This document shows positions 1 through 64,000 of a stretch of 64,000 nucleotides of DNA, piece by piece. The DNA lies in the NCBI GenBank assembly GCA_964594865.1, contig CAZQMZ010000002.1, positions 1,607 to 65,606 on the forward strand. Direction: 5' to 3'. How positions within the stretch are numbered: position 1 is the stretch's first letter; every line of letters starts with the position of its first letter. The notes beneath the pieces are model-generated. The model worked only from the letters and a program-made list of their open reading frames with translations. It searched no databases and was not told the origin of the DNA. Origin of the DNA: an uncultured Lachnospiraceae bacterium (GTDB lineage: Bacteria > Bacillota > Clostridia > Christensenellales > UBA1242). The translations under genes and the position numbers were made by a program.

Positions 1-1
1 A

Positions 2-325
2 AAAGGAGAATTTGTTGGATACGGAAAAAAATATTGCGTCAATCGTGGTGGGTTGTTTGCGGTTGTGGCGCTTGGCTATGGCGACGGATTGAGAAGAAAT
101 TTGAGTGGAAAGTTTAAGGTGAAAATTAATGGGAAATCATATCACACTGTGGGCAACATTTGCATGGATGCTTTTTTCGTGAAAGTGGATGAAAATGTTT
201 CTGTTGGAGATGTTGTTGAAGTGATGACGGATGCAAACTATCTTGCAAAAATTGGCGACACCATTCCGTATGAAATTTTGACAGGCTTTTCAAATTTAAG
301 AGGAGAAATTTTGGTGGAAAAATGA
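2..325 (+). CDS. alr: alanine racemase, C-terminal fragment (5' end lies outside the window)
   Basis: Frame is open from the window edge. Translation GEFVGYGKKY..VALGYGDGLRRN..GNICMDAFFV..IPYEILTGFSNLRGEI fits the C-terminal domain pattern of PLP-dependent alanine racemases. Confidence 0.7.
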   Translation, partial: KGEFVGYGKKYCVNRGGLFAVVALGYGDGLRRNLSGKFKVKINGKSYHTVGNICMDAFFVKVDENVSVGDVVEVMTDANYLAKIGDTIPYEILTGFSNLRGEILVEK

Positions 326-406
326 ATTACAAAATTTTTTTAGTTGGTGAAAATAAAAACAAAAATGTTTGAAAAAAGGTTGAAAAAATGTTAATATAAT
401 TGCATG

Positions 407-949
407 ATGAGAATAAGTTCTGGAAAACATAAAGGGCGAAGATTGGTTGAGAATAAATTTTCTCACATAAGGCCAACCACGGACAAAGTCAGACAAGCGC
501 TATTCACGAAATTGCAATTCTTTTTGCCGGAGAAGGATGTGCTTGATTTGTTTTGTGGAACGGGAGCGATGAGCATTGAAGCGCTCAGCCGAGGGGCAAA
601 AAGTGTGACAATGGTAGACAAAGATTTTCGCAGTGTGGAAATGGCAAGGCAAAACTTGAAAAACATTGGCATTGAACAAAAGGTGATCAAGTGCGATGCG
701 CTTTTGTTTTTGGAAAAGTGTGATGCAAGTTTTGATTTAATCATCCTTGACCCGCCATATAAAAGCGGACTTTATGAAAGTGTTTTGGAAAAGATTTTTG
801 AGAAAAATTTGTTGAAGGATGATGGGATCATCGTTTGCGAACACGCCAAAGAAGATGAAATTGTTTGTGATAAGTTTGAAATTTTTGATGAGAAAAGATA
901 TGGAAACATTATGTTGACATATTTTCAAAAGATATCAAAAAATACGTAA
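407..949 (+). CDS. rsmD: 16S rRNA (guanine-N2)-methyltransferase RsmD
   Basis: MRISSGKHKGRRL N-terminus, SAM motif DLFCGTGAMSIEALSRGA and DPPY motif. Start 407 is preferred over 404 because TATAAT (395-400) lies just upstream and there is no SD. Confidence 0.85.
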   Translation: MRISSGKHKGRRLVENKFSHIRPTTDKVRQALFTKLQFFLPEKDVLDLFCGTGAMSIEALSRGAKSVTMVDKDFRSVEMARQNLKNIGIEQKVIKCDALLFLEKCDASFDLIILDPPYKSGLYESVLEKIFEKNLLKDDGIIVCEHAKEDEIVCDKFEIFDEKRYGNIMLTYFQKISKNT

Positions 950-1072
950 AAAACAATAAAAATTCGGTTATTTTTGATTTTTTATATTAATTTTTGCAAT
1001 TTTTATTTATTTTTTTAATTTTATTTTTATTATTTTTTCAAATTTTTTATATATTTTTATTTGTTTTTTTTT

Positions 1073-1106
1073 AAAAATACGTAATTTAATTTTTCGTATT
1101 TTTTAT
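1073..1106 (+). terminator. putative intrinsic terminator after rsmD
   Basis: AAAAATACG / CGTATTTTT stem with a 13-nt loop, followed by a T run. Confidence 0.45.
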
Positions 1107-1181
1107 TATCATTTTAGGAAATTAACATAAAAAATTCTCTTGCATATATTTTTCATATAGATTAAAGCAAGGAGAAAAAAT

Positions 1182-2915
1182 ATGTGCGGAATTTGTGCGG
1201 GGATTGGAAAGAAAAATGAGATAAAAAATGTTGTGATTGGTTTGAAAAAGTTGGAATATCGCGGTTATGACAGCAGTGGAATTGCCTTTTTAAATGGAGA
1301 TAAAATTGATTGCATCAAAAGCGTGGGGCAGATTAAAAATTTGGAACAAAAATTGACAAAGCTGTTGAATGAAAAGGTTGTGATTGGACACACAAGGTGG
1401 GCAACTCATGGAGAAGTCAGTGAAGAAAATGCTCATCCGCATATCTCGGCAAATGGTGAGTTTGCTTTGGTTCATAATGGCATTGTTGAAAATTTTGAAG
1501 AGTTGAAAAAAGAGATGTCTGTTGATTTTTATTCTCAAACGGACAGTGAAGTTTTTGTCAATTTGATTGCGTCGCAAAGTGGCACAGTGTTGCAAAAATT
1601 GATGAAGGCATGTGAAAAAGTTTCGGGCAGTTTTGCTGTGGCACTTTTGCACAAAGGTGACAACAAAATCTATCTTGCCAGACGACACAGTCCAATCATG
1701 GTTGCGGTGGATGAAAATGGTGCAATGGCAGGCAGTGACATCTCTGTTTTTGCAGGAAGGTTTGAGTTTTGTTATATTTTGGATGACGATGAATTTGCGG
1801 TTATGAATGAAAAAAATGTAACTTTTTTCAATAAAAACGGCGAAAAAATCAAAAAAAATCGCTTTTTTATTAAAAATTTTGATTTTTTTGAAGAAGAAAA
1901 TATGGAAAAATATTTTATGCTCAAAGAAATTAAAGAGCAACCTGTGGTTTTGAGAAGAACATATTTCAAATTATTTTCTGAAAAATTTCCTGTAGAAATT
2001 GAAAAAATAAAAAAATTTAAGAGTTTTCATTTTATTGCTTGTGGAACGGCATATCACAGTTGTCTTTTGGGTGCAAGGTTTGTGCAAGAGTTTTGCAAAA
2101 AAGAATGCAAAGTTTCCATTGCCAGTGAATTTAGATATGACAACAACATTTTTTCCAAAAACTGTCTTTATGTTTTTGTCAGTCAAAGCGGTGAAACGGC
2201 GGACACCATTGCGTGTGCAAGTTTGGTTAAAGAGCATGGAATGTCGGTGATGTGTGTGACAAATGTTCCATATTGTTCACTCAATAAAATTGCTGACTTC
2301 ATTTTGCCGACCTATGCTGGTCGCGAAGTGGCGGTGGCTTCAACAAAGGCCTACACTGCGCAGGTCTTCACACTTCTTATTTTTGCGTTGAAAATTGCAG
2401 GAATGGAGAGTCAAAGATTGAGAAACTTTGTGCAATCAAATTTTTTGGAATCATTTGACGAGAAATTGATTTCTCAAATAAGCAGTTTCAAAAAAATCTT
2501 TTTTATTGGGCGTCAACAAGATTATGTCACTGCTTTGGAAGGAGCACTGAAACTTAAAGAGATTGCTTATATAAATTGTTTAGGTTTGCCAGCGGGAGAA
2601 CTTAAACACGGCACACTTGCTCTTATTGACGATGAAACTTTGGTTGTTGCCATTTCCACTCAAAAAAATTTGAAAGAAAAAATGGAGAGCAATATTTTGG
2701 AAATAAAGGCGCGCGGTGGAAAAATTTTTTTGCTTTCCAATTTCAAACATGATATCCATGTTGAATATTTTCTCTCTTTGCCTGACTTCGAGCAGTTTCT
2801 TATGCCGATTGTTTCAATCTTTCCTCTTCAACGACTTGCTTTTGAAATGGCGGTGAAGTTGGGATATAATCCAGATAAGCCAAGGAATTTGGCAAAATCA
2901 GTCACGGTGGAATGA
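1182..2915 (+). CDS. glmS: glutamine--fructose-6-phosphate aminotransferase
   Basis: N-terminal MCGI catalytic Cys, two SIS-domain regions, C-terminal KSVTVE. SD AAGGAG lies upstream. Confidence 0.95.
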   Translation: MCGICAGIGKKNEIKNVVIGLKKLEYRGYDSSGIAFLNGDKIDCIKSVGQIKNLEQKLTKLLNEKVVIGHTRWATHGEVSEENAHPHISANGEFALVHNGIVENFEELKKEMSVDFYSQTDSEVFVNLIASQSGTVLQKLMKACEKVSGSFAVALLHKGDNKIYLARRHSPIMVAVDENGAMAGSDISVFAGRFEFCYILDDDEFAVMNEKNVTFFNKNGEKIKKNRFFIKNFDFFEEENMEKYFMLKEIKEQPVVLRRTYFKLFSEKFPVEIEKIKKFKSFHFIACGTAYHSCLLGARFVQEFCKKECKVSIASEFRYDNNIFSKNCLYVFVSQSGETADTIACASLVKEHGMSVMCVTNVPYCSLNKIADFILPTYAGREVAVASTKAYTAQVFTLLIFALKIAGMESQRLRNFVQSNFLESFDEKLISQISSFKKIFFIGRQQDYVTALEGALKLKEIAYINCLGLPAGELKHGTLALIDDETLVVAISTQKNLKEKMESNILEIKARGGKIFLLSNFKHDIHVEYFLSLPDFEQFLMPIVSIFPLQRLAFEMAVKLGYNPDKPRNLAKSVTVE

Positions 2916-2961
2916 TAATAAAACAGTTAAGTAAAAAAAATTAATTTTTTTTCAAAAACGC

Positions 2962-2988
2962 TTGACATTGCGGGGGGGGTGCTAAAAT
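2962..2988 (+). promoter_or_regulatory. promoter of the TM2-domain gene with a G8 run (2972-2979) in its spacer
   Basis: TTGACA (2962-2967), a 15-nt spacer, then TGcTAAAAT extended -10 (2980-2988). Eight of the spacer bases are G. Confidence 0.5.
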
Positions 2989-3018
2989 GTTTATGAAATC
3001 TATTTTAAGGAGATGAAA

Positions 3019-3528
3019 ATGAAGATCATAAAAATCACTGAAGAAAATGTTTTGATTGGCACTGACGAGGGACAAGTTTTGCAAATGAAAAAACAAGATT
3101 TGGGGTTTGAACCAAAACTTGGTATGGAAGTGGAGAAATATTCTTCGGACAGCGAAATTATCATAACTCCAAAACAGTTTGCGGTTAACGAAGAGCCTAA
3201 ACGCAAGGAAAGCGATGTAAATATGGAAGAAGCTTTGAAAAAAGGGATTGTTGTCAATGTTTCAAACACCAACACCACCGATTTAAGCAACAAATATTCA
3301 GATAATAATACATACGCGCAATCAGGTAAGGTTGTCAACAAATTGGTCTATGTGCTTTTGGCCATCTTCCTTGGTTGGTTTGGCTTGCACAAATTTTATG
3401 CAGGCAAGGCTTCTGGGGTCATTTACTTGCTGTTTTTCTGGACAGGTATTCCGTGCTTTATTTCCTTAATTGAAGGAATTATGGCATGTTTCAAACCATC
3501 AGACAGCAGGGGAAATATTGTCGTCTAG
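3019..3528 (+). CDS. TM2 domain-containing membrane protein
   Basis: C-terminal NKLVYVLLAIFLGWFGLHKFYAGK..GVIYLLFFWTGIPCFISLIEGI is the typical two-helix TM2 pattern. GGAG lies 6 nt before ATG 3019. Confidence 0.7.
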   Translation: MKIIKITEENVLIGTDEGQVLQMKKQDLGFEPKLGMEVEKYSSDSEIIITPKQFAVNEEPKRKESDVNMEEALKKGIVVNVSNTNTTDLSNKYSDNNTYAQSGKVVNKLVYVLLAIFLGWFGLHKFYAGKASGVIYLLFFWTGIPCFISLIEGIMACFKPSDSRGNIVV

Positions 3529-3531
3529 ATT

Positions 3532-3562
3532 AAAAAAAACAAGTGTGCTCACTTGTTTTTTA
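3532..3562. terminator. bidirectional intrinsic terminator
   Basis: A run, ACAAGTG / CACTTGT stem, then T run. Lies between convergent genes. Confidence 0.7.
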
Positions 3563-3568
3563 TATGCT

Positions 3569-4297
3569 TTAAATTTCTGGTTCAAAATTTTCGAAGATGA
3601 CGTTGTCACAATATTTCACCACACGCATATATTCTTTTTTGCTGTCCACAGGCCAGGCAAGCAATGGCAGGTTTTTGAATTTTTTGACAATGCGATTTGG
3701 AAGGGTGGAAGATTCGTAGGCGATGAAATGTGGTTCGCTTACAGTTTTGTTTAGACGCATTCTTTTCAGCAAAAACTTTTTTATCCACGCTAACTTTGTT
3801 CCCTTGAAACTGCCAGAAAGTTGACCGCGGATGATTTGTGGAGCGTGTTTTTTGAAGTAAGCGAGAGAATATGGATTGAAAGACTGAACGGCATATTCAC
3901 CTTTATAATTCTTCAAAAGGTCAATCACAGCTTGCTCAAGTTTGCCAACCTTGTGTTGATTTTTGATTTCAATCAAAATTGGCACTCTGGAATTGACAAA
4001 ATTCAAGACTTCTTGCAGTGTTGGAATGCAGTCTTTTGTTCCACCAAGTTTGAGAGATTTCAAGTCTTCTTTGTTGAGATATTTCAAATATCCATCATTC
4101 CCTGTCATACGTGCGAGAGATTCATCATGAAAAACGGCAACTGTTCCATCGGCAAGAAGATGAACATCAAGTTCAATGGCATAGCCTTTTTCAATGGCAT
4201 TTGCAAATGCCGACATTGAATTTTCAGGCACATTTTTTGTGTGAAAACCACGATGAGCAATTGGTGTTTCCACCAGCCAAGTTTTGAATAAATCCAT
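3569..4297 (-). CDS. glycerophosphodiester phosphodiesterase family protein
   Basis: IAHRGFH..ENSMSAF..GYAIELDVHLLADGTVAVFHDESL motifs. SD AAAGGTGG precedes ATG 4297. Confidence 0.85.
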   Translation of the reverse strand: MDLFKTWLVETPIAHRGFHTKNVPENSMSAFANAIEKGYAIELDVHLLADGTVAVFHDESLARMTGNDGYLKYLNKEDLKSLKLGGTKDCIPTLQEVLNFVNSRVPILIEIKNQHKVGKLEQAVIDLLKNYKGEYAVQSFNPYSLAYFKKHAPQIIRGQLSGSFKGTKLAWIKKFLLKRMRLNKTVSEPHFIAYESSTLPNRIVKKFKNLPLLAWPVDSKKEYMRVVKYCDNVIFENFEPEI

Positions 4298-4430
4298 AAG
4301 CATTCCACCTTTAAACAACCGAAAATAAATTTGATATTTAAATCATTTTATCTTTTTTCTCAACTTTTGTCAATTGTTCGCACAATTTTTCGCTATTTTT
4401 AACACTTATTATTGTTTCTAATGATTTATT

Positions 4431-7400
4431 TTATGCTTTTTTGTTTTCTTTTATAAATTTTTTGATCGTGTCGAGTCTGGCTTTTGCGTCCGCTTTGCTT
4501 TCTTCAAGCATTTTGCTGGCTTCTTCGCCTTTAAGTTCTTTGATTGCGCTGAACCGACTTTCTCCACTTAAAAAGTCGTCATATTTTTCAAAATCGCTGA
4601 CGCTGTCGAGTGAGAGATTGTCGTCGTTTGGGTTATATCTCAAAAGTGACCAATATCCGCTCTCAACCGCTTTGCGCATTTCGGTCATCGTTTCGCTCAT
4701 GTCAAAACCGTGACTAACGCAAGGGGAATATGCCACAATCAAACTTGGACCGTCAAAACTTTCTGCTTCTTTGAAGGCTTTTATGCATTGCGTCATGTTT
4801 GCACCAAGAGAAACCTGTGCAACATAGCAATTTTTCGACGCGATTGCAAGTGCCACCAAATCTTTCTTTTTCGTCTTTTTGCCAGAGGTTGCAAACTTCA
4901 CCATCGCTCCACGTGGAGTCGATTTTGATGCCTGTCCACCGGTGTTGGAATATACCTCTGTGTCCAAAACCAAAATATTGACGTTTTCTTTGCAGTTCAA
5001 AACATGGTCGAGTCCACCATATCCAATGTCATATGCCCAGCCGTCACCACCGATAAGCCAAACACTTTGCTTTTCGTTTGGAGAGGAATATTCACTTCCA
5101 AGTTTGATGCCAAGACCAAATTCGGCATTATCTTCAAAGAGAGAGTTTGCCCATGCAGGACCTTTTCCATTTTCGTCTTTGAAATATGGGCAAGACGGAT
5201 ATGATCCGCCATAGATGCTCGAACATCCTGTTGCATTGGCAATGACCATGCGCTCTCCAAACAAGGTGGTTGCAAGGCGAATGTATGGCGTTTCTCCACA
5301 GCCTCCGCATGCACCAGAGAAACCAAAATAACAATCCTTAAACTGCAAACCTTTTGGAAGGTCGGTGGAAAATGGTGTTTCCTTTTCTGTTTTCAAAGTT
5401 TTGGTGAGAGCATAGTTTTTCTTCTCTTCTTCCATAAGTTCATCTGCCATGTGCATGACAAGCGCTTTCTCTTTGGCAAGGCAAGTTTTGGCACAAACTC
5501 CACAGCCAGTGCAATCTTCTGGACTGACCTGCAGTCGATAATAACATCCATTCATGCCGAAAGCGGAAGCAAATTCAAGCTCTTGTGGCGTTTGACCTTT
5601 GACGAGCACAGGACGTATGGCATTGTGTGGGCAGGCAATGACGCATTGACCGCATTGAATACAGTTTTTTGGAAGCCATTTTGGAAGGTGTCCAGCGAAA
5701 CCACGTTTTTCAAAGTCTGCTGTTCCTTGTGGAATTTTTCCACTTTTTTCGAATGCTGAAACAGGAACTTTGTCGCCTTCCAATTTTTCAATTGGTTTCA
5801 TAACCGATTGGTAGAATTTGTCGTTGATGTTTTTGTCGGTCAAATTGATGCCTTTGAAAGTGAACTTTGAAACATCCACTTTTTGCAATCTTTCAACAGC
5901 ACCACGTGATGCTTTCAAGTTTTTCTCAACAACTTTTTTACCTTTTTTGGAAAAGGTGTCTTTGATATATTTTTCAATCTGCAAGGTGGCGTCTTGGAAG
6001 TCGATTATGCCAGCAATTTTGAAAAGTGCTGTTTGCATGATCATGTTGATTTTGTTGCCAAGCCCACATTCTTCCGCCAACTTCATAGCGTTGATGACAT
6101 AGAGTGTTGCATGTTTTTCTTGCAAAGTTTTCTTATATATATCCGGCAAAATCTTGTCCACTTCATCAGCACTGAAAATGGTGTTGATCAGCACATTGCC
6201 GTTTTCCTTCAAGCCTTCAAGACAGTTATATCTGTGCACAAACGAAAAATTGTTGATGGTGATGATGTCAGCATTGTCCACGAGATAGGTGCTTTTGATT
6301 GGAGTGTCGCTGACACGGATGTGCGAGCGGGTGAGACTTCCACTCTTCTTGCTGTCATATTCGAAATAACCTTGAACATATTTGTCAAGTTCTTCGCCGA
6401 GAATTTTGATTGTGCTTTTGCTTGCCGACACTGTGCCGTCAGAGCCCAAACCCCAAAACTTCATTTGAAAAGCATTTGTTTTGGATTTATAATCACTGAT
6501 TGGAAGTGAAGAGTGTGACACATCGTCGACAATTCCAACGGTGAAGTCATCTTTTTGCATATCAAAATTTTTGATGACTGCTTCAACCATGGCAGGAGTG
6601 AAATCTTTTCCGCCAAGTCCATAGCGTCCGCCCAAAACTTTGATGTTTGGACGATCTCTCAGTGCGGTGACAACATCAAGATAGAGAGGATCACGTGCAC
6701 CACACTCTTTTGTTCTGTCCAAAACAATCACTTCTTCCACACTTTGTGGCAACATTTTTGAAAATTGAGCATACTCAAACGGGCGATATAGATGTGCGTT
6801 GACAAGCGCAACATCTTTGAAATTTTTGTCTGTTGAAAGCACTTCTTCAATACATTCACAAGAAGACCCCATGCTGACAATCACTTTTTTCGGTTTCTTT
6901 GCACCAATTAGGTCATATGGCAAATATGTTCTGCCTGTGAGAGCGAAGAACTCTTTCAAAATGTCATTCAAGATGGAATGAATGTTGACATAGGAAGGAG
7001 AAGAAGCTTCGCGATTTTGGAAAAATACATCTGGATTTTGTGAAGTGCCTTTTTGATATGGGGCGTCAGGCGTCAGGCGTCCGCTTCGGAACTTTTCAAT
7101 TTCATCAAGTGGAAGCATTTTTTTGATGACTTCATCCGAAATTATCTCAATCTTTTGCGTTTCATGTGATGTTCGAAAACCATCAAAAAAATGAATGACA
7201 GGCAAGGATGTCTTATATGCAAGAACATGTGCAATCAAAGCAAAATCGTGTGCTTGTTGAACAGAAGAAGATGAAAGCAAAATACATCCCGTCGCTCTGG
7301 TTGCCATGACATCACTGTGATCGCCAAAAATGGAAAGAGCATGAGTGGAAATGGTGCGTGCTGAAACATGCAAAACGCAAGGCAGGTGTTCACCGGCAAT

Positions 7401-7724
7401 TTTATATAAATTTGGAATCATAAGAAGCAGTCCTTGGCTGGAAGTGAAAGTTGTGGACATTGCACCAGCGCACAGACTTCCATGAAGAGTTCCGGATGCA
7501 CCACCTTCAGATTGCATTTCCATCAAAGTTGGAAGTTTGCCAAAAATGTTGAGATGTCCGTTTGCGAGTTCACTATCGCAATACTCCGCCATTGGTGATG
7601 ACGGTGTGATTGGATAGATTGGAATGACCTCGGAAAGTTTGTATGCAATCATGGCGGTGGCAGTGTTTCCATCCACAACCCTTTTTAATATTTTCTCATC
7701 AATATGATTTTTCAAATCAGGCAC
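4431..7724 (-). CDS. nifJ: pyruvate:ferredoxin (flavodoxin) oxidoreductase
   Basis: 1097-aa single-chain PFOR. Two ferredoxin-type CxxCxxCxxxCP motifs (CIQCGQCVIACP, CTGCGVCAKTC) and the TPP-binding GGDGWAYDIG motif. GTG start with SD GGGAGGA. Confidence 0.95.
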   Translation of the reverse strand: MPDLKNHIDEKILKRVVDGNTATAMIAYKLSEVIPIYPITPSSPMAEYCDSELANGHLNIFGKLPTLMEMQSEGGASGTLHGSLCAGAMSTTFTSSQGLLLMIPNLYKIAGEHLPCVLHVSARTISTHALSIFGDHSDVMATRATGCILLSSSSVQQAHDFALIAHVLAYKTSLPVIHFFDGFRTSHETQKIEIISDEVIKKMLPLDEIEKFRSGRLTPDAPYQKGTSQNPDVFFQNREASSPSYVNIHSILNDILKEFFALTGRTYLPYDLIGAKKPKKVIVSMGSSCECIEEVLSTDKNFKDVALVNAHLYRPFEYAQFSKMLPQSVEEVIVLDRTKECGARDPLYLDVVTALRDRPNIKVLGGRYGLGGKDFTPAMVEAVIKNFDMQKDDFTVGIVDDVSHSSLPISDYKSKTNAFQMKFWGLGSDGTVSASKSTIKILGEELDKYVQGYFEYDSKKSGSLTRSHIRVSDTPIKSTYLVDNADIITINNFSFVHRYNCLEGLKENGNVLINTIFSADEVDKILPDIYKKTLQEKHATLYVINAMKLAEECGLGNKINMIMQTALFKIAGIIDFQDATLQIEKYIKDTFSKKGKKVVEKNLKASRGAVERLQKVDVSKFTFKGINLTDKNINDKFYQSVMKPIEKLEGDKVPVSAFEKSGKIPQGTADFEKRGFAGHLPKWLPKNCIQCGQCVIACPHNAIRPVLVKGQTPQELEFASAFGMNGCYYRLQVSPEDCTGCGVCAKTCLAKEKALVMHMADELMEEEKKNYALTKTLKTEKETPFSTDLPKGLQFKDCYFGFSGACGGCGETPYIRLATTLFGERMVIANATGCSSIYGGSYPSCPYFKDENGKGPAWANSLFEDNAEFGLGIKLGSEYSSPNEKQSVWLIGGDGWAYDIGYGGLDHVLNCKENVNILVLDTEVYSNTGGQASKSTPRGAMVKFATSGKKTKKKDLVALAIASKNCYVAQVSLGANMTQCIKAFKEAESFDGPSLIVAYSPCVSHGFDMSETMTEMRKAVESGYWSLLRYNPNDDNLSLDSVSDFEKYDDFLSGESRFSAIKELKGEEASKMLEESKADAKARLDTIKKFIKENKKA

Positions 7725-7839
7725 TGTTTCATCCTCCCTGTTTATCTTATAATATAAGAATAAGACTTTTTTTTGTCTATGTCAAATTTATTTCAAATTT
7801 TTATTTGTCTTATGCTCTGTTTTTTGTTAAAATAATGCC

Positions 7840-8580
7840 ATGAGAAAGATTAAAATCACGTTGGAATATAATGGAAGCGATTTTCACGGTTGGCAAAGGC
7901 AGGACGGAAAACGTACAGTGCAGGGGGAGCTTGAAAATGCTTTTCTTTCTTTGACGGGAGAGATCGTTAAGGTGGAAGGAAGTGGCAGGACGGACGCGGG
8001 CGTTCATGCACTTGGACAAGTGGCAAGTGTGGAAATTGAAAGTGTCATTCCTTTGAAAAACATCAAAAAAGCACTCAACGACCTCTTGCCGACAGATGTG
8101 AGAGTGTGCAAAGTGGAAAGTGCAAAAGAAGATTTCCATGCACGCTTTTCAGCCAAGAGAAAGACTTATGAATATATTGCACAAGTGGGCGGGCAGAGAA
8201 GTGCAATCAATCACAATCTTCAAGGGTTTTATCCATATGATGTGGACATAAAGAAAATGAAAGAAGTGTCTAAACTTCTCATTGGAAAACATAATTTCAA
8301 AGGCTTTTGCAGTGCAAACACAACCGTGACAAATTTTGAGCGAGAGATTTTTGATATAAAAATTTCAAAAAGTGGTCATATTTTCAAGTTTGTTGTGACA
8401 GGAAATGGATTTTTATATAACATGGTGCGAATTATTGTTGGAACTCTTTTGGATGTTGGACGCGGTAAATTGACAAAACAAGATGTTCAAAAGGCGCTTG
8501 AAACAGGAGAACGAAAATTTGCCGGCATAACTATGGAAGCTTCTGGGCTTTATTTGAAAAAGGTGGAATATAAAAAATAA
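7840..8580 (+). CDS. truA: tRNA pseudouridine(38-40) synthase
   Basis: YNGSDFHGWQRQ and GSGRTDAGVHALGQV catalytic Asp motif. Confidence 0.95.
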   Translation: MRKIKITLEYNGSDFHGWQRQDGKRTVQGELENAFLSLTGEIVKVEGSGRTDAGVHALGQVASVEIESVIPLKNIKKALNDLLPTDVRVCKVESAKEDFHARFSAKRKTYEYIAQVGGQRSAINHNLQGFYPYDVDIKKMKEVSKLLIGKHNFKGFCSANTTVTNFEREIFDIKISKSGHIFKFVVTGNGFLYNMVRIIVGTLLDVGRGKLTKQDVQKALETGERKFAGITMEASGLYLKKVEYKK

Positions 8581-8612
8581 TTTTATCAATTGCTTGATAA
8601 AATTATTTTTTT
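8581..8612. terminator. bidirectional hairpin terminator
   Basis: TTTTATCAA / TTGATAAAA stem, loop TTGC, followed by a T run. Confidence 0.6.
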
Positions 8613-8626
8613 TGTAAATTTTTTAT

Positions 8627-9427
8627 TTATGAAAGGGTTTTATAGATCAAATTCAAATAGAAAGTTTCATCGCCAATCAAAAATTCAAAAGTGATTTTGT
8701 AGGTGCCGTTTGAATATGTGACGGTGTAGTCATCGGAAGAGATGTCTTCTTGGAAGAGAAGTCCGCCGTTGAAAGTGAATGACTGCACACTTGTTCCATA
8801 AATGAACACACAAACCGCTCTCACATTTTGGGTGGTTGAAGGAGAAAGTTTGAGCACACTGCTGATGTTTTCCGTCGTCACAAGCACTCCGTCTTTGATG
8901 GAAACATTTGAAGTGGAATAGATTGTTGAAAGTGAAGTCGAACCTTGCGAAATATTGATGGATGACGCGGTCATGATTTCTGCTTGCGATTCAGAATCTT
9001 CTTCTCCATCACTGTCAGCTGTGGTTGAAATGAAGAAATAGTCGAGTTTGACATACACAATGTTGTTTTCGGCGAAAACGGCATAATATTCACCTTGTGT
9101 GCTGGAGCTTGACGAGAAAGTCAAAGTGCTTTTGGAGATTTCTCCGCTGTCGTCTTCGGTGTTGGAAATGGAATATGTTCCGCCACTTGTCAAAATTGTG
9201 TTTTGGCGAACCCAAGCAATGAAGTGACTGCCTTTGAGTGCTGTTGCCGTCAGTGTGACTGTTGAACCTTCTGAATATGAACCCTTGCCGGACACAGAAC
9301 CGTATATTGTCGAACTTGAATAGACATTCACGGTGTATGAAACACTCTCATCGCAGCCAAAAAGGGCGACAAGTGGCAATATTAGTATTGACAAAAGCAA
9401 CATTGAAAACTTTTTCTTCATATTCAC
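8627..9427 (-). CDS. lipoprotein with an InlB B-repeat-like domain
   Basis: Signal peptide with lipobox LFGC. YTVNVYSS..GSVSGKGSYSEGSTVTLTATALKGSHFIAW resembles the divergent InlB B-repeat pattern. Confidence 0.55.
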   Translation of the reverse strand: MNMKKKFSMLLLSILILPLVALFGCDESVSYTVNVYSSSTIYGSVSGKGSYSEGSTVTLTATALKGSHFIAWVRQNTILTSGGTYSISNTEDDSGEISKSTLTFSSSSSTQGEYYAVFAENNIVYVKLDYFFISTTADSDGEEDSESQAEIMTASSINISQGSTSLSTIYSTSNVSIKDGVLVTTENISSVLKLSPSTTQNVRAVCVFIYGTSVQSFTFNGGLLFQEDISSDDYTVTYSNGTYKITFEFLIGDETFYLNLIYKTLS

Positions 9428-9564
9428 ACCAATACCTATTAAATATGATAACTAAATTTGTGAAAAAATGCAAACTTTTATTGATGGTTTCAACAAAAAT
9501 TTCATTTAAATTTTGAGTATTTTTAAAGTGCTTGCATAAAATACCTTTTGTAAGGAGTTTTTTT

Positions 9565-10335
9565 ATGTGGGAGTTTTGCATCTGTGTCGATTCGCTAAAT
9601 CTTGAAATTTCAAAATTTATATATCAAACCTTGAAAAGACAGACAGAAAAACTTGGAAGTGTTGTGACGTGCTATCAAGAATTCAACAGTTTTTATATCC
9701 TTTTTGGTTGTCCTGTTGAAGAACAATCTCGTGCAAAGGTGTTGATTGAAAGATGTGTGATCAATGTTATATGCAATTTCTATAAAGAAGATTATCTTGC
9801 GAAAAATTTGAGACTGCCATTGCATGAAAATATGAGCATGACAGCATTCAAGAAAGCGCTGATCAATTTTGACAAGGAAACTGATTTTTATATCATAAGC
9901 AAAAACTTGGAACTTGAAAAAAATTTGCATTTAGATTCGTTCTATTTTTTCAAGTTGAAGTCGCTTCGTGATAAGTGGGCAGAACTTATCACTCTTGCAA
10001 ACGAAAACAGTGACTATCTTGGAAGTACGGATGCTTTTTTTGACTTAATTAAATTTTTGATTGACAATCTGGAAATTTGCGAAGAAGAAATCGATGTCTT
10101 TGAAGACGAAAATGGCTATCATTTAAGTCCGGAAAGTGAAAACTATCCACGAGAAATTTTGTCAAAAGAAGGACTTGTGTCTTCATTGATTGAACTCTGT
10201 CCAAAAAAAATCAATCTATTTTGTCAAAATGATGACAAGACAGCAAATTTTTTATCTAAAATTTTTGATGAAAGAATCAACATCTATTACAACAAAAATG
10301 TTGAAAAAGTGAATAATTTTGGTCTTTTTAAATAA
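9565..10335 (+). CDS. YtxC-like protein (putative sporulation protein)
   Basis: Size and position immediately upstream of the thrS T-box, as for ytxC-thrS in Bacillus. SD TAAGGAG precedes ATG 9565. No strong motif recognised. Confidence 0.45.
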   Translation: MWEFCICVDSLNLEISKFIYQTLKRQTEKLGSVVTCYQEFNSFYILFGCPVEEQSRAKVLIERCVINVICNFYKEDYLAKNLRLPLHENMSMTAFKKALINFDKETDFYIISKNLELEKNLHLDSFYFFKLKSLRDKWAELITLANENSDYLGSTDAFFDLIKFLIDNLEICEEEIDVFEDENGYHLSPESENYPREILSKEGLVSSLIELCPKKINLFCQNDDKTANFLSKIFDERINIYYNKNVEKVNNFGLFK

Positions 10336-10454
10336 GAAGAAATGATAAAAATGCGAAAAACATCAAAAAAAACGTAAAAAAAACAAAAAAAATCGCAAAA
10401 AAATGCGAAAAATGTCAAAAAAAATAAAAAAAAGACCAATTGGTCTTTCAAAGA

Positions 10455-10664
10455 TTAAAAAACCCTGCCACTTTCATTTGGTTCTTTAATCAAACCTGTG
10501 AGATATCCTTTAAATTCTGGATCTTTAACTTCTTCCAAAACTTCTTTGTGGTTATTCAAAAGAAATTCCATAAGTTTTGTGTGTTCACTTCCTGAAAGGA
10601 TGCGGAGAACATCGAGAGTTGAAGAAGCTTCTTTTTTAAGGACTGGTTCGATTGTTTTTTCCAT
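10455..10664 (-). CDS. hypothetical small protein (69 aa)
   Basis: Strong SD AAAGGAGAG upstream on the minus strand. A hairpin terminator (AAGACCAATTGGTCTT) follows the stop. Confidence 0.5.
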   Translation of the reverse strand: MEKTIEPVLKKEASSTLDVLRILSGSEHTKLMEFLLNNHKEVLEEVKDPEFKGYLTGLIKEPNESGRVF

Positions 10665-10879
10665 TTTTTCTCTCCTTTTAAATTTGTTTTATGTCAATAT
10701 GTTTTTGAATGTGAATGTTATCATTTATACTTCATTTTGCTTGAAAGTATTCCTTGCATATCTTCACATTTTTTTGACCTCGAAGAGTTTATCATATATA
10801 TCTGCGTTTGTCAATAGGAAATGTGAAAAAATATGTCTAATTTTGTTGTTTTTATATTTTTGTTTTTTTGTCAATATTC

Positions 10880-10908
10880 TTGACAAGAAAAAAAAATTGT
10901 ATTATAAT
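10880..10908 (+). promoter_or_regulatory. sigma-A type promoter of the thrS leader
   Basis: TTGACA (10880-10885), 17 nt, TATAAT (10903-10908). Confidence 0.8.
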
Positions 10909-10911
10909 GAT

Positions 10912-11137
10912 TTTGTGTTTAGTGAAAGACAAGTAGCGTCCATACAAGTGCACAGAGAAGGGTTGGTTGGTGAAAAACCTTGACGGAATGGAAAGAGCGA
11001 AACCACTTTTGCGCGAATGAAAACATTCAAAACATAAATTCAAAGAGTGGCAACAGTTGTTGCAATTAAGGTGGAACCGCGGTTTGATAAATCGTCCTTA
11101 AACAAAGATTTCTTGTTTTGGGCGATTTTTTGTTTTT
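10912..11137 (+). promoter_or_regulatory. T-box riboswitch leader, threonine specifier
   Basis: AGAGA box, candidate specifier GAA-ACC-A (ACC at 11002-11004), conserved T-box AATTAAGGTGGAACCGCGG (11064-11082). Terminator stem TCGTCC..GGGCGA plus T run (11092-11137). Confidence 0.85.
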
Positions 11138-11179
11138 GAAAATCGACAAGAAATCAATAACATTGAAATGGAGGCTGTT

Positions 11180-12916
11180 ATGAAAGACAAAGAAAAAGAT
11201 GAAAAATTGCACACCGCAAGACATTCTCTTGCGCACATTTTGGCAAAGGCATTGATGGAACTTTATCCAAAAACCAAACTGACCATTGGTCCAGCCATTG
11301 AAGATGGTTTCTATTATGACATCGACACAGATGTTCAACTGACGCCAGAGCATTTTGCGAACATTGAGAAGAAGATGAAGGAAATCATAAACAAGGGTGA
11401 ACCTTTCACAAGAAAAGAAGTTTCTCGCGATCAGGCACTCAAACTTTTTGCGGGGAATGAATATAAGACAGAAATCATCAAAGAACTTCCAAAGGACGCT
11501 GTGATTTCCATTTATTACACCGGCGACGACTTTTTTGATTTGTGTTCTGGACCGCATGTTGAGAGCAGTCGAAATTTGCAAAACTATGCTTTCAAAATTC
11601 ATGCAGTGAACGGGGCGTATTGGCGCGGAAACGAGAAGAACAAGATGTTGCAACGCGTCTATGCCTATGCTTATCCTGACAAAAAACAACTTCAAGAGCA
11701 CATCAATATGCTGGAAGAAGCGAAGAAGCGGGATAACAGAAAGTTGGGAAAGGAACTTAAACTCTACATGCTTTCTCCAGAAGGACCGGGCTTTCCATTC
11801 TTCCTTCCAAACGGAATGATTGTTCGAAACCTTTTGATTGACTATTGGCGCGAACTGCACATCAAGGCGGGATATCACGAAATTTCCACACCAATCATGC
11901 TTTCGAGACACCTTTGGGAAACTTCGGGGCATTGGGACCACTATAAAGAAAATATGTATACAACCAAAATTGACGATGTCGATTTTGCTATAAAACCTAT
12001 GAACTGTCCAGGTGGTGTGCTGATTTATAAAAACAGTCCACATTCTTATCGCGACTTGCCACTTCGTCTTGGCGAACTCGGTTTGGTGCACAGACATGAA
12101 AAATCGGGCGAACTTGGCGGACTTATGCGTGTTCGTTGCTTCACACAAGACGATGCACACATCTTCATGACGCCAGAGCAAATTCGTGGTGAAATCAAAA
12201 ATGTGGTGGCATTGATTGACCAAGTGTATAAGACTTTCAATTTCAAATTTCATGTCGAACTTTCCACTCGTCCAGAAAACAGTATTGGAAGTGACGAAGA
12301 TTGGGAAATGGCAACAAACGCTTTGAGAAATGCACTTGATGATTTGAAACTTGATTATGTTGTCAACGAAGGCGACGGAGCCTTCTATGGTCCAAAAATT
12401 GACTTCCACTTGACAGATGCCATTGGAAGAACTTGGCAGTGCGGAACAATTCAACTTGATTTTCAACTTCCACAACGTTTTGAATTGGAATATACAGGCG
12501 AAGATGGAGAAAAACATCGTCCAATCATGATTCACCGCGTGGTTTATGGTTCAATTGAAAGATTTATGGGAATTTTGATTGAGCATTTTGCTGGTGCGTT
12601 TCCACTTTGGCTTTCGCCGGTGCAGGTTAAGGTGCTTTCGCTCACAGACAGAAACAACGACTATGCGTCAAAGGTTTATCAAACTTTGCGCGACCGTGGT
12701 TTGCGCGCAGAACTTGACGACCGCAACGAAAAGATTGGATATAAAATTCGTGAGGCGCTTTCAATGAAAATTCCATATCTCATCATCGTCGGCGATGAAG
12801 AAGAGAAAAACTCGACAATTTCCATTCGTGGACGTGGGTTTGAAAATAAGAGCGGACTTAAACTTGATGACTTCATTTCAAGACTGAATGAAGAGATAAA
12901 AGACAAAAAAATCTAA
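11180..12916 (+). CDS. thrS: threonine--tRNA ligase (lacks the N-terminal TGS domain)
   Basis: Class II motifs, editing-domain HxxxH (TARHSLAHIL) near the N-terminus, C-terminal anticodon-binding domain. GGAGG lies 5 nt before ATG 11180. Confidence 0.95.
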   Translation: MKDKEKDEKLHTARHSLAHILAKALMELYPKTKLTIGPAIEDGFYYDIDTDVQLTPEHFANIEKKMKEIINKGEPFTRKEVSRDQALKLFAGNEYKTEIIKELPKDAVISIYYTGDDFFDLCSGPHVESSRNLQNYAFKIHAVNGAYWRGNEKNKMLQRVYAYAYPDKKQLQEHINMLEEAKKRDNRKLGKELKLYMLSPEGPGFPFFLPNGMIVRNLLIDYWRELHIKAGYHEISTPIMLSRHLWETSGHWDHYKENMYTTKIDDVDFAIKPMNCPGGVLIYKNSPHSYRDLPLRLGELGLVHRHEKSGELGGLMRVRCFTQDDAHIFMTPEQIRGEIKNVVALIDQVYKTFNFKFHVELSTRPENSIGSDEDWEMATNALRNALDDLKLDYVVNEGDGAFYGPKIDFHLTDAIGRTWQCGTIQLDFQLPQRFELEYTGEDGEKHRPIMIHRVVYGSIERFMGILIEHFAGAFPLWLSPVQVKVLSLTDRNNDYASKVYQTLRDRGLRAELDDRNEKIGYKIREALSMKIPYLIIVGDEEEKNSTISIRGRGFENKSGLKLDDFISRLNEEIKDKKI

Positions 12917-12992
12917 ATTTTTCAAAAAAGTATTGATTTTTTGTTTGCATTGTGGCATAATCTGTGATAGAATGTGAAGGAGTGCAAAAGAT

Positions 12993-13067
12993 ATGGGCAT
13001 TGATGAGCTGATTTTGCCATTGGGAGTTGTGTTTTTTGTTTGCTTTTTTGGATTTTTCTTTAAGTAA
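12993..13067 (+). CDS. candidate 24-aa hydrophobic micropeptide (MGIDELILPLGVVFFVCFFGFFFK)
   Basis: SD GAAGGAG with about 8-nt spacing. Upstream promoter-like TTGATT-17-CATAAT with TG. Sits directly upstream of yajC. Confidence 0.35.
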   Translation: MGIDELILPLGVVFFVCFFGFFFK

Positions 13068-13113
13068 AACATGAAATCAATTCCAAAAAAAATGATTTTA
13101 AAGAGGTGATACT

Positions 13114-13635
13114 ATGACAAGTATGTTGCTTGCTGACACAAACAGTATTTGGAGCTGGGTTTTGATTGTGATTGTTGTTCTTCTTTTGATTGCTCTTCCA
13201 ATCATGATGAACGCAAGAAACAAGCGTGAAACTCAAAAGATTCAAGAACAAACAAACTCGCTTAAGGTTGGCGACAAGATTTTGACGACGAGCGGTGTGT
13301 ATGGAACAATCACCGAACTTCAATTTGACGACTCCAAAAAAGTTGTTGTTATTGAAACTGGTGGAAAGACAAAAAGCTATATGACAGTTGATGCATATGC
13401 AATCTACACTGTTTTCAAGAGCGAAGCCGAACTTAAACGTGAAGCAGAAGCAAAGGCGGAAGCGGAAAGAGCAAGATTGGCAGAGGAAGAAGCAAAAAGA
13501 GAGGCAAAGAAAAACAAGAAAAAGAAGGTGGTTGAAGAAACTTCAAACGAAAGCACTGCAAGTGAACCTGTTGTTGAAGAAGTGAAGGAAGAAGTTGCAG
13601 AGAAAAAGACTTCCAAAAAATCTAAAAAAGACTAA
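13114..13635 (+). CDS. yajC: preprotein translocase subunit YajC with a long Lys/Glu-rich tail
   Basis: One N-terminal TM segment and VGDKILTTSGVYGTITEL YajC core. Followed by secD/secF. Confidence 0.85.
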   Translation: MTSMLLADTNSIWSWVLIVIVVLLLIALPIMMNARNKRETQKIQEQTNSLKVGDKILTTSGVYGTITELQFDDSKKVVVIETGGKTKSYMTVDAYAIYTVFKSEAELKREAEAKAEAERARLAEEEAKREAKKNKKKKVVEETSNESTASEPVVEEVKEEVAEKKTSKKSKKD

Positions 13636-13640
13636 TTTCA

Positions 13641-13675
13641 AAACAGACCATGTTTTCATGGTTTGTTTTTTTTGT
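13641..13675 (+). terminator. intrinsic terminator after yajC
   Basis: 12-bp stem AAACAGACCATG / CATGGTTTGTTT, loop TTTT, then T run. Confidence 0.85.
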
Positions 13676-13748
13676 TCTTAATTCAACCTTGTCCGCATAA
13701 AATGTTCTAAAATAAATTTTTGTTTGTTTTGCGGGGAGGGTGTCAATA

Positions 13749-14153
13749 ATGAAAGTGAGAGCACTTAAAAGTGAAAAGAAAGGCGGAAGTTTGTGGCTTT
13801 GTGTTGCAAAAGGTGTTGTTGCAGGTCTTTGTGTCGCTTTGGTGGGAATTTTGATTTTTGCTTTCATTTTGCGATTCACTTCCATATCTGACGATGTCAT
13901 CACACCGGTCAACCAAGTCATCAAGGGCGTTTCAATTTTCTTTGGCGTTTTTGTCGGTATGAAAAAACATAAGAGCAAAGGTCTTCTTTCTGGGTTTTTG
14001 ATTGGATTGTTTTTCACAATTTGCGCTTTTTTGGTCTTTTCTGTGCTGGATGGGGCATTCCAATTTGACCGCACACTTTTGAATGATATCATTTTTGGCA
14101 GTGTTATTGGTGGAATTTGTGGAATTATTTGTGTCAATTTGAAAAAAAATTAG
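13749..14153 (+). CDS. small multi-pass membrane protein (YrzE-like)
   Basis: Four predicted TM segments. SD GGGGAGGG lies 8 nt before ATG 13749. Confidence 0.55.
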   Translation: MKVRALKSEKKGGSLWLCVAKGVVAGLCVALVGILIFAFILRFTSISDDVITPVNQVIKGVSIFFGVFVGMKKHKSKGLLSGFLIGLFFTICAFLVFSVLDGAFQFDRTLLNDIIFGSVIGGICGIICVNLKKN

Positions 14154-14222
14154 ACTTTTTGTTTGACAATCGCCCCTTAATATATTAAAATATACGAGTA
14201 TTACATCTTTCAAGGGGAAACA

Positions 14223-15584
14223 ATGGCTAAATTAAATCGAAGCAAAAAAAATTCCATTCTCAACTTTGTTGCTGTTGTCGTTTTGACTGTCATTGGGTTG
14301 GTTTTGACCTTTTGCAGTTTTAATATTCCTTTCACATCTTCAATTTTCAAAGGCTTTGCAAACTCCATTTCTCTTGGAATGGATCTTGCTGGTGGTGAAG
14401 CTGTTGTTTATGAATGTGATGCAGACGACGACTTGGACTCGGCAATTGATGACACAATTGCAAAATTTTCTGATGTCATCAATGTGTTGAGCAATGAATA
14501 TTCTGAAACAGCAATCACAAAACAAGGGGACAACAAAATTCGAGTTGAAGTGTCAGCTGTGTCGATTGGCGAATCGGTGTTTGAGTTGTTGGGGAAAGAC
14601 GTTTATTTCACCGCAGAATCTGGCTCAGACGCAGAAGTCTATTTGACAGGAAGCGACATCAAAAATGTGGAAATTTCTTATTACAGCGGGTCCTATGTTG
14701 TTGTCATCAATTTCACAACTTCTGGACAAACCAATTTTCAAGAGTTGGCACAAGTTGTCAGTGATGACGACGAAGGAACTGACGAAGTTTACATCTATTT
14801 TGACGAAGTTGGCGGATCAAGCTACATCAACATTTCTTGCAGTGGCTATGATTTGACAGAAATGACTTCTTTCTCAATTTCGTATGACGATCAAGATGAC
14901 GCAAAAATTGTTGCGGCACGTCTTTTGAGTGGAAGATTTTCTGCATCCTTGACAATGGTGGAATATTCCACAATTTCTGCCACTCTTGGACCAAATGCTC
15001 TTCTTTTGATTATCATTGCAGGTGTTGTTGCCTTTGTTCTCACCATGCTTTTCCTTTGGTTGAGATATGGTGATTTTGGATTTTTGGGTTCTTTCGCATT
15101 GGTGATTTATGCTCTCTTGACAATCTTTTTCTTGCAAGCATTCTCTTTCGTCACACTCACACTTTCGGCTCTGGCGGGGGTTGTGCTTTCATTTGTCATT
15201 ACGGTGGCAGGAACAATTGTTATCTTCGAAAAAATTCGAGAAGAATATCGCACAGGAAAGAAAATTCCTCTTTCTGTTAAATCTGGTTTTAAAAATTCGT
15301 TCTGGTCAATCTTTGACGTCAATATTGCGTCCATCATCTTTGCTGTTTTCCTGCTGATCTTGGGCACACCTTCCATCCGTGGTTTTGCAATCACTCTCTT
15401 GATTGGTCTTGTTCTTTCGTTGTTCAACAATCTTGTTGTTTTGCGTTTCTTTGTGAAGTGGTATTTGCCTTTCAACAGCGTGAAATACAAAAAATTGCAC
15501 TTGCCAAAACAAGTTCGCGTTTTCAAGGGCGATGAAGAAATTGTTGTGGATGATTTAGGAGGACAAACAAATGAGCAAATATAA
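14223..15584 (+). CDS. secD: protein translocase subunit SecD
   Basis: N-terminal TM segment, periplasmic-type domain, C-terminal six-TM block. Overlaps secF. Confidence 0.85.
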   Translation: MAKLNRSKKNSILNFVAVVVLTVIGLVLTFCSFNIPFTSSIFKGFANSISLGMDLAGGEAVVYECDADDDLDSAIDDTIAKFSDVINVLSNEYSETAITKQGDNKIRVEVSAVSIGESVFELLGKDVYFTAESGSDAEVYLTGSDIKNVEISYYSGSYVVVINFTTSGQTNFQELAQVVSDDDEGTDEVYIYFDEVGGSSYINISCSGYDLTEMTSFSISYDDQDDAKIVAARLLSGRFSASLTMVEYSTISATLGPNALLLIIIAGVVAFVLTMLFLWLRYGDFGFLGSFALVIYALLTIFFLQAFSFVTLTLSALAGVVLSFVITVAGTIVIFEKIREEYRTGKKIPLSVKSGFKNSFWSIFDVNIASIIFAVFLLILGTPSIRGFAITLLIGLVLSLFNNLVVLRFFVKWYLPFNSVKYKKLHLPKQVRVFKGDEEIVVDDLGGQTNEQI

Positions 15585-16716
15585 AAAGAAAAACACGTTC
15601 TCTCTTGAAGGTTCAATTGAAAATTCAAACTTTGATTTTTGCAAAAATTTTAAGTGGTTTTTGATTCTTCCTTTGGTCATCATCGTTGTTGGTATTGTCC
15701 TTCTTTGCACTGTTGGATTCAATCTGGGATATGACTTCACCGGTGGCTCTGCCATCACGATTTTTGTTGATAGTGACGGTCAGTTCTCTGATCAGGCATA
15801 TGATGTTGATGAAGATTTTTCGGAAATCAAACAAATTATAAATTCTGTTTTGAAAAAACATGGACTTTCTGCTTCATCCATTCAAAAGATTGAGATCAGT
15901 GAAGAAAGCGATGAAAATGTCGATTTGAATCTTCTTGGCAAAGATGCCGTGATTGTGAAATATCAAAATGACATTTCGCTTGATGCTGATGAAATTGAAG
16001 CATTGAACGATGAAATTCGTTTGGAACTTTTGAAAGCATTTGGTTTTGTTTTGGATGACGACACACTTGAAAGCTTGGAAGGTCAGGATGTTTTGACACT
16101 TGTTTCAGAGGCCGAAATCACTTCTTCAAGTGTGACGACCGAGACCATCATGAGGTCGGTTGTGGCTTTCATTCTTGCGTTTATCTTTGTTTTGGCGTAT
16201 ATATGGTTGCGTTTTGACTTTGCTTGTTGCCTTTCTGCATTCTTGACATTCTTCCACGATTTCTTTGTCACAGTTGCACTTTTGTTGATTTGCCAAGTGC
16301 AAATCAATGTCAACTTCATAGTTGCGGTTGTTGCAGTTTTGGTCTATTCAATTCTCAACAACATCATCCTTTTCGATCGCATTAAAAATGAAATTGCTTT
16401 TCTCAACAATAACGAGAAAAAGATTGAAAACAATTCTGTTGCAAACATCGCTGTCAAAAACTCAACATTGCGCTTGATTTTGACAACTTTGATTGCAGTC
16501 GTTGTGGGCTTGATGTTTGTTGCCATTGGAGTTTCTGGCGTTCGCGAATTTGCCTTCCCAATCATAATTGGTTGTTTGGCAGCGTTCTATTCTTCCAATT
16601 TCATCACACCGGGGCTTTGGGCGATTGTTTATAAACCAAAAAAGAAGAAAAAACAAAACAAAAAGAAAAAATCAAAAGATGACACTGTTGTTTCAATTGA
16701 AAACGCTGTTGATTGA
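15571..16716 (+). CDS. secF: protein translocase subunit SecF
   Basis: SD TAGGAGG, SecF-type TM block, follows secD with a 14-nt overlap. Lys-rich tail. Confidence 0.85.
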   Translation: MSKYKKKNTFSLEGSIENSNFDFCKNFKWFLILPLVIIVVGIVLLCTVGFNLGYDFTGGSAITIFVDSDGQFSDQAYDVDEDFSEIKQIINSVLKKHGLSASSIQKIEISEESDENVDLNLLGKDAVIVKYQNDISLDADEIEALNDEIRLELLKAFGFVLDDDTLESLEGQDVLTLVSEAEITSSSVTTETIMRSVVAFILAFIFVLAYIWLRFDFACCLSAFLTFFHDFFVTVALLLICQVQINVNFIVAVVAVLVYSILNNIILFDRIKNEIAFLNNNEKKIENNSVANIAVKNSTLRLILTTLIAVVVGLMFVAIGVSGVREFAFPIIIGCLAAFYSSNFITPGLWAIVYKPKKKKKQNKKKKSKDDTVVSIENAVD

Positions 16717-16724
16717 TTAAAAAT

Positions 16725-16750
16725 ATGAAGTGGTGACACTTCATTTTTTA
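16725..16750. terminator. bidirectional terminator between secF and dinB
   Basis: ATGAAGTG / CACTTCAT stem, loop GTGA, flanked by an A run and a T run. Confidence 0.8.
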
Positions 16751-16754
16751 TTGC

Positions 16755-17954
16755 CTAGGTGTCGCGATGTCCTGTTTTGTTGATGAAAGATGCACTGTCG
16801 CTGGCGATGAAAATTTTGTCGTTGCCATATTTGTTTTTGATTTCTTGAATGCTGGAATTGAGCGAATTTGATTCTTGATTGAAAAAAGAAAGTTGTTCAA
16901 TCTTGTCAAGTTGGTGCAAAGTTGACATTCTCACGCGGATGGCACGGATTGGTTTGTCATATTTCCAAAACGAATCAATCAAGTTCATGGCTTGCTGTGA
17001 AATTTCTTCACTCGAACGTATTGGAGCAAGGGTGCGGGAGTGATGAAAACGTTCAAAATCGGCAGTTTTCAGCGTGACAGAAATGCAAGAACCTTCGAAA
17101 TTGCCATCATACATTCTTTGGGAAATCTTTTCGGACAGAAAAGTCACCACTTTGCTCACTTCTTCTCGCGTTTTCACATCAATAATGGTGGTTGTGCCAT
17201 TGCCTATACTTTTGGGCGGTGTGAGATTATAATAACATGCCACCGGTTCGAAAAACTCGTTTCGCAGTTTCAATCGAAGTTCAACGCCGGTTTTGCCCAT
17301 GACTTTCTTGACAAATTCTTCGGGCAAGTCAACAAAATCACCGATTGTCATTACGTTCATTTTCTCAAATTTTTTTGTAAGGCGTCCACCTATGCCTATT
17401 ATGGAGTTTAGGGGAAGGATATAAGTTTTTTCTTTAAAATCTTCCGCTGAAATTATTGTTGTGGCGTCCGGCTTCTTTAAATCGCTTCCAAGTTTGGCGA
17501 AAATTTTCGAAAATGAAACGCCAACCGACACCGTGAAGCCAAATTTTTCACGGACGCGTTGTCTAATTTCATCCGCAATCTCCTTTCCAGATTTTTGAAG
17601 ATATTTCAAACTTGCCGTCACATCCAACCAACATTCATCCAGACCTAGTGGTTCCACCAAGTCGGTGTATGAAAGATAAATTTGATGCAGTTCTTTGGAT
17701 ATTTTCTCATATAGGGCATAGTGTGGTGGAAGAGTGACGAGATTTGGACACTTTTGTTGTGCTTGCCATATGGCTTCGCCGGTCTTGACTCCGCACGCCT
17801 TGGCAATCTCGTTTTTCGCTAAAATGATTCCATTTCTCTTCTTTGGGTTGCCGGTGACAGCCACAGGTTTGTCTTTCAGTTCTCTTCGCTCGGCACACTC
17901 CACAGAAGCAAAAAAATTGTTGACATCAGAATGTAAAATTGTTCGCTCTTTCAT
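16755..17954 (-). CDS. dinB: DNA polymerase IV (Y-family)
   Basis: ILHSDVNNFFASVE N-terminus, LGLDECWLDVT catalytic motif, little-finger region. Confidence 0.9.
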   Translation of the reverse strand: MKERTILHSDVNNFFASVECAERRELKDKPVAVTGNPKKRNGIILAKNEIAKACGVKTGEAIWQAQQKCPNLVTLPPHYALYEKISKELHQIYLSYTDLVEPLGLDECWLDVTASLKYLQKSGKEIADEIRQRVREKFGFTVSVGVSFSKIFAKLGSDLKKPDATTIISAEDFKEKTYILPLNSIIGIGGRLTKKFEKMNVMTIGDFVDLPEEFVKKVMGKTGVELRLKLRNEFFEPVACYYNLTPPKSIGNGTTTIIDVKTREEVSKVVTFLSEKISQRMYDGNFEGSCISVTLKTADFERFHHSRTLAPIRSSEEISQQAMNLIDSFWKYDKPIRAIRVRMSTLHQLDKIEQLSFFNQESNSLNSSIQEIKNKYGNDKIFIASDSASFINKTGHRDT

Positions 17955-18019
17955 TTGCCTTTTTCAACCTTTTTTTGTTATAATCTCTTTATGGAATTGT
18001 TTCCATTTTGGGAGAGACT

Positions 18020-19129
18020 ATGCAGAAAACGGGCAAGAACATCATCAAATTCAAAACAGAGAAACAAGATTGGAAAGATGTTGACGGCGATATCATGCGG
18101 TTTAAAAGCAAAATTATCTTCAAAAATTGCGAATTGGTGGACATAAATGAAAACTCTTCGCGAATTGTCGACATCTTGGTGGAAAACGGAATAGTCAAAA
18201 AAATTGGCAAACATATTTATGGAGATTCTCAAACAGAAGAGATAGACATCGACAAAAACTTTGTTTTGCCATCATTCAAAAATGCATTTGCTTATTCTTC
18301 CAAAGTTCATGAAATTGATTTGTCATTTGACAATAAAACACAGATGTTGTTCAGCGAACTTATGGTTCTCAAAGATGTTTTGGGTGGAGTTTTGTTTGCG
18401 GATGGCTCCAAAAACACTCTTTTGGTGGACGATATCGCAGAACTTGAAGAGAAAGATTTAAGCGAAATTTCCAATCTTTCCGCCAGCAAGAATTTGCAAG
18501 TTATTTTGAAAGTGGGACAAAACTTGGACGAACTTGGCACGGTGGACAAAAAGTTTGGGAAATCTTTGCCACTTGTTTTGGAAGATTTTGGCATTTTGGA
18601 CAGAGATTGGGTGCTTGTGGGCGGAAATTGTCTCGAAAAAGACGATTTGCGGATATTTAGAGAGCACGGAAACAAAATTGTCATTTGTCCACTTGAAGAT
18701 GGACAGGCGGGTCGACGACCGGTGAATCTTCTCACTCTCAAAAACTTGGACTTTGATATTGAAATTGGAAGTGGCTATGCCTTTGAGATTGACTATTTTG
18801 CATACATTCGACAGATTCTTATGCAACAATGGGCGCTTTTTGAGGATAAGAATTGCATATCAGAAAAAGATGTTTTTCTCATGGCAACGGGCGAGCCAAC
18901 TGTTAAGGAAGGTGATAGAGCAACTTTCATTGTCGTCAACAAAGAGCGTTCGCTCTATCCAACCATACTTCAAAGTCTTGTTTGGGGGAAGTCGAAACAG
19001 GATGTCATTATGACAGTACTCGAAGGGCGAATTATTCAAACATTTGGAGATATTGTCAGCGGAATCAGTGGGTTGGATTACTTTGAAATTATCGACGAAC
19101 TTGTCAAAAACATGAAAAAGGAGAAATAA
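18020..19129 (+). CDS. amidohydrolase-fold protein with degenerate metal site
   Basis: Layout resembles MtaD/chlorohydrolase-type amidohydrolases (IVKKIG...VLPSF.., ..VICPLED..). The expected HxH and late Asp positions are not conserved. Confidence 0.55.
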   Translation: MQKTGKNIIKFKTEKQDWKDVDGDIMRFKSKIIFKNCELVDINENSSRIVDILVENGIVKKIGKHIYGDSQTEEIDIDKNFVLPSFKNAFAYSSKVHEIDLSFDNKTQMLFSELMVLKDVLGGVLFADGSKNTLLVDDIAELEEKDLSEISNLSASKNLQVILKVGQNLDELGTVDKKFGKSLPLVLEDFGILDRDWVLVGGNCLEKDDLRIFREHGNKIVICPLEDGQAGRRPVNLLTLKNLDFDIEIGSGYAFEIDYFAYIRQILMQQWALFEDKNCISEKDVFLMATGEPTVKEGDRATFIVVNKERSLYPTILQSLVWGKSKQDVIMTVLEGRIIQTFGDIVSGISGLDYFEIIDELVKNMKKEK

Positions 19130-19130
19130 A

Positions 19131-21287
19131 ATGAAAATTGAAGAAAGATTGTCAAGCGAATTTGGATTGAGAGCAGATTATACACAAAACATAATTATGC
19201 TCATCGATGAAGGAAACACAATTCCGTTCATTGCGAGATATAGAAAGGAAATGCACGGCTCTTGCGACGACCAAGTGCTTCGTAATTTTGCAGATAGGTT
19301 GAAATATTTACGAAACCTTGATGACGAAAAAGAAAAGGTTCAAAAGGTCATCACCGAGCAAGGGAAGTGGACGGACGAACTTGCCAAAGTATTGGAAGAG
19401 GCAATGACCTTGACCGAAGTGGAAGACATTTATCGTCCATATAAGCCAAAGAGAAAGACAAGAGCAAGTGTGGCAATTGCGAAAGGATTGGAGCCGCTTG
19501 CTGACATTTTGCAAACACAAAGCAAAGATTTTGATGTCTATGAAGAAGCCAAAAAGTTTATCACCGAAGAAGTTGCCACTGTTGAAGATGCCATTGCAGG
19601 TGCGAAAGATATTGTTGCAGAGCGTATTTCTGACAGTGCTGAACTTCGAAAAGAACTGCGCGAAATCATTGCAAACAAGGCGTTCATCTTCTGCACTTTG
19701 GTTGAAAATGAAAACAACTTGACATATGAAACATATTCCGGATTCAAGCAAGAAGTCAACAAATTGCCAAGCCATAGAATTCTTGCCATAAATCGTGGTG
19801 AAAAAGAAAAATGTTTGAAAGTGGAAATTCAAATTGATGAGAAGTTGACCATCCCTGTGATTGAAAAATATTTCAAAAAAGACAATGAAAACACCAATGC
19901 ACTTATGGATGAAGTGTTTGCTGACAGTTATGAACGTCTGCTATTCCCTTCGCTTGAACGTGAATGCCGAAGCAATTTGACAGAAATGGCGGATGAGCAA
20001 GCAATCAAGATGTTTGAAGTCAATCTTCGCCCTCTTCTTCTTGAAGCACCACTCAAAAACAACATCATCATGGGCTTTGACCCGGGATATCACAACGGGT
20101 GCAAAATTGCCGTGATTGATAAAAATGGTTCGGTGCTTGACACGACAGTTGTCTATCCAACTCCACCACGCAACAAGACGGAAGAAGCAATGGAAAAGCT
20201 TAAAGTGATGATTGAGAAAAACAATGTTGACATCATCGCCATTGGAAACGGAACTGCGTCGAAAGAAAGTGAAATTTTTGTTGCCGAACTCATCAAAAAT
20301 TGCAATCGACCGGTGAGTTATGCCGTTGTCAGCGAAGCAGGTGCGAGTGTTTATTCTGCCTCCAAACTTGCAGCTGAGGAATTTCCAGAATATGACGTCA
20401 ACTTGCGTTCGGCTGTCTCCATTGCGAGAAGACTTCAAGACCCACTTGCTGAACTTATCAAAATTGACGTCAAGTCCATCGGAGTGGGGCAATATCAACA
20501 CGACATGCCACAAAATCGTTTGACGGAAGTGTTGACCGGTGTTGTGGAAGACTGCGTGAACAGTGTCGGCGTTGACCTAAACACTGCAAGTCCAAGTTTG
20601 TTGTCCTATGTTTCCGGACTCAATATGTCAATTGCGAAGAATATTGTGACATATCGTGGCAAAGTCAAAGGGTTCAAGAGTCGAGAAGAGTTGTTGCAAG
20701 TGCCAAAACTTGGGCCAAAAGCGTATGAACAATGCGCAGGCTTTTTGCGTGTCGTTGGAGGAGATAATGTGCTTGACAACACCGCTGTGCATCCGGAAAG
20801 TTATGATGCAACAAGAAAACTTCTCAATATTTTTGATTTGACCGAAGATGATGTCAAAGAAGGAAAACTTGTGCTCTTGCCAAAAATGATTGAAAATAAA
20901 GGTGAGAAAAAAGTGGCGGATGAATGTGGCGTTGGTGTTCCAACACTGAGCGATATCACAAATGAATTGTTGAAACCGGGACGTGACATCCGAGAAAGTA
21001 TGCCAAAACCTGTGCTTAGAAGTGACGTCATTCACATGGAAGACTTGAAAGAAGGAATGGTTTTCAGAGGTGTTGTCAGAAATGTCGTTGACTTTGGTGC
21101 TTTTGTGGATATTGGAGTGCACCAAGATGGACTGGTTCACATTTCACAACTTTCTGATTCTTTCGTCAAACATCCAAGTGATGTTGTGAAGGTTGGAGAT
21201 GTTGTCGATGTGAAAGTTATGGCTGTTGACCTTGCAAAGAAAAGAATTTCATTGACCATGAAAGGAATTGAAAAAGATGGAGAGTGA
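19131..21287 (+). CDS. tex: transcription accessory protein Tex
   Basis: YqgF/RuvC-like and HhH regions. C-terminal S1 domain (GMVFRGVVRNVVDFGAFVDIG). Confidence 0.9.
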   Translation: MKIEERLSSEFGLRADYTQNIIMLIDEGNTIPFIARYRKEMHGSCDDQVLRNFADRLKYLRNLDDEKEKVQKVITEQGKWTDELAKVLEEAMTLTEVEDIYRPYKPKRKTRASVAIAKGLEPLADILQTQSKDFDVYEEAKKFITEEVATVEDAIAGAKDIVAERISDSAELRKELREIIANKAFIFCTLVENENNLTYETYSGFKQEVNKLPSHRILAINRGEKEKCLKVEIQIDEKLTIPVIEKYFKKDNENTNALMDEVFADSYERLLFPSLERECRSNLTEMADEQAIKMFEVNLRPLLLEAPLKNNIIMGFDPGYHNGCKIAVIDKNGSVLDTTVVYPTPPRNKTEEAMEKLKVMIEKNNVDIIAIGNGTASKESEIFVAELIKNCNRPVSYAVVSEAGASVYSASKLAAEEFPEYDVNLRSAVSIARRLQDPLAELIKIDVKSIGVGQYQHDMPQNRLTEVLTGVVEDCVNSVGVDLNTASPSLLSYVSGLNMSIAKNIVTYRGKVKGFKSREELLQVPKLGPKAYEQCAGFLRVVGGDNVLDNTAVHPESYDATRKLLNIFDLTEDDVKEGKLVLLPKMIENKGEKKVADECGVGVPTLSDITNELLKPGRDIRESMPKPVLRSDVIHMEDLKEGMVFRGVVRNVVDFGAFVDIGVHQDGLVHISQLSDSFVKHPSDVVKVGDVVDVKVMAVDLAKKRISLTMKGIEKDGE

Positions 21288-21438
21288 AATCTGTCCAAAG
21301 TGCCACACCAGCGCCGAGGAAATTTTGGAAACGGGCTTTGTGGGATGTGAAAAATGCTATGAACTTCCATCGGTGAAGAGAGCAGTAGACAAGATGTTTG
21401 GAGGAAAAAGGCATCCAACAAGCGAAAGTTTTGAGTGA
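21277..21438 (+). CDS. mcsA: mini McsA-like zinc-finger protein (53 aa)
   Basis: MESEICPKCH..GFVGCEKCY contains two CxxC pairs. Immediately precedes mcsB-clpC. Overlaps the tex stop by 11 nt. Not in the supplied ORF track because it is under 60 aa. Confidence 0.6.
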   Translation: MESEICPKCHTSAEEILETGFVGCEKCYELPSVKRAVDKMFGGKRHPTSESFE

Positions 21439-21445
21439 GTGAAAA

Positions 21446-22453
21446 GTGAAGAATTTTGAAAACATTGCAATTTCATCTCGAATTCGTTTGGCACGCAATG
21501 TGTCTGGATTTAATTTTTTCACGAAATTACGTGACGAAAATGACGCCAACTTCATTGTGTCATCTGTTTCTTTTGCACTCTCAAAATTTGGAGATTTTGA
21601 CATAATCAAACTGAAAAATCTTCCTTTAAATGAATGTAACGCACTTTTGGAACGCCACATCATCAGCAGAGAACTCATCGAAAACAAAGATATTTCAGCT
21701 GTGGCACTTTCGCCAGATGAACATTTGATCATAATGATGAATGAAGAAGATCACATAAGGGAACAATGTATGTGGGAAGGATTTGATCTCTTTCGACCTT
21801 ATCGTGAAATCAAAAAACTTGACGACCTTCTTCTGTCAGAAATCGATGTGGCGTATTCGAAAGATTATGGTTTCATCACATCCAGTCCGTCGAATCTTGG
21901 CACGGGGATGAGAGCGTCTGTCATGTTGTTTTTGCCTGCTTTGGAAAGGATTGGCGACATCAATATCATCAAAAGCGAAACAAAGAAAGAAGGTCTCACG
22001 GTGCGAGGTTTATATGGCGAAGGCAGTGGCGCACGTGGAAGTTTTTATCAAATTTCCAACCAAAATTCGCTTGGTATGACCGAAAAAGAAATCATTGACA
22101 GTGTGTCGGAATATGTTTATGAAATTTGTGAAATGGAACTTTCGGCAAGAGAAGATGTCTTGGCAACCAATCACGATGCACTCATCGATGAGATATATCG
22201 GGCGTATGGAGACTTGAAAGAGTGTTTTTTGCTTGAAGAAAAAGAGATGTTGGAAAAATTGTCATTGATCAAATTCGGCGCAGTTTTGGGTTTTTTGAAA
22301 ATCAACGATCAAAAGGCTTTTGACAAGTTGTCAATCGAGGGTTGTTCGGCAAATTTGAAAGAAATTGAAAATTTTTCCAACTCTTCAAAGGAGAATCTCA
22401 AAAGAAGTGAGTATATAAATAGGAAAATCAAAGAACTTGTTGAACGTGCATGA
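21446..22453 (+). CDS. mcsB: protein arginine kinase
   Basis: ATP:guanido phosphotransferase motifs (NEEDHIR, SNLGTGMRAS). GTG start. Confidence 0.9.
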   Translation: MKNFENIAISSRIRLARNVSGFNFFTKLRDENDANFIVSSVSFALSKFGDFDIIKLKNLPLNECNALLERHIISRELIENKDISAVALSPDEHLIIMMNEEDHIREQCMWEGFDLFRPYREIKKLDDLLLSEIDVAYSKDYGFITSSPSNLGTGMRASVMLFLPALERIGDINIIKSETKKEGLTVRGLYGEGSGARGSFYQISNQNSLGMTEKEIIDSVSEYVYEICEMELSAREDVLATNHDALIDEIYRAYGDLKECFLLEEKEMLEKLSLIKFGAVLGFLKINDQKAFDKLSIEGCSANLKEIENFSNSSKENLKRSEYINRKIKELVERA

Positions 22454-22480
22454 TGAAATTTGATTTTAAGGAGGAAAAAT

Positions 22481-24910
22481 ATGGCTTTGAATAGTGGACT
22501 TTTTTCGGATAGCATTGAAAAAGTGATTAAAAATGCAAGTAAAATTGCACTGCGCTTTGGGAGCAATCTTGTCGGCACGGAGCATGTTTTGTATGGACTT
22601 GTCAGTGTGAGCGATTGCACTGCATCCAAACTGCTTTCATCATATGGAGTCACCGAAAATGCCCTTTTTGAACTTTTTGAAGAGTCGGCAAGTGGGGTTG
22701 CGCTTTTTGGTAATGTGGAGTTGACTCCACGAACAAAAGAATTGTTTCAAATTGCACAGCAAATTGCAATGGATTTGGGACATTCTTTCATTGGAACAGA
22801 ACATTTGCTTTTGGCAATTTTGTCCAATAAGAGTTGTTATGCCACAAGAATTCTGGAAAATTTCTTTAATATTGATGTTGAAGAAGTGAAAATCAAACTG
22901 CTTTCTTCTCTTCAAATCAATGTGACAAACAGAGAAAACAAAAAATCGGAAGATAATTCTCAAGCTGGAAGCACTTTGCCGGAAAAATTATTGGAAATGG
23001 GCAGTGACATCACATTGAAAGCGCGTCAACATAAACTTGATCCGGTGATTGGACGAGAAGATGAAATTCAGCGCGTCATTGAAATTCTTTGTCGCAAAAC
23101 CAAAAACAATCCGGTGCTTATTGGTGAAGCTGGCGTTGGAAAGACATCGGTTGTTGAAGGTTTGGCACAGGCAATTGCCAGCGGTGATGTCCCAGAACAA
23201 ATCAAGGACAAAACTGTCTATGCTCTTGAAATGGGCGGGCTTATGGCTGGCACAAAATATCGTGGACAAATGGAAGAAAAACTTAAAGATGTCATTGAAA
23301 CCATCATTCAAAATGGCAACATCATTGTCTTTATTGATGAAATTCACACATTGGCGCAAGCGGGAAGTGAAAAGGGTGAAACAAGCCCTGCGGATATGCT
23401 TAAACCATATCTCGCACGTGGTGAATTACAAACCATTGGTGCAACCACAACAGATGAATATCGAAAATATATTGAAAAGGACAAAGCTTTGGAACGTCGT
23501 TTCCAACCTGTGATGGTCAATCCACCATCTGTTGAACAAACAATCGAGATTTTGAAAGGCTTGAAGGACACATATGAGGCCTTTCACAAAATAATCATCA
23601 CCGATGAAGCAATCTCGGCGGCGGCACATCTTTCGGACAGATATATCACAGACAGAAGTTTGCCAGACAAAGCGATTGACCTTATTGATGAGGCTTGCTC
23701 ACGTGCAAAGGTCAATTTCACACTCAAACCGCAAAAAGTGCGTGATTTGGAAGATAAAATCAAGGCACTTTCGGCGAGTCGCGACGAGGCATCTCTCCAA
23801 AGGAATTACGAAAAAGCGGCGAAATTGCAGTCAGAAATCATAAATCTTGAAAATGAATTGCGTGCGCAAAATGAAAAAATTGTCAAAAAGAGTGGAAGCA
23901 GTCAAATCGGCGAAAACGAAATTGCAGAAGTTGTGTCAAAATGGACTGGTATTCCTGTGACAAAACTCACCGAAGGTGAGAAAGAAAAACTTTTGCATTT
24001 GGAAGAGATTTTACACAAGCGTGTTGTGGGACAGAATGAGGCAATCAATGCTGTGTCCAAGGCGATAAGACGTGCAAGAGTGGGGCTTCAAGACAACAAA
24101 CGACCAATCGGTTCTTTCCTGTTTATGGGCCCAACCGGTGTGGGCAAGACGGAGCTTTCCAAGGCTATTGCAGAAGCACTCTTTGACAACGAAAACAACA
24201 TTGTTCGAATTGATATGAGTGAATATATGGAAAGTCACACTGTTTCCAAACTTATTGGTTCACCTCCGGGATATGTTGGTTTTGATGAAGGCGGGCAGTT
24301 GACCGAACAAGTGCGCAGAAAACCATACAGTGTTGTTCTTTTTGATGAAATTGAAAAAGCACATCCGGAAGTTTTGAATGCTCTTCTTCAAATTTTGGAT
24401 GACGGGCGACTGACGGACAGCAAAGGTCGAACGGTGTCGTTCAAAAACACTGTCATCATAATGACAAGCAACATCGGTGCAAATGAAATTCGTCAACAAA
24501 AACAACTCGGCTTTGGCTCTGAAAACAATCAAAAAATCAATGAAAAAGACATATATATGGATGCGCTTAAGAAGAAATTTAAGCCAGAACTTATCAATCG
24601 TATTGATGTTATTTGCATTTTTGAAAGCCTTTCGAAGAAAGATCTTGAAAAGATTGCAGAAATTTTGATTTCTGGAATCAACAAGCGTCTTTCTGCAAAA
24701 GGTTTGAAAATTTTGGTGGACAGAGAAGCAATCGACTTTGTTGTCGCAAAAGGTTCCAATCTCACTTATGGCGCAAGACCACTCAAACGTTTCATTGAGC
24801 AAGAGATTGAAGACCGCATCGCTGAAAAGATATTACTTGGCAATTTGCCTGATCATGGAACAATTCATGTGGGACTGAAAGGCGACGAGTTGAAATTTAG
24901 TGTGGAATGA
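22481..24910 (+). CDS. clpC: ATP-dependent Clp protease ATP-binding subunit ClpC
   Basis: Clp N repeats, two AAA+ modules ([16 protein letters not shown]), UVR-like linker. SD AAGGAGG precedes ATG 22481. Confidence 0.95.
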
Positions 24911-25001
24911 TGAAAAATTATTTTGAAAATGCTAAAATTTTTGATATAATGTGTCATATAAAAATTTGATGACAATTTGTCATTTAAAAAGGAGAAGAAT
25001 T

Positions 25002-25529
25002 ATGAAAGTTACTTTTGTCGAAAACAAATATAAAATTGCCAAGCGCTTCAAAGATGTTGTCAATGAAAAATTGGCAAGACTTGACAAATATTTTGGTGAG
25101 GATGCAAATGCAAGAGTTGTTTGCTCAACACAAAACAAGATGGATAAACTTGAAATCACAATTTCCAACAAGGGCATTTTATATCGCTCTGAAGTTTTGA
25201 GCCCAAATATGTATAACAACATTGACACAGCACTTCCAAAACTTGAAAAACAAATTGTGCGAAACAGAGAAAAAATGAAAGACAAAAAACGTTCTGTCAC
25301 AAAGAATTATGGTTTCGAATTTTTGGAAGAGTTGCCAGAACTCAAACTTCCGGGAATTTATAAAACGAAGTCTTTTGACCTTGATCCAACAACTGTGGAA
25401 GAAGCAAAGGATGCAATCGAAAGATTGGGACACAGTTTCTATGTTTTCCTTAATGCTGAAACAGGCAAAGTGAATGTGCTCTATAAGCGCACACAGGGTG
25501 GTTATGGTCTGATTGAAGTGAATTCATAA
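25002..25529 (+). CDS. hpf: ribosome hibernation promoting factor, long form
   Basis: S30AE-type N-terminal domain plus C-terminal dimerisation domain (KTKSFDLDPTTVEEA..GHSFYVFLN). SD AAAGGAGAAG. Confidence 0.9.
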   Translation: MKVTFVENKYKIAKRFKDVVNEKLARLDKYFGEDANARVVCSTQNKMDKLEITISNKGILYRSEVLSPNMYNNIDTALPKLEKQIVRNREKMKDKKRSVTKNYGFEFLEELPELKLPGIYKTKSFDLDPTTVEEAKDAIERLGHSFYVFLNAETGKVNVLYKRTQGGYGLIEVNS

Positions 25530-25530
25530 G

Positions 25531-25558
25531 AAAAAACACCATTTTTGGTGTTTTTTTT
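25531..25558 (+). terminator. intrinsic terminator after hpf
   Basis: AAAAAACACC / GGTGTTTTTT hairpin with T run. Confidence 0.85.
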
Positions 25559-25633
25559 GATGTTTATGCCGTTTTTAAAACATTTTTGTTGAATTGTTTT
25601 GATATTTTTCCATGAAAAGCACACAATATCTTC

Positions 25634-26140
25634 ATGAAAAAATGGTTGTGTGTGTTGTTGATTTGTTTTTGTGTGTTTGCGGTTGGTTGCGACAGTGAAA
25701 CACAAGTGAATTGTGCACATATTTCAAACATAACTTCGGCACTGTCCAATCAATATGCCATCAAGGTTGTTTTGGATGATGACGAACGTGTTCAAGAAAA
25801 ATATGTCAGCCTGCAGATCAAATCGAGTGTGGAAAATTTATCCTTAACTTTTGGAGAAGAAATGGGAGATGACTATGTCCTGTCTTTTCCCAAAGCTGAC
25901 TATTGGTATAACTTGACGTATTTGATCAGTCAAACAAACGGTGTGGGCACTGAAGCAGGTTATTTGGATTATGAAGAATATGGCGATCGCGTTTTTCGTT
26001 TCTCAGCCGAAGAAGATGTCAAACTTACTTTTCGGATGGTTGCGGGTGCCACGAAGGTGAACGAAGAAACAGGTGAAGAGATTTTGGTTTTGAGCGAACC
26101 TATTTCCAAAGAAGTGGAAGTGGATGTCAAAAAAAATTGA
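25634..26140 (+). CDS. lipoprotein, unknown function
   Basis: Signal peptide with lipobox AVGC. Confidence 0.55.
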   Translation: MKKWLCVLLICFCVFAVGCDSETQVNCAHISNITSALSNQYAIKVVLDDDERVQEKYVSLQIKSSVENLSLTFGEEMGDDYVLSFPKADYWYNLTYLISQTNGVGTEAGYLDYEEYGDRVFRFSAEEDVKLTFRMVAGATKVNEETGEEILVLSEPISKEVEVDVKKN

Positions 26141-26236
26141 TTATTGAAATATGATATAATGGTTTGCAAAAGTTGCAAATCATTTTTATTTTTTTTTCAA
26201 ATATGTTATCATATATAAAAATAGGCAGGAGATTTT

Positions 26237-26881
26237 ATGTTATCAATAAAAAATTTATATCTCAAATACACAAAAGAATTCTACGCTTTGGAAAATATAA
26301 GTTTGGAAGTTTCTTCTGGCGAAAGCGTTGCTTTTGTTGGAGAACAAAACAGTGGAAAGACCACACTTTTGCGCGTTATTGCAAAATTGGAGGAGTTTGA
26401 CAGCGGAGAAATCTACATCAACAATATTCCACTCAAAAAAGTTGATTTCAAGACAGATGTGAGCGTTGGCTATGTGCCATATTGTCCTGTTTTTCTCGAA
26501 AATAAGACTGTTTACGAGAATTTTCGATATATCTTGAACAAAAAAGGTGTCAAACCAGCAGAAGCAGAAAAAATGATCAACAATGCAATCATCGATTTTT
26601 CGATTGAAAAACTTCGTGATGAAAAAATTAAAAACATTCGAAAGGAAGACAAATATATCTTGTCGCTCATTCGTTTGACTTTCAGACCGATTGATTTACT
26701 TCTTATTGACAACATTTTTGACGACATTTCGGATGTCTATGTCGATGCAATTTTATATTTTATCAAAAAATTAAAAACACCAAACAACACATTGATTATG
26801 GCTTGCACACGTCCTGAAATTGCTGAAAAAGTTTGTAAGCGCAAGATCTATTTCGAACATGGAAAGATTATTGAAGAATAG
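26237..26881 (+). CDS. orphan ABC-type ATPase domain protein with degenerate catalytic motifs
   Basis: Walker A GEQNSGKT is intact. The Q-loop, signature, Walker B Glu (LLLIDN) and H-loop positions are substituted. No permease gene is adjacent. Confidence 0.7.
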   Translation: MLSIKNLYLKYTKEFYALENISLEVSSGESVAFVGEQNSGKTTLLRVIAKLEEFDSGEIYINNIPLKKVDFKTDVSVGYVPYCPVFLENKTVYENFRYILNKKGVKPAEAEKMINNAIIDFSIEKLRDEKIKNIRKEDKYILSLIRLTFRPIDLLLIDNIFDDISDVYVDAILYFIKKLKTPNNTLIMACTRPEIAEKVCKRKIYFEHGKIIEE

Positions 26882-26894
26882 AAAGAGCATAAAG

Positions 26895-26920
26895 ACTTCG
26901 TTTTGGGACGAAGTTTTTTT
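26895..26920 (+). terminator. intrinsic terminator
   Basis: ACTTCGT / ACGAAGT stem followed by a T run. Confidence 0.85.
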
Positions 26921-27000
26921 GTTGCGGAAAATCACAGCTTTTTTTTGAAATTTTTGCTATTTTTTGGTGTTTTGCATTTTTATGTGTTAAAATATAGTAT

Positions 27001-29112
27001 ATGAGCGGATATGACATTGAAAGTTTGAATGAGCAGCAAAAAGAGGCGCTTTTTGAGGCGGATGGTGTGGTGTTGGTCACAGCGGGTGCGGGCAGTGGCA
27101 AGACTAGACTTTTGACGCATCGCATTTGTTATCTCATCAAAGAAAAGAAAGTTTCACCTTTCAACATTTTGGCAATCACATTCACAAACAAAGCCACAAA
27201 CGAGATGAAAGAACGTGTGGCGCAAATGTGTGATTGTTCGGTTTGGATTTCAACATTTCACAGTATGTGTGTGCGAATTTTGAGAGAAAATATTTCGCTT
27301 TTGGAGGGTTTTAATAAAAATTTTACAATAATTGCAGAAAATGACAGAGATAAAATCATCAAGGACCTTTTGAAAAAACATGGCAGGGATGAAGATGAAA
27401 AGTCAAAGATTTCTTTTCATTTGGAAAACATCAAAAACAAAGGGTTGGATTTTGAAGAATATTTCGCTCCAATTCGTGAATTTAACAACAATGTCGGCGA
27501 TTTGATTGTACATCAAAAAATTTGCGAAGAATATGAAGAATATTTGCAAAAAAACAATGCTCTCGACTTTGATGATTTGTTGAACAAAACTTTATTCTTG
27601 TTCAATAACTATCCAGATGTGCTCTTTCGTTATGCAGATCGATTTCATTATATTTTGGTGGATGAATTTCAAGATACAAATTTGGTGCAATACAAACTTG
27701 TCAAAATGCTGGCAAGTGTGCATGGAAATCTTTTCGTGGTGGGAGATGAAGATCAATGCATATATTCTTGGCGCGGGGCAAATTTTCATAACATTTTCAA
27801 CTTGAAGAATGATTTTTCGGATGTGAAAATTTTTAAACTTGAACAGAACTATCGCTCCACAAAAAACATCCTGACGCTGGCAAATAATGTCATTTCCAAC
27901 AATCGTGAAAGATTGGAGAAAAATTTGTGGACAGAAAAAGATAATGGCGAAGGTCCGGTGGTCTATTCTGCATTTGACGAGCGTGACGAAGCTCTTTTTG
28001 TGGCAAAAACAATTGAAAATTTGGTTGCAGAAGGGTTTTCATACAGCGACTTTGCTGTGCTTATGCGTGTGAATGCGCTTTCAAGATCGCTGGAAGAAGG
28101 GATGATGTCCTTTCAAATTCCATACAAACTCTATGGCGGATTCAAATTCTATGAGCGTGCGGAAATTCGCATGGTTTTGTCCTATCTTTCCATATTCGTC
28201 AACGAAAATGACGAAATTTCACTTCTCAAAATCATCAACTTTCCAAAGCGCGGAATTGGAGATGTTGCCATAAAAAACTTGCAAGAGAAAGCAGGAGATG
28301 ACACACTTTTGAAATATCTTTTAAGCGACCGTTTTAAGTTTTCAAAATATAATTCCAAACTCAAAAAATTTGTTGAAAATGTCAATATTTTGAAAAAACA
28401 ACTCGGCAAACTTTCACTTTTCGAATTTGTTGAAAAAGTTTTGCAGATCTTTTCAATCAGAGAAGAATATGCAGGCAGAGATGAGGAATCAATTGACAAA
28501 CTTGGAAACATTGACAGTTTGCTTTCTGGAGTTTTGGAATATTCCAAAGACAACCAAAATGCCACACTTGCAGATTATTTGGCAGAAGTTATGCTCAAAA
28601 CGGACAGCGACCAAATTCAAGAAAAAGGTTTTGTGACAGTTTCCACAATTCACTCGGTCAAGGGATTGGAATTCAGAGTGGTGTTTGTGGTTGGGCTTGA
28701 AGAAGGAATTTTTCCGCTTGCGCGTGCAACAAATTCTCTTGCTGAAATGGAAGAAGAGCGTCGGTTGATGTATGTGGCAATCACGCGGGCGGAAGAGAGG
28801 ATCTTTCTTTCATACACAGCCAAGCGATATATGTATGGCAAAAGCAACTATCAAACGCCAAGCCGATTTTTGTCTGAGCTTGGCATTGTCGACAAAAAGA
28901 AAACAAAAATCATTTCAAATGACTTTGTGCAGACAGAAAAACAGGAAGTTTTTGACTCTGGTTTTGAGGTTGGCGACGATGTTTCTCACAGCCGATTTGG
29001 GATTGGAAAAATTGTGGATATCTCGGACGATGGACTTGTTGCGGACATAGAGTTTGAAGATTATGGCAAAAAAAGTTTGATGCTGAATATGGCAAAATTG
29101 GAAAAATTATAA
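27001..29112 (+). CDS. pcrA: ATP-dependent DNA helicase PcrA (UvrD family)
   Basis: LNEQQKEA, AGAGSGKT, DEFQDTN, YRST, VHSVKGLEF and MYVAITRA motifs. Confidence 0.95.
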   Translation: MSGYDIESLNEQQKEALFEADGVVLVTAGAGSGKTRLLTHRICYLIKEKKVSPFNILAITFTNKATNEMKERVAQMCDCSVWISTFHSMCVRILRENISLLEGFNKNFTIIAENDRDKIIKDLLKKHGRDEDEKSKISFHLENIKNKGLDFEEYFAPIREFNNNVGDLIVHQKICEEYEEYLQKNNALDFDDLLNKTLFLFNNYPDVLFRYADRFHYILVDEFQDTNLVQYKLVKMLASVHGNLFVVGDEDQCIYSWRGANFHNIFNLKNDFSDVKIFKLEQNYRSTKNILTLANNVISNNRERLEKNLWTEKDNGEGPVVYSAFDERDEALFVAKTIENLVAEGFSYSDFAVLMRVNALSRSLEEGMMSFQIPYKLYGGFKFYERAEIRMVLSYLSIFVNENDEISLLKIINFPKRGIGDVAIKNLQEKAGDDTLLKYLLSDRFKFSKYNSKLKKFVENVNILKKQLGKLSLFEFVEKVLQIFSIREEYAGRDEESIDKLGNIDSLLSGVLEYSKDNQNATLADYLAEVMLKTDSDQIQEKGFVTVSTIHSVKGLEFRVVFVVGLEEGIFPLARATNSLAEMEEERRLMYVAITRAEERIFLSYTAKRYMYGKSNYQTPSRFLSELGIVDKKKTKIISNDFVQTEKQEVFDSGFEVGDDVSHSRFGIGKIVDISDDGLVADIEFEDYGKKSLMLNMAKLEKL

Positions 29113-29222
29113 AAAAATTGAAAATAAATGAAACTAAAAAAAGATTAAAAAATCATTAAAAAAATCAAAAAAAACGCAAAAAAATATGAAAAAAGTGCAA
29201 AAAAACACAAAAAGAGGGCAAA

Positions 29223-31181
29223 ATGGAAAATAAAAAGCTTGAAAGAATGAAAGCGCTGGTGAGTGAAATTTTGATTCATAACCGCAACTATTATGAACTT
29301 GATAATCCAACCATTTCGGACAAGGAATATGACAAACTCTATGACGAACTTGTGGACCTTGAAAAAGAATTGGGTGTTGTTTTGCCAAATTCTCCAACGC
29401 AGAGAGTTGGGGGAGATGTCCTTTCAAAATTTGTCAAAAAGAAACATCAGGTTCGACTCTATTCCATGAGCAAGGTGCGATCTTTTGATGAGCTTAAAGA
29501 TTTTTTTGTTGAAATGAAAAAGTTTGTCAAAAACCCGACTTTTGCTGTGGAATATAAATTCGACGGATTGACCATTGTGACGGAATATATGAACGGGCGC
29601 TTTGTCAGTGCCACAACTCGTGGAAATGGTGAAATTGGAGAAGATGTCACAGAGCAGGTCAAGACAATTAAAAGCGTTCCGCTTGAAATTCCTTTCAAAG
29701 GTCATTTGATTTTGCAGGGTGAAGGCATGATGACAAATTCAAGTTTCAAGCGCTATAACAAAACGGCAACTGAACCGCTCAAAAATCCACGCAACGGCGT
29801 TGCTGGCGCAATTCGAAATCTTGATCCAAAAGAAACGGCACGCAGACAGTTGGACTATTTTTGCTATGCGGTTTTGTTTTCGGAAGATAAAAAATTTGAA
29901 ACACAGCAAGAAATGAATGAATTTTTGAAAGAAAATGGCTTCAAAACCGGTGATTTTTTCAAAATAATCAAAACGGAAGAAGAGGCAGAAAAAATTATTG
30001 CTGAAATTGACGAAAAGAAAAACGCTCTTGACGTCATGATTGATGGGCTTGTCATCAAACTTAATGAAGTTGCTCCGCGCGAAGAGATTGGATATACCAA
30101 CAAATTTCCAAAGTGGGCAAGGGCATTCAAGTTTGAAGCGGAAGAAGTTTCCACTATGCTTGAAGATGTTGTTTGGCAGGTGGGCAGAAGTGGAAAGGTG
30201 ACGCCAACAGCAATTTTGGAGCCGGTCGAACTTGCTGGTGCAACAATAAGTCGTGCGACGCTCAACAACATTGAAGACATAAGGAAGAAAAATGTCTTTT
30301 TGAAAAGTCGCGTCTTTATCCGTCGTTCCAACGAAGTTATTCCAGAAGTTTTGGGGCTGGCGGAAAAATATGAAAATTCTCTTCCAATTCATGAGCCAAA
30401 AAATTGCCCGTGTTGTGGAAGTGTTTTGCTCAAAAAAGGTCCACTTGTGTTCTGTCCAAATCGCGACGGTTGCAAAGAACAAGTTGTGGCAAGGTTGACG
30501 CATTTTGTCAGCCGAGAAGCCTTCAATATTGAAGGGTTGAGCGAGAAAACCATAATTCAATTCTATGACGATTTGGGTTTGCGACATTTTTCCGAATTAT
30601 TCAAATTGACAAAAGAACAACTTGTGAAATTGGAAAAATTTGCAGAAAAAAAGGCAGAAAATTGCATAAAAAGCCTTGAAAAAAGCAAAAAAATTGAATT
30701 TTATCGCTTTTTGTTCGCACTTGGCATAAGTGAAGTTGGTATAAAAACGGCGAAAGATTTGGCAAAAACATACAAAAATCTTGACCAAATCAAAACTGCC
30801 ACATGTGAACAGTTGTGCAGGATTGAAGATGTTGGAGAAATTATCGCGCAAAACATTGTGGACTTTTTCACAAATCAAGACAACTTGAATGAAATTGAAA
30901 AACTCTTTGAAGTTGGCGTGGAGATTGAAAAGGTTGAAGAAGCAAAATCTGACAAACTCTCTGGATTGACTTTTGTGCTGACAGGAACACTGCCAAACCA
31001 TTCACGCACAGAGATGACAAAAATTATTGAAGAGAACGGCGGAAAAACAGCATCGTCAGTTTCGAAAAACACATCATATGTTCTTGCTGGTGAAGAAGCG
31101 GGAAGTAAACTCGACAAAGCTAGAGCACTCAATATTCCAATTTTAAGCGAAGAAGATTTTTTGAAAATGATTGAAGAATGA
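29223..31181 (+). CDS. ligA: NAD-dependent DNA ligase
   Basis: KxDG adenylation motif (EYKFDGL), four-Cys zinc finger (CPCCGS..CPN..C), HhH and BRCT regions. Confidence 0.95.
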   Translation: MENKKLERMKALVSEILIHNRNYYELDNPTISDKEYDKLYDELVDLEKELGVVLPNSPTQRVGGDVLSKFVKKKHQVRLYSMSKVRSFDELKDFFVEMKKFVKNPTFAVEYKFDGLTIVTEYMNGRFVSATTRGNGEIGEDVTEQVKTIKSVPLEIPFKGHLILQGEGMMTNSSFKRYNKTATEPLKNPRNGVAGAIRNLDPKETARRQLDYFCYAVLFSEDKKFETQQEMNEFLKENGFKTGDFFKIIKTEEEAEKIIAEIDEKKNALDVMIDGLVIKLNEVAPREEIGYTNKFPKWARAFKFEAEEVSTMLEDVVWQVGRSGKVTPTAILEPVELAGATISRATLNNIEDIRKKNVFLKSRVFIRRSNEVIPEVLGLAEKYENSLPIHEPKNCPCCGSVLLKKGPLVFCPNRDGCKEQVVARLTHFVSREAFNIEGLSEKTIIQFYDDLGLRHFSELFKLTKEQLVKLEKFAEKKAENCIKSLEKSKKIEFYRFLFALGISEVGIKTAKDLAKTYKNLDQIKTATCEQLCRIEDVGEIIAQNIVDFFTNQDNLNEIEKLFEVGVEIEKVEEAKSDKLSGLTFVLTGTLPNHSRTEMTKIIEENGGKTASSVSKNTSYVLAGEEAGSKLDKARALNIPILSEEDFLKMIEE

Positions 31182-31200
31182 ATAATATGTTTGAAAAAAC

Positions 31201-31230
31201 TTGACAATAAAGTTCACCTAACTATAAAAT
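31201..31230 (+). promoter_or_regulatory. near-consensus promoter of the poly-G cassette locus
   Basis: TTGACA (31201-31206), 16 nt, TATAAA (31223-31228). Confidence 0.6.
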
Positions 31231-31260
31231 TAAATTGTGATTATACAAAAGGAGAAAACT

Positions 31261-31308
31261 ATGACTCAAATTTTGAATTTTGCGGGGGGGGGAGCAAGCG
31301 AACCTTAA
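31261..31308 (+). CDS. 15-codon upstream ORF (MTQILNFAGGGASEP) containing a G9 run
   Basis: Strong SD AAGGAGAA 4 nt before the ATG. The G9 run at 31284-31292 encodes GGG. Confidence 0.3.
   Translation: MTQILNFAGGGASEP
31284..31292 (+). repeat. homopolymeric G9 tract, copy 1
   Basis: Nine consecutive G in an AT-rich genome. Its context GC-G9-AGCAAGCGAACCTTAAAA is shared with copy 2. Confidence 0.95.
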
Positions 31309-31348
31309 AAAATAGACAGGAGACATTTTTCACCTGTGGAGGTGAAAG

Positions 31349-31774
31349 ATGAGATCTTCTGAAATTTCTCCAAATCCATTCGGGGCTCCTTCTTGCAGAA
31401 AATGTCACAGAACTTTGAAAAGACGCGTATCACTTGGCTTTTGGGAGGCTCTTGAAGAGATTATTGCCAGCATTTGCGATCCGTTTCATCGAACTTTATA
31501 TGGTTGCACAGGCACTGTCCCAAATGAAAAGTATGATGTATGGAAAGAAGACTGCAAAAAAATTGACGAAAAGAACAAAAAAATTCGCAGACAAAACATG
31601 GTCAGGCAGTTTATTGGAAGTAAAAAGCCAGAGATTCCATATCCGCCGCGACCACCAAGAAGAGTGCCATGTCCAAATCATTACAAATTGAGGCCATTTG
31701 GAAAATATAATCAAAGAAGCGTCAGAAAAAGAAAGACTTTTTATGATGGTGGTGGAAACATTTATTATATTTGA
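31349..31774 (+). CDS. hypothetical basic Cys/Pro-rich protein (141 aa), ORFan
   Basis: SD GGAGG lies 6 nt before the ATG. CRKC near the N-terminus, PYPPRPPRRVPCP segment. No family recognised. Confidence 0.5.
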   Translation: MRSSEISPNPFGAPSCRKCHRTLKRRVSLGFWEALEEIIASICDPFHRTLYGCTGTVPNEKYDVWKEDCKKIDEKNKKIRRQNMVRQFIGSKKPEIPYPPRPPRRVPCPNHYKLRPFGKYNQRSVRKRKTFYDGGGNIYYI

Positions 31775-31809
31775 TTTTTAAAGTTTGTTTTGAGTTTAAG
31801 GAGAACTTT

Positions 31810-31926
31810 ATGCACAGATGTCCAATATGCAATGAACTTTTGTCACCAGAAATGTTGCCGGTTGGAAAAACGGCGGGGGGGGGAGAAGTAAACTTAAAAT
31901 GGAAAACGTCCTTCCTCAGGTCATAA
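31810..31926 (+). CDS. 38-codon ORF (MHRCPICNELL...) containing a G9 run; probable 5' part of a frameshift-interrupted gene
   Basis: Strong SD AAGGAGAA. The G9 run is at 31875-31883. One additional G joins this frame to ORF 31899-32132. Confidence 0.4.
   Translation: MHRCPICNELLSPEMLPVGKTAGGGEVNLKWKTSFLRS
31875..31883 (+). repeat. homopolymeric G9 tract, copy 2
   Basis: Nine consecutive G in the context GC-G9-AGAAGTAAACTTAAAA. Confidence 0.95.
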
Positions 31927-32132
31927 CTTGGGCGATTGACACCGGAATTCGGGCTTCGATCGGCTCCGGTCGGAGTTTATATTTGACTTGCAACAACTCT
32001 GATTGTCCGGCGTGTTATAGACTCAACAACCCAATATATTTCAAAAACGGAATAGTTACGCCAACCATGGTGGGAGACCCGTTGGGAATTCGAGTGTCAC
32101 TCATGAAATCAAGATTTAAAAAACGAAGATAA
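31899..32132 (+). CDS. hypothetical 77-aa protein with CX5CPAC and a basic tail; probable 3' part of the G9-interrupted gene
   Basis: Open frame without a correctly spaced SD of its own. It is in frame with 31810 if the tract is G10. Confidence 0.45.
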   Translation: MENVLPQVITWAIDTGIRASIGSGRSLYLTCNNSDCPACYRLNNPIYFKNGIVTPTMVGDPLGIRVSLMKSRFKKRR

Positions 32133-32160
32133 ATTGTTTTGAAAAATCATGCAAAAACAC

Positions 32161-32189
32161 TTGACAACGATTGACGAAATGTTTATAAT
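32161..32189 (+). promoter_or_regulatory. consensus sigma-A promoter
   Basis: TTGACA (32161-32166), 17 nt, TATAAT (32184-32189). Confidence 0.8.
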
Positions 32190-32194
32190 ACAAA

Positions 32195-32435
32195 ATGTGT
32201 TTCGTTGTCGGAAACCCATGCTTTGAATGTGTTGGGGCAAAGCCTTGACATTTGAGCATAAACAAACAACAGGTGGCTGTGCTTCAAATGGCATAATTTG
32301 CAGTTTGCAAACTTCCAATTCCACCGATTCAAGAAATTCTTTTCTTGGAGTCATAGAAATATGATTGTGTTGTTCATGTTTGAAAAGATAAAGCATTTTT
32401 CATGGCACGAAATATATCGTGCCTTTTTTGTTTTT
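32195..32435 (+). ncRNA. orphan structured RNA or leader (~240 nt) upstream of rpsL
   Basis: Bounded by the consensus promoter and an intrinsic terminator. At least five hairpins are readable: 32199-32215, 32218-32259, 32272-32325 (with inner 32297-32311), 32326-32352 and 32404-32423. Confidence 0.5.
32404..32435 (+). terminator. intrinsic terminator (possible attenuator) upstream of rpsL
   Basis: GGCACGA / TCGTGCC stem with a 6-nt loop, followed by TTTTTTGTTTTT. Confidence 0.85.
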
Positions 32436-32530
32436 AAACAAATAAGCGAAAGACAAATCGTGACTTCGATTTAAAACTAAGTCAAGTTTGGCAGTTTGTC
32501 AAAAGACAAATGCCTTAAAAGGAGATCGAA

Positions 32531-32911
32531 ATGCCTACATTCAACCAACTTGTAAGAAAAGGAAGAAAATCTTTTGAGAAAAAGAAAAAAGCACCACTTC
32601 TTGAAGAATGCCCACAAAAGCGTGGTGTTTGCCTTTCTGTGAGAACGGCAACACCAAAAAAGCCAAACTCAGCTCTTCGTAAGATTGCCAGAGTGAAGCT
32701 TTCCAACAATCAAGAAGGGACTTGCTATATTCCTGGAATTGGCCACAATTTGCAAGAACACAGTGTTGTGCTTGTTCGTGGCGGGCGTGTTAAGGACTTG
32801 CCAGGTGTGAGATATCACATCATTCGCGGAACTCTTGACACCGCTGGCGTTGCAAACAGAAAGCAAAGCCGTTCAAAATATGGCGCAAAGAAACCAAAAG
32901 CAGGAAAATAA
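32531..32911 (+). CDS. rpsL: 30S ribosomal protein S12
   Basis: [32 protein letters not shown]. Confidence 0.97.
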
Positions 32912-33045
32912 ACCCTTCGCATTTGCAACTTGATTATCAAATTTGCAAGGATATGATTTTTTGAAAAGATTGAAAATGTCAGATTTTTGTTTGCGTAACA
33001 AAAATCAAACACATGTTGCCCATTGTGGCTTAAAAGGAGAAAACA

Positions 33046-33519
33046 ATGCCAAGAAGAAATAGTGCGGTTAAAAGAGATGTTTTGCCAGACCCAATTTATG
33101 GAAACAAAGTTGTCACAAAACTTATCAATCAAATTATGATGAGTGGAAAGAAAGGTCTTGCACAGAGAATTGTTTATGGCTCTTTTGACATTATAAAAGA
33201 AAAAACAAGTTTGGAACCTCTTGATGTCTGCCTGACAGCGATTGAAAATGTTAAGCCTATGCTTGAAACAAAAGGTCGCAGAGTTGGCGGTGCAACATAC
33301 CAAGTTCCTATGGAAATTCGTCCAGAAAGACGCCAAACACTTGCAATTCGTTGGATTGTCAACAATGCAAGAAAGAGAACAGGCGAGAGAAATATGAATG
33401 AAAAACTTGCTGGTGAACTTATGGATGCATACAACAACACAGGCGCTTCAATCAAAAAGCGCGACGAAATGCACAGAATGGCAGAAGCCAACAAGGCGTT
33501 CGCTCACTATAAGTGGTAA
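33046..33519 (+). CDS. rpsG: 30S ribosomal protein S7
   Basis: [18 protein letters not shown].., C-terminal NKAFAHYKW. Confidence 0.97.
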
Positions 33520-33695
33520 TATATGAAAACATATAGCGATGCAAAAGCAAGGCAACTTGCTGCACGAGCAAAAGGTTAAAGAAAAACTACAAAAAAATCT
33601 ACACTCATAGGCATAAAGCACATTCTAAAGACAATAATTCTATACAAATTGACAGATAAGGCAATTTTTTTGAATTAATTTTAAAGGAGAGAAAT

Positions 33696-34256
33696 ATGAC
33701 CGTTAGAAATCACCATTTAGATTATTTTATCAATGGATATTTAGACTTGCTAAACGATGACAATATTAAATATATTGCAAAAAAATCAACGGAGATGCAT
33801 TATCCAAAAGAATGGTATGACAGCATGTTCTATGAAATTTTGAATTATGAATATAAAAAAGTTGCTGGATGTATAAAAAGAGTTGATTACAGCAAAAATG
33901 AAAAAATAGTAATGTTAAAAATCATTAAATTGAACAAAAAAACAATGGAAGAGCAGAAGGTGGGTTATGTATCAATAAGCGATTATAATTTACACTTTAC
34001 AAATCTATTAATTAACAATTCGTATAAACAGAATAAAACTTTGATTGCTCAAGATTTTCCAATTATGGAAAGTGATAGTAAAGAAAATTTACATTTCCAA
34101 ACTTCTCAAGAAGAACAAAAACAAGAAGAGATTTCTCAAAATGCTTTTGTTTCTGAAATGACGAGTGCTTTTGGACGAACATATTTGAATGATTATAACA
34201 ATTATATAAACAAAATAAGAACAACACTTGAATTTAATGGTGTAAAAACCAAATAA
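33696..34256 (+). CDS. hypothetical AT-rich ORFan (186 aa) inserted between rpsG and fusA
   Basis: Strong SD AAAGGAGAG. Composition is visibly more AT-rich than the flanking ribosomal genes. No family recognised. Confidence 0.55.
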   Translation: MTVRNHHLDYFINGYLDLLNDDNIKYIAKKSTEMHYPKEWYDSMFYEILNYEYKKVAGCIKRVDYSKNEKIVMLKIIKLNKKTMEEQKVGYVSISDYNLHFTNLLINNSYKQNKTLIAQDFPIMESDSKENLHFQTSQEEQKQEEISQNAFVSEMTSAFGRTYLNDYNNYINKIRTTLEFNGVKTK

Positions 34257-34277
34257 ATTTTAAAAAAGGAGAAAAAT

Positions 34278-36356
34278 ATGGCTACCGATTTAACTATGGT
34301 ACGTAATGTCGGCATCATGGCTCACATTGACGCAGGGAAAACCACAACCACAGAACGTATTTTGTTCTATACCGGCAAAAATCATAAGATTGGCGAAGTT
34401 CATGACGGCGAAGCAACAATGGACTGGATGGCGCAAGAACAAGAACGCGGAATCACCATCACTTCAGCCTGCACAACTTGCCAATGGAAAGGACATAAAA
34501 TCAACATCATCGACACACCAGGTCACGTGGACTTCACTGTCGAAGTTGAGCGTTCTTTGAAGGTGCTTGATGGCGCTGTGCTTGTGCTTTCTGCTCGTGA
34601 CAGAGTTCAACCACAAACCGAAACAGTTTGGCGTCAATCGTCAAAATATAAAGTGCCAACAATCATCTATGTCAACAAAATGGACAGAGATGCTGCCGAT
34701 TTTTATGGTTGTATTGATTCAATTAAAGAAAGATTGAAGACAAATCCGCTTGCCATCCAAATGCCTATTGGTGAAGCAGACACTTTCAGTGGAATCATCG
34801 ATCTTATGACGATGAAAGCGGAAGTCTATGAAGACGATTTGGGAACAAAAATCGACATCGTTGAAATTCCAGAAGAATATAAAGCAAAAGCTCAAAAACT
34901 TCACGACGAAATGGTGGAAAAAATTGTTGAAACTGACGATGCTTTGCTTGAAAAATTCTTTGAAGGAGAAGAAATCTCCATCGACGAACTCAAAAAAGCA
35001 CTCCGGGCTGCAACAATTTCGCGTGCAGTTGTGCCTGTGCTTTGCGGTTCTTCATATAAAAATAAAGGTGTGCAAATGCTTTTGGATGCCATGGTGGAAC
35101 TTCTTCCAAGTCCACTTGACATCGACCACATCGAAGGAGTAAATCCAGAAACTGGCGAGTCAGAAACAAGAGCACCAAGCGAAGATGCTCCACTTGCTGG
35201 ACTTGCGTTCAAAATCATGACGGACCCATTTGTTGGTCGTCTTGCGTTCTTCCGCGTTTATTCTGGAAAGTTGACTGCGGGATCTTATGTATACAACTCC
35301 AACAAGGGTGAGAAAGAGCGTGTTGGTCGACTTATTAGAATGCATGCCAATCAAAGAGAAGAAATCAAAGAAGTTGGCGCGGGCGATATCGCTGCCATTG
35401 TTGGCTTGAAAGACACCATCACAGGAGAAACACTTTGTGACGAAAAGCATCCAATTGTGTTGGAAAGCATGGATTTCGCTGATCCTGTCATCAGCATGTC
35501 GATTGAACCAAAAACCAAACTTATGCAAGAAAAAATGGTGCTTGCACTCATCAAATTGGCGGAAGAAGACCCAACTTTCAAGACATACACCGATCAAGAG
35601 ACAGGGCAAACAATCATTGCTGGTATGGGCGAACTTCACCTTGAAATCATCGTTGACAGACTTCTTCGTGAATTCAAAGTGGAAGCAAATGTCGGCAAAC
35701 CACAAGTTGCATACAAAGAAACAATCCGCAAACCTGCCAGAGCGGAAGGCAAATTCATTCGCCAAAGCGGTGGTAAGGGACAGTATGGTCACTGTATCAT
35801 CGACATCGAACCACTTCCAGCTGGGTCGGGCTATCAATTTGAAGACAAAACCGTGGGCGGATCCATTCCAAAAGAATACATCCAACCAATTAACAATGGA
35901 ATTCAAGAAGCAAGCAAAAACGGCGTCATTGCTGGATATGAAACCGTTGACTTCAAAGTCACAGTCATTGATGGTTCATATCACGAAGTGGACTCTTCCG
36001 AAATGGCGTTCAAAATTGCTGGATCAATGGCATTTAAAGACGGCGCATTGAAGGCAAATCCTGTTCTTCTTGAACCTGTGATGAAGGTGCAAGTTGAAGT
36101 CCCTGATGAATATCTTGGAACAGTTATGGGCAACCTCACTTCTCGTCGCGGAATTTTGACAGGAAATGAAACAAGACCGGGTGTGCAAATTGTCAATGCC
36201 GAAGTTCCACTTGGAGAAATGTTTGGCTATGCCACCGACCTTCGTTCTCAAACACAAGGACGCGGAACCTTCACAATGGAATTTTTGAAATATTCAGAAG
36301 TTCCAAAGAACATCGCTGAAACCATTGTTGGACAGAGAAAGAAAGAAGCAAAATAA
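34278..36356 (+). CDS. fusA: elongation factor G
   Basis: [22 protein letters not shown]-domain motifs. 692 aa. Confidence 0.97.
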
Positions 36357-36458
36357 TTTCAAAAAAAATTGAAAAACATCTTAAAATCGTTTTGAGATTA
36401 AAAAAAAATATGATAAAATGTCATAGTAGACAAAAAAAAGAAAAAGGAGAAATATAAA

Positions 36459-37661
36459 ATGGCTACAGGTAAATATGATAACACCAAACCACACGTTAAC
36501 GTTGGAACAATCGGACACGTTGACCATGGCAAGACCACCCTTACTGCTGCCATCACTATGTATAGTGCTGCAAAGGGTTATGCTCAAAAAATGAGATATG
36601 ATGAAATTGACAAGGCCCCAGAAGAAAAGGCTCGTGGAATCACAATCAACACAGCACACGTTGAGTATCAAACAGACAAACGTCACTATGCTCACGTTGA
36701 CTGCCCGGGACACGCTGACTATGTTAAGAACATGATCACAGGTGCTGCTCAAATGGATGGTGCCATCCTTGTTGTTGCTGCAACTGACGGTCCAATGCCT
36801 CAAACAAGAGAACACATCTTGCTTGCAAGACAGGTTGGAGTTCCATATATCGTTGTGTTCATGAACAAAACTGATCAAGTTGACGACCCAGAACTTCTTG
36901 ATCTTGTTGAAATGGAAATCCGTGAACTTTTGTCAGAATATGGATTCCCAGGGGACGACACTCCAATCATCAAAGGTTCAGCTCTCAAAGCTTTGGAAGC
37001 TGCTCAAGCAGGAAATGTGACAGATCCATCTTGCGCTTGCGTTCAAGAACTTTTGGATGCATTGGATTCATACATCCCAGAACCAGAAAGAGACACAGAC
37101 AAACCTTTCCTTATGCCAATTGAAGACGTGTTCACAATCACAGGTCGTGGAACAGTTGCAACAGGCAGAATTGAAAGAGGAAAAATTAAGGTCAACGACG
37201 TTGTTGAAATCGTTGGTATGGGCGCAAAGAAACAAACAGTTGTCACTGGCGTTGAAATGTTCAGAAAGACAGTTGACGAAGGTATCGCAGGATACAATGT
37301 CGGCATTCTTCTTCGCGGAATTCAAAGAACAGAAATCGAAAGAGGTCAAGTTCTTTGCAAACCAGGTTCAATTAACCCACACACAAAATTCACTGCAGAA
37401 GTGTATGTTTTGAAGAAAGAAGAAGGTGGACGTCACACACCATTCTTCAATGGATATAGACCACAATTCTATTTCAGAACAACTGACGTAACCGGAACAA
37501 TTGAACTTGAAAAAGGCGTTGAAATGGTTATGCCTGGTGACAATGTCAGAATGACAATCACTTTGAACAAAGAAATCGCCATCGAACAAGGACTTCGTTT
37601 CGCTATCCGTGAAGGTGGCAGAACTGTTGGTTCTGGTGTTGTTGCATCAATCATTGAATAA
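36459..37661 (+). CDS. tuf: elongation factor Tu
   Basis: [21 protein letters not shown] motifs. 400 aa. Confidence 0.98.
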
Positions 37662-37711
37662 TTGAGTTTATCAAAAAAATAAGTTTTGTGATATACACTA
37701 AAATAAAAAAT

Positions 37712-37748
37712 AAAAAAAGGCCATTTTCCGCTGGTGGTCTTTTTTTTA
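37712..37748 (+). terminator. intrinsic terminator after tuf
   Basis: GGCCA..TGGTC stem with inner CC/GG pairs, followed by T8. Confidence 0.7.
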
Positions 37749-37929
37749 CAATTTTTTGATTAAGAAAAAATGTGAAAAAACAACCATAAGATAGGTCGTT
37801 GAAATTGATAAAAAACAACTTTTCAAATGATAAGACTTTTGTTAATAGGGAGTGAGTGATTAAAAAAGTGACAATTTTTTGCCACTTTTTTTGTTTACTT
37901 TTATGATAGATAAGTTTGTTTTATACATT

Positions 37930-37971
37930 ACGTTTTATAACTTAAAGAAAACGTTTTATAATTTAAAGAAA
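37930..37971. repeat. 21-bp tandem direct repeat x2 (ACGTTTTATAA[C/T]TTAAAGAAA)
   Basis: Two adjacent copies with one mismatch, in the gap between convergent tuf and the aminopeptidase gene. Confidence 0.9.
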
Positions 37972-38026
37972 GAATTTATATGAGTTTCTGCAAGAAAAGG
38001 ATTGATCTGGTTGCAATTGCCATTTT

Positions 38027-39445
38027 TTACTTCATATCTTTCAAAAAGGCTTTGTAGAAAAGATAAGCGTGATAGACATCAAGCTTTGATGACACTTCCC
38101 ATGGTGCGTGCATGGAGAGAAGTGGAATGCCGGCGTCAATGACATTCATGCCATATTCCGCCAAAATGTAGGCGATTGTTCCACCGCCACCTTGGTCAAC
38201 TTTGCCCATTTCGGTGAACTGATAGAAAAGTTTGTTGTCGTCTAAAATTTTGCGGAGTCGGGCGATGTATTCAGGCGAGGCATCGTTTGAACCACTTTTT
38301 CCGCGAGCACCGGTATATTTATTGAACGAAAGTCCGCACGCCAAGAAGGCATCCGTTTGAACGTTGTATGACGATGCCCATGTTGGATCATATCCTGCTG
38401 TGACATCACTGGAAATCATGTTGGAATTATTTAGACATCTTTTGAGTTTAAGTTCGCTGTATTCACCCATGAGATTGATAACTTCCGCGACCATATTTTC
38501 AAAGAAACGGCTCTTCATGCCAGTTGCACCATAGCTTCCAATTTCTTCCTTGTCCACCAAAAGACAAACGGCGGTGCGCTTTGGATTTTCACATTCCAAA
38601 ATAGCTTGCAAAGATGTGTAGGAGCAGGAGCGGTCATCTTGGCCATAACCGACAATCATCGAACGATCCAACCCCATGTCGCGCGCTTTGCCCGCCGGGA
38701 CAATTTCAAGTTCGGCACTGATCAAATCATCTTCTTCAATGTTGTGCGAAGAAAGAATGTTACGCAAGTTTTCAATGACAATTTCGTGCTTTTCGCTCTC
38801 ATTTTTGAAAGACATGTTTCCAACAATCACGTCCAACTGTTCACCACTGACTTCTTCGGTCGATTTTTCTTTTTTGAGATGTGGAAGAAGGTCGGAGATA
38901 TAGAAAACAGGGTCGTTCTCATTTTCGCCAATGTTCACTTTGATGACAGTGCCATCCTTCTTCACCACCACACCGTGCATGGCAAGGGGCATGGTCACCC
39001 ATTGATATTTTTTGATTCCGCCATAATAATGCGTGTCGAAAAGACAAAATCCATTTTTTTCATAAAGTGGTGAAGATTTCAAATCAAGGCGCGGGCTGTC
39101 GATGTGTGCACCAAGAATGTTTAAACCGTTTTCCAAATCGTCTGTGCCAATCACAAACATGACAATCGATTTGTCTTGGATGACGGCATAAACTTTGTCG
39201 CCAGCTTTGAGTTTTGTTTTCTTTTTGATGGCATCTTTCAAATTTATAAACCCATGTTTTTTTGCTTCACTGACAGCAAACTCCAAACATTCACGCTCTG
39301 TTTTGTTGTTTGATATGAAAGTTTTGTATCCTTCTGTGAAATCAAAAATCTTTTTCTTACTTTTTTCATCGCAAAGGCACCACTTGTTTTTTACCCTTGA
39401 CACTTTTTCTAATTTATTTTCAATTTTATTGTTTTTTGTTGCCAT
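38027..39445 (-). CDS. M18-family aminopeptidase
   Basis: LGAHIDSPRLDLK motif, 472 aa. SD AAAGGAG on the minus strand. Confidence 0.85.
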   Translation of the reverse strand: MATKNNKIENKLEKVSRVKNKWCLCDEKSKKKIFDFTEGYKTFISNNKTERECLEFAVSEAKKHGFINLKDAIKKKTKLKAGDKVYAVIQDKSIVMFVIGTDDLENGLNILGAHIDSPRLDLKSSPLYEKNGFCLFDTHYYGGIKKYQWVTMPLAMHGVVVKKDGTVIKVNIGENENDPVFYISDLLPHLKKEKSTEEVSGEQLDVIVGNMSFKNESEKHEIVIENLRNILSSHNIEEDDLISAELEIVPAGKARDMGLDRSMIVGYGQDDRSCSYTSLQAILECENPKRTAVCLLVDKEEIGSYGATGMKSRFFENMVAEVINLMGEYSELKLKRCLNNSNMISSDVTAGYDPTWASSYNVQTDAFLACGLSFNKYTGARGKSGSNDASPEYIARLRKILDDNKLFYQFTEMGKVDQGGGGTIAYILAEYGMNVIDAGIPLLSMHAPWEVSSKLDVYHAYLFYKAFLKDMK

Positions 39446-39563
39446 TTTTCACTCCTTTGATTTATTCTATCACAAATTTTTTCCTTAAGCAAACTTATTT
39501 GTAAAACATTTTGATTTTTTGCGTTTTTATGTTAAAATATCCTTAATTGAGGTGATTTAAAAT

Positions 39564-39932
39564 ATGGGACTTATGAATTATATATATCGAATTTTTGGGT
39601 TTGAAAGTGATGATGTGAAGGTGGTGAAGAAAAAACAATCGACCACCAAGGCATCATACAATCTCAAACTCACACAAAAATTGCCGGACGAAATTGACGG
39701 GGTGAGAGTGTTTTATCCAGAATTTTTCGACGATTGCAAAGATAAAACAGAATTATTGAAGAAAAATACACCGTTTTTTATCGATTTTCGAGCTTGTTCT
39801 TCTGCCGAAAAAAATAAAATTTTGGACTATTATCAAGGCGTCATTGATGTTTTGGGTGCAAAAATTGAATATGTTGACAAAAATTTGTATATTTTTTTGC
39901 CCAAAAATATGGAAATTGAAAAAGAAGATTGA
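39564..39932 (+). CDS. sepF: SepF-like cell division protein
   Basis: N-terminal amphipathic MGLMNYIYRIFGF. C-terminal pattern V.VFYPEFFDDCK...PFFIDF......KILDYYQGVIDVLGAKIEYVDKNLYIFLPKNMEI resembles the SepF core. Confidence 0.55.
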   Translation: MGLMNYIYRIFGFESDDVKVVKKKQSTTKASYNLKLTQKLPDEIDGVRVFYPEFFDDCKDKTELLKKNTPFFIDFRACSSAEKNKILDYYQGVIDVLGAKIEYVDKNLYIFLPKNMEIEKED

Positions 39933-39991
39933 TTTTTGTCAAAAAAAATGATAAAAAAAACAAAAAAATGTGAAATTATAAGGAATTTGTT

Positions 39992-40621
39992 GTGAAAAAA
40001 GAAACGAAAATCAAAATTTGTGTGCTTACGATCATTATTGTTGCAATTTTGGCGTTGGATTTGACGACAAAGTATCTTTTGGACGCAAATCTTGAATATG
40101 GACAAATTTACACCATCATTCCATATCTTTTTAACTTCAAAGTGGTCTATAACGACGGGGCAGCATGGGGCGTTTTGTCTGGAAAACAAGTTTTTTTGAT
40201 TGTCATCAGTTTGTTGTTTCTCTTCATCTTTTCTTTCTATTATGTAAAAGAAAAAAATAAGACTTGGCTTTTGACGGTGGCGTATGCCTTTTTGGTTGGC
40301 GGTTGTCTTGGCAATCTCTATGATCGCATAGTGATCAGATATGTCCGCGACTTCATTCAATTTGATTTTTGGCAAAGTTTTCCGGTCTTCAATTTCGCCG
40401 ATGTCTTCTTGACTTTTGGAATTGTTCTGTTTGTCATATACTTGATAGTCTATTTTGTCAAAAACAAAAGTAATGAAAAAACTGTCAAAAATTCACAGGG
40501 AGATGATGTCATAAAATTTGAAGATTTCAGAGAAAATGATGAGGAAAATTTGGAAAAGAAAGGTTCTCACTCTTCAAAGAAAAAATCAAATAAAAAATCT
40601 GGGGATGATGAAGATGTTTGA
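39992..40621 (+). CDS. lspA: lipoprotein signal peptidase II with a charged C-terminal extension
   Basis: YNDGAAWG and FNFADVF motifs. GTG start. Followed by rluD, as in other Firmicutes. Confidence 0.9.
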   Translation: MKKETKIKICVLTIIIVAILALDLTTKYLLDANLEYGQIYTIIPYLFNFKVVYNDGAAWGVLSGKQVFLIVISLLFLFIFSFYYVKEKNKTWLLTVAYAFLVGGCLGNLYDRIVIRYVRDFIQFDFWQSFPVFNFADVFLTFGIVLFVIYLIVYFVKNKSNEKTVKNSQGDDVIKFEDFRENDEENLEKKGSHSSKKKSNKKSGDDEDV

Positions 40622-41513
40622 AAATTTTGTTATTTCAAAAGAAGATGTTGGGACAAGATTGGATGTCTTTCTCTTGAAAAAATTTCCTGATTTTTCGCGG
40701 TCATATATAAAAAATCTTATTGAAAATTGTTCTGTCATTGTCAATGGGCAGAAGGATGTCAAAGCGGGGTTGAAACTGAAAGCAGATATGAAAATTGAAG
40801 TTGAAATCAAACCACCAGAAAAAATTTCTGCTGACGGCGAAGACATTCCACTTGACATCGTTTTTGAAGATGAAGATTTGATTGTCATCAACAAACCGCA
40901 GGGGTTGGTGGTGCATCCGTGTGCGTCCACAAAACATGGAACTCTTGTCAACGCACTTCTTTTTCATGTCAAAGATTTGAGTGGAATCAATGGCAATCTC
41001 AGACCGGGCATTGTTCATCGGTTGGATAAGGACACAAGCGGGCTTTTGGTGGTTGCAAAAAACGATTTTTCTCACAGAATTTTGGCAGAACAGATCAAAA
41101 ACAAAACTTGTCATCGTCACTATTTGGCACTTTTGGAAGGGAATTTGAAAGACGATTTTGGTCGCGTGGAAACATACATCAAAAGGGACCAAAAAGACCG
41201 AAAAAAGATGAGTGTGCAATCTTCTGGAAGACTTGCTGTGACAGATTATAATGTGATTGAACGCTTTGAGAAACATTGTCTTGTCGAGTTTGTTTTGCAG
41301 ACAGGGCGAACACATCAAATTCGAGTACACGCTAAATTTTTGCATCATGCGGTCGTTGGAGACAAGGTTTATGGGCATGAAGTTAAGGGTTTGGACGGTC
41401 AACTTTTGCACGCATACAAACTTTCATTCACACATCCAAGAACAGGGAAAGAGATGACTTTTGAAGTTCCACTTCCCGACTATTTTGAAAAATTTATTCA
41501 AAAAATTCGATGA
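40614..41513 (+). CDS. rluD: 23S rRNA pseudouridine synthase, RluD subfamily
   Basis: S4 domain (RLDVFL), HRLDKDTSGLLVVAK catalytic Asp motif, GRTHQIRVH. 8-nt overlap with lspA. Confidence 0.9.
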   Translation: MFENFVISKEDVGTRLDVFLLKKFPDFSRSYIKNLIENCSVIVNGQKDVKAGLKLKADMKIEVEIKPPEKISADGEDIPLDIVFEDEDLIVINKPQGLVVHPCASTKHGTLVNALLFHVKDLSGINGNLRPGIVHRLDKDTSGLLVVAKNDFSHRILAEQIKNKTCHRHYLALLEGNLKDDFGRVETYIKRDQKDRKKMSVQSSGRLAVTDYNVIERFEKHCLVEFVLQTGRTHQIRVHAKFLHHAVVGDKVYGHEVKGLDGQLLHAYKLSFTHPRTGKEMTFEVPLPDYFEKFIQKIR

Positions 41514-41563
41514 AATTTATAAAAAACATTTATAAAAAAATAGAATGAAAAAGGATTTTTAGA

Positions 41564-42118
41564 ATGATTTATTTTGTAAGACACGGACAAACAAATGATA
41601 ATTTGAAATTCATAATTTCAGGCTCCAATCGAGATGTCTCTTTAAACGAAAATGGAAAGAAACAGGCAAAACAAACTGCTGAAAAATTGAAAGACGTCAA
41701 AATTGACATATGTTTTTGTTCACCTATGAAAAGAGCAAAACAAACTGCAAAAGAGATTTTAAAGTTTCACAAGAATGTTCCAATTTTTTTTGACGAAAGA
41801 ATCAAGGAGAGAAATTTTGGCATGCTTGATGGTGTCGTTGACGAAAATGGCATTCTTTACTCAAAAAATTGGGACATGAAACTTGACTTAACTGTGACCG
41901 GCATGGAAACTATTGACGAAATTTATAATCGAGTGAAAAGTTTTTATGACGAAATTTTGAAGAAATATCCTGACAAAAACATTCTTGTTGTTGCACACAA
42001 TGGCATTGCAAGAGTTTCTTGTTGTTATTTTTATGGATTTCCTGAAAATGGAAATTTGAATATTTATGAAGTCGACAATTCTGAAATCAAAGTTTTTGAT
42101 AAGGTGAAATCGGTTTGA
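41564..42118 (+). CDS. histidine phosphatase family protein
   Basis: YFVRHGQTNDN (RHG motif) and a later VVAHNG motif. Confidence 0.8.
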   Translation: MIYFVRHGQTNDNLKFIISGSNRDVSLNENGKKQAKQTAEKLKDVKIDICFCSPMKRAKQTAKEILKFHKNVPIFFDERIKERNFGMLDGVVDENGILYSKNWDMKLDLTVTGMETIDEIYNRVKSFYDEILKKYPDKNILVVAHNGIARVSCCYFYGFPENGNLNIYEVDNSEIKVFDKVKSV

Positions 42119-42197
42119 GATGAGTGCTTTAAATAAATATTCTCGATGAAAATCGTCGAAAAAACTGTGAAAAATAGGTGAATTTTTGCGTAAATGC

Positions 42198-42226
42198 TTG
42201 ACATATACGCAATTTTTTGATATAAT
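42198..42226 (+). promoter_or_regulatory. consensus promoter of the rplU operon
   Basis: TTGACA (42198-42203), 17 nt, TATAAT (42221-42226). Confidence 0.8.
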
Positions 42227-42232
42227 GGGCAG

Positions 42233-42300
42233 GTATCCGCATGTGTTGGGTTGAAGTGTGCTTTGTCACCACCTAACGACAGCGAGTTTGGATAGAGGAG
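42233..42300 (+). promoter_or_regulatory. 5' leader of rplU (possible L21-type ribosomal protein leader)
   Basis: About 80-nt GC-richer leader between the promoter and SD GAGGAGG, at the position where an L21 leader is described in Firmicutes. The fold was not verified. Confidence 0.4.
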
Positions 42301-42308
42301 GTATAGTT

Positions 42309-42617
42309 ATGTTTGCAATTGTTCAAACAGGTGGAAAGCAATATAACGTCACAGAAAACGACACCATCAAAGTTGAAAAACTTGAAAAAGCTGTTGGTGA
42401 CAAAGTTGCGTTGGAAGTGCTTTTGGTTTCTGATGGAAACAAAACTGTTGCTGGAACACCAACCGTGAAATCGGCAGAAGTGGTTGCTCAAGTGCTTGCT
42501 CATGGCAAAGGCGAAAAAATTGTTGTTTTCAAATATAAGCCAAAGAAAAACGAGCGTAAAAAACAAGGTCACAGACAACCATGGACAGAACTTAAAATTG
42601 TTTCAATCAAAATGTAA
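42309..42617 (+). CDS. rplU: 50S ribosomal protein L21
   Basis: MFAIVQTGGKQY N-terminus. 102 aa. Confidence 0.95.
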   Translation: MFAIVQTGGKQYNVTENDTIKVEKLEKAVGDKVALEVLLVSDGNKTVAGTPTVKSAEVVAQVLAHGKGEKIVVFKYKPKKNERKKQGHRQPWTELKIVSIKM

Positions 42618-42629
42618 TTAAAAAAAAGA

Positions 42630-42965
42630 ATGAAGATTGATATGACAAAAATATTGATTTTTGAGAAAAAAAACAAAATTTATGCTTTCCAAGTGAAAGG
42701 GCACACTGGATATGCGGAAGAGGGGAACGACATCGTTTGCTCAGCAATTTCAACCGCAACACAAATGGCTCTTTTGGGGCTTGAAGAAGTTTTGAAACTG
42801 AATGTCAAAAGTGAAATCAAAGACGGTTTTATGTATGTCAGTTTGGAAGATTTTGACAATGTGTCTGCACAAAGCATTCTTCAAACCATGAAAAAAACTT
42901 TGGAAAACATTGCGAAGGAATACGCAAAATTTGTTAAATTGGAGGTGAAGAAAGATGTTTATTAA
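42630..42965 (+). CDS. prp: ribosomal-processing cysteine protease Prp
   Basis: [18 protein letters not shown] motif. Position between rplU and rpmA. Confidence 0.85.
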
Positions 42966-43230
42966 TTTACAACTCTTTGCTCATAAGAAAGGTGGCGGAA
43001 GCACCAAAAACGGAAGAGATAGCCAAAGCAAACGTCTTGGTGTCAAGGCATATGCTGGTGAAGCTGTCACAGCTGGCTCAATCATTTTGAGACAACGTGG
43101 CACAAAGGTGTATCCGGGCACAAATGTTGGGCTTGGGAAAGACTATACGCTCTTTGCACTCAAAGACGGCAAAGTGGTGTTTGGAAAGAGTAATGGCAAA
43201 AACGTTGTGTCTGTCATTGCAGAGGGCTGA
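42955..43230 (+). CDS. rpmA: 50S ribosomal protein L27 with N-terminal propeptide
   Basis: [23 protein letters not shown]: a Firmicutes-type cleavable extension before the AHKKG core. Confidence 0.95.
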
Positions 43231-43275
43231 GCGCCCTTTTTTCATTTATAAAACTTTTTTCGTTGGAAGTGTTTG

Positions 43276-44124
43276 ATGAAATATGTTCTAAATTCATACA
43301 ACATTGAGATTTTTGGCAAAGAAGACTTTTCTCCGTCGCACATTTTGGAGTGTGGACAGATTTTTTCATATAAGAAATTGGAAGATTGTTGGCAGGTGTT
43401 TTCAGGCGATAAAATGGCGAAAATCTATGAAAAAGAGAGTGGTTTTGTCATTGAAACGGATGACGTTCAATATTTCGAGAAATTTTTTGACCTGAAAACT
43501 GATTATGGAGCGCTGAAAAAACAGTTGGGAAAGTTTGAAATCTTGGCTGAGCCAATCAAGTTTGGATATGGAATAAGAATTTTGAAGCAAAATTTGTTTG
43601 AAACGCTCATCTCATTCATCGTGTCTGCAAACAACAACATCAAACGCATTCAAATGATTTTGGGACGTATGCGGGAAAAATTAGGGACGAATATGGGCGA
43701 ATATCACGCCTTTCCAACTCGCGAACAGCTGCTTGTGGCTGACGAAAAGTTCTTCACTGATATCGGTGCGGGGTATCGCGATAAATATCTGTTCAAAGTG
43801 CTCAGACAGGTTGATGAAGAAACTCTTGAAAAGTGGCGGGACCTGCCAACAAAAGAACTTCGTTCAAAATTGATTGCACTTGCGGGTGTGGGGCCAAAAG
43901 TTGCCGACTGCGTGCTTTTGTTTGGATATGGGCGCACAGATGTCTTTCCGGTTGACACTTGGATTGAAAAGATGTATCACAAATTTTATGATAAATTTCA
44001 TTTGAAAGATGCCAAAACTTTGACAAGAGAACAAATACGGAAAAATTTGACCGAAGAATTTGAAAATTTATCCGGTTTTGCACAACAATATTTGTTTTTT
44101 TTCATGAGATCGGGAGAAATTTGA
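43276..44124 (+). CDS. ogg: 8-oxoguanine DNA glycosylase (OGG1-type, HhH-GPD)
   Basis: GVGPKVADCVLLFGYG..VFPVDTW motif with catalytic Lys and Asp. Confidence 0.8.
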   Translation: MKYVLNSYNIEIFGKEDFSPSHILECGQIFSYKKLEDCWQVFSGDKMAKIYEKESGFVIETDDVQYFEKFFDLKTDYGALKKQLGKFEILAEPIKFGYGIRILKQNLFETLISFIVSANNNIKRIQMILGRMREKLGTNMGEYHAFPTREQLLVADEKFFTDIGAGYRDKYLFKVLRQVDEETLEKWRDLPTKELRSKLIALAGVGPKVADCVLLFGYGRTDVFPVDTWIEKMYHKFYDKFHLKDAKTLTREQIRKNLTEEFENLSGFAQQYLFFFMRSGEI

Positions 44125-44207
44125 ATAATTTTGAAGATTTTTTTACAAAAAGTATTGCAAAAATCACAAATATGTGATAAAATGTATACGAAAAAGGGAG
44201 GTAAGAT

Positions 44208-45686
44208 ATGAAAAAACCTAAAAAATTACTTAAAAAAATTGCAACACTTGCAATTTCACTGGGTATTTCTGTTACCATTGCTTTTAGCTTTGCTGGATGT
44301 GTATCAGACGTGAAGCAAACACAGGACCCTAATATCGATCAAACTATCATCACACCAGAAGATCCAACACTAGAAACTCCAACACCAGAAACTCCAAGTG
44401 ATGGTGGAACTGTTGTTGAAGAGCCAAGCGATGAATCAACTGAAGAAATGACAATGGAAGAAGCGATTGGGAAGGTTGAAGAATTTACATCGTCTATATC
44501 ACAAGGCAATTTCACATATTTTATGGGAGACAGTATTGTATATAGTTTCGACGGCGACACAGTAGCACTGTCGCAAGATGGTGATGTGACATATTTTGTC
44601 TATGAAGATGGCGTAAACTATGCAATCACATATGATAATGACGAAGAAGTTTGGTATAAAAATGTCACGGAAGAATTTGATGTATCCGCGGCAGTCGGTG
44701 AGCTTGTTTCAGACATTGTTTCCATAAGTTACTCTGATTATGACGCAGAAAACAACTTATTGTATGGTATGATTCAAGAAAGAATTTCCGCTGTTGTTCA
44801 AGTTACAGACAGCAAACTAACAATTGAATTTGCTGGTCGAACATCTGTATTCACCAGTGTGGGAACAACAACGGTCAGCCTTCCAGAGAACGTCGTTGAA
44901 GCCGAAACCAAGAGCATATACACAATTGATTCAGAAGGCAACTATGTTTTTGATATTGCAGCAATCAACGAAGTGCTTGAGCCATGGGTTAAAGGCGACA
45001 ATCAGTTTGGCAAAAATATTATTGAAGCAAAATACGGATCTAGTTATCCTGTTACTGTGAAAAAGGTGCTATATATAAATGCCAGTGAGGACGAAATTGC
45101 TTTTGGAGTGTTGTTTTATGATGATGACGGTGCTCCAGAGTATATGGAGCTTTATATTAGGGATGACACATTATATAATGGAATTAAAGACGGAAGCATT
45201 GTCACTCAAGAAGATTTCAAAGAATGCTTAAATTCAATCGACAGACCAGCAAAAATTGGAGCTAATGTAGGTGGTGAAGTATTGGAATACACAACTTTTG
45301 ATGATGACTATGCAAGCGAACATCAAGAAGAGTTTGAAAAATTGACAGAAAGAGTTTTTGAGAAAGCGGGCGTGACTGTTGACAAGATATATTTTGGTTT
45401 CAAAGGCCCTACAGAAGGAACTTACGCAAGTTCGACTTATGGATATGGTACTGGTTGGTATCAATATTATTTGGTGGAAGTGGACGGACAAATGCAATTT
45501 TTGCAATTCCGTATTTCAGCATCAGTCTATCCATCATTAGGAGCAGGAAATGCAATTGGCAATGTGCTTGAGGATACAGATTATTGGGGTACTTCTCTCA
45601 GATCTACGAAAGAAATTGACAATGGAAATGAAGCTCTTTATTCATTAACAACTTCACTTTTGGAAACAACAGACCTTTCAAAATAA
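44208..45686 (+). CDS. large acidic lipoprotein, unknown function
   Basis: Signal peptide with lipobox FAGC, then a Pro/Thr/Glu linker. SD AGGGAGG. Confidence 0.6.
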   Translation: MKKPKKLLKKIATLAISLGISVTIAFSFAGCVSDVKQTQDPNIDQTIITPEDPTLETPTPETPSDGGTVVEEPSDESTEEMTMEEAIGKVEEFTSSISQGNFTYFMGDSIVYSFDGDTVALSQDGDVTYFVYEDGVNYAITYDNDEEVWYKNVTEEFDVSAAVGELVSDIVSISYSDYDAENNLLYGMIQERISAVVQVTDSKLTIEFAGRTSVFTSVGTTTVSLPENVVEAETKSIYTIDSEGNYVFDIAAINEVLEPWVKGDNQFGKNIIEAKYGSSYPVTVKKVLYINASEDEIAFGVLFYDDDGAPEYMELYIRDDTLYNGIKDGSIVTQEDFKECLNSIDRPAKIGANVGGEVLEYTTFDDDYASEHQEEFEKLTERVFEKAGVTVDKIYFGFKGPTEGTYASSTYGYGTGWYQYYLVEVDGQMQFLQFRISASVYPSLGAGNAIGNVLEDTDYWGTSLRSTKEIDNGNEALYSLTTSLLETTDLSK

Positions 45687-45694
45687 GAAAAAAG

Positions 45695-45727
45695 ACAAGG
45701 AATGGTGAAAATTCCTTGTTTTTTTTT
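45695..45727 (+). terminator. intrinsic terminator
   Basis: ACAAGGAAT / ATTCCTTGT stem plus T9. Confidence 0.85.
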
Positions 45728-45750
45728 GTTGTTTGTGATATCATATAGAC

Positions 45751-47739
45751 ATGAAGAAGAAAAAAAGGTTCCTTTCCCTTTTGTTTTGCTTTATGTTTTT
45801 GTTTTTTGTTGGATGCACAGACGGTGGTTCAAGTGGTTTTTTTGGGGAAGATGTGGATTTAAATCAAATTTCAATGCAGGGCGTGAAGGTTCTTTCCAAA
45901 CCTTCCGACTATGATTTTGCCGATGCGGTGGGTGACTATTCAGAAAATTATTACAATTTGTTTGCCAGAGAAATTTTAGATTTGTTATATAGTGTATATG
46001 AAGATGATAGTGTAACAAATGAAGAAGATGAAAACAAGAGAGAGATAATTTACTCAGATCTTGACACAGGAAGTGGATACACATATTCCAAGGAAGGAAG
46101 CAGTGATGAGCAGATTTATTATCTTTATGACAGTTTGAGATACACAATCTCAAGTGTTGAAGAGGTGTATGATGAGCTTGGTGATCTTGAGGAAATTGTT
46201 GTCACTCTTGACACATCAAGTGCGTGGAATTGGACAATTTTCAATGATGCTGTGGACAAATCAATAATTTTCTTAAATGCGGACTTTGTGACAGATAATA
46301 CAGATAATAAAGATGGTTCATTCATAATGGATGGTTATTATTATTCAGATTGGACCGAAATTTACGATAACCCATTATACCTCCCTTCCTTCTCGGAGTT
46401 CTATACATACGGCGAAAGTGGCAGTGTTTCAATTTCAAATGATAATGTCAATGTTAATTATTGGATTTCGCCTTACTATAACACTGGCTCAAACGGCGAC
46501 GCGGTCAACTATTTTCAAGATGCGTTGGAATATGCGGTCTATTTGTTTGTGTTGGAATATGATCTCACTGAGGATGCCGAATATTTTAATTTTATGATTG
46601 AATATGATGAAGTGACGACTTCTTCCACATATGGTCAAGTGACAGGCATTTCGGTCGGCGGTTGGGGAAATTCATATGTCTCAATCTCTGAGGCGCTTGA
46701 TAACGCCAAAGAACTCTATGACGCTTTGGGTGGATATGTTGGCTTGACTGATGAGAACAAAGAGCAAGTGGAAGAGTTTATCAAAACGGTGATTATTGGT
46801 GAAAAGGCGTATAAGAAAAACACCTTCACAGTGCAGTTCCTTGAGAACAGTGCTGTCACTGAAACGCTGACATTCAATCGCAACTATGACCAAATTATTG
46901 CCAACATCATTGAATACGCTTGCGACAAAGCACCAATTGGCACAAGTTCGGAAGGCACTGTTTTGACATTGGACGAGCCGTTTTTGGCGTCGCAAATCAC
47001 TGACTATGCAGGCAACTATTTTGGAACGTCATACACCGACAATTCGGATGAAAATATGTTTGAGTTTATTCCAGCGGCGGAATATCAAAGCATTGTCATA
47101 TATCCAAATGAAGAAGATTATGGCAAGGTGCTTGGCGATCTTTGGTTGGCGTTTGAATATTATGATGAAGACAATCCAACCGGCGAAGGTTATGGCTCTT
47201 CCATAACAATCAATGTGGGGTTGAGATATTATGATGCCAGTGAGGACGAAACTTATGATTATGTTGTGCTAGGAAAAGAGATTGCATATGAAAAATTGCC
47301 GACAGATAATTCTGCAAGTGATTTTGAAGAAAGATATGAATCTCATTTTGTAACTTTCAGTGACACCGGAACAGGCACAGATTATGCAATTGGCAACAAT
47401 TTTGTTTTAAGCGAGTTCAACAATGACATCGGCAACGGCGCCATAAATCCATATGCGAACGGCACAAGCATTGACAGCGAAAATGAGTATAGGAGTTTGC
47501 TCATTACGGCAAGCAGCAGTGCAAGAGAATATTATATGATCAACAAGTCATCTTCTGGTTATGGTTTTTATGGCACGTTGAACTCTTCGATGTTCTCTGT
47601 TGAAAATGAAAACGTCGGTGAGGACGACGCGTGCGACTATATTGAAATCTATTTTGATATCGTCAAAACAAAAGGCGTGATTCAAAATTATAACTTTAAA
47701 GTTGCCATTGCTCTCATTGCAGCACAAGAATCTGCTTAA
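45751..47739 (+). CDS. large acidic Tyr/Asp-rich lipoprotein, unknown function
   Basis: Signal peptide with lipobox FVGC. 662 aa. No SD; TGaTATCAT lies 6 nt upstream of the ATG. Confidence 0.6.
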   Translation: MKKKKRFLSLLFCFMFLFFVGCTDGGSSGFFGEDVDLNQISMQGVKVLSKPSDYDFADAVGDYSENYYNLFAREILDLLYSVYEDDSVTNEEDENKREIIYSDLDTGSGYTYSKEGSSDEQIYYLYDSLRYTISSVEEVYDELGDLEEIVVTLDTSSAWNWTIFNDAVDKSIIFLNADFVTDNTDNKDGSFIMDGYYYSDWTEIYDNPLYLPSFSEFYTYGESGSVSISNDNVNVNYWISPYYNTGSNGDAVNYFQDALEYAVYLFVLEYDLTEDAEYFNFMIEYDEVTTSSTYGQVTGISVGGWGNSYVSISEALDNAKELYDALGGYVGLTDENKEQVEEFIKTVIIGEKAYKKNTFTVQFLENSAVTETLTFNRNYDQIIANIIEYACDKAPIGTSSEGTVLTLDEPFLASQITDYAGNYFGTSYTDNSDENMFEFIPAAEYQSIVIYPNEEDYGKVLGDLWLAFEYYDEDNPTGEGYGSSITINVGLRYYDASEDETYDYVVLGKEIAYEKLPTDNSASDFEERYESHFVTFSDTGTGTDYAIGNNFVLSEFNNDIGNGAINPYANGTSIDSENEYRSLLITASSSAREYYMINKSSSGYGFYGTLNSSMFSVENENVGEDDACDYIEIYFDIVKTKGVIQNYNFKVAIALIAAQESA

Positions 47740-47747
47740 AATTATTT

Positions 47748-47774
47748 GAAGTGGTTTTTGCCACTTCTTTTTTA
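47748..47774 (+). terminator. intrinsic terminator
   Basis: GAAGTGG / CCACTTC stem plus T run. Confidence 0.85.
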
Positions 47775-47841
47775 TATTTTTTTTGCCATAGGGTATGGAC
47801 AAAACGACAAAAGTGTGCTATCATTGTTGTAAGGAGTTGTT

Positions 47842-48834
47842 ATGAGCGTTGGAGCAATTATTGGACTTGTGGTTGCAGGGCTTGTTTTCATCTTTTTGTT
47901 GACAATCTTCATCTTGATGCCACGAAAAACTTATTTCACTGTTCTCTTCTCGGGGTGTTATGTTTCGGTTTTCAAACTTATTTCCATGAAAATGCGCAAG
48001 GAAAATGTTGACGAGATTGTTTCGGCATATATCACGTCAAGAAAATCTCATCTTGGTTTGACGCTTTTTGATTTGGAAGTTGTTTCAACGAGCGGTGGTC
48101 ATCCAATCAAAATTGTCGACGGCTTGATTGCATCCAAGTCTGCAAATTTGAATTTTGATTTCAATTTCGTCAAGGCGGTGGATATCTCTGGGCGCGATGT
48201 GCTGGAAGTTGTCCGTGAGTGTATCAATCCAAAAATCATCGAACTTCCGCTTGTGACTGCAATAACACAAGACAATCTTGAACTCAACATCAAGGTTTCT
48301 TTGACTCTCAAAACCAATTTAAAAAACTTCTTGACTGGTGTGACGGACGAAACAATTTCTGCACGTGCAGTTGAAGCAATCGTCACCAAAGTTTTGAACA
48401 CTTCAAGGGCAAAAGATTTGCTCTCTCATCCGGAACTTTTGGATAAGGCAGTGTTTGATGCCGGTGTCGATGAAAATTCGAAATATGAACTTGTTTCCGC
48501 AGATGTCATCTATGTGGATTTAGGGAACAATCGTTCGGTTCAGTTTGAAAAAGATGAAATCGAAAAACAACGAATTTTGATGGTCAATGAATTGGAACAA
48601 AGACGTTTGACCGCCGTTGCCGAAGAACAAGAAGCAAAAGTTAAGGCAGAAAAAATGCGTCTGAAAGTGATTGAACAAGAAGCTGAGGTGCCAAAGGCGA
48701 TTGTCAAGGCAATTGAAGAGGGAAAAATCAAAGACGTGTTGGATTATTATAAACTGCAAAACTTGCAGGCGGACACTGAAATGCGTCGCCGATTGACAGG
48801 AAAAGATGTTGATAAATTCGGTGACGAAGATTGA
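47842..48834 (+). CDS. floA: flotillin-like protein FloA
   Basis: 330 aa. N-terminal TM segment, then YqfA/UPF0365-type sequence and a C-terminal coiled-coil EQEAKVKAEKMR. Confidence 0.8.
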   Translation: MSVGAIIGLVVAGLVFIFLLTIFILMPRKTYFTVLFSGCYVSVFKLISMKMRKENVDEIVSAYITSRKSHLGLTLFDLEVVSTSGGHPIKIVDGLIASKSANLNFDFNFVKAVDISGRDVLEVVRECINPKIIELPLVTAITQDNLELNIKVSLTLKTNLKNFLTGVTDETISARAVEAIVTKVLNTSRAKDLLSHPELLDKAVFDAGVDENSKYELVSADVIYVDLGNNRSVQFEKDEIEKQRILMVNELEQRRLTAVAEEQEAKVKAEKMRLKVIEQEAEVPKAIVKAIEEGKIKDVLDYYKLQNLQADTEMRRRLTGKDVDKFGDED

Positions 48835-48845
48835 AGGAGAATGTT

Positions 48846-49397
48846 ATGTTGGTTTGGTATTGTGTTGTCATCGCCATTGTTTTCGTCGGTCTGATTGCCT
48901 TTTTTGTGATAAGAGAATTGTTGGACAGAAGGAGATATAAAAAGTTGTGCAGTCCCGACAAAACACAAAAAACTGAAAAAGTTGAAAATTTGCAAGAAGA
49001 AAAGGAAGAGAAAATTGAAGCGGAACTTGAAGATTTTTCTCTTGAAAACAAAAATGTAAGCATGGAAAGTTTTCTCCATCCTTTTGGAAAAAGAAAGAGA
49101 GAGTTTGATGATTTGGATGACTATGACGATTTTCACATGAAAAAGTTTGAAAGAAAGCCGGTTGAAGAAATTGAAGAAGAGGATGACGACGATTTTGACA
49201 TCGATTTTGAAGACTTTGATGATGAAACAAAAATGGTCGACAGATTTAAATCTTATGACGATTTCAATTTTGATGAGGTGGAAGATAAGAAAATGGACGA
49301 AATTTTGGAGATGTTGAATGAATATTCTCCAAATGTCCGCAAAATGATTTTGGACGACATTTTGAAGCGAAGAAATGTTGATGATGAAGACCTGTGA
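48846..49397 (+). CDS. membrane-anchored highly acidic protein, unknown function
   Basis: One N-terminal TM segment and an Asp/Glu-rich tail. SD GAAGGAG. Coupled to the floA stop. Confidence 0.5.
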   Translation: MLVWYCVVIAIVFVGLIAFFVIRELLDRRRYKKLCSPDKTQKTEKVENLQEEKEEKIEAELEDFSLENKNVSMESFLHPFGKRKREFDDLDDYDDFHMKKFERKPVEEIEEEDDDDFDIDFEDFDDETKMVDRFKSYDDFNFDEVEDKKMDEILEMLNEYSPNVRKMILDDILKRRNVDDEDL

Positions 49398-49488
49398 AAA
49401 GGTCTTTTTTCTTTTTCAAATGTCGACTTTTAGTGACATTTTTTTCATTTATCACTTCTCTTTGGCATAAAATATTTTAGGTGAAAAT

Positions 49489-49752
49489 ATGTTTAATTTT
49501 ATAAATGAAGTCAAGGAAAACATCAAAAATCCAAAGGGACTTGATTTGAATGGCTTTAATATCATAAATTTGTCAGGGCATATTTTGTATGCAGAAGGTC
49601 ATCTTGGGCTTGTGACTCTCTCAAAAGAATTGATTTCTTTCAAGGTCAAAAAGGCGGTGATTATTGTGGAAGGACGAGATATGATTTTGTCCGAACTGTC
49701 TGACAACACAATCAAAATTTGTGGACATATAAAAAAAGTGGAGCAAATTTAA
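49489..49752 (+). CDS. yqfC: YabP/YqfC family sporulation protein
   Basis: Size and sequence pattern fit the family. Directly precedes yqfD with a TAATG overlap. Confidence 0.7.
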   Translation: MFNFINEVKENIKNPKGLDLNGFNIINLSGHILYAEGHLGLVTLSKELISFKVKKAVIIVEGRDMILSELSDNTIKICGHIKKVEQI

Positions 49753-50885
49753 TGGAGTGGAAAAATCAGTCAAAATTTAAAATCTCTGGGTTAAATCAAG
49801 AAAAACTTCTCAATGAAATATCCAAAAATGTGACATTATGCGAAATTGATCGACATTCAAAATCGAACACCACTTTCAAATGTTCCTATTTTGACCACAA
49901 AAAAGTTGAGAAAATTCTCAAAAAGAAAGGTGTCAAAGTGGAATCTGTCACGCATGAAGGGCTGATTTATCGTATCAAAAATATGCTGACATCATATGGG
50001 CTTATTGTTGCAATCATCATGTTTTCAATCTTTTATTTTGTGCAAAATCAATTTGTTGTGCAATATCAAGTTCAAGGCGTGGACAAACTGTCAAGTGCTG
50101 ATGTGGTGGAATTTGTTAAATCAAACTTTTCGTCAAACAAAAATTTGATTGACACCGAACAAATTGAAATTGGGCTTGTTGAAAATTTTGAAGAAATCAG
50201 TTTTGCTTCATGCATAATCAAAGGTCAAACGCTTGTCATCAACATCAAGGAAAAACTTCTTCCTGACCAAATATATGGTGATTTCGCACCGCTGGTTGCA
50301 CAAAAAAGTGGGAAAATCACGCAAATCAATTTGATTTCAGGCACTTTATGTGTCAAGGTTGGAGATTTTGTTCAGGCGGGCGATGTGCTTGTGTTACCAT
50401 ACACCATTGACACTTCGGGAGAAATTCAAAAAGTTGAGGCGCAGGCAGAAATTATTGCGGATGTGTATAACGAAGGCAGTGCTGACCATTATGAAACATA
50501 CATTGAAGTGACGCGAACAGGACGAGTGGCAATGCAAAACGAAATCACATTGTTTGGACTGACAATCTATACATTCAAAGAAGATTTTGAGTTTGAGATG
50601 TATGAAGTGGAAACAGAATATGTCAATTTGATTGAAAACTTGTTTTTGCCGTTCAAAATTCGCAAAACTTTCATATATGAGCTTGTCGAAAATGTTATTG
50701 AAAGTGATTTTGAAGATGTCAAAGAAGAATATATTGAAAAAGCGAGAGAAAAAGCCTTGGAAAATGTTGAAAATTGTGATACAATAAAAGAAGAATATTA
50801 CACGCTCAGACATTTGGCAGGCGTTACGATTGTCAATTATTGCATTGTGACAGAAGAGAGTATTGCCACATACAGCGAAACATAG
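49752..50885 (+). CDS. yqfD: sporulation protein YqfD
   Basis: About 380 aa with one central TM segment. yqfC-yqfD-ybeY-era synteny. Confidence 0.75.
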   Translation: MEWKNQSKFKISGLNQEKLLNEISKNVTLCEIDRHSKSNTTFKCSYFDHKKVEKILKKKGVKVESVTHEGLIYRIKNMLTSYGLIVAIIMFSIFYFVQNQFVVQYQVQGVDKLSSADVVEFVKSNFSSNKNLIDTEQIEIGLVENFEEISFASCIIKGQTLVINIKEKLLPDQIYGDFAPLVAQKSGKITQINLISGTLCVKVGDFVQAGDVLVLPYTIDTSGEIQKVEAQAEIIADVYNEGSADHYETYIEVTRTGRVAMQNEITLFGLTIYTFKEDFEFEMYEVETEYVNLIENLFLPFKIRKTFIYELVENVIESDFEDVKEEYIEKAREKALENVENCDTIKEEYYTLRHLAGVTIVNYCIVTEESIATYSET

Positions 50886-50893
50886 GAGGAGAT

Positions 50894-51355
50894 ATGATCA
50901 TTGAAGGCAAGGTTTTCCCTTACAAAAAAACCTTCAAAAAATTGTTTGCCCTTGTTGGAGAAATTCTTGGTGAAGACTTTTCCAACCTGAGCCTTTCAAT
51001 CAATTTTGTCGGCGAGAAAGAAATTCAAGTATTAAACAAAAAATTTCGAGATATTGACAAGGTGACGGATGTGCTTTCTTTTCCAAATTTAAACAAAAAA
51101 TATGATCAAAAATTGACCGATTTTTCAAATGAAATTTTGGACGACGTTTTGTTTTTGGGCGATATTGTCATTTGCAAAAAGGTGGCAAAGCGTCAAGCAA
51201 AAGAATATGGTCACAGTTTAAAGCGAGAGGTTTGTTTTTTGGCTGTTCATGGACTTTTGCACCTTTTGGGATATGATCATGTTGAAGCGGATGAAGAAAA
51301 ACTTATGCAAAAAACAACCGAAGAAATTTTATCAAAATTTGGAGTGAAAAAGTGA
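50894..51355 (+). CDS. ybeY: rRNA maturation endoribonuclease YbeY
   Basis: HGLLHLLGYDH zinc motif. SD GGAGGAG. Confidence 0.92.
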   Translation: MIIEGKVFPYKKTFKKLFALVGEILGEDFSNLSLSINFVGEKEIQVLNKKFRDIDKVTDVLSFPNLNKKYDQKLTDFSNEILDDVLFLGDIVICKKVAKRQAKEYGHSLKREVCFLAVHGLLHLLGYDHVEADEEKLMQKTTEEILSKFGVKK

Positions 51356-52176
51356 AGTGTGGTTATGTGGCAGTTTTGGGATTGCCAAATGCTGGCAAAA
51401 GCAGTCTTGTCAATTTTTTGGTTGGCGAAGAAGTGGCGATTGTTTCGCATAGGCGTCAAACAACAAGAAATTCCATTTTGGGAATCAAAAATGGTGAAGG
51501 ATATCAAATCATTTTCATAGACACACCGGGTATACATCACAGCAAAAACAACTTGGATAGATTTATGATGAAAAATGTTCGAAGTGCAATTGCTGGTGCG
51601 GATGTTGTGCTCTATCTTTTTGATGGAAGCAAGAAGATGGAAATTGAAGAAGAGGAATATATTGAAAGTTTGAAAGAAAAAACTGACAACCTGATTTTGG
51701 TTCAAACAAAGGCTGACAAAAAAACTATTCAAGAAAAAGGCGATTTCAAAGTTTCTGTTTTGACGGGGCAAAATTTAGATTTGTTGGTTGAAAAAATTGT
51801 AGAAAAATTGCCCGAAACAGATGCGATTTTTGATGAAGATTTATACACCGACAAAAGCATTTCTTTTTTGATAAGTGAAAAAATTCGAGGCGGTTTGTTG
51901 GAAATTTTGGATGATGAAATTCCACATGGGGTGGCAGTTGTTGTCAATCGTTTTGAAGAAACGGATGAAAAAGTTTGGATTGATGCAGAAATCATTTGTG
52001 AAAGAGAACAACATAAAGGTATAATTATTGGAAAAAATGGCAAAAATTTAAAAAAAATTGGAGAAAAAGTGCGATTTTTTGCAGAAAATTTGTTAGATAA
52101 AAAATGTGTTATCAAACTCTTTGTTAAGGTTGATAAAAATTGGCGAGATGGAAATGTTAATCCATATTGTAATTAA
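51352..52176 (+). CDS. era: GTPase Era
   Basis: GLPNAGKSSL, DTPG, C-terminal KH domain (GIIIGKNGKNLKKIG). GTG start overlapping the ybeY stop. Confidence 0.92.
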   Translation: MKCGYVAVLGLPNAGKSSLVNFLVGEEVAIVSHRRQTTRNSILGIKNGEGYQIIFIDTPGIHHSKNNLDRFMMKNVRSAIAGADVVLYLFDGSKKMEIEEEEYIESLKEKTDNLILVQTKADKKTIQEKGDFKVSVLTGQNLDLLVEKIVEKLPETDAIFDEDLYTDKSISFLISEKIRGGLLEILDDEIPHGVAVVVNRFEETDEKVWIDAEIICEREQHKGIIIGKNGKNLKKIGEKVRFFAENLLDKKCVIKLFVKVDKNWRDGNVNPYCN

Positions 52177-52185
52177 ATAATTAAG

Positions 52186-52280
52186 AAAAATATAAATAAA
52201 TGATTAAAAAATATAAAAATTTTATTTAAAAATATAAATAAATCATTAAAAAATATAAAAATTTTATTTAAAAATATAAA
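52186..52280. repeat. 42-bp AT-only tandem repeat, about 2.3 copies
   Basis: 52186-52227 and 52228-52269 differ at one base (G/C). A partial third copy follows. There is an internal 21-bp sub-periodicity (AAAAATATAAA). Confidence 0.9.
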
Positions 52281-52412
52281 AAAATACCAAAAAAATTTAA
52301 AAAACTCATTTTTTAGGCAAAATTTTCTTAAAATTTTGCTATTTTTTTATTTTTAACCTTATTTTCGTATTTTTTCTTCAAAAACGAAAATACTTAAAAA
52401 GGGAGGTGTATT

Positions 52413-52652
52413 ATGATTATTGCAAATTTTATTGCCTATGTTTTGACATTGATTGGCGCATTTAATTGGGGGCTCGTTGGAATTTTTGACTTCAATCTTG
52501 TCACATGGATTTGCGGAGCTTATCGAAACGGCTGGGCAATTGCCATCTATGTTTTAATTTTGCTTGCGGCAATTTGGCTTATCATTTCGCCAATAATCTC
52601 ACGCGGTATGTTGGACTTGGGATGTAAATATAGAAAAGAAAACGAAAAATAA
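52413..52652 (+). CDS. DUF378-type small membrane protein
   Basis: LIGAFNWGLVGIFDFNLV pattern, two TM segments. SD AGGGAGGTG. Confidence 0.7.
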   Translation: MIIANFIAYVLTLIGAFNWGLVGIFDFNLVTWICGAYRNGWAIAIYVLILLAAIWLIISPIISRGMLDLGCKYRKENEK

Positions 52653-52656
52653 AAAG

Positions 52657-52695
52657 AAAAAAATCGCAACTGAAAAGAGTTGACGATTTTTTTTA
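52657..52695. terminator. bidirectional terminator
   Basis: AAATCGCAACT / AGTTGACGATTT stem flanked by an A run and a T run. Confidence 0.8.
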
Positions 52696-52704
52696 TGTTT
52701 CAAA

Positions 52705-53727
52705 TTATTTCTTTGCAACGGTTGACTTTTTTGATGTTGTTTTCTTTTTGGTTGTTTTCTTATCAGACCAGACAGGCTCTTTTGCCACTTTTGATTGTCT
52801 TGCAAGTTCAGGAATTTTGATGCCATTCATCTGTTGCAATTTTTTGAAAAGCATTTTTTGAAATTTTGGACGGTTTAAACCAAGAGCAATTTTAAACTGT
52901 CCTTTGCGGTTGAAAATTGGTGTGGTCTTTCCTGTTTTTAAGTCAAGTTGAATGTCGGCGCGCTTCATCTTGTATAGGCGAGGATAGAGAAGATAGTAGA
53001 TTGCACAAATGTCGTTGTTGGCTATGCGACGGTCAGGATAGTTTGGCTCCCAATATGTTTCATATGTCTTTGCCAAAAATTTTCCAATGTCATTTGTTTG
53101 TTTAAGTTGCTCAACCTGTGCTTCTGTGAAATATCCAAAGTCGCGACCTATGCTTGACGGAACCATTATGGTTGGGATTTTGCTGTCGATTGTATATTTG
53201 AAAGCAGGAGCATCTGTACGAATGTTGAAAGAGTTGTAATTTGGATTTGTTTGTATTCCCATTGGTGCTCCACCCATCATGACAATTCTCTTGACCAAAT
53301 CTTTGGCATCTGGGTGCTTGATCATCAAGTTTGCGAATGTTGTGTGAGGTCCAAGCTCAATGAAAGTGATTTCTTTTGGATTTGCTTTCAAGACTTCATA
53401 GATTGCATCTGAGGCATCCTTTGAAATTGGTTTATGCTTTGTTGTCTTTGGTGGTTTATATCCACCCAATCCTTCTTTGGTATGCAAAAATGAGGCATCC
53501 TCGGTGGAGTTGCCAAGACGTTTTTCATATCCTTTCACAACAGGAATATCTTTATGGAATAAATCAAGAATGTGGCACATGTTTCGCACCGCATTATCAA
53601 TGTTTATGTTGCCGTTGGATATGGAGATCAGTTTGATGTCAAATTTTGGATCATGCAAAGCGTAGACAAGACCGGTGGTGTCATCAACGCCCGGATCGGT
53701 GTCGATGATAAGTTTAATTTTTTTCAT
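52705..53727 (-). CDS. nucleoside hydrolase (IUNH family) with a Lys-rich C-terminal tail
   Basis: IIDTDPGVDDTTGL aspartate cluster motif. SD AGGAG. Confidence 0.85.
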   Translation of the reverse strand: MKKIKLIIDTDPGVDDTTGLVYALHDPKFDIKLISISNGNINIDNAVRNMCHILDLFHKDIPVVKGYEKRLGNSTEDASFLHTKEGLGGYKPPKTTKHKPISKDASDAIYEVLKANPKEITFIELGPHTTFANLMIKHPDAKDLVKRIVMMGGAPMGIQTNPNYNSFNIRTDAPAFKYTIDSKIPTIMVPSSIGRDFGYFTEAQVEQLKQTNDIGKFLAKTYETYWEPNYPDRRIANNDICAIYYLLYPRLYKMKRADIQLDLKTGKTTPIFNRKGQFKIALGLNRPKFQKMLFKKLQQMNGIKIPELARQSKVAKEPVWSDKKTTKKKTTSKKSTVAKK

Positions 53728-53882
53728 ATAAACTCCTATTAAAGCTTGTTAAAACTCTCTAAGTATATCATTTTTTAAAACAAAAGTAAAACAAAAATAA
53801 GATGAAAAACAATAAAAAAAAGATGATATCAAAAACAAGAAAAAGCACAAAAATTTTCATTTTTTTGTGATTTTTTTTAATT

Positions 53883-54623
53883 TTATATATTTTTACCAAG
53901 ATTTTCGCTTATGGTGACAAGTTCGAATCCTTGCGATTTCAATGTGACAATGATTTTTTCAAGCGCATTTTTTGTTGCTTCTGTTGGATGCAACAAGATG
54001 AAATCTCCACCTTTACAGTTGTTGACTGCGCGCTGATAGATCAAGTCGCTGTCTTGATCGCGCCAATCAATTGTGTCGCGTCCTTTTGTGCACATGATTG
54101 TTTTATATCCCAGAGAAGTGGCAATCTCAACAGTGTTTTTGTTGTATGAACCACTTGGAGGCGAAAACAAAGTCATCTCCACACCGATGAGTGATTTGAC
54201 AAGATTGTGAGTGTTGATAATCTCTTCAAAATTTTTTTGAGCAGAAAGTGTGCCTTGATCTTTGTGATAATATCCATGATTTCCAATTTCATGTCCAGCA
54301 TCATAAATCTTTTGGAGCATGTCACTTTCCTTAACCGCCCATGTTCCGCCAACAAAAAATGTGGTTGTCACATCGTTCCTTTCCAAAATCTCCAAAATTT
54401 CGTCTAAATATTCTGTTCCCCAATAGACATTGATCATCAGTGTCACTTTATTGGAAGTTTCGTCTCCACTGCAATAGACACCGTTGTAAATTTTCGATGA
54501 GGTGACATAATTGAGTCCATAGACAGCAAACATGGAGATTGAAATAAGCATAATGAAAATGACACAATTTGTGGCAATTCTTCGACCGCTCACAGTCCAG
54601 ATTTTTGATCTTTTTGTTTTCAT
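53883..54623 (-). CDS. polysaccharide deacetylase (NodB-type)
   Basis: TFFVGGTW, HEIGNHGYYH, LLHP motifs and an N-terminal TM segment. Start is uncertain: ATG 54623 is preceded by TATTAT with no SD, and the frame stays open to 54734. Confidence 0.75.
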   Translation of the reverse strand: MKTKRSKIWTVSGRRIATNCVIFIMLISISMFAVYGLNYVTSSKIYNGVYCSGDETSNKVTLMINVYWGTEYLDEILEILERNDVTTTFFVGGTWAVKESDMLQKIYDAGHEIGNHGYYHKDQGTLSAQKNFEEIINTHNLVKSLIGVEMTLFSPPSGSYNKNTVEIATSLGYKTIMCTKGRDTIDWRDQDSDLIYQRAVNNCKGGDFILLHPTEATKNALEKIIVTLKSQGFELVTISENLGKNI

Positions 54624-54926
54624 GCCATATAATATGTTGGGCAGGCATAAAAAATGAAAACAAAGAATAAACTTGAAGCAAGTTGTGAAGATAAGTTTAT
54701 GAAAGTTTGCAGAAAACATATATTTTTTCACCAAAAAACATATATTTTTTCGATTTTTTTATCAATTTTTTGAATTTTTTCTTAAAAATATGTTTTTTTG
54801 AGCGTTTTGTTGCATTTTCGGCATAACGCAAATAAGACAAAATATTTAAGTTTTCTTCAAAATATATTTTGGCTTTTTTACTGAAAGTGCTATACTTAAA
54901 TTGTATAATTCTGCAGTGGAGGCTGT

Positions 54927-57842
54927 ATGGCGGTATATAAACTGAACTCAAACAAGAAGAATAAGAAAAACACCAAAAAAGTTGTGGGCTTTTCTCTTTT
55001 GGCTGCGGCTTCTGTTGTTTTCCTTTTCTTGACCGGAATTGTGTCACCAATTCAAACATTCTTGTTGGGACTTCTTGGAGTGTTTGGATATCCGCTTTGT
55101 ATAATTTTGTTTGTGGTTGGGTTGGCACTTGTCAACAACAGAAAATATGTCATGTCATTGAAATACACCATCTGTCTTTGCCTGAGCGTGTTTTTTGCAC
55201 TTTGCATACTTCAACTCGCTATTGTGGGGAATAAGGGTGATTTGAGTTTTGGAGAATATTTGGCAAAAAATTATCTAGACAAATGGACAGCTGGCGGAAT
55301 TATCATCGGGTTGTTCACAACAAGCGTGCTCTATATTGCCAACATCTATGGAGCATACATCATTTTCGCACTATGCTTTGTGCTTTGCGTTGCACTTTTG
55401 CTTGACAGTTTGAATTTTCTCAAACGCGAGAAAAAAACAAGCGAACCTGTTTCGCTTCAAATCAAGGATAAAAAGTCAAAACAGGAAAGACAAAAAGAAG
55501 AAGTTGTCGAAATGGAGCCAGAAGTTCAAAACACAAATGTTGTTCTTGATGGAAATTTGAAAGAGGAAGAAGAAAAACAGGAACAAAAACCTCTCACGGC
55601 AAGACAAATTTTGGGATTGGATAGAAAACGCAACACGGCTTATGAATATGAAACAAAAAACAAATTTGAGCAAAAAACAAAAGAGGAAGAAGATAAGCCA
55701 AAATCGTTGAAGGAATATATTCTAACTCCGCCAGAAATTGACATTGATGAATATTTCAAAAATGTTCGAAAACAAAATGATGTTCCGTCGCAAGAAGAGA
55801 TCTCTGACAATATTTCCTCTTTGAAGAATGACGAAGTTGAGCCATCTCAAGTTTATCATGAAGATGAATTCAAGGCGGAAGTCACACCTGTCATTCATCG
55901 CACCTTGCCGGAAGTTAAGTCGGAAGAACTTGTCGAGCGCGCCGATGACATTTTGCGTTCTGCCATTCAAGAAGAAAAGAGTGAGAATCCGGACATCTAT
56001 GACAATTTTTCACCTTTGGACAATTTGCCAGAAAGAGATAACGGTGGAAACTTCACAAGACGCGACAGTTTTGAAGGGCAAAGTTCTTCGGAACGAAATT
56101 CCTTTTTGCGAGAACAAAACGACGAAAGTCGAAACTCTTATGAAACAAGAAACTTTGAGCGTTCTGAGAGAAGTGACCGACATTTTGATCGCACATACAA
56201 TTCTTCTGCCGAGGCTTATAAGCAAAGTCTGAGAGAAAGAGAAGAGAGAAATTTGAGTCAAGACGACAAGGATGCACGCGGACAGTTTGCTCGTGAGCAA
56301 GAGCGTATGAATATGCGTAATGGCACATATGCACGCGAAACCAATCCAATTCCTGAAGAAGAGCCGGAACATCATGAGCCGTATATCTATGAAAAACCTT
56401 CAATTGACATGATCACCACACAAAGCGTCGATTTGTCAACATTAAGTGAGGATGTGGCCGTGAAACGAGTGCTTTTGGAAAACACTTTGGAAACTTTTGG
56501 TGTGCCAGCAAAGGTACATGGGGTGGTTGTGGGACCGGCTGTGACGCGATATGAACTTGAAATGCCTCAGGGAATTTCTGTTCAAAAAATCAAAAACCGT
56601 GCCGACGACATTGCTTTGTCTTTGGCAGCAGAAGGAACCATTCGCATTGAAGCTCCAATTCCAGGAAAAAGTGTTGTTGGTATTGAAGTGCCAAACACAT
56701 CAATTGCAACCGTCAGTTTGAAAGATGTTCTTTCTTCGCGAGAGTTTATGCAAGGTTCGTCACCACTCACTTTTGCACTTGGCAAAGACATCGCTGGAAA
56801 AATCATCACTGCGGATATGACAAAACTCACACACCTTCTTGTTGCAGGGTCAACCGGTTCAGGAAAGAGTGTTTGCTTAAACTCAATCATCCTTTCAATC
56901 ATCTATAAAGCTTCTCCGGAAGATGTCAAAATTCTTTTGGTCGATCCAAAACGTGTTGAGTTTGCACCATATGAAGGTTTACCACATCTTATCATGCCTC
57001 AAATTGTTTCTGACACGCAAAAAGCAATCAATGCTCTCACATGGGCTGTCAATGAAATGGAGAGACGTTTTGATGCGCTTGGGCGAGCACGTGTTAGAGA
57101 AATCAGTGAATATAACCAATCGCCAGAAGTGCTTTCGGGTAAATTGCAAAAAATGCCTTATATTGTCATCATTGTCGACGAACTTGCCGATCTCATGATG
57201 ACGGGCAAAAAGGAAGTGGAAGAAAAAGTTTGTCGTCTTGCACAAAAAGCCAGAGCGGCGGGCATACATCTCATTCTTGCAACTCAAAGACCTTCAACTG
57301 ATGTCTTTTCGGGACTTATCAAAGCAAACTTCCCTTCAAGAATTTCTTTTGCTGTGGCAAGCGCCGTGGACAGTATGGTCATTCTTGACCGCGTTGGTGC
57401 TGAAAAACTTTTGGGCAGGGGAGATATGTTCTATTTCCCAAACGGCGCCAAAGACCCAATGCGTGTGCAAGGTTGCTTCATTTCAGGTCATGAAATTAAT
57501 TCTATTGTTGACTTTGTTAAAGACAACAATCCTCCAATTTTTGACGAAGAAATTGAAAAACAGATCAACAATCCAAACAAAAACAACAACTCCAATTCTC
57601 CGGGCTATAACACCGAAATGGATGAACTTTTGCCACAGGCACTCAAAGTTTCCATTGATTGCGGGCAAGCGTCAGCCACAATGATCAGACGCAAGTTTGC
57701 AATAGGATATCCGCGAGCAGCAAGGATCATCGACCAAATGGAAGCGGCGGGATATATTTCAAGTGCAGACGGTGCGAAAGGACGTTCTGTTTACATCACC
57801 GAAGATGAATTTAGAGATATTTTTGGCGACCAATATGATTGA
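54927..57842 (+). CDS. ftsK: DNA translocase FtsK/SpoIIIE
   Basis: N-terminal TM block, long charged linker, motor domain (AGSTGSGKS, VIIVDELADL), C-terminal winged-helix gamma domain. Confidence 0.92.
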   Translation: MAVYKLNSNKKNKKNTKKVVGFSLLAAASVVFLFLTGIVSPIQTFLLGLLGVFGYPLCIILFVVGLALVNNRKYVMSLKYTICLCLSVFFALCILQLAIVGNKGDLSFGEYLAKNYLDKWTAGGIIIGLFTTSVLYIANIYGAYIIFALCFVLCVALLLDSLNFLKREKKTSEPVSLQIKDKKSKQERQKEEVVEMEPEVQNTNVVLDGNLKEEEEKQEQKPLTARQILGLDRKRNTAYEYETKNKFEQKTKEEEDKPKSLKEYILTPPEIDIDEYFKNVRKQNDVPSQEEISDNISSLKNDEVEPSQVYHEDEFKAEVTPVIHRTLPEVKSEELVERADDILRSAIQEEKSENPDIYDNFSPLDNLPERDNGGNFTRRDSFEGQSSSERNSFLREQNDESRNSYETRNFERSERSDRHFDRTYNSSAEAYKQSLREREERNLSQDDKDARGQFAREQERMNMRNGTYARETNPIPEEEPEHHEPYIYEKPSIDMITTQSVDLSTLSEDVAVKRVLLENTLETFGVPAKVHGVVVGPAVTRYELEMPQGISVQKIKNRADDIALSLAAEGTIRIEAPIPGKSVVGIEVPNTSIATVSLKDVLSSREFMQGSSPLTFALGKDIAGKIITADMTKLTHLLVAGSTGSGKSVCLNSIILSIIYKASPEDVKILLVDPKRVEFAPYEGLPHLIMPQIVSDTQKAINALTWAVNEMERRFDALGRARVREISEYNQSPEVLSGKLQKMPYIVIIVDELADLMMTGKKEVEEKVCRLAQKARAAGIHLILATQRPSTDVFSGLIKANFPSRISFAVASAVDSMVILDRVGAEKLLGRGDMFYFPNGAKDPMRVQGCFISGHEINSIVDFVKDNNPPIFDEEIEKQINNPNKNNNSNSPGYNTEMDELLPQALKVSIDCGQASATMIRRKFAIGYPRAARIIDQMEAAGYISSADGAKGRSVYITEDEFRDIFGDQYD

Positions 57843-57879
57843 TGAAATACAAAAAGCTTTAAAAACAAGAGGATGAAAA

Positions 57880-59211
57880 ATGAATGAGAAACTGAAAGAT
57901 AAAAAGATTTCGGCAATTTCGCTGGGTTGCGATAAGAACAGAGTGGATCTTGAAAAAATGCTCTTTGCTCTTTCGGACTATGGCTTTGAAATTGTTGAAA
58001 ATGTGCAAGATTCCAACATTGTCATCATCAACACTTGTGCTTTCATCAGTCCGTCAAGAGAAGAGGCGCTGGAAAACATCTTTGATATGTGCCTTTTGAA
58101 GAGCAAAAATCGGTTGGAAAAAGTCATTGTTTCGGGCTGTCTTTCGCAGAGATATAAAGCGGATCTTCAAAAGCAAATTCCTGAAGTTGATGCTTTTTTG
58201 ACACTTGAAGAGAACGATAATATCGTCCAGATCATTGAAAATCTCTATGACATCAAACATTCCAAAACTAAAACGCGAAAAGGACGAATTTTCACCAATC
58301 GTGGTGCATATGCCTATCTCAAAATTGCTGAAGGATGCAACAATGCTTGTTCTTATTGCACAATTCCACGAATTAAGGGAAGATATGTAAGTTATAAAAT
58401 GGAAGACATTGTTGAAGAGGCAAAATATTTGGCAAAGAAGAATGTCAAAGAATTGATTCTTGTGGCACAAGATGTGACGAGATATGGAGAGGATCTCTAT
58501 GGCAAAAGCAAACTGATTGAACTTTGTCAAAATTTGGCGAAAATTCCTGGAATTGAATGGATTAGACTGCATTATGGCTATCCTGAAAAAATCTCGAAAG
58601 AACTTTTGGAATTTGTCGAGAAAGAGAAGAAAATGTGCAAATATTTGGACATTCCGCTTCAACATATCGATGAGCGCATTCTCAAAAGCATGAGAAGACG
58701 TTTGGGCGAGAGCGACACGCGTGCACTTGTTCAAAAAATCAAAAACGAACATCCTGACATCGCACTTCGAACCACTTTCATTGTTGGCTATCCAAGCGAA
58801 AGCCGTGAGGACTTCAAAAAGCTTTACAATTTTGTCGAAGAAACCGAGTTTGACTATGCCGGATTTTTTCCATATTATAGAGAAGAGAACACATCAAGTT
58901 TTTACATTCAAAATCAACTTTCAAATTTCACAAAGAAAAAGCGTCTGAAAAAAATCAAAAAAGTACAAAACCGAATTGCGACAAAAAAAGCTGTTTGTCG
59001 TTTGGGGAAGATTTACAAAGTTTTGCTGGACTATTTTGACGAAACAGAGGGAGTTTTTGTGGGACATACAGAATTTTTATCTCCAACAGTTGACTTTGGA
59101 GTGAAAATTGTGGATAATGGAAATATGAAAGCTGGTGACTTTGTGAACGTGAAATTTGTTGACTTTGACGGCGAAAATTTTAAAGGAGAGTGCTATGAAT
59201 CTTCCAAATAA
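57880..59211 (+). CDS. rimO: ribosomal protein S12 methylthiotransferase RimO
   Basis: MTTase N-terminal Cys triad, radical SAM CNNACSYC, C-terminal TRAM domain. Position between ftsK and pgsA. Confidence 0.8.
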   Translation: MNEKLKDKKISAISLGCDKNRVDLEKMLFALSDYGFEIVENVQDSNIVIINTCAFISPSREEALENIFDMCLLKSKNRLEKVIVSGCLSQRYKADLQKQIPEVDAFLTLEENDNIVQIIENLYDIKHSKTKTRKGRIFTNRGAYAYLKIAEGCNNACSYCTIPRIKGRYVSYKMEDIVEEAKYLAKKNVKELILVAQDVTRYGEDLYGKSKLIELCQNLAKIPGIEWIRLHYGYPEKISKELLEFVEKEKKMCKYLDIPLQHIDERILKSMRRRLGESDTRALVQKIKNEHPDIALRTTFIVGYPSESREDFKKLYNFVEETEFDYAGFFPYYREENTSSFYIQNQLSNFTKKKRLKKIKKVQNRIATKKAVCRLGKIYKVLLDYFDETEGVFVGHTEFLSPTVDFGVKIVDNGNMKAGDFVNVKFVDFDGENFKGECYESSK

Positions 59212-59824
59212 AATCACAATTTGCAGAATTTGCTTAATTCCACTTTTCATCTTTTTCTATCTTGCTTCGTTCATTCCTTATGGCAAGTTGATTGCCGTGC
59301 TGATTTTTGCTCTTGCATGCTTCACTGACTTTTTGGACGGGCGTATTGCACGCAAACGAAACTTGGTGACCAATCTTGGAAAATTTCTTGACCCAATTGC
59401 AGACAAGGTGCTTGTGATGAGCGGAATTATGCTCTTAGTTGCCGTTCCAATTGTGGCAAATGGAGGGAGCGTTGATTCTCAACCGGCAATTTATCCAACA
59501 TATGTAGGCGTGGTTGCGGGCATAATCATTTTGGCGCGCGAATTTATTATCAGCGCGTTCAGACAACTTGCAGCCACCAAAAATGTTGTTTTGGCAGCGG
59601 ACATGTATGGAAAAGTTAAGACTGTTTTTCAATTCATCACACTGATTTATTATATGCTCTATGCATTCATTGTGGAAGAATTTTTCTATGCTATTGATGG
59701 CACCATCAACACCGTGATTTGTCTTGTGGGATATGTCCTTCTTGCCATCACAATCATCATGACAATCATCTCTGGATTGAATTATATTTTGAAAAACAAG
59801 CAGGTGCTTAAAGATGAAAAATGA
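59195..59824 (+). CDS. pgsA: CDP-diacylglycerol--glycerol-3-phosphate 3-phosphatidyltransferase
   Basis: DFLDGRIARKRNLVTNLGKFLDPIADK CDP-alcohol phosphatidyltransferase motif. SD AAAGGAGAG. Confidence 0.9.
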   Translation: MNLPNKITICRICLIPLFIFFYLASFIPYGKLIAVLIFALACFTDFLDGRIARKRNLVTNLGKFLDPIADKVLVMSGIMLLVAVPIVANGGSVDSQPAIYPTYVGVVAGIIILAREFIISAFRQLAATKNVVLAADMYGKVKTVFQFITLIYYMLYAFIVEEFFYAIDGTINTVICLVGYVLLAITIIMTIISGLNYILKNKQVLKDEK

Positions 59825-60770
59825 GGTCATCGTTTTTTCAAGAGATTTAAACAAAATTCAAGAACTTAAATCGTTTGTTTTAAAGAATGGACACTTTGAT
59901 TTTTCGTATTTTGATTGTTGCGATTTTGAAGAGTGTTTGAGCGAAGTGAAAAGGGCAAAGTTGCAGTGCGAAACCACTTTTGTTATTTGCAAAAATGAGC
60001 AAATTGACAAACTGTTGCAAGAAATTGTGAGCAGTGGTGATTCCATGACTTTGATTCGCGAGCAAGCCGTGAATTTGCAAAATGGCAACAAAGACATTAT
60101 TTTTGTGCCAATTGAACTTGACTTTAAGCAGTTTTTGACTTTGGAAAAGAGAGAAGTTTTTGTCTACAGCCTTTTTGGAAAAACTTTGGCAGAACTTGAT
60201 GAAAAATTGTGCGAGTTGTCAAAATGTGACAGTGATTTTGGTGACAAATTTTGTTATAAAACCATAACAAAATCGCAGTTATTACATACCATATACACTT
60301 CCAAACCGTTGGAAGTTGATTGGTTGAACGAAAATTTTGGTGAGAGTTTGTTTTCACAAAAAGAAGAAAGTTTGACCGATTGTCTTGCAAACTTTTTGAA
60401 AGATAAAAATTTTGTGCTCGCTGATATGACGGGCGTGACAAAATCTTTCTTGAAGTCGAATGTTTTCCCAAAAACTTTCATGCTTTTCAAGGAAGAAGAT
60501 TTTGAAAATTTGGGGCTATCAAAGGAGTTTTTGGCAGAAAATGGGCTTGCAAGCCGAGAAACAGCATATCACCTTGCAAAACATATTTTAAAATTTGGTG
60601 AAATTGCACTTACAGTGCTTGTCAATGACGGAAAAAGTTTTGTTGCAATTGGAAATAAGGACGAAATTCATGTATATTCCTTTGTGTTTGAAGGGGAAAA
60701 TTTTGTTGAAAATTTTGAATATTTTGCCCTTTTTGAAATGTTGAAATTTTTGCAATCAAAGGAAAATTAG
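59814..60770 (+). CDS. hypothetical protein in the cinA position (divergent CinA-like?)
   Basis: Occupies the pgsA-[cinA]-recA slot. There is only weak resemblance to the CinA/PncC C-terminal region, and the canonical motifs are not conserved. Confidence 0.3.
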   Translation: MKNEVIVFSRDLNKIQELKSFVLKNGHFDFSYFDCCDFEECLSEVKRAKLQCETTFVICKNEQIDKLLQEIVSSGDSMTLIREQAVNLQNGNKDIIFVPIELDFKQFLTLEKREVFVYSLFGKTLAELDEKLCELSKCDSDFGDKFCYKTITKSQLLHTIYTSKPLEVDWLNENFGESLFSQKEESLTDCLANFLKDKNFVLADMTGVTKSFLKSNVFPKTFMLFKEEDFENLGLSKEFLAENGLASRETAYHLAKHILKFGEIALTVLVNDGKSFVAIGNKDEIHVYSFVFEGENFVENFEYFALFEMLKFLQSKEN

Positions 60771-60846
60771 TAAAGTTGTTTATTTTGGTTGATTTTAAGC
60801 AGTGATTTGCGTTAAAATGTTGATATCATAGAATTAGGAGTTTAAT

Positions 60847-61890
60847 ATGGCAGAAAAAGACAAAAAAGACCCACGCGAAGAGGCGTTGGAGCAGGCTCTT
60901 TTGAAAATTGAAAAAGATTTTGGAAAAGGCTCAATCATGAAATTGGGAGACAAACCATATCAAAAAGTTGATGTCATTCCAACTGGATGTTTGACATTGG
61001 ATCTGGCGCTTGGCATTGGTGGAATCCCTCGCGGACGCATTATTGAAATCTATGGACCAGAATCTTCTGGAAAAACAACGGTTTCTCTTCATATCGTTGC
61101 AGAAGCACAAAAAATGGGTGGGCGCGCAGCGTTTATTGATGCAGAACACGCTCTTGACCCATCATATGCCGAAAAATTGGGCGTGGACATCAAGCAACTT
61201 TATGTTTCTCAACCGGATAATGGTGAGCAAGCACTCAACATTTGCGACACGCTCATCCGTTCGGGTGCATTTGACATTGTTGTTGTGGACTCTGTGGCAG
61301 CTCTCACACCAAAAGCAGAAATTGACGGTGAAATGGGCGAAAATCACGTCGGCTTGCAGGCGCGCATGATGAGTCAAGCACTTCGAAAAATGACTTCAAT
61401 CACGTCCAAAAGCAACACAGCAGTCATCTTCATCAACCAACTTCGTGAAAAGATTGGAGTTATGTTTGGCAGTCCAGAAACAACAACAGGTGGAAAGGCT
61501 TTGAAGTTTTATTCCAGCGTTCGCTTGGATGTTCGCAAGACTGACACTTTGAAAGAAGGTCAAAACATCATTGGCAACCGCACAAGAGTGAAAGTTGTCA
61601 AAAACAAAATGGCTCCACCATTCAAGGTTGCCGAATTTGATATCATGTATGGTCAAGGCATTTCAAGAAGCGGATGCGTGCTTGACATGGCAGTGAATTT
61701 TGATATAATCAAAAAGTCTGGGGCATGGTTCTCATATAACGACGAAAAAATTGGACAAGGCAAAGAAAACACAAAGTTATATCTTGAAAAAAATCCAGAT
61801 ATTTTGGCAGAAGTTGAAACAAAAGTCAGAGAAAAGGTTGCTGGTGGCTCAGATGTTGGCTTGACAACGGAAGCAAGTTCGGAAGAGTAA
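60847..61890 (+). CDS. recA: recombinase RecA
   Basis: GPESSGKTT Walker [11 protein letters not shown]1/L2 loop regions. Confidence 0.98.
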
Positions 61891-61919
61891 TAAACAAGAT
61901 ATATTAAGTTTGAAAATGG

Positions 61920-61950
61920 GCGAATTGTGAAATTTCAATTCGCTTTTTTT
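61920..61950 (+). terminator. intrinsic terminator after recA
   Basis: GCGAATTG / CAATTCGC stem plus T7. Confidence 0.9.
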
Positions 61951-62006
61951 CATTTTAATTTTCAATATAATTGATTTTTTAAAAATATTGGTGATATAAT
62001 ATATAT

Positions 62007-64000
62007 ATGTATGTTTTGAGGAACTCAAAAAATGTCATCAAACGTTTTTTTGCATTGTTTGTGATTGCAATTTTTTTTGCTACATCTTTTGTTGTCATTT
62101 TTCAAAACATCGGCTCTGAAACCATTTCCGCAGATTTTGATGCGTTCTATTCTTCCTTGATGAGTATGTTTGAATATGACGAAGTTGTGCTCGGTGAAGA
62201 AGAATATATTTTGAGTGACGAAGATGTTTTGGTCACTGAAACGGTTGCAACGCAATATTCGTTGCAGACATATCAAAGCGACATTGAAGGGTTTTATATT
62301 GTGGAAAATTGCAACATAGAAGAGGATTCTGTTGTGACAGAGTCCACCACTTATAACCGGCTTATTATATATTATGACGGCACTCTTGACTCCTATGGGG
62401 CGGTGCTGACAGCAGAGATTGACAATTTGCACATTTTTCAGTATGAAAATGCTGAAGACACGGCATCGGCTTATGAATATTATTCCAGCTTGAACTTGTC
62501 AGTTTCTTATGACGCTCTTGTGACGTTGGAGGATTACACTGTCGAAGAAGTTTATGAAGAAACCACAGTTTCAACTTCATACACAAATCCTTGGACAGAC
62601 AAGACATTCAATTCGTGGGGCGCAAGCTATGTTGGTTATGCATCTTATGTGGAAAATATGTGCGCACGAAATGACAGTCTAAACGAGGTGGTGGTTGTTG
62701 TGATTGACAGCGGAATCAACACTTCTCATGTGCTTTTTGAAGACCGAATTCTGTATAATTATGGCAAAAATTTCACTACCGAAACCAGCACAAGCGGATA
62801 TGAATTTGAAGATTTGAGTGGTCATGGCACGCATGTCAGCGGAATTATCGCAGAATCCACACTTGACAATGTGAAAATTTTGCCACTTAAAGTGTTGGAC
62901 AGCGAAGGTTCAGGTAAAGTTTCTTACATCACGGCGGCATATGCATATGTCAAAACATTGGCAGACACGCTCAATATCAAAGTCATCAATTTAAGCATTG
63001 GTGTCACAGACTCCGACGGCAAGGGGACAACAAACTCAAGTTTGATTAATAGCATTGAAGAGTTGTATGATGAAAAATACAACATCTTATCGGTTGTGTC
63101 AGCGGGAAATGAAAGAATGGACACCGAAACTTGCTCTCCTGCAAACGCACCAAATGCAATCACAGTTTCGGCGGTGGCACAGTCTGGATCTTCAGTTGTT
63201 TTTGCGTATTCATACAGCAACTATGGCGACGAAGTTGACCTTTGCGCTCCCGGAACGAGCATATACAGTGCGTATATTGGTTCGTCGACGCGTTACGCCA
63301 CTCTTTCTGGAACTTCCATGGCGGCGCCTCATGTGACGGCAGCGGTGGCACTTTTATACTCAAATCCAGCCTTGGAAGACATTTTTGGTGATGGAGAAGA
63401 GTTGACTCCAAGCCTTGTCACTTCAAAATTGAAAGAATTTGCCATTGACTATGGCGACGAAGGAGATGACATATATTACGGCGCTGGACTTGTGAATGTT
63501 GCAGACATTGGGGCAGTTTATTATGGATATGTCACTTTCAGTCGAAGTGGTGGAGAATATGATCAACAAGTCACACTCGCGCTCTCACTTTCAGGTGTCA
63601 GGCTTGAAGGACTTTCAAACAATTACACAATTTATTATTCTTTGGAAAGTTATGACGGTGAAGGATCACAAGATTTTGTTGAATACACATCACCAATTCA
63701 AATTTCCTCAACCACAAAAGTGACCGCATATGCAAAATATGGAAATGAGGTTTATGAAAAATATGGCTATGAAGCAACCTACACTTCAAGCGAGCTCTAT
63801 ATCTTTGGTTATTATGATGTTTTGAGCAACTATGAGTTCACTCTCACTGACGATGGATATGTTTTGACGGCGTATAGTGGCACTCTCACCACATTGATTT
63901 TGCCGTCGACTTACAATGGAAAAGATGTCGTTGCTTTGGGTGAATATGCGTTCAATGGAACAAATGTCACAACCTTGACTTTGCCTGACAGCATCAAAAC
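62007..64000 (+). CDS. secreted S8 (subtilisin-like) serine peptidase with C-terminal accessory domains; 3' end outside the window
   Basis: Not in the ORF track because no stop lies in the window. N-terminal TM/signal segment. Catalytic triad VVIDSGIN / GHGTHVSG / GTSMAAPH. Followed by a chitobiase-C-like segment and the start of BspA-type leucine-rich repeats (LILPSTYNGKDVVALGEYAFNGTNVTTLTLPDSI). Confidence 0.85.
   Translation, partial: MYVLRNSKNVIKRFFALFVIAIFFATSFVVIFQNIGSETISADFDAFYSSLMSMFEYDEVVLGEEEYILSDEDVLVTETVATQYSLQTYQSDIEGFYIVENCNIEEDSVVTESTTYNRLIIYYDGTLDSYGAVLTAEIDNLHIFQYENAEDTASAYEYYSSLNLSVSYDALVTLEDYTVEEVYEETTVSTSYTNPWTDKTFNSWGASYVGYASYVENMCARNDSLNEVVVVVIDSGINTSHVLFEDRILYNYGKNFTTETSTSGYEFEDLSGHGTHVSGIIAESTLDNVKILPLKVLDSEGSGKVSYITAAYAYVKTLADTLNIKVINLSIGVTDSDGKGTTNSSLINSIEELYDEKYNILSVVSAGNERMDTETCSPANAPNAITVSAVAQSGSSVVFAYSYSNYGDEVDLCAPGTSIYSAYIGSSTRYATLSGTSMAAPHVTAAVALLYSNPALEDIFGDGEELTPSLVTSKLKEFAIDYGDEGDDIYYGAGLVNVADIGAVYYGYVTFSRSGGEYDQQVTLALSLSGVRLEGLSNNYTIYYSLESYDGEGSQDFVEYTSPIQISSTTKVTAYAKYGNEVYEKYGYEATYTSSELYIFGYYDVLSNYEFTLTDDGYVLTAYSGTLTTLILPSTYNGKDVVALGEYAFNGTNVTTLTLPDSIK

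Follow-up and report, generated by a model that had tools for sequence, protein, structure and literature searches.

Between ligA and rpsL, the window (the whole 64-kb stretch of DNA that was analysed) carries two uninterrupted runs of nine guanines (G9), each located in the 5′ part of a short open reading frame (ORF). This arrangement raises the question of whether the runs gate two small genes by changes in their length, as was originally predicted, or whether they are recoding signals of fixed length, remnants of decayed genes, or errors of sequencing.

Architecture of the two-cassette unit

The elements on which the original prediction was built are present in the window (Table 1). Both G9 tracts are uninterrupted, the four ORFs were all found, and the promoter matches 11 of the 12 consensus positions, with TAAAAT as its −10 element. 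The AAGGAG Shine-Dalgarno (SD) sequences lie 6 nt upstream of ATG 31261 and ATG 31810, and ATG 31899 lacks an SD, as had been stated. From the promoter through the end of cassette 2, no terminator-like sites were found except weak matches inside ORFs. Cassette 1 is arranged in the order of promoter, SD, short leader ORF with the G run, 12-bp hairpin, and the gene for a 141-aa protein. The two runs occupy codons 8–11 of the leader ORF and codons 22–25 of the cassette 2 gene, and their codon phase, GCG GGG GGG GGA, is identical. The matching runs are 590 nt apart, with cassette 1 upstream, and the common context of about 30 nt claimed for them is real, measuring 25 nt at 72% ungapped identity. 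A recoded form of the G9 can be written as GGTGGAGGC in either cassette.

Table 1. Features of the two-cassette unit and of the G8 promoter locus (window positions)
Feature	Position	Strand	Remarks
Predicted promoter with G8 (2972–2979) in its spacer	2962..2988	+	TTGACA, 15 nt, TGcTAAAAT; 5′ of the TM2-domain gene
Gene of the 169-aa TM2-domain membrane protein, under the predicted G8 promoter	3019..3528	+	Pfam TM2, E = 4e-15
Predicted promoter of the two-cassette unit	31201..31230	+	TTGACA, 18-nt spacer, TAAAAT; consensus scan 11/12
Shine-Dalgarno AAGGAG of the leader ORF	31249..31254	+	6 nt 5′ of ATG 31261
Leader ORF at G9: MTQILNFAGGGASEP, then stop	31261..31308	+	G10 would extend it to TGA 31350–31352
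G9 run no. 1	31284..31292	+	Codon phase GCG GGG GGG GGA
Predicted hairpin over SD GGAGGTGA and ATG of the 141-aa ORF	31324..31351	+	Arms 31324–31335 and 31340–31351, 4-nt loop
Gene of the 141-aa basic Cys/Pro-rich protein	31349..31774	+	Small conserved family
Shine-Dalgarno AAGGAG of the cassette 2 gene	31798..31803	+	6 nt 5′ of ATG 31810
Cassette 2 gene, 5′ segment, CPxC knuckle to Gly loop	31810..31883	+	G9 frame ends at 31926, 38 codons
G9 run no. 2, variable Gly/Lys loop of the protein family	31875..31883	+	GCG GGG GGG GGA
Cassette 2 gene, 3′ segment in the +1G frame (RSKLKMEN...CNNSDCPAC...KKRR, then stop)	31884..32132	+	
77-aa ORF, tail of the cassette 2 3′ segment	31899..32132	+	

Reading of the frames in both cassettes showed that G10 or G7 restores the long frame in each. 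In cassette 2, the proposed fusion of the 38-codon and 77-aa ORFs is obtained as a product of 107 aa at G10 and 106 aa at G7. In cassette 1, the leader lengthened by one G has 30 codons, and its TGA overlaps the start codon of the 141-aa gene as ATGA, also in agreement with the prediction. In addition, an inverted-repeat search revealed 12-nt arms with 92% complementarity over the SD and start codon of this gene, and the fold has an energy of −20.4 kcal/mol with z = −3.3. The frame of the leader would matter because this hairpin is predicted to sequester the SD/AUG of the 141-aa gene, and only in the +1G frame would an upstream ORF cross the occluded start site and end in the stop/start overlap. 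SD-sequestering hairpins with different 5′ arms are also predicted in the related loci L004, L009, and L005, giving equivalent hairpins in four of six loci; none is predicted in L008 and L010. A second structure, in which run no. 2 had been suggested to pair with CCUUCCUC, does appear in the MFE fold of cassette 2, but that fold is no better than those of shuffled sequences (z = −0.26) and the suggestion could not be upheld.

The two runs stand out against the rest of the window. Apart from them, the sole G/C run of at least 6 nt in 64 kb is the G8 at 2972–2979, which bears out the scarcity of long G tracts noted before. Given the composition of the window, long tracts are over-represented: G7 matches number 8, compared to 0.83 expected by chance, and none of 100 shuffles reaches 8. 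The distribution of run lengths is bimodal, since G/C runs of 6–7 nt are absent (3.8 expected from Markov simulation) and runs of at least 8 nt occur three times (0.14 expected; none of 300 Markov simulations reaches three). All three long runs are at positions that control expression, each being an uninterrupted homopolymer of no less than about 7–8 nt that lies early in an ORF (both G9 runs) or in a promoter spacer (the G8). GGG is the rarest glycine codon of the window (9.5%).

Relatives of the two cassettes

As judged from its relatives, cassette 2 is a genuine gene that is broken in two by the G9 run. The 107-aa reading with one additional G aligns without gaps to intact orthologues of 113–115 aa, which are found in the same slot between ligA and rpsL in eight related loci. 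None of the eight carries poly-G, and the site of run no. 2 reads GGAACAGAACCAGGTGAAAAG or similar in these orthologues, with no run. Since the G10 fusion matches the intact orthologues from end to end, a single G makes the difference between a truncated frame and a full-length one. The fusion aligns equally without gaps to P0007, P0008, and 14 further members of the family, and the 5′ segment corresponds to residues 1–25 of the orthologues. A search of 1.84 billion representative proteins yielded 16 clusters of the family, every one of which covers the two halves. Invariant residues are located on both sides of the shift, namely C4, P5, and C7 in the 5′ segment and C61 and C66 in the 3′ segment. 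The pattern CPxC...Cx4CPxC is the only one in the family that is invariant or nearly so. In the window gene, every invariant residue is kept and no lesion is present besides the frame shift. The 77-aa ORF was considered as a separate gene and rejected, its ATG being an internal Met of the family.

The cassette 2 product would have a zinc-ribbon-like pattern of four cysteines and a basic tail, but no Pfam, NCBIfam, or PDB match at threshold assigns it to the zinc ribbons, and the AF2 model of the 107-aa protein (pLDDT 36) is unusable. The 107-aa and 106-aa ON products are both missing from a set of 15 billion predicted proteins, and an exact look-up of the 107-, 106-, 77-, and 38-aa products returned no record in the collection.

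Cassette 1 is a small mobile module. The family of the 141-aa protein comprises 10 clusters in 5.8 billion proteins, which were found at 54–68% identity and are all 140–142 aa in length; the AF2 model (pLDDT 80) has no fold match in PDB or BFVD. In two other species, represented by L004 and L008, the gene follows a leader that has a strong SD and contains G9, and these leaders likewise reach a stop codon overlapping the ATG only at G10. Including the window, there are three species in which the leader would extend to ATGA at G10. In L009, the run is interrupted (GGGGAGGGG) and the upstream ORF continues unbroken to an ATGA, which is the 'locked' form of the leader, and L010 has a G8 run on a contig beginning 7 nt before it. 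Thus, the cassette 1 run reads G9, G9, G9, G8, and one interrupted form across species, and the adjacent 141-aa proteins of the species that share the run are just 55–68% identical.

These comparisons support the view that both +1G frames are ancestral and meaningful. For cassette 2, the evidence is that intact orthologues span the site of the shift; for cassette 1, it is that the same G9/ATGA design recurs in two species and that L009 has the locked ORF. The further claim that the two modules are paralogous stands for their 5′ parts, in which the leader resembles the N-terminus of the cassette 2 gene and is probably a degenerate copy of it, but fails for the 141-aa and 77-aa parts, which are unrelated; when the families of the 141-aa protein and of cassette 2 were compared by their profiles, no relation beyond a CxxC knuckle emerged. 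Similarly, the statement that the ORFs match no family holds for curated libraries, since Pfam, PHROGs, NCBIfam, and PADLOC returned no match for either protein and a PDB profile search gave only generic CxxC similarity. It does not hold more widely, as both proteins belong to small, conserved, uncharacterised families. Relatives of the two families were not found in viral contigs. No Rfam family reached the gathering threshold anywhere in the window; two sub-threshold matches by E-value in the rpsL promoter/leader region are not credible.

Run length, phase variation, and rival explanations

Slipped-strand phase variation is, in our estimation, the best explanation of the locus, with a probability of roughly 0.55. 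As all assemblies of the haplotype read G9/G9, this explanation is unproven. No variation in length was found for run no. 2 in the window and five Logan assemblies, or for run no. 1 in the window and the three Logan assemblies that reach it; all of these come from a single run series and belong to a single haplotype, with 100% identity. The idea of a contingency locus is borne out in part: the G8/G9 promoter spacer, the C9 run of L017, the bimodal run lengths, and the hairpin over the SD/AUG speak for it, but both G9 runs are invariant in these assemblies.

The evidence from elsewhere in the lineage concerns promoters. The G8 of the window and the C9 run of L017, the latter in front of a DUF285/LRR surface protein gene, are both located between the −35 and −10 elements, so that the run length sets the spacer. 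The consensus scan missed the G8 promoter because its spacer is 15 nt. In the strain L021, the same promoter has G9 plus one more base, which gives a 17-nt spacer, and TATAAT; the tract thus differs between two strains (G8 versus G9). The exact 169-aa TM2 product is on record from SRR7039263, and a start giving 171 aa has no match. The DUF285/LRR gene behind the C9 run occupies the slot between ligA and rpsL in a genome with 94% identity. In this lineage, poly-G switches appear to be habitual, given that the genome that holds both cassettes also has the G8 in a promoter spacer. Moreover, promoter-spacer runs are unable to act by recoding, and hence the lineage has runs whose sole plausible effect is at the DNA level.

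According to the phase-variation model, a single transcription unit starting from the promoter at 31201 would express two small genes, each gated by a hypermutable G9, the length of which would most likely be altered by slipped-strand mispairing during replication. The second gate would follow the classical design. At G9, translation would end after 38 codons and part the CPxC from the CNNxxCPxC knuckle, and at G10 or G7 the complete cassette 2 protein of about 107 aa would be made. The first gate may act indirectly, as its run lies in a well-initiated leader and the hairpin is predicted to lock the SD/AUG of the 141-aa gene. At G9, the leader ribosome would halt at 31308, which is 16 nt short of the 12-bp stem and 10 nt short of an extended predicted helix, and the hairpin would stay closed, leaving the 141-aa gene off or low. 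At G10, the ribosome would traverse the hairpin and stop at the TGA in ATGA; the start site could thereby be opened and translation coupled, so that the 141-aa gene would be on.

An unlikely alternative is that the G9 is a programmed recoding signal of fixed length, which sets the ratio of short to long product while the DNA is unchanged, either by RNA-polymerase slippage that adds a G to a constant fraction of transcripts or by a constant fraction of ribosomes slipping −1 on G GGG GGG. The four related tracts of three species (cassettes 1 and 2 of the window, L004, and L008) are all exactly G9 and require the same +1 nt shift, which is somewhat unexpected for tracts drifting freely and fits a fixed signal, as does the invariance among assemblies of the window haplotype. 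The heptamer is in the zero frame of both cassettes, GC[G GGG GGG] GGA, and formally conforms to the slippery pattern X XXY YYZ; decoding may also be slow at GGG, owing to its rarity. Against transcriptional slippage, the known bacterial sites are A or T runs, with about 9 or more of these bases on the coding strand, whereas the runs here consist of G, a base whose runs make stable RNA:DNA hybrids and slip poorly. Against ribosomal slippage, we know of no G-only heptamer among the efficient −1 frameshift sites, and neither cassette has, at a short and fixed distance, an internal SD or a structure that would stimulate slippage; the fold of cassette 2 is no better than shuffled, as described above, and the hairpin of cassette 1 begins only about 26–32 nt after the run. 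The frame transition itself is kept in three species for cassette 1, but is absent from L009, and the eight cassette 2 orthologues are unshifted. The in-frame, interrupted run of L009 and the G8 of L010 break the fixed pattern, and the promoter-spacer runs could not work in this manner. The most far-reaching form of this idea, in which the G9 would be a conserved recoding element and the first bacterial case of programmed slippage on a G homopolymer (transcriptional or −1 ribosomal), setting the ratio of short peptide to long product in small zinc-ribbon-type genes of uncultured Clostridia, seems quite improbable to us. If true, the cassette 1 tract would meter the output of the 141-aa gene through the leader ORF and the SD-locking hairpin.

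Decay of the locus is also rather improbable. In this case, cassette 2 would have been killed recently by a frameshift, the leader would be an ordinary upstream ORF, and the runs would have no switching role, being leftovers copied between adjacent paralogous 5′ ends. Cassette 2 is missing from the closest genome and is thus dispensable, which leaves room for simple decay. The ON allele is nowhere on record in the predicted-protein collections, and the cassette 2 run matches that of cassette 1 in itself, in codon phase, and in about 25 surrounding nucleotides, which is compatible with gene conversion. However, the cassette 2 gene has retained all its invariant residues with no further lesion, and an unselected G9 should erode fast, whereas that of cassette 1 is still present in three species at the protein identities given above. 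The bimodal run lengths and the placement of all three long runs at expression-controlling positions also argue against decay. As for a sequencing or assembly error, with true runs of G10 and two ordinary, intact genes, homopolymers of 9–10 nt are classic sites of miscalled length and both runs are exactly one base short. This explanation is nevertheless very hard to credit: the window agrees on G9 with the short-read-archive (Logan) assemblies, which derive from five separate runs and a different pipeline (three of them cover run no. 1), a G9 with the same out-of-frame leader is found in independent assemblies of two other species, and the Logan contigs pass both runs unbroken. Furthermore, 26 long housekeeping ORFs of the window (39.7 kb in total) are intact; the corresponding control with A/T homopolymers is a weak one, as just 2 of 40 such runs are inside long ORFs.

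Significance and comparison with known systems

Homopolymer contingency loci are textbook knowledge for a few Gram-negative pathogens and mycoplasmas, and to our knowledge they have hardly been documented in uncultured commensal Clostridia. The locus, together with the promoter-spacer runs nearby and in the sister genome, suggests that a whole 'phasome' may exist in this lineage. It also exposes a blind spot of annotation, because gene callers miss a split gene, and this one was never called in any assembly. In the leader-ORF/hairpin design, one mutable base could switch an intact downstream gene with the coding sequence never being damaged. Moreover, two tiny conserved families are singled out as ones for which the cell apparently requires randomised expression, which provides a handle on their function.

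Among known systems, programmed frameshifting or transcriptional slippage operates in dnaX, the IS3/IS630 transposases, and Shigella mxiE. Both cassettes resemble these genes in having a homopolymer at a conserved frame transition, with an equal tract length in several species. They differ in that the known sites are A/T-rich, in the unshifted orthologues of cassette 2, and in showing no sign of the stimulatory structure or SD that ribosomal frameshift sites have at a set distance.

Translational coupling through an SD-sequestering hairpin that is opened by upstream ribosomes, with an ATGA overlap, is known from the MS2 coat/replicase and many bacterial operons. Cassette 1 would be similar, as its hairpin is predicted to pair the SD/AUG of the 141-aa gene and the long-frame leader crosses the hairpin and stops at ATGA. 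The difference is that access of the upstream ribosome to the hairpin would depend on a mutable homopolymer, a combination with leader/hairpin coupling that was not found in our literature search.

Switches based on repeats in promoter spacers include the poly-G/C tracts of Neisseria porA/opc, the poly-A of Mycoplasma hyorhinis vlp, and the TA repeats of Haemophilus hif. The G8 at 2972–2979 and the C9 of L017 are alike in lying between predicted −35 and −10 elements, with spacers of 15 and 17 nt for the former in two strains. This likeness concerns the neighbouring loci rather than the two cassettes.

The closest parallel to the phase-variation model is offered by the poly-G loci of Campylobacter. 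The present locus departs from them in its host, which belongs to an uncultured Clostridia lineage of Gram-positive type (genomes with an orthologue bear the labels Catabacter, Clostridiales, or Clostridia), in its gated products, which are tiny Cys-rich basic proteins and not surface-modifying enzymes, and in the two G9 runs of the window, which have so far shown no length heterogeneity. It agrees with them in having uninterrupted tracts of G8–9 close to the start of an ORF, against the background of an AT-rich genome, in its bimodal run lengths, and in the confinement of the runs to non-housekeeping genes. A change of a single G would likewise toggle between full-length and truncated products, and the tracts are of the length that is modal in Campylobacter, where poly-G loci have a modal length of 9, with a bias to insertion at G8 and to deletion at G11 (PMC3401435).

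The G runs and the proposed switch of cassette 1

Direct reading of the window reproduced all coordinates of the original prediction. Cassette 1 comprises a leader ORF carrying nine consecutive Gs (run 1) and a 141-aa gene, and cassette 2 is a ~107-aa gene divided by another G9 (run 2) into 38-codon and 77-aa ORFs. An AAGGAG box lies 6 nt ahead of ATG 31261, and likewise of ATG 31810; no AAGGAG-like box is present upstream of ATG 31899. When the sequence was rebuilt with 7-11 Gs, G10 fused the 38-codon ORF with the 77-aa ORF to give a 107-aa product (106 aa with G7) and extended the leader from 15 to 30 codons (G7, 29), its TGA overlapping the ATG of the 141-aa ORF, which bears out the claim that one additional G would have both effects.

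Features of the two cassettes and of the G8 promoter in the window
Feature	Position	Strand	Basis
G9, run 1	31284-31292	+	window reading
G9, run 2	31875-31883	+	window reading
15-codon leader ORF	31261-31308	+	window reading
141-aa ORF	31349-31774	+	window reading
38-codon ORF	31810-31926	+	window reading
77-aa ORF	31899-32132	+	window reading
Promoter	31201	+	consensus match at 11/12 positions
Hairpin, 12-nt arms, 4-nt loop	31324-31335 and 31340-31351	+	repeat search
G8 promoter spacer	2962-2988 (G8 2972-2979)	+	TTGACA, 15-nt spacer, TGcTAAAAT
TM2-domain membrane protein gene downstream of G8 promoter	3019-3528	+	Pfam TM2 match

The G9 runs are not due to chance. G7 matches occur eight times in the window against 0.83 expected, a number reached by 0 of 100 shuffles. 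In first-order Markov simulation of the window, 3.8 G/C runs of length 6-7 were expected and none was seen, and three of length at least 8 were seen against 0.14 expected (three in 0 of 300 simulations); the run-length distribution is therefore bimodal. As predicted, long G runs are otherwise rare, the third being the G8 alone. Among G/C runs in the window, length 5 (5 runs, with about 17 expected) is followed directly by lengths 8, 9, and 9. The three long ones all read G on the + strand, where the 64 kb contain no C run of 6 or more.

The hairpin of gate 1, the proposed switch of cassette 1, is predicted to pair the SD (GGAGGTGA) as well as the start ATG of the 141-aa ORF, with a local fold of -20.4 kcal/mol (z = -3.3 against shuffles). 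The G9 leader stops at 31308, 16 nt 5′ of the 12-bp stem and 10 nt 5′ of the extended predicted helix (start 31318), and the G10 leader frame crosses both arms and stops on the ATGA overlap. Given this anatomy, we infer from the well-known behaviour of such arrangements that leader translation would open the hairpin and couple initiation of the 141-aa gene. Equivalent SD-sequestering hairpins with differing 5′ arms are predicted at three loci of the 141-aa family (L004, -15.6; L009, -21.1; L005, -13.3 kcal/mol), and folding predicted none at two others (L008 and L010).

Two small families and the kinship of the cassettes

The 107-aa fusion matches intact single-ORF proteins of 113-115 aa with 57-64% identity over 96% of its length, and the alignment is gap-free across the shift point. 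Their genes occupy the window's slot, immediately 3′ of ligA and 5′ of rpsL-rpsG-fusA-tuf. Six further loci, all intact and directly 3′ of ligA, came from DNA-level scans that covered species-representative genomes and JGI metagenomes. The genome records carry the labels uncultured Catabacter, Clostridiales, and Clostridia, these labels being the sole evidence for the lineage. The shift site lacks a G run in 8 of 8 orthologue loci, reading, for example, GGAACAGAACCAGGTGAAAAG. Only 16 clusters were returned when 1.84 billion representative proteins were searched exhaustively with a profile, and the 14 taken into the alignment all align over both halves, with C4, P5, C7, E14, R55, C61, and C66 invariant. 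Since the family members and invariant Cys span both halves, the putative four-Cys site requires both; the predicted fusion thus agrees with the orthologues, but the 77-aa ORF, originally listed in its own right, is only a tail and not a separate gene. Within the family, run 2 maps to a Gly/Lys-rich loop that is variable. Judged by these comparisons, cassette 2 is a real conserved gene cut by run 2.

Relatives of the 141-aa protein among 5.8 billion proteins show 54-68% identity and form 10 clusters, all of 140-142 aa. The neighbours of their genes vary (polA/lgt in L004, leuS in L005), and in L006, the one cassette 2 orthologue locus reaching the end of ligA, cassette 2 follows ligA with no 141-aa gene in between, so that cassette 1 is an addition in the window genome. 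Cassette 1 is a separate small module, differently placed among genomes. The same leader design is found elsewhere: in L004, with a promoter and an SD, the leader is MIKLNICAGGGF followed by a stop, and in L008 it is MAKCLVYKENLRNVVYIGKVKEKSGGG followed by a stop; both leaders carry G9 and reach the stop overlapping the ATG of the 140/142-aa gene with G10 only. L009 reads GGGGAGGGG at the run site, and its continuous upstream ORF ends in the ATGA overlap, which looks like a locked, in-frame version of the design. L010 has G8 on a contig beginning 7 nt ahead of the run, and L005 has no leader of this type. The family members (L008, L009, L010, and the contigs of P0026-P0029) lie mostly on very short contigs of 0.6-2.5 kb, possibly because of low abundance or because assemblies broke at heterogeneous runs.

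In DNA and in protein, the L008 leader aligns with the cassette 2 gene at its 5′ end (MAKCLVYK... against MAKCPVCK...), and those of the window and L004 resemble truncated forms of the L008 leader. In the +1G frame the similarity carries on for a few codons (SKRTLKN against RSKLKME). The leader is probably a paralogue of the cassette 2 N-terminus, which would explain the ~25-30-nt context common to both runs. Both window runs have the identical codon phase GCG GGG GGG GGA; this common phase and context therefore make gene conversion from cassette 1, 590 nt upstream of cassette 2, a plausible source of run 2. Profile-profile comparison found no relationship between the 141-aa and cassette 2 proteins, so the proposed paralogy of the modules holds for the leader, the N-terminus, and the run context, but not for these proteins. 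Two short direct repeats (71-79% identity) are shared by the promoter regions of cassette 1 (31190-31250) and rpsL (32138-32195), ~946 nt apart and flanking both cassettes; they could represent promoter similarity or a trace of island insertion.

Neither protein matched curated families, defence models, phage families, or solved structures, in line with the original prediction, which recognised no family, but both belong to small conserved families. The 141-aa model, of reasonable confidence (pLDDT 80), shows a Cys knuckle at the N-terminus, a PPxPP stretch, and a long helix spanning 60-86, and a fold search with it returned no neighbour; the 107-aa model was unusable. Both proteins are small, basic, and Cys-rich, and zinc or nucleic-acid binding is only a guess.

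Run lengths, the variable slot, and rival explanations

Run 2 is G9 in the window and in the Logan assemblies of five runs (SRR7039256, 57, 59, 60, and 63), and run 1 is G9 in the window and in the three of these five assemblies that reach it. The Logan contigs are 100% identical to the window over the cassettes, so one haplotype is represented. The slipped-strand contingency reading retains most of its anatomy and a plausible mechanism, but its defining length variation was not seen at runs 1 and 2 in this haplotype, and the ON product (107 or 106 aa) has no record among 15 billion predicted proteins. At the G8 promoter, strain SRR7039263 reads G9 and one additional base; its spacer is 17 nt long and its -10 box is the consensus TATAAT. 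GCA_964400145.1, whose RpsL and RpsG proteins are identical to those of the window (DNA 94% identical), has neither cassette in its ligA-rpsL slot (L017), which is filled by a 461-aa membrane-anchored DUF285/LRR (BspA-like) protein (L017 608-1993) with C9 in its promoter spacer (L017 413-446; TTGCCT-t-C9-gcatgc-TACAAT). This makes the slot a variable island. Because runs upstream of a transcription start act only via DNA length, the promoter-spacer runs indirectly favour DNA-level switching.

Around the slot, a 12/12 promoter (32161-32189) is followed by a ~340-nt leader ahead of rpsL (region 32161-32530), with a strong terminator-like hairpin and T-run at 32404-32423; this region, 91-94% conserved in L017 and matching no Rfam family, is a possible attenuator or small RNA. 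The Logan strain (L001, L018, L019, and L020) is identical to the window up to 32826 and 93.6% identical from 32827 in rpsG, which points to a recombination breakpoint in or after rpsL. A 186-aa ORF without family match (33696-34256) sits between rpsG and fusA within the str operon, with a gene of 186 aa called at the corresponding place in GCA_964400145.1 (L017 3666-4226). The 64-kb window contains no tRNA genes and, at the Rfam gathering threshold, no RNA family match, including ribosomal-protein leaders, T-boxes, and riboswitches. A 662-aa ORF (45751-47739) has no Pfam match at E <= 1e-5.

Recoding at a fixed G9, by transcriptional or -1 ribosomal slippage, deserves real weight, as the related tracts, four in three species, all have exactly nine Gs and require the same shift, and GGG is the rarest Gly codon here (9.5%). 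However, folding placed no stimulatory structure at a fitting distance, no shift is needed in the cassette 2 orthologues, L009 and L010 depart from the fixed pattern, and bacterial slippage is not known to occur at G runs. Decay could account for cassette 2, whose absence from the GCA_964400145.1 slot shows it to be dispensable, although the gene carries no further lesion and the cassette 1 run has been kept through deep divergence. A sequencing or assembly artefact is unlikely, since separate pipelines and separate species all give G9, contigs pass through the runs unbroken, and 26 long ORFs are intact in the window.

Taken together, we consider it slightly better than an even chance (about 0.55) that the cassettes act like a homopolymer phase-variation switch. 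Such switches have hardly been described in the host lineage, and the leader-ORF/hairpin coupling would be an unusual variant. The locus is not categorically new. A length of G9 is not out of the ordinary for such loci: nine is the modal poly-G/C length in Campylobacter jejuni, where mutation is mainly by insertion in G8 tracts and by deletion in G11 tracts (PMC3401435).

Follow-up and report, generated by a model that had tools for sequence, protein, structure and literature searches.

In the 64,000-nucleotide stretch of DNA analysed here (the window), the DNA preceding rpsL probably encodes a lineage-specific 5' leader of the str operon (rpsL-rpsG-fusA-tuf), through which a protein made from the operon most likely attenuates its own expression by feedback. 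The family to which this leader belongs occurs only in one clade of uncultured gut Clostridia, is uncatalogued, and numbers more than 100 species-level examples. The reading is built on a conserved fold, a link to rpsL and to no other gene, a promoter, a terminator, the lack of a second promoter, and complementarity between the first hairpin (P1) and the 5' half of the terminator; the protein signal, which we infer from these features, would more likely be S7 than S12. Table 1 lists the features of the leader and its operon.

Table 1. Features of the rpsL leader and the downstream operon in the window.
Feature	Position	Strand	Remarks
Sigma-70-type promoter	32161-32189	+	TTGACA 32161-32166, 17-nt spacer, TATAAT 32184-32189
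Conserved leader core (P1, P2, four-way junction P3-P6)	32190-32383	+	Covariance model R1, 101.6 bits, E 1e-19
Predicted antiterminator, 5' arm	32196-32225	+	Partner 32389-32416 (linker, terminator 5' half, loop)
P1 hairpin, GUUUC/GAAAC	32199-32215	+	7-nt loop GUUGUCG at 32204-32210
P2 hairpin, closed by AUGCUU/AAGCAU	32218-32259	+	Distal part of variable length among relatives
P3 5' strand, AAACAAACAACA	32260-32271	+	Partner 32368-32381
P4 stem, GGUGG/CCACC	32272-32325	+	Arms 32272-32276 and 32321-32325, stacked on P3
P5 hairpin	32328-32349	+	6/7 pairs changed on both sides
P6 hairpin	32350-32365	+	4/4 model pairs changed on both sides
P3 3' strand, UGUUGUU-CA-UGUUU	32368-32381	+	2-nt bulge (C plus a purine)
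Linker with AAAGCAU (32390-32396) and UUUC	32382-32403	+	Conserved in terminator-bearing leaders, missing from terminator-less ones
Intrinsic terminator, GGCACGA-AAUAUA-UCGUGCC plus U-tract	32404-32429	+	Stem-loop 32404-32423, −10.7 kcal/mol
GACAAA box	32452-32457	+	Complementary to P1 loop
P7 hairpin, UGACUU/AAGUCA	32461-32484	+	Conserved loop CGAUUUAAAACU
Second GACAAA copy	32505-32510	+	Inside hairpin 32490-32514
Shine-Dalgarno sequence and rpsL start codon	32519-32533	+	AAGGAG 32519-32524; start codon 32531-32533
Controlled operon	32531-37661	+	ORF list; Pfam families of the same genes in relatives
rpsL	32531-32911	+	
rpsG	33046-33519	+	
Unknown ORF, 186 amino acids	33696-34256	+	
fusA	34278-36356	+	
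tuf	36459-37661	+	

Distribution and linkage to rpsL

A genome search with a 20-nt pattern from the core matched 119 loci, of which 105 are followed on the same strand, at a distance of 157-437 nt, by the S12 gene; the remaining matches are at contig ends or are chance matches in other phyla (five). S12 homologues that were sampled independently all carry the element, seven of them strongly and two in a weak, divergent form. There is one copy per locus, with none elsewhere in ~790 kb or elsewhere in the window. The gene on the upstream side differs among relatives (ligA, sigma factors, an ABC transporter, and others), and the element thus travels with rpsL rather than with its other neighbour. 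Of the marks by which ribosomal-protein leaders are recognised, the element shows a location in the 5' UTR, consistent linkage to a ribosomal-protein operon, and a secondary structure supported by covariation; of those of an attenuator, it shows a Rho-independent terminator that follows the promoter and precedes the first gene, and no promoter comes after it.

Fold of the conserved core

The core is the sole strong match to model R1 in the window. Over 99 sequences, 97.7% of the pair cells hold a standard pair, compared with 33-51% when the partners are slid against each other, and 19 of the 34 pairs have changed on both sides; 438 cells show double changes, compared with 125 ± 14 in shuffles. 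An alignment made with MAFFT, and thus not fitted to the model, still gave compensatory changes in 18 of the 34 pairs, which is the result that an earlier note on this DNA had suggested looking for in homologous upstream regions. The predicted fold of positions 32195-32437 has an energy of −70.3 kcal/mol (shuffles, −54.0 ± 4.5; z = −3.64).

All six pairs of P1 have changed on both sides, and 98% of its cells are paired, while UGUC in its loop is invariant across the family. P2 of the window bears a long extension capped by GGGGC-AAA-GCCUU; a short form is also found among relatives. P3 is the long-range helix that closes the four-way junction: its 12 pairs are formed in 98.7% of cells, but its sequence is nearly invariant and only one pair has changed on both sides. 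P4, in which a G-C pair is exchanged for A-U in 23 of 94 sequences, encloses inserted hairpins that vary; the inner TTTGCA/TGCAAA pairing is one such insert, and one relative (L001) has 54 nt more at this place. A conserved GA (32326-32327) precedes P5, and the junction nucleotides as a whole (GA, AG-U, and AU-Y-G) are invariant or nearly so.

Every stem that the earlier note had read by eye (P1, P2, P4, and what is now P5) is present in the window and conserved in the family, with variation in the length of P2 and in the insert of P4. P6 and the long-range helix P3 were absent from its list. That note had also pointed to a direct repeat and proposed that the copies were alternative pairing partners; the repeat is real, its conserved part being AUGCUU in the P2 5' strand and AUGUUU at the 3' end of P3, but the proposed partners did not hold up. 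Both copies are complementary to AAGCAU.

Promoter and transcript start

The window promoter matches the consensus at 12 of 12 positions and is the top-scoring site within 9 kb. Of 106 distinct leaders, 80 have a 12/12 promoter in this position and 101 have one of at least 11/12. Transcription would start at about 32195-32197, a few bases before P1, which places P1 at the extreme 5' end of the predicted transcript. No usable promoter was found in the 100 nt between the terminator and rpsL (32531), where the best match in the window is 7/12; in 87 of 89 leaders nothing downstream of the terminator scores above 9/12. The perfect promoter and the want of a convincing one before rpsL, both read from the window by the earlier note, recur in most of the leaders scored. 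A second promoter using the GACA box (TTGACA/ATGACA) as its −35 element was considered and rejected because the −10 matches are poor; moreover, in the leaders that have no terminator, a mere 12-14 nt separate the box from the Shine-Dalgarno sequence that follows.

Terminator and predicted antiterminator

Among terminator-like sites, the hairpin at 32404-32423 with the TTTTTTGTTT after it ranks first. It was noticed earlier as a strong terminator behind the hairpin-rich segment, and indeed 89 of 107 distinct leaders have a terminator in the corresponding position. A further 15 distinct leaders keep the whole core with neither the U-tract nor the AAGCAU linker. The function of the core therefore cannot be only the control of this terminator, and termination is not the leader's only output.

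The predicted alternative to the terminator form joins the 5' end of the RNA (P1 and the P2 5' strand) to the linker and the terminator 5' half; the resulting antiterminator helix would exclude P1, P2, and the terminator. When the 3' half of the terminator is blocked, the computed fold reaches −68.9 kcal/mol, compared with −69.4 kcal/mol for the terminator form. The antiterminator pairing is predicted in 85 of 87 leaders (97.7%), as against 36% and 49% in shuffled controls, a comparison to be read in the knowledge that this baseline is high to begin with and that the sequences are related by descent. Terminator-bearing leaders fall into two subgroups by their P1 5' strand. Where this strand is GUGUUUCG, as in the window, the terminator 5' half reads GRCRCGR(R)A in 40 of 44 leaders; where it is AUGCUUC, 37 of 43 terminator 5' halves contain GRCAAC, the complement of the P1 loop. 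All of the variation in the terminator 5' half consists of A/G opposite a U of P1. In 38 leaders, 95% of cells are compatible with the antiterminator, compared with 24-51% when the strands are slid. Changes are one-sided only, with no pair changed on both sides, because the 5' arm is invariant. Within the window-type P1 subgroup, the linker reads GCAUAU in all nine leaders that have a 5' AUAUGC and in none of the other 29 (n = 38). If the antiterminator forms in the cell, as this complementarity suggests, it would span ~190 nt and must displace hairpins that fold earlier, which is unusual.

A different antiterminator, in which the P3 3' strand (UUCGUGUU) would pair with the terminator 5' half, was also considered. 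It requires the bulge purine to be G, which holds in ~30% of leaders, and it shows no correlation with terminator type; the pairing between P1 and the terminator 5' half was preferred.

Between the terminator and rpsL

A GACA box follows the terminator, or the hairpin without a U-tract, in 105 of 105 leaders. The box and the P1 loop are both invariant, and a pseudoknot between them therefore shows no covariation; an extended 8-bp match in one relative (L031) speaks for it, and uncompensated AUGUC loops in two others (L011 and L016) speak against it. The loop of P7 is present in 38 of the 44 leaders of the window-type P1 subgroup, carried on at least eight different complementary stems. Note that the universal GACA box and the P7 loop both fall outside the attenuation model and are not explained by it. 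Among relatives, the rpsL-rpsG spacer varies from 20 to 533 nt and no conserved element was found in it, and the leader is thus the only conserved non-coding element of the operon.

Searches against known RNAs

Scans with Rfam 15 at the gathering score gave no match in the 64-kb window or in 12 related loci, and permissive scans of the window and two relatives (L044 and L014) returned matches at chance level only, the best reaching 26 bits where 56 are needed. The comparison with 6S RNA, ribosomal leaders, and riboswitches that the earlier note had recommended thus yielded no known family; tmRNA, SRP RNA, and the known ribosomal leaders rpsL_psuedo and rpsL_ricks were likewise ruled out. The last two are presumably rpsL-leaders of Naville and Gautheret, discussed below. 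A separate scan for tRNA and tmRNA found none. When five leaders were aligned locally to E. coli 16S rRNA, their top scores did not exceed those of shuffles (z from −1.5 to 0.4), so that mimicry of rRNA, a frequent though not obligatory trait of ribosomal-protein leaders, has no support at the level of sequence; a ACAAGCGGUGG-like 16S match that had been spotted by eye proved to be at chance level. The determinants of S7 binding in E. coli are CCA and UUGGR at a junction (PMC3616713); CCACC and UUGGAG do occur at the window junction, but UUGGR is not conserved in the family, and this candidate was dropped.

Proposed mechanism and alternatives

That the element acts in cis as a leader of rpsL-rpsG-fusA, with expression through read-through of the terminator, was the central proposal of the earlier note, and it is supported by the covarying fold, the conserved terminator, adjacency to rpsL despite the varied upstream gene, the lack of a second promoter, and the competing pairing predicted in nearly all terminator-bearing leaders. 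In the mechanism that we consider most likely, the linker and terminator 5' half would, on emerging from RNA polymerase, pair with the 5' end of the RNA, that is, with both strands and the loop of P1 and with the 5' strand of P2. The long antiterminator helix would then form, and the polymerase would read through into rpsL. Once an operon protein exceeded the free 16S rRNA, it would bind the folded domain of P1, P2, and the four-way junction; P1 and P2 would be kept closed, and the terminator would form, leaving a dead-end RNA of ~235 nt. S7 is favoured over S12 as this protein because it binds rRNA directly.

Riboswitches classically show this arrangement too, with a terminator and its competing helix placed behind a folded domain, and P1 and the four-way junction might instead bind a small molecule or another RNA that signals translational capacity (such as a nucleotide, an alarmone, or a tRNA-like partner) and so set the choice between terminator and antiterminator. 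The invariant or nearly invariant junction nucleotides and P1 loop are aptamer-like, and mimicry of the rRNA sequence was not detected. We nevertheless judge a sensor of this kind unlikely: the cis-regulators described for ribosomal-protein operons bind ribosomal proteins, none of the riboswitch models in Rfam matches, and much of the conservation lies within helix P3, a pattern commoner in protein recognition or alternative pairing than in ligand pockets. If true, the transcription of S12, S7, EF-G, and EF-Tu would be gated directly; this would be the first core translation-factor operon under control of the riboswitch type, with a long-range antiterminator that the transcript closes with its own 5' end. 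It is similarly doubtful that the leader is a structural 5' UTR with no feedback, which would protect the very abundant str mRNA from 5' exonucleases or serve as a platform for processing or ribosome loading, its terminator merely trimming promoter output by a fixed fraction. P1 does stand at the extreme 5' end behind a consensus promoter, and 15 distinct leaders have the fold and no terminator; but a stabiliser has no need of a four-way junction whose junction and loop nucleotides stay invariant in over 100 species, nor of a terminator 5' half that follows the P1 sequence of its own subgroup.

An RNA with its own consensus promoter and strong terminator, and more stably folded than its shuffles, might also be a stand-alone sRNA, the alternative raised in the earlier note; its ~235-nt product would act in trans, e.g., as a protein sponge, and read-through into rpsL would be incidental. 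This we consider very unlikely, as the element turned up nowhere but before rpsL, which itself lacks a promoter, the 15 terminator-less leaders would make no discrete sRNA, and neither 6S nor any other sRNA family is matched. Finally, translation of a leader peptide might control the terminator: an AUG at 32195, the predicted transcript start, opens a 17-codon ORF, as had been pointed out. The ORF exists, but neither it nor its peptide is conserved: the AUG is present in only 61 of 106 leaders, and the ORFs span 8-89 codons. The ORF also lacks a Shine-Dalgarno sequence, and substitutions keep base pairs, not codons. A leader-peptide attenuator is, for practical purposes, refuted. Feedback by an operon-encoded protein remains our preferred reading.

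Significance

We know of no established account of how the synthesis of S12, S7, EF-G, and EF-Tu is balanced in Firmicutes. A 2020 survey of new ribosomal leaders reported none for the str operon (PMC7247131). With more than 100 species-level examples, a well-supported four-way junction, and a clear terminator, the choice between S7 and S12 can be put to the test in vitro. The covariance model can serve to annotate genomes of uncultured gut Clostridia that have an unannotated gap of 300-600 nt before rpsL, and the 5'-end antiterminator, if confirmed, would be an example of a long-range switch design.

Comparison with known systems

The terminator-type leaders of Firmicutes, such as those of L20 (infC-rpmI-rplT) and L10, consist of a structured leader followed by a terminator, and binding of the protein, which is known in both cases, favours termination; their sequences and folds are unrelated to those of the window leader, which has no Rfam match. 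One relative (L044) gave a weak match to the cis-regulatory freshwater-2 RNA (RF02980; 25 bits, E 0.03-0.07). This match takes in the terminator hairpin, the second hairpin, whose loop is A-rich, and the region of the Shine-Dalgarno sequence and AUG, leaving the conserved core uncovered; it is far below the gathering score of 49.9, falls to 15 bits in L014, and is lacking in the window. The family thus matches none in Rfam 15, but its position has precedents in other phyla.

The earlier note knew of no leader described at this position, but rpsL leaders or attenuators are on record for lineages other than this one (PMC2965389, PMC2704228). Those that Naville and Gautheret (2010) named rpsL-leaders, from Listeria, Xanthomonas, Pseudomonas, and Rickettsia, lie, like the window leader, between a promoter and the rpsL of rpsL-rpsG-fusA-tuf. 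An intrinsic terminator would stop transcription prematurely there, a putative antiterminator competes with it, and S7 or another protein is presumed to exert feedback; the authors found no sequence or structure common to their variants (PMC2965389). The window family differs from them in its four-way junction, in its use of the 5'-terminal hairpin as an antiterminator arm, and in its restriction to a Clostridia clade. The Pelagibacter rpsL motif (Meyer et al. 2009) belongs to marine Alphaproteobacteria; its bulged stem opens into a three-stem junction, and it is located after rpoC, with no terminator described. It is likewise a covarying, multi-stem 5' UTR of rpsL that is lineage-restricted, mostly metagenomic, and has no ligand assigned (PMC2704228). 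Going by its description, it is set apart from the window leader by the latter's P1, P2, and four-way junction, its own promoter, and, usually, a terminator.

In E. coli, S7 represses the str operon through an operator in the rpsL-rpsG spacer, which acts on translational coupling and is found only in Gammaproteobacteria (PMC3616713). The operon is the same, and a primary rRNA-binding protein represses its own operon there as is proposed here; unlike the E. coli operator, the leader of the window lies upstream of rpsL and most likely acts on transcription.

The leader region and its fold

The leader segment has a folding energy of -70.3 kcal/mol, against -54.0 ± 4.5 kcal/mol for shuffles (z = -3.64), and the consensus promoter and strong terminator that an earlier note had read at its two ends from the sequence both hold up, each being the best site of its kind in the DNA scanned (see the table). 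The fold was obtained with RNAalifold from 53 compact members in a plain MAFFT alignment. P1 is a hairpin of 5-6 bp whose loop, GUUGUCG(G), contains an invariant UGUC; P2, with AUGCUU/AAGCAU as its closing stem, ranges from 4 bp to >60 nt; and P3 is a long-range helix in which AAACAAACRRCA is paired with UGYUGUU-CR-UGUUU. P4 stacks on P3 and is followed by P5 and P6, the four helices P3-P6 forming a four-way junction whose linkers GA, AG-U, and AU-Y-G are conserved. The stems P1, P2, P4, and P5 had already been recognized, whereas P3 and P6 were overlooked.

Features of the leader region mapped in the window
Feature	Position	Strand	Remarks
Sigma-70 promoter	32161-32189	+	12/12 match, top site of 9-kb scan
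P1	32199-32215	+	alignment fold mapped to window
P2	32218-32259	+	alignment fold mapped to window
P3	32260-32271 with 32368-32381	+	alignment fold mapped to window
P4	32272-32276 with 32321-32325	+	alignment fold mapped to window
P5	32328-32349	+	alignment fold mapped to window
P6	32350-32365	+	alignment fold mapped to window
Terminator	32404-32423, then TTTTTTGTTT	+	best terminator-like site of region
P7 hairpin	32461-32484	+	between GACA box and Shine-Dalgarno sequence; conserved 11-nt loop NGAUUUAAAAC
rpsL Shine-Dalgarno and ATG	ATG 32531	+	~100 nt past terminator
186-aa ORF	33696-34256	+	between rpsG and fusA; no Pfam match

RNAalifold reported compensatory changes in 18 of the 34 predicted pairs of the 53-member alignment, and the covariance model built from it found exactly one strong match per locus in ~790 kb of related DNA and one in the window (32190-32383, 101.6 bits). 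In the resulting set of 99 distinct sequences, standard pairs account for 97.7% of the pair cells, compared with 33-51% when the partners are slid; both sides have changed in 19/34 pairs, and double changes occupy 438 cells versus 125 ± 14 in column shuffles. Covariation extends to nearly every pair of P1, P5, and P6. The sequence of P3 is almost invariant, which suggests that this helix is under a second constraint, e.g., protein contact or alternative pairing. Covariance searches against known RNA families gave no Rfam match at gathering score across the whole 64 kb, and a permissive scan of 31900-32700 returned only chance-level matches to unrelated families; no tRNA or tmRNA genes were found in the window.

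Gene order downstream of rpsL is rpsG, the 186-aa ORF of unknown function, fusA, and tuf. The 186-aa ORF is also present in the related locus L001 and is absent from loci L005, L011, and L014, whose rpsG-fusA spacer is shorter. Upstream, the interval from ligA to the leader (31349-32132) is filled by three short overlapping ORFs of 141, 51, and 77 aa, none with a Pfam match, among which the reading frame shifts at a run of nine Gs (31875-31883); they could be a frameshifted gene or a homopolymer assembly error. At the matching place, L001 carries a 461-aa DUF285/LRR gene that is unrelated to these ORFs.

Distribution among relatives

S12 homologues were taken from the protein database and their contigs fetched. 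Every one of these contigs carries homologous sequence directly 5' of rpsL, beginning a few bases past a TTGACA-17-TATAAT promoter, which matches the consensus at 12/12 positions in 80 of 106 leaders and at ≥11/12 in 101. The gene farther upstream varies (ligA, two sigma-70 genes, an ABC transporter, a large repeat protein), so the element goes with rpsL. L001 (GCA_964400145.1), the nearest distinct relative, is 80.6% identical to the window from the promoter onward, is unrelated 5' of it, and has a 54-nt insertion within one hairpin of the leader.

The most conserved 20-mer, GCATAAACAAACRRCARGTG, was used as a pattern to scan a single genome of each species and matched at least 119 loci; nearly all matches listed were MAGs labelled as uncultured Clostridia, Christensenella/Catabacter, or Candidatus Caccovivens and derived from gut samples of animals and humans. 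Among the matches listed, an S12 gene lies 157-437 nt downstream on the same strand in 105/119. Nine of the other 14 end at a contig or locus boundary, and five are chance matches in Verrucomicrobia, Lentisphaerae, and Bacteroidota that have no 3' half of the element. The family is wider than this pattern, because locus L144 scores 95 bits with the model without having the exact 20-mer, and weak matches (17-25 bits) occur upstream of rpsL in the more distant relatives L020/L021 (2248-2372) and L142/L143 (1242-1424), whose S12 is 86-88% identical. The P3 strands of these divergent leaders are altered (e.g., AUAAACACUAGCACA with UGUGUUAC-UGUUU), and their sequences hint at a wider superfamily.

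Terminator, read-through, and the GACA box

The stretch between P3 and the start codon was compared in 107 distinct leaders. An intrinsic terminator, beginning 18-26 nt past P3, is present in 89, and by eye a few further leaders have an imperfect one; the linker of terminator-bearing leaders contains a conserved AAGCAU and then a U-rich stretch. The best promoter-like match in the interval from the terminator to rpsL scores ≤9/12 in 87/89 leaders and 7/12 in the window, where the earlier note had likewise seen no promoter. Because this interval has no good match, rpsL expression in terminator-bearing species, including that of the window, must, to judge from sequence, come from read-through.

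In 15 distinct leaders, the shortest of all, a small G+C-rich hairpin without a U-tract or AAGCAU linker takes the place of the terminator, and the P1-P6 core is unchanged; the core therefore has a role independent of the terminator and may affect translation or stability, perhaps via the GACA box. This sub-clade (L011, L014, L016, L026, L033, L038, L051, L063, L074, L082, L112, L121, L125, and duplicates) keeps the promoter, P1-P6, and the box, with the ribosome-binding site ~60 nt past P3.

The GACA(A) box (window 32452-32457 and 32505-32510) stands right after the terminator or U-less hairpin in 105/105 leaders and is complementary to the invariant UGUC of the P1 loop. Its distance from the hairpin is fixed, that from the Shine-Dalgarno sequence being 12-268 nt overall and 12-14 nt in terminator-less species. 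Loop GUUGUCAU and box AUGACAAC match across 8 bp in locus L031; L011 and L016 have AUGUC loops without a compensating change in the box. The P7 loop occurs in 38/44 leaders of the window-like P1 subgroup, on at least eight different complementary stems, and shares GAUUU with the core junction strand CCGAUU.

A predicted antiterminator

When the window transcript was refolded without the 3' half of the terminator, a 26-bp helix (32196-32225/32389-32416) displaced P1 and P2 and left the four-way junction unaffected. In this predicted helix, the 5' strand and loop of P1 pair with the 5' half and loop of the terminator, the P1 3' strand GAAA pairs with UUUC, and the P2 5' strand AUGCUUUG pairs with the linker UAAAGCAU; antiterminator and terminator forms are nearly isoenergetic (-68.9 and -69.4 kcal/mol). 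The terminator 5' half is predicted to pair with the first 32 nt in 85/87 terminator-bearing leaders, whose sequences are related by descent, versus 36% with the 5' region shuffled and 49% with the terminator half shuffled.

These leaders form two subgroups by P1, and their terminator sequence is unusually constrained and tracks P1. Where the P1 5' strand is GUGUUUCG, as in the window, 40/44 terminator 5' halves read GRCRCGR(R)A, complementary to UUUCG-U-UGUC; where P1 is AUGCUUC-GUUGUCG, 37/43 contain GRCAAC, the complement of the loop. In 38 window-type leaders, the proposed 10-bp segment has paired bases in 95% of cells, versus 24-51% when slid, and its six variable positions are all A/G facing a U of P1; because the 5' arm is constant throughout, these leaders have no double changes. 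In the linker, GCAUAU occurs in nine leaders, precisely those whose 5' part has AUAUGC. Given the invariant arm, the kinship of the sequences, and a structure derived from one of them, the antiterminator is a well-motivated prediction.

Proposed mechanism and alternatives

By default, the linker and terminator 5' half would invade the weak P1 and P2 hairpins, forming the antiterminator and allowing transcription of the operon; a bound factor would instead hold the P1/P2/junction domain, allowing the terminator to form and a ~235-nt RNA to be released. An operon-encoded protein would be the most economical choice for this factor, because all cis-regulators of ribosomal-protein operons known to us work that way. 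S7 is our preferred candidate, since it is among the primary binders of 16S rRNA and in E. coli represses the str operon (PMC3616713), with S12 as second choice. The leader has no sequence similarity to 16S rRNA beyond that of shuffles, so rRNA mimicry lacks support and any naming of the effector is purely inferential.

Linkage to rpsL, covariation, and the missing rpsL promoter support the proposal of the earlier note that this is a cis-regulatory leader of the str operon. We are highly confident that it is a functional cis-acting RNA and lean, with much less assurance, toward the complete model, in which an operon protein controls the terminator/antiterminator choice; any one named protein would be a doubtful choice. 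A riboswitch-type sensor would fit the conserved junction and loop nucleotides and the aptamer-plus-terminator layout but is without known precedent for ribosomal-protein operons of this kind and matches no model, and we hold it unlikely. Equally improbable is a purely structural 5' UTR, which accounts for the terminator-less species but leaves both the invariant junction and the P1-tracking terminator unexplained. The stand-alone sRNA once considered conflicts with the invariable association with rpsL, the existence of terminator-less species, and an rpsL without its own promoter, and is less probable still. Attenuation by a leader peptide, suggested by a 17-codon ORF, can practically be dismissed, as the peptide is not conserved among leaders.

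Comparison with known systems

Faint resemblance to Rfam RF02980 (freshwater-2; 49.9 bits needed) was detected in two related loci, L044 (2905-2984, 25 bits) and L014 (2410-2503, 15 bits), over the terminator, second hairpin, and Shine-Dalgarno/AUG region; the permissive Rfam scan gave no such match in the window. Full-text literature searches returned no published description of this leader family, and a 2020 catalogue of 20 new ribosomal leaders contains none for S12 or S7 (PMC7247131). The earlier note knew of no leader described at this position, but an 'rpsL motif' lies 5' of rpsL in Pelagibacter (PMC2704228). Ribosomal-protein leaders or attenuators preceding rpsL are therefore already known as a kind of element, while the family, its fold, and the predicted 5'-end antiterminator appear to be new. 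The Pelagibacter motif is a three-stem junction, whereas the present leader has a four-way junction. The rpsL-rpsG spacer (window 32912-33045) is unconserved in this family, with lengths of 20-533 nt; thus, the operon has no conserved non-coding element other than the leader, and the position of the E. coli-type S7 operator is not used. E. coli S7 acts in that spacer, whereas the conserved element of this family lies upstream of rpsL.
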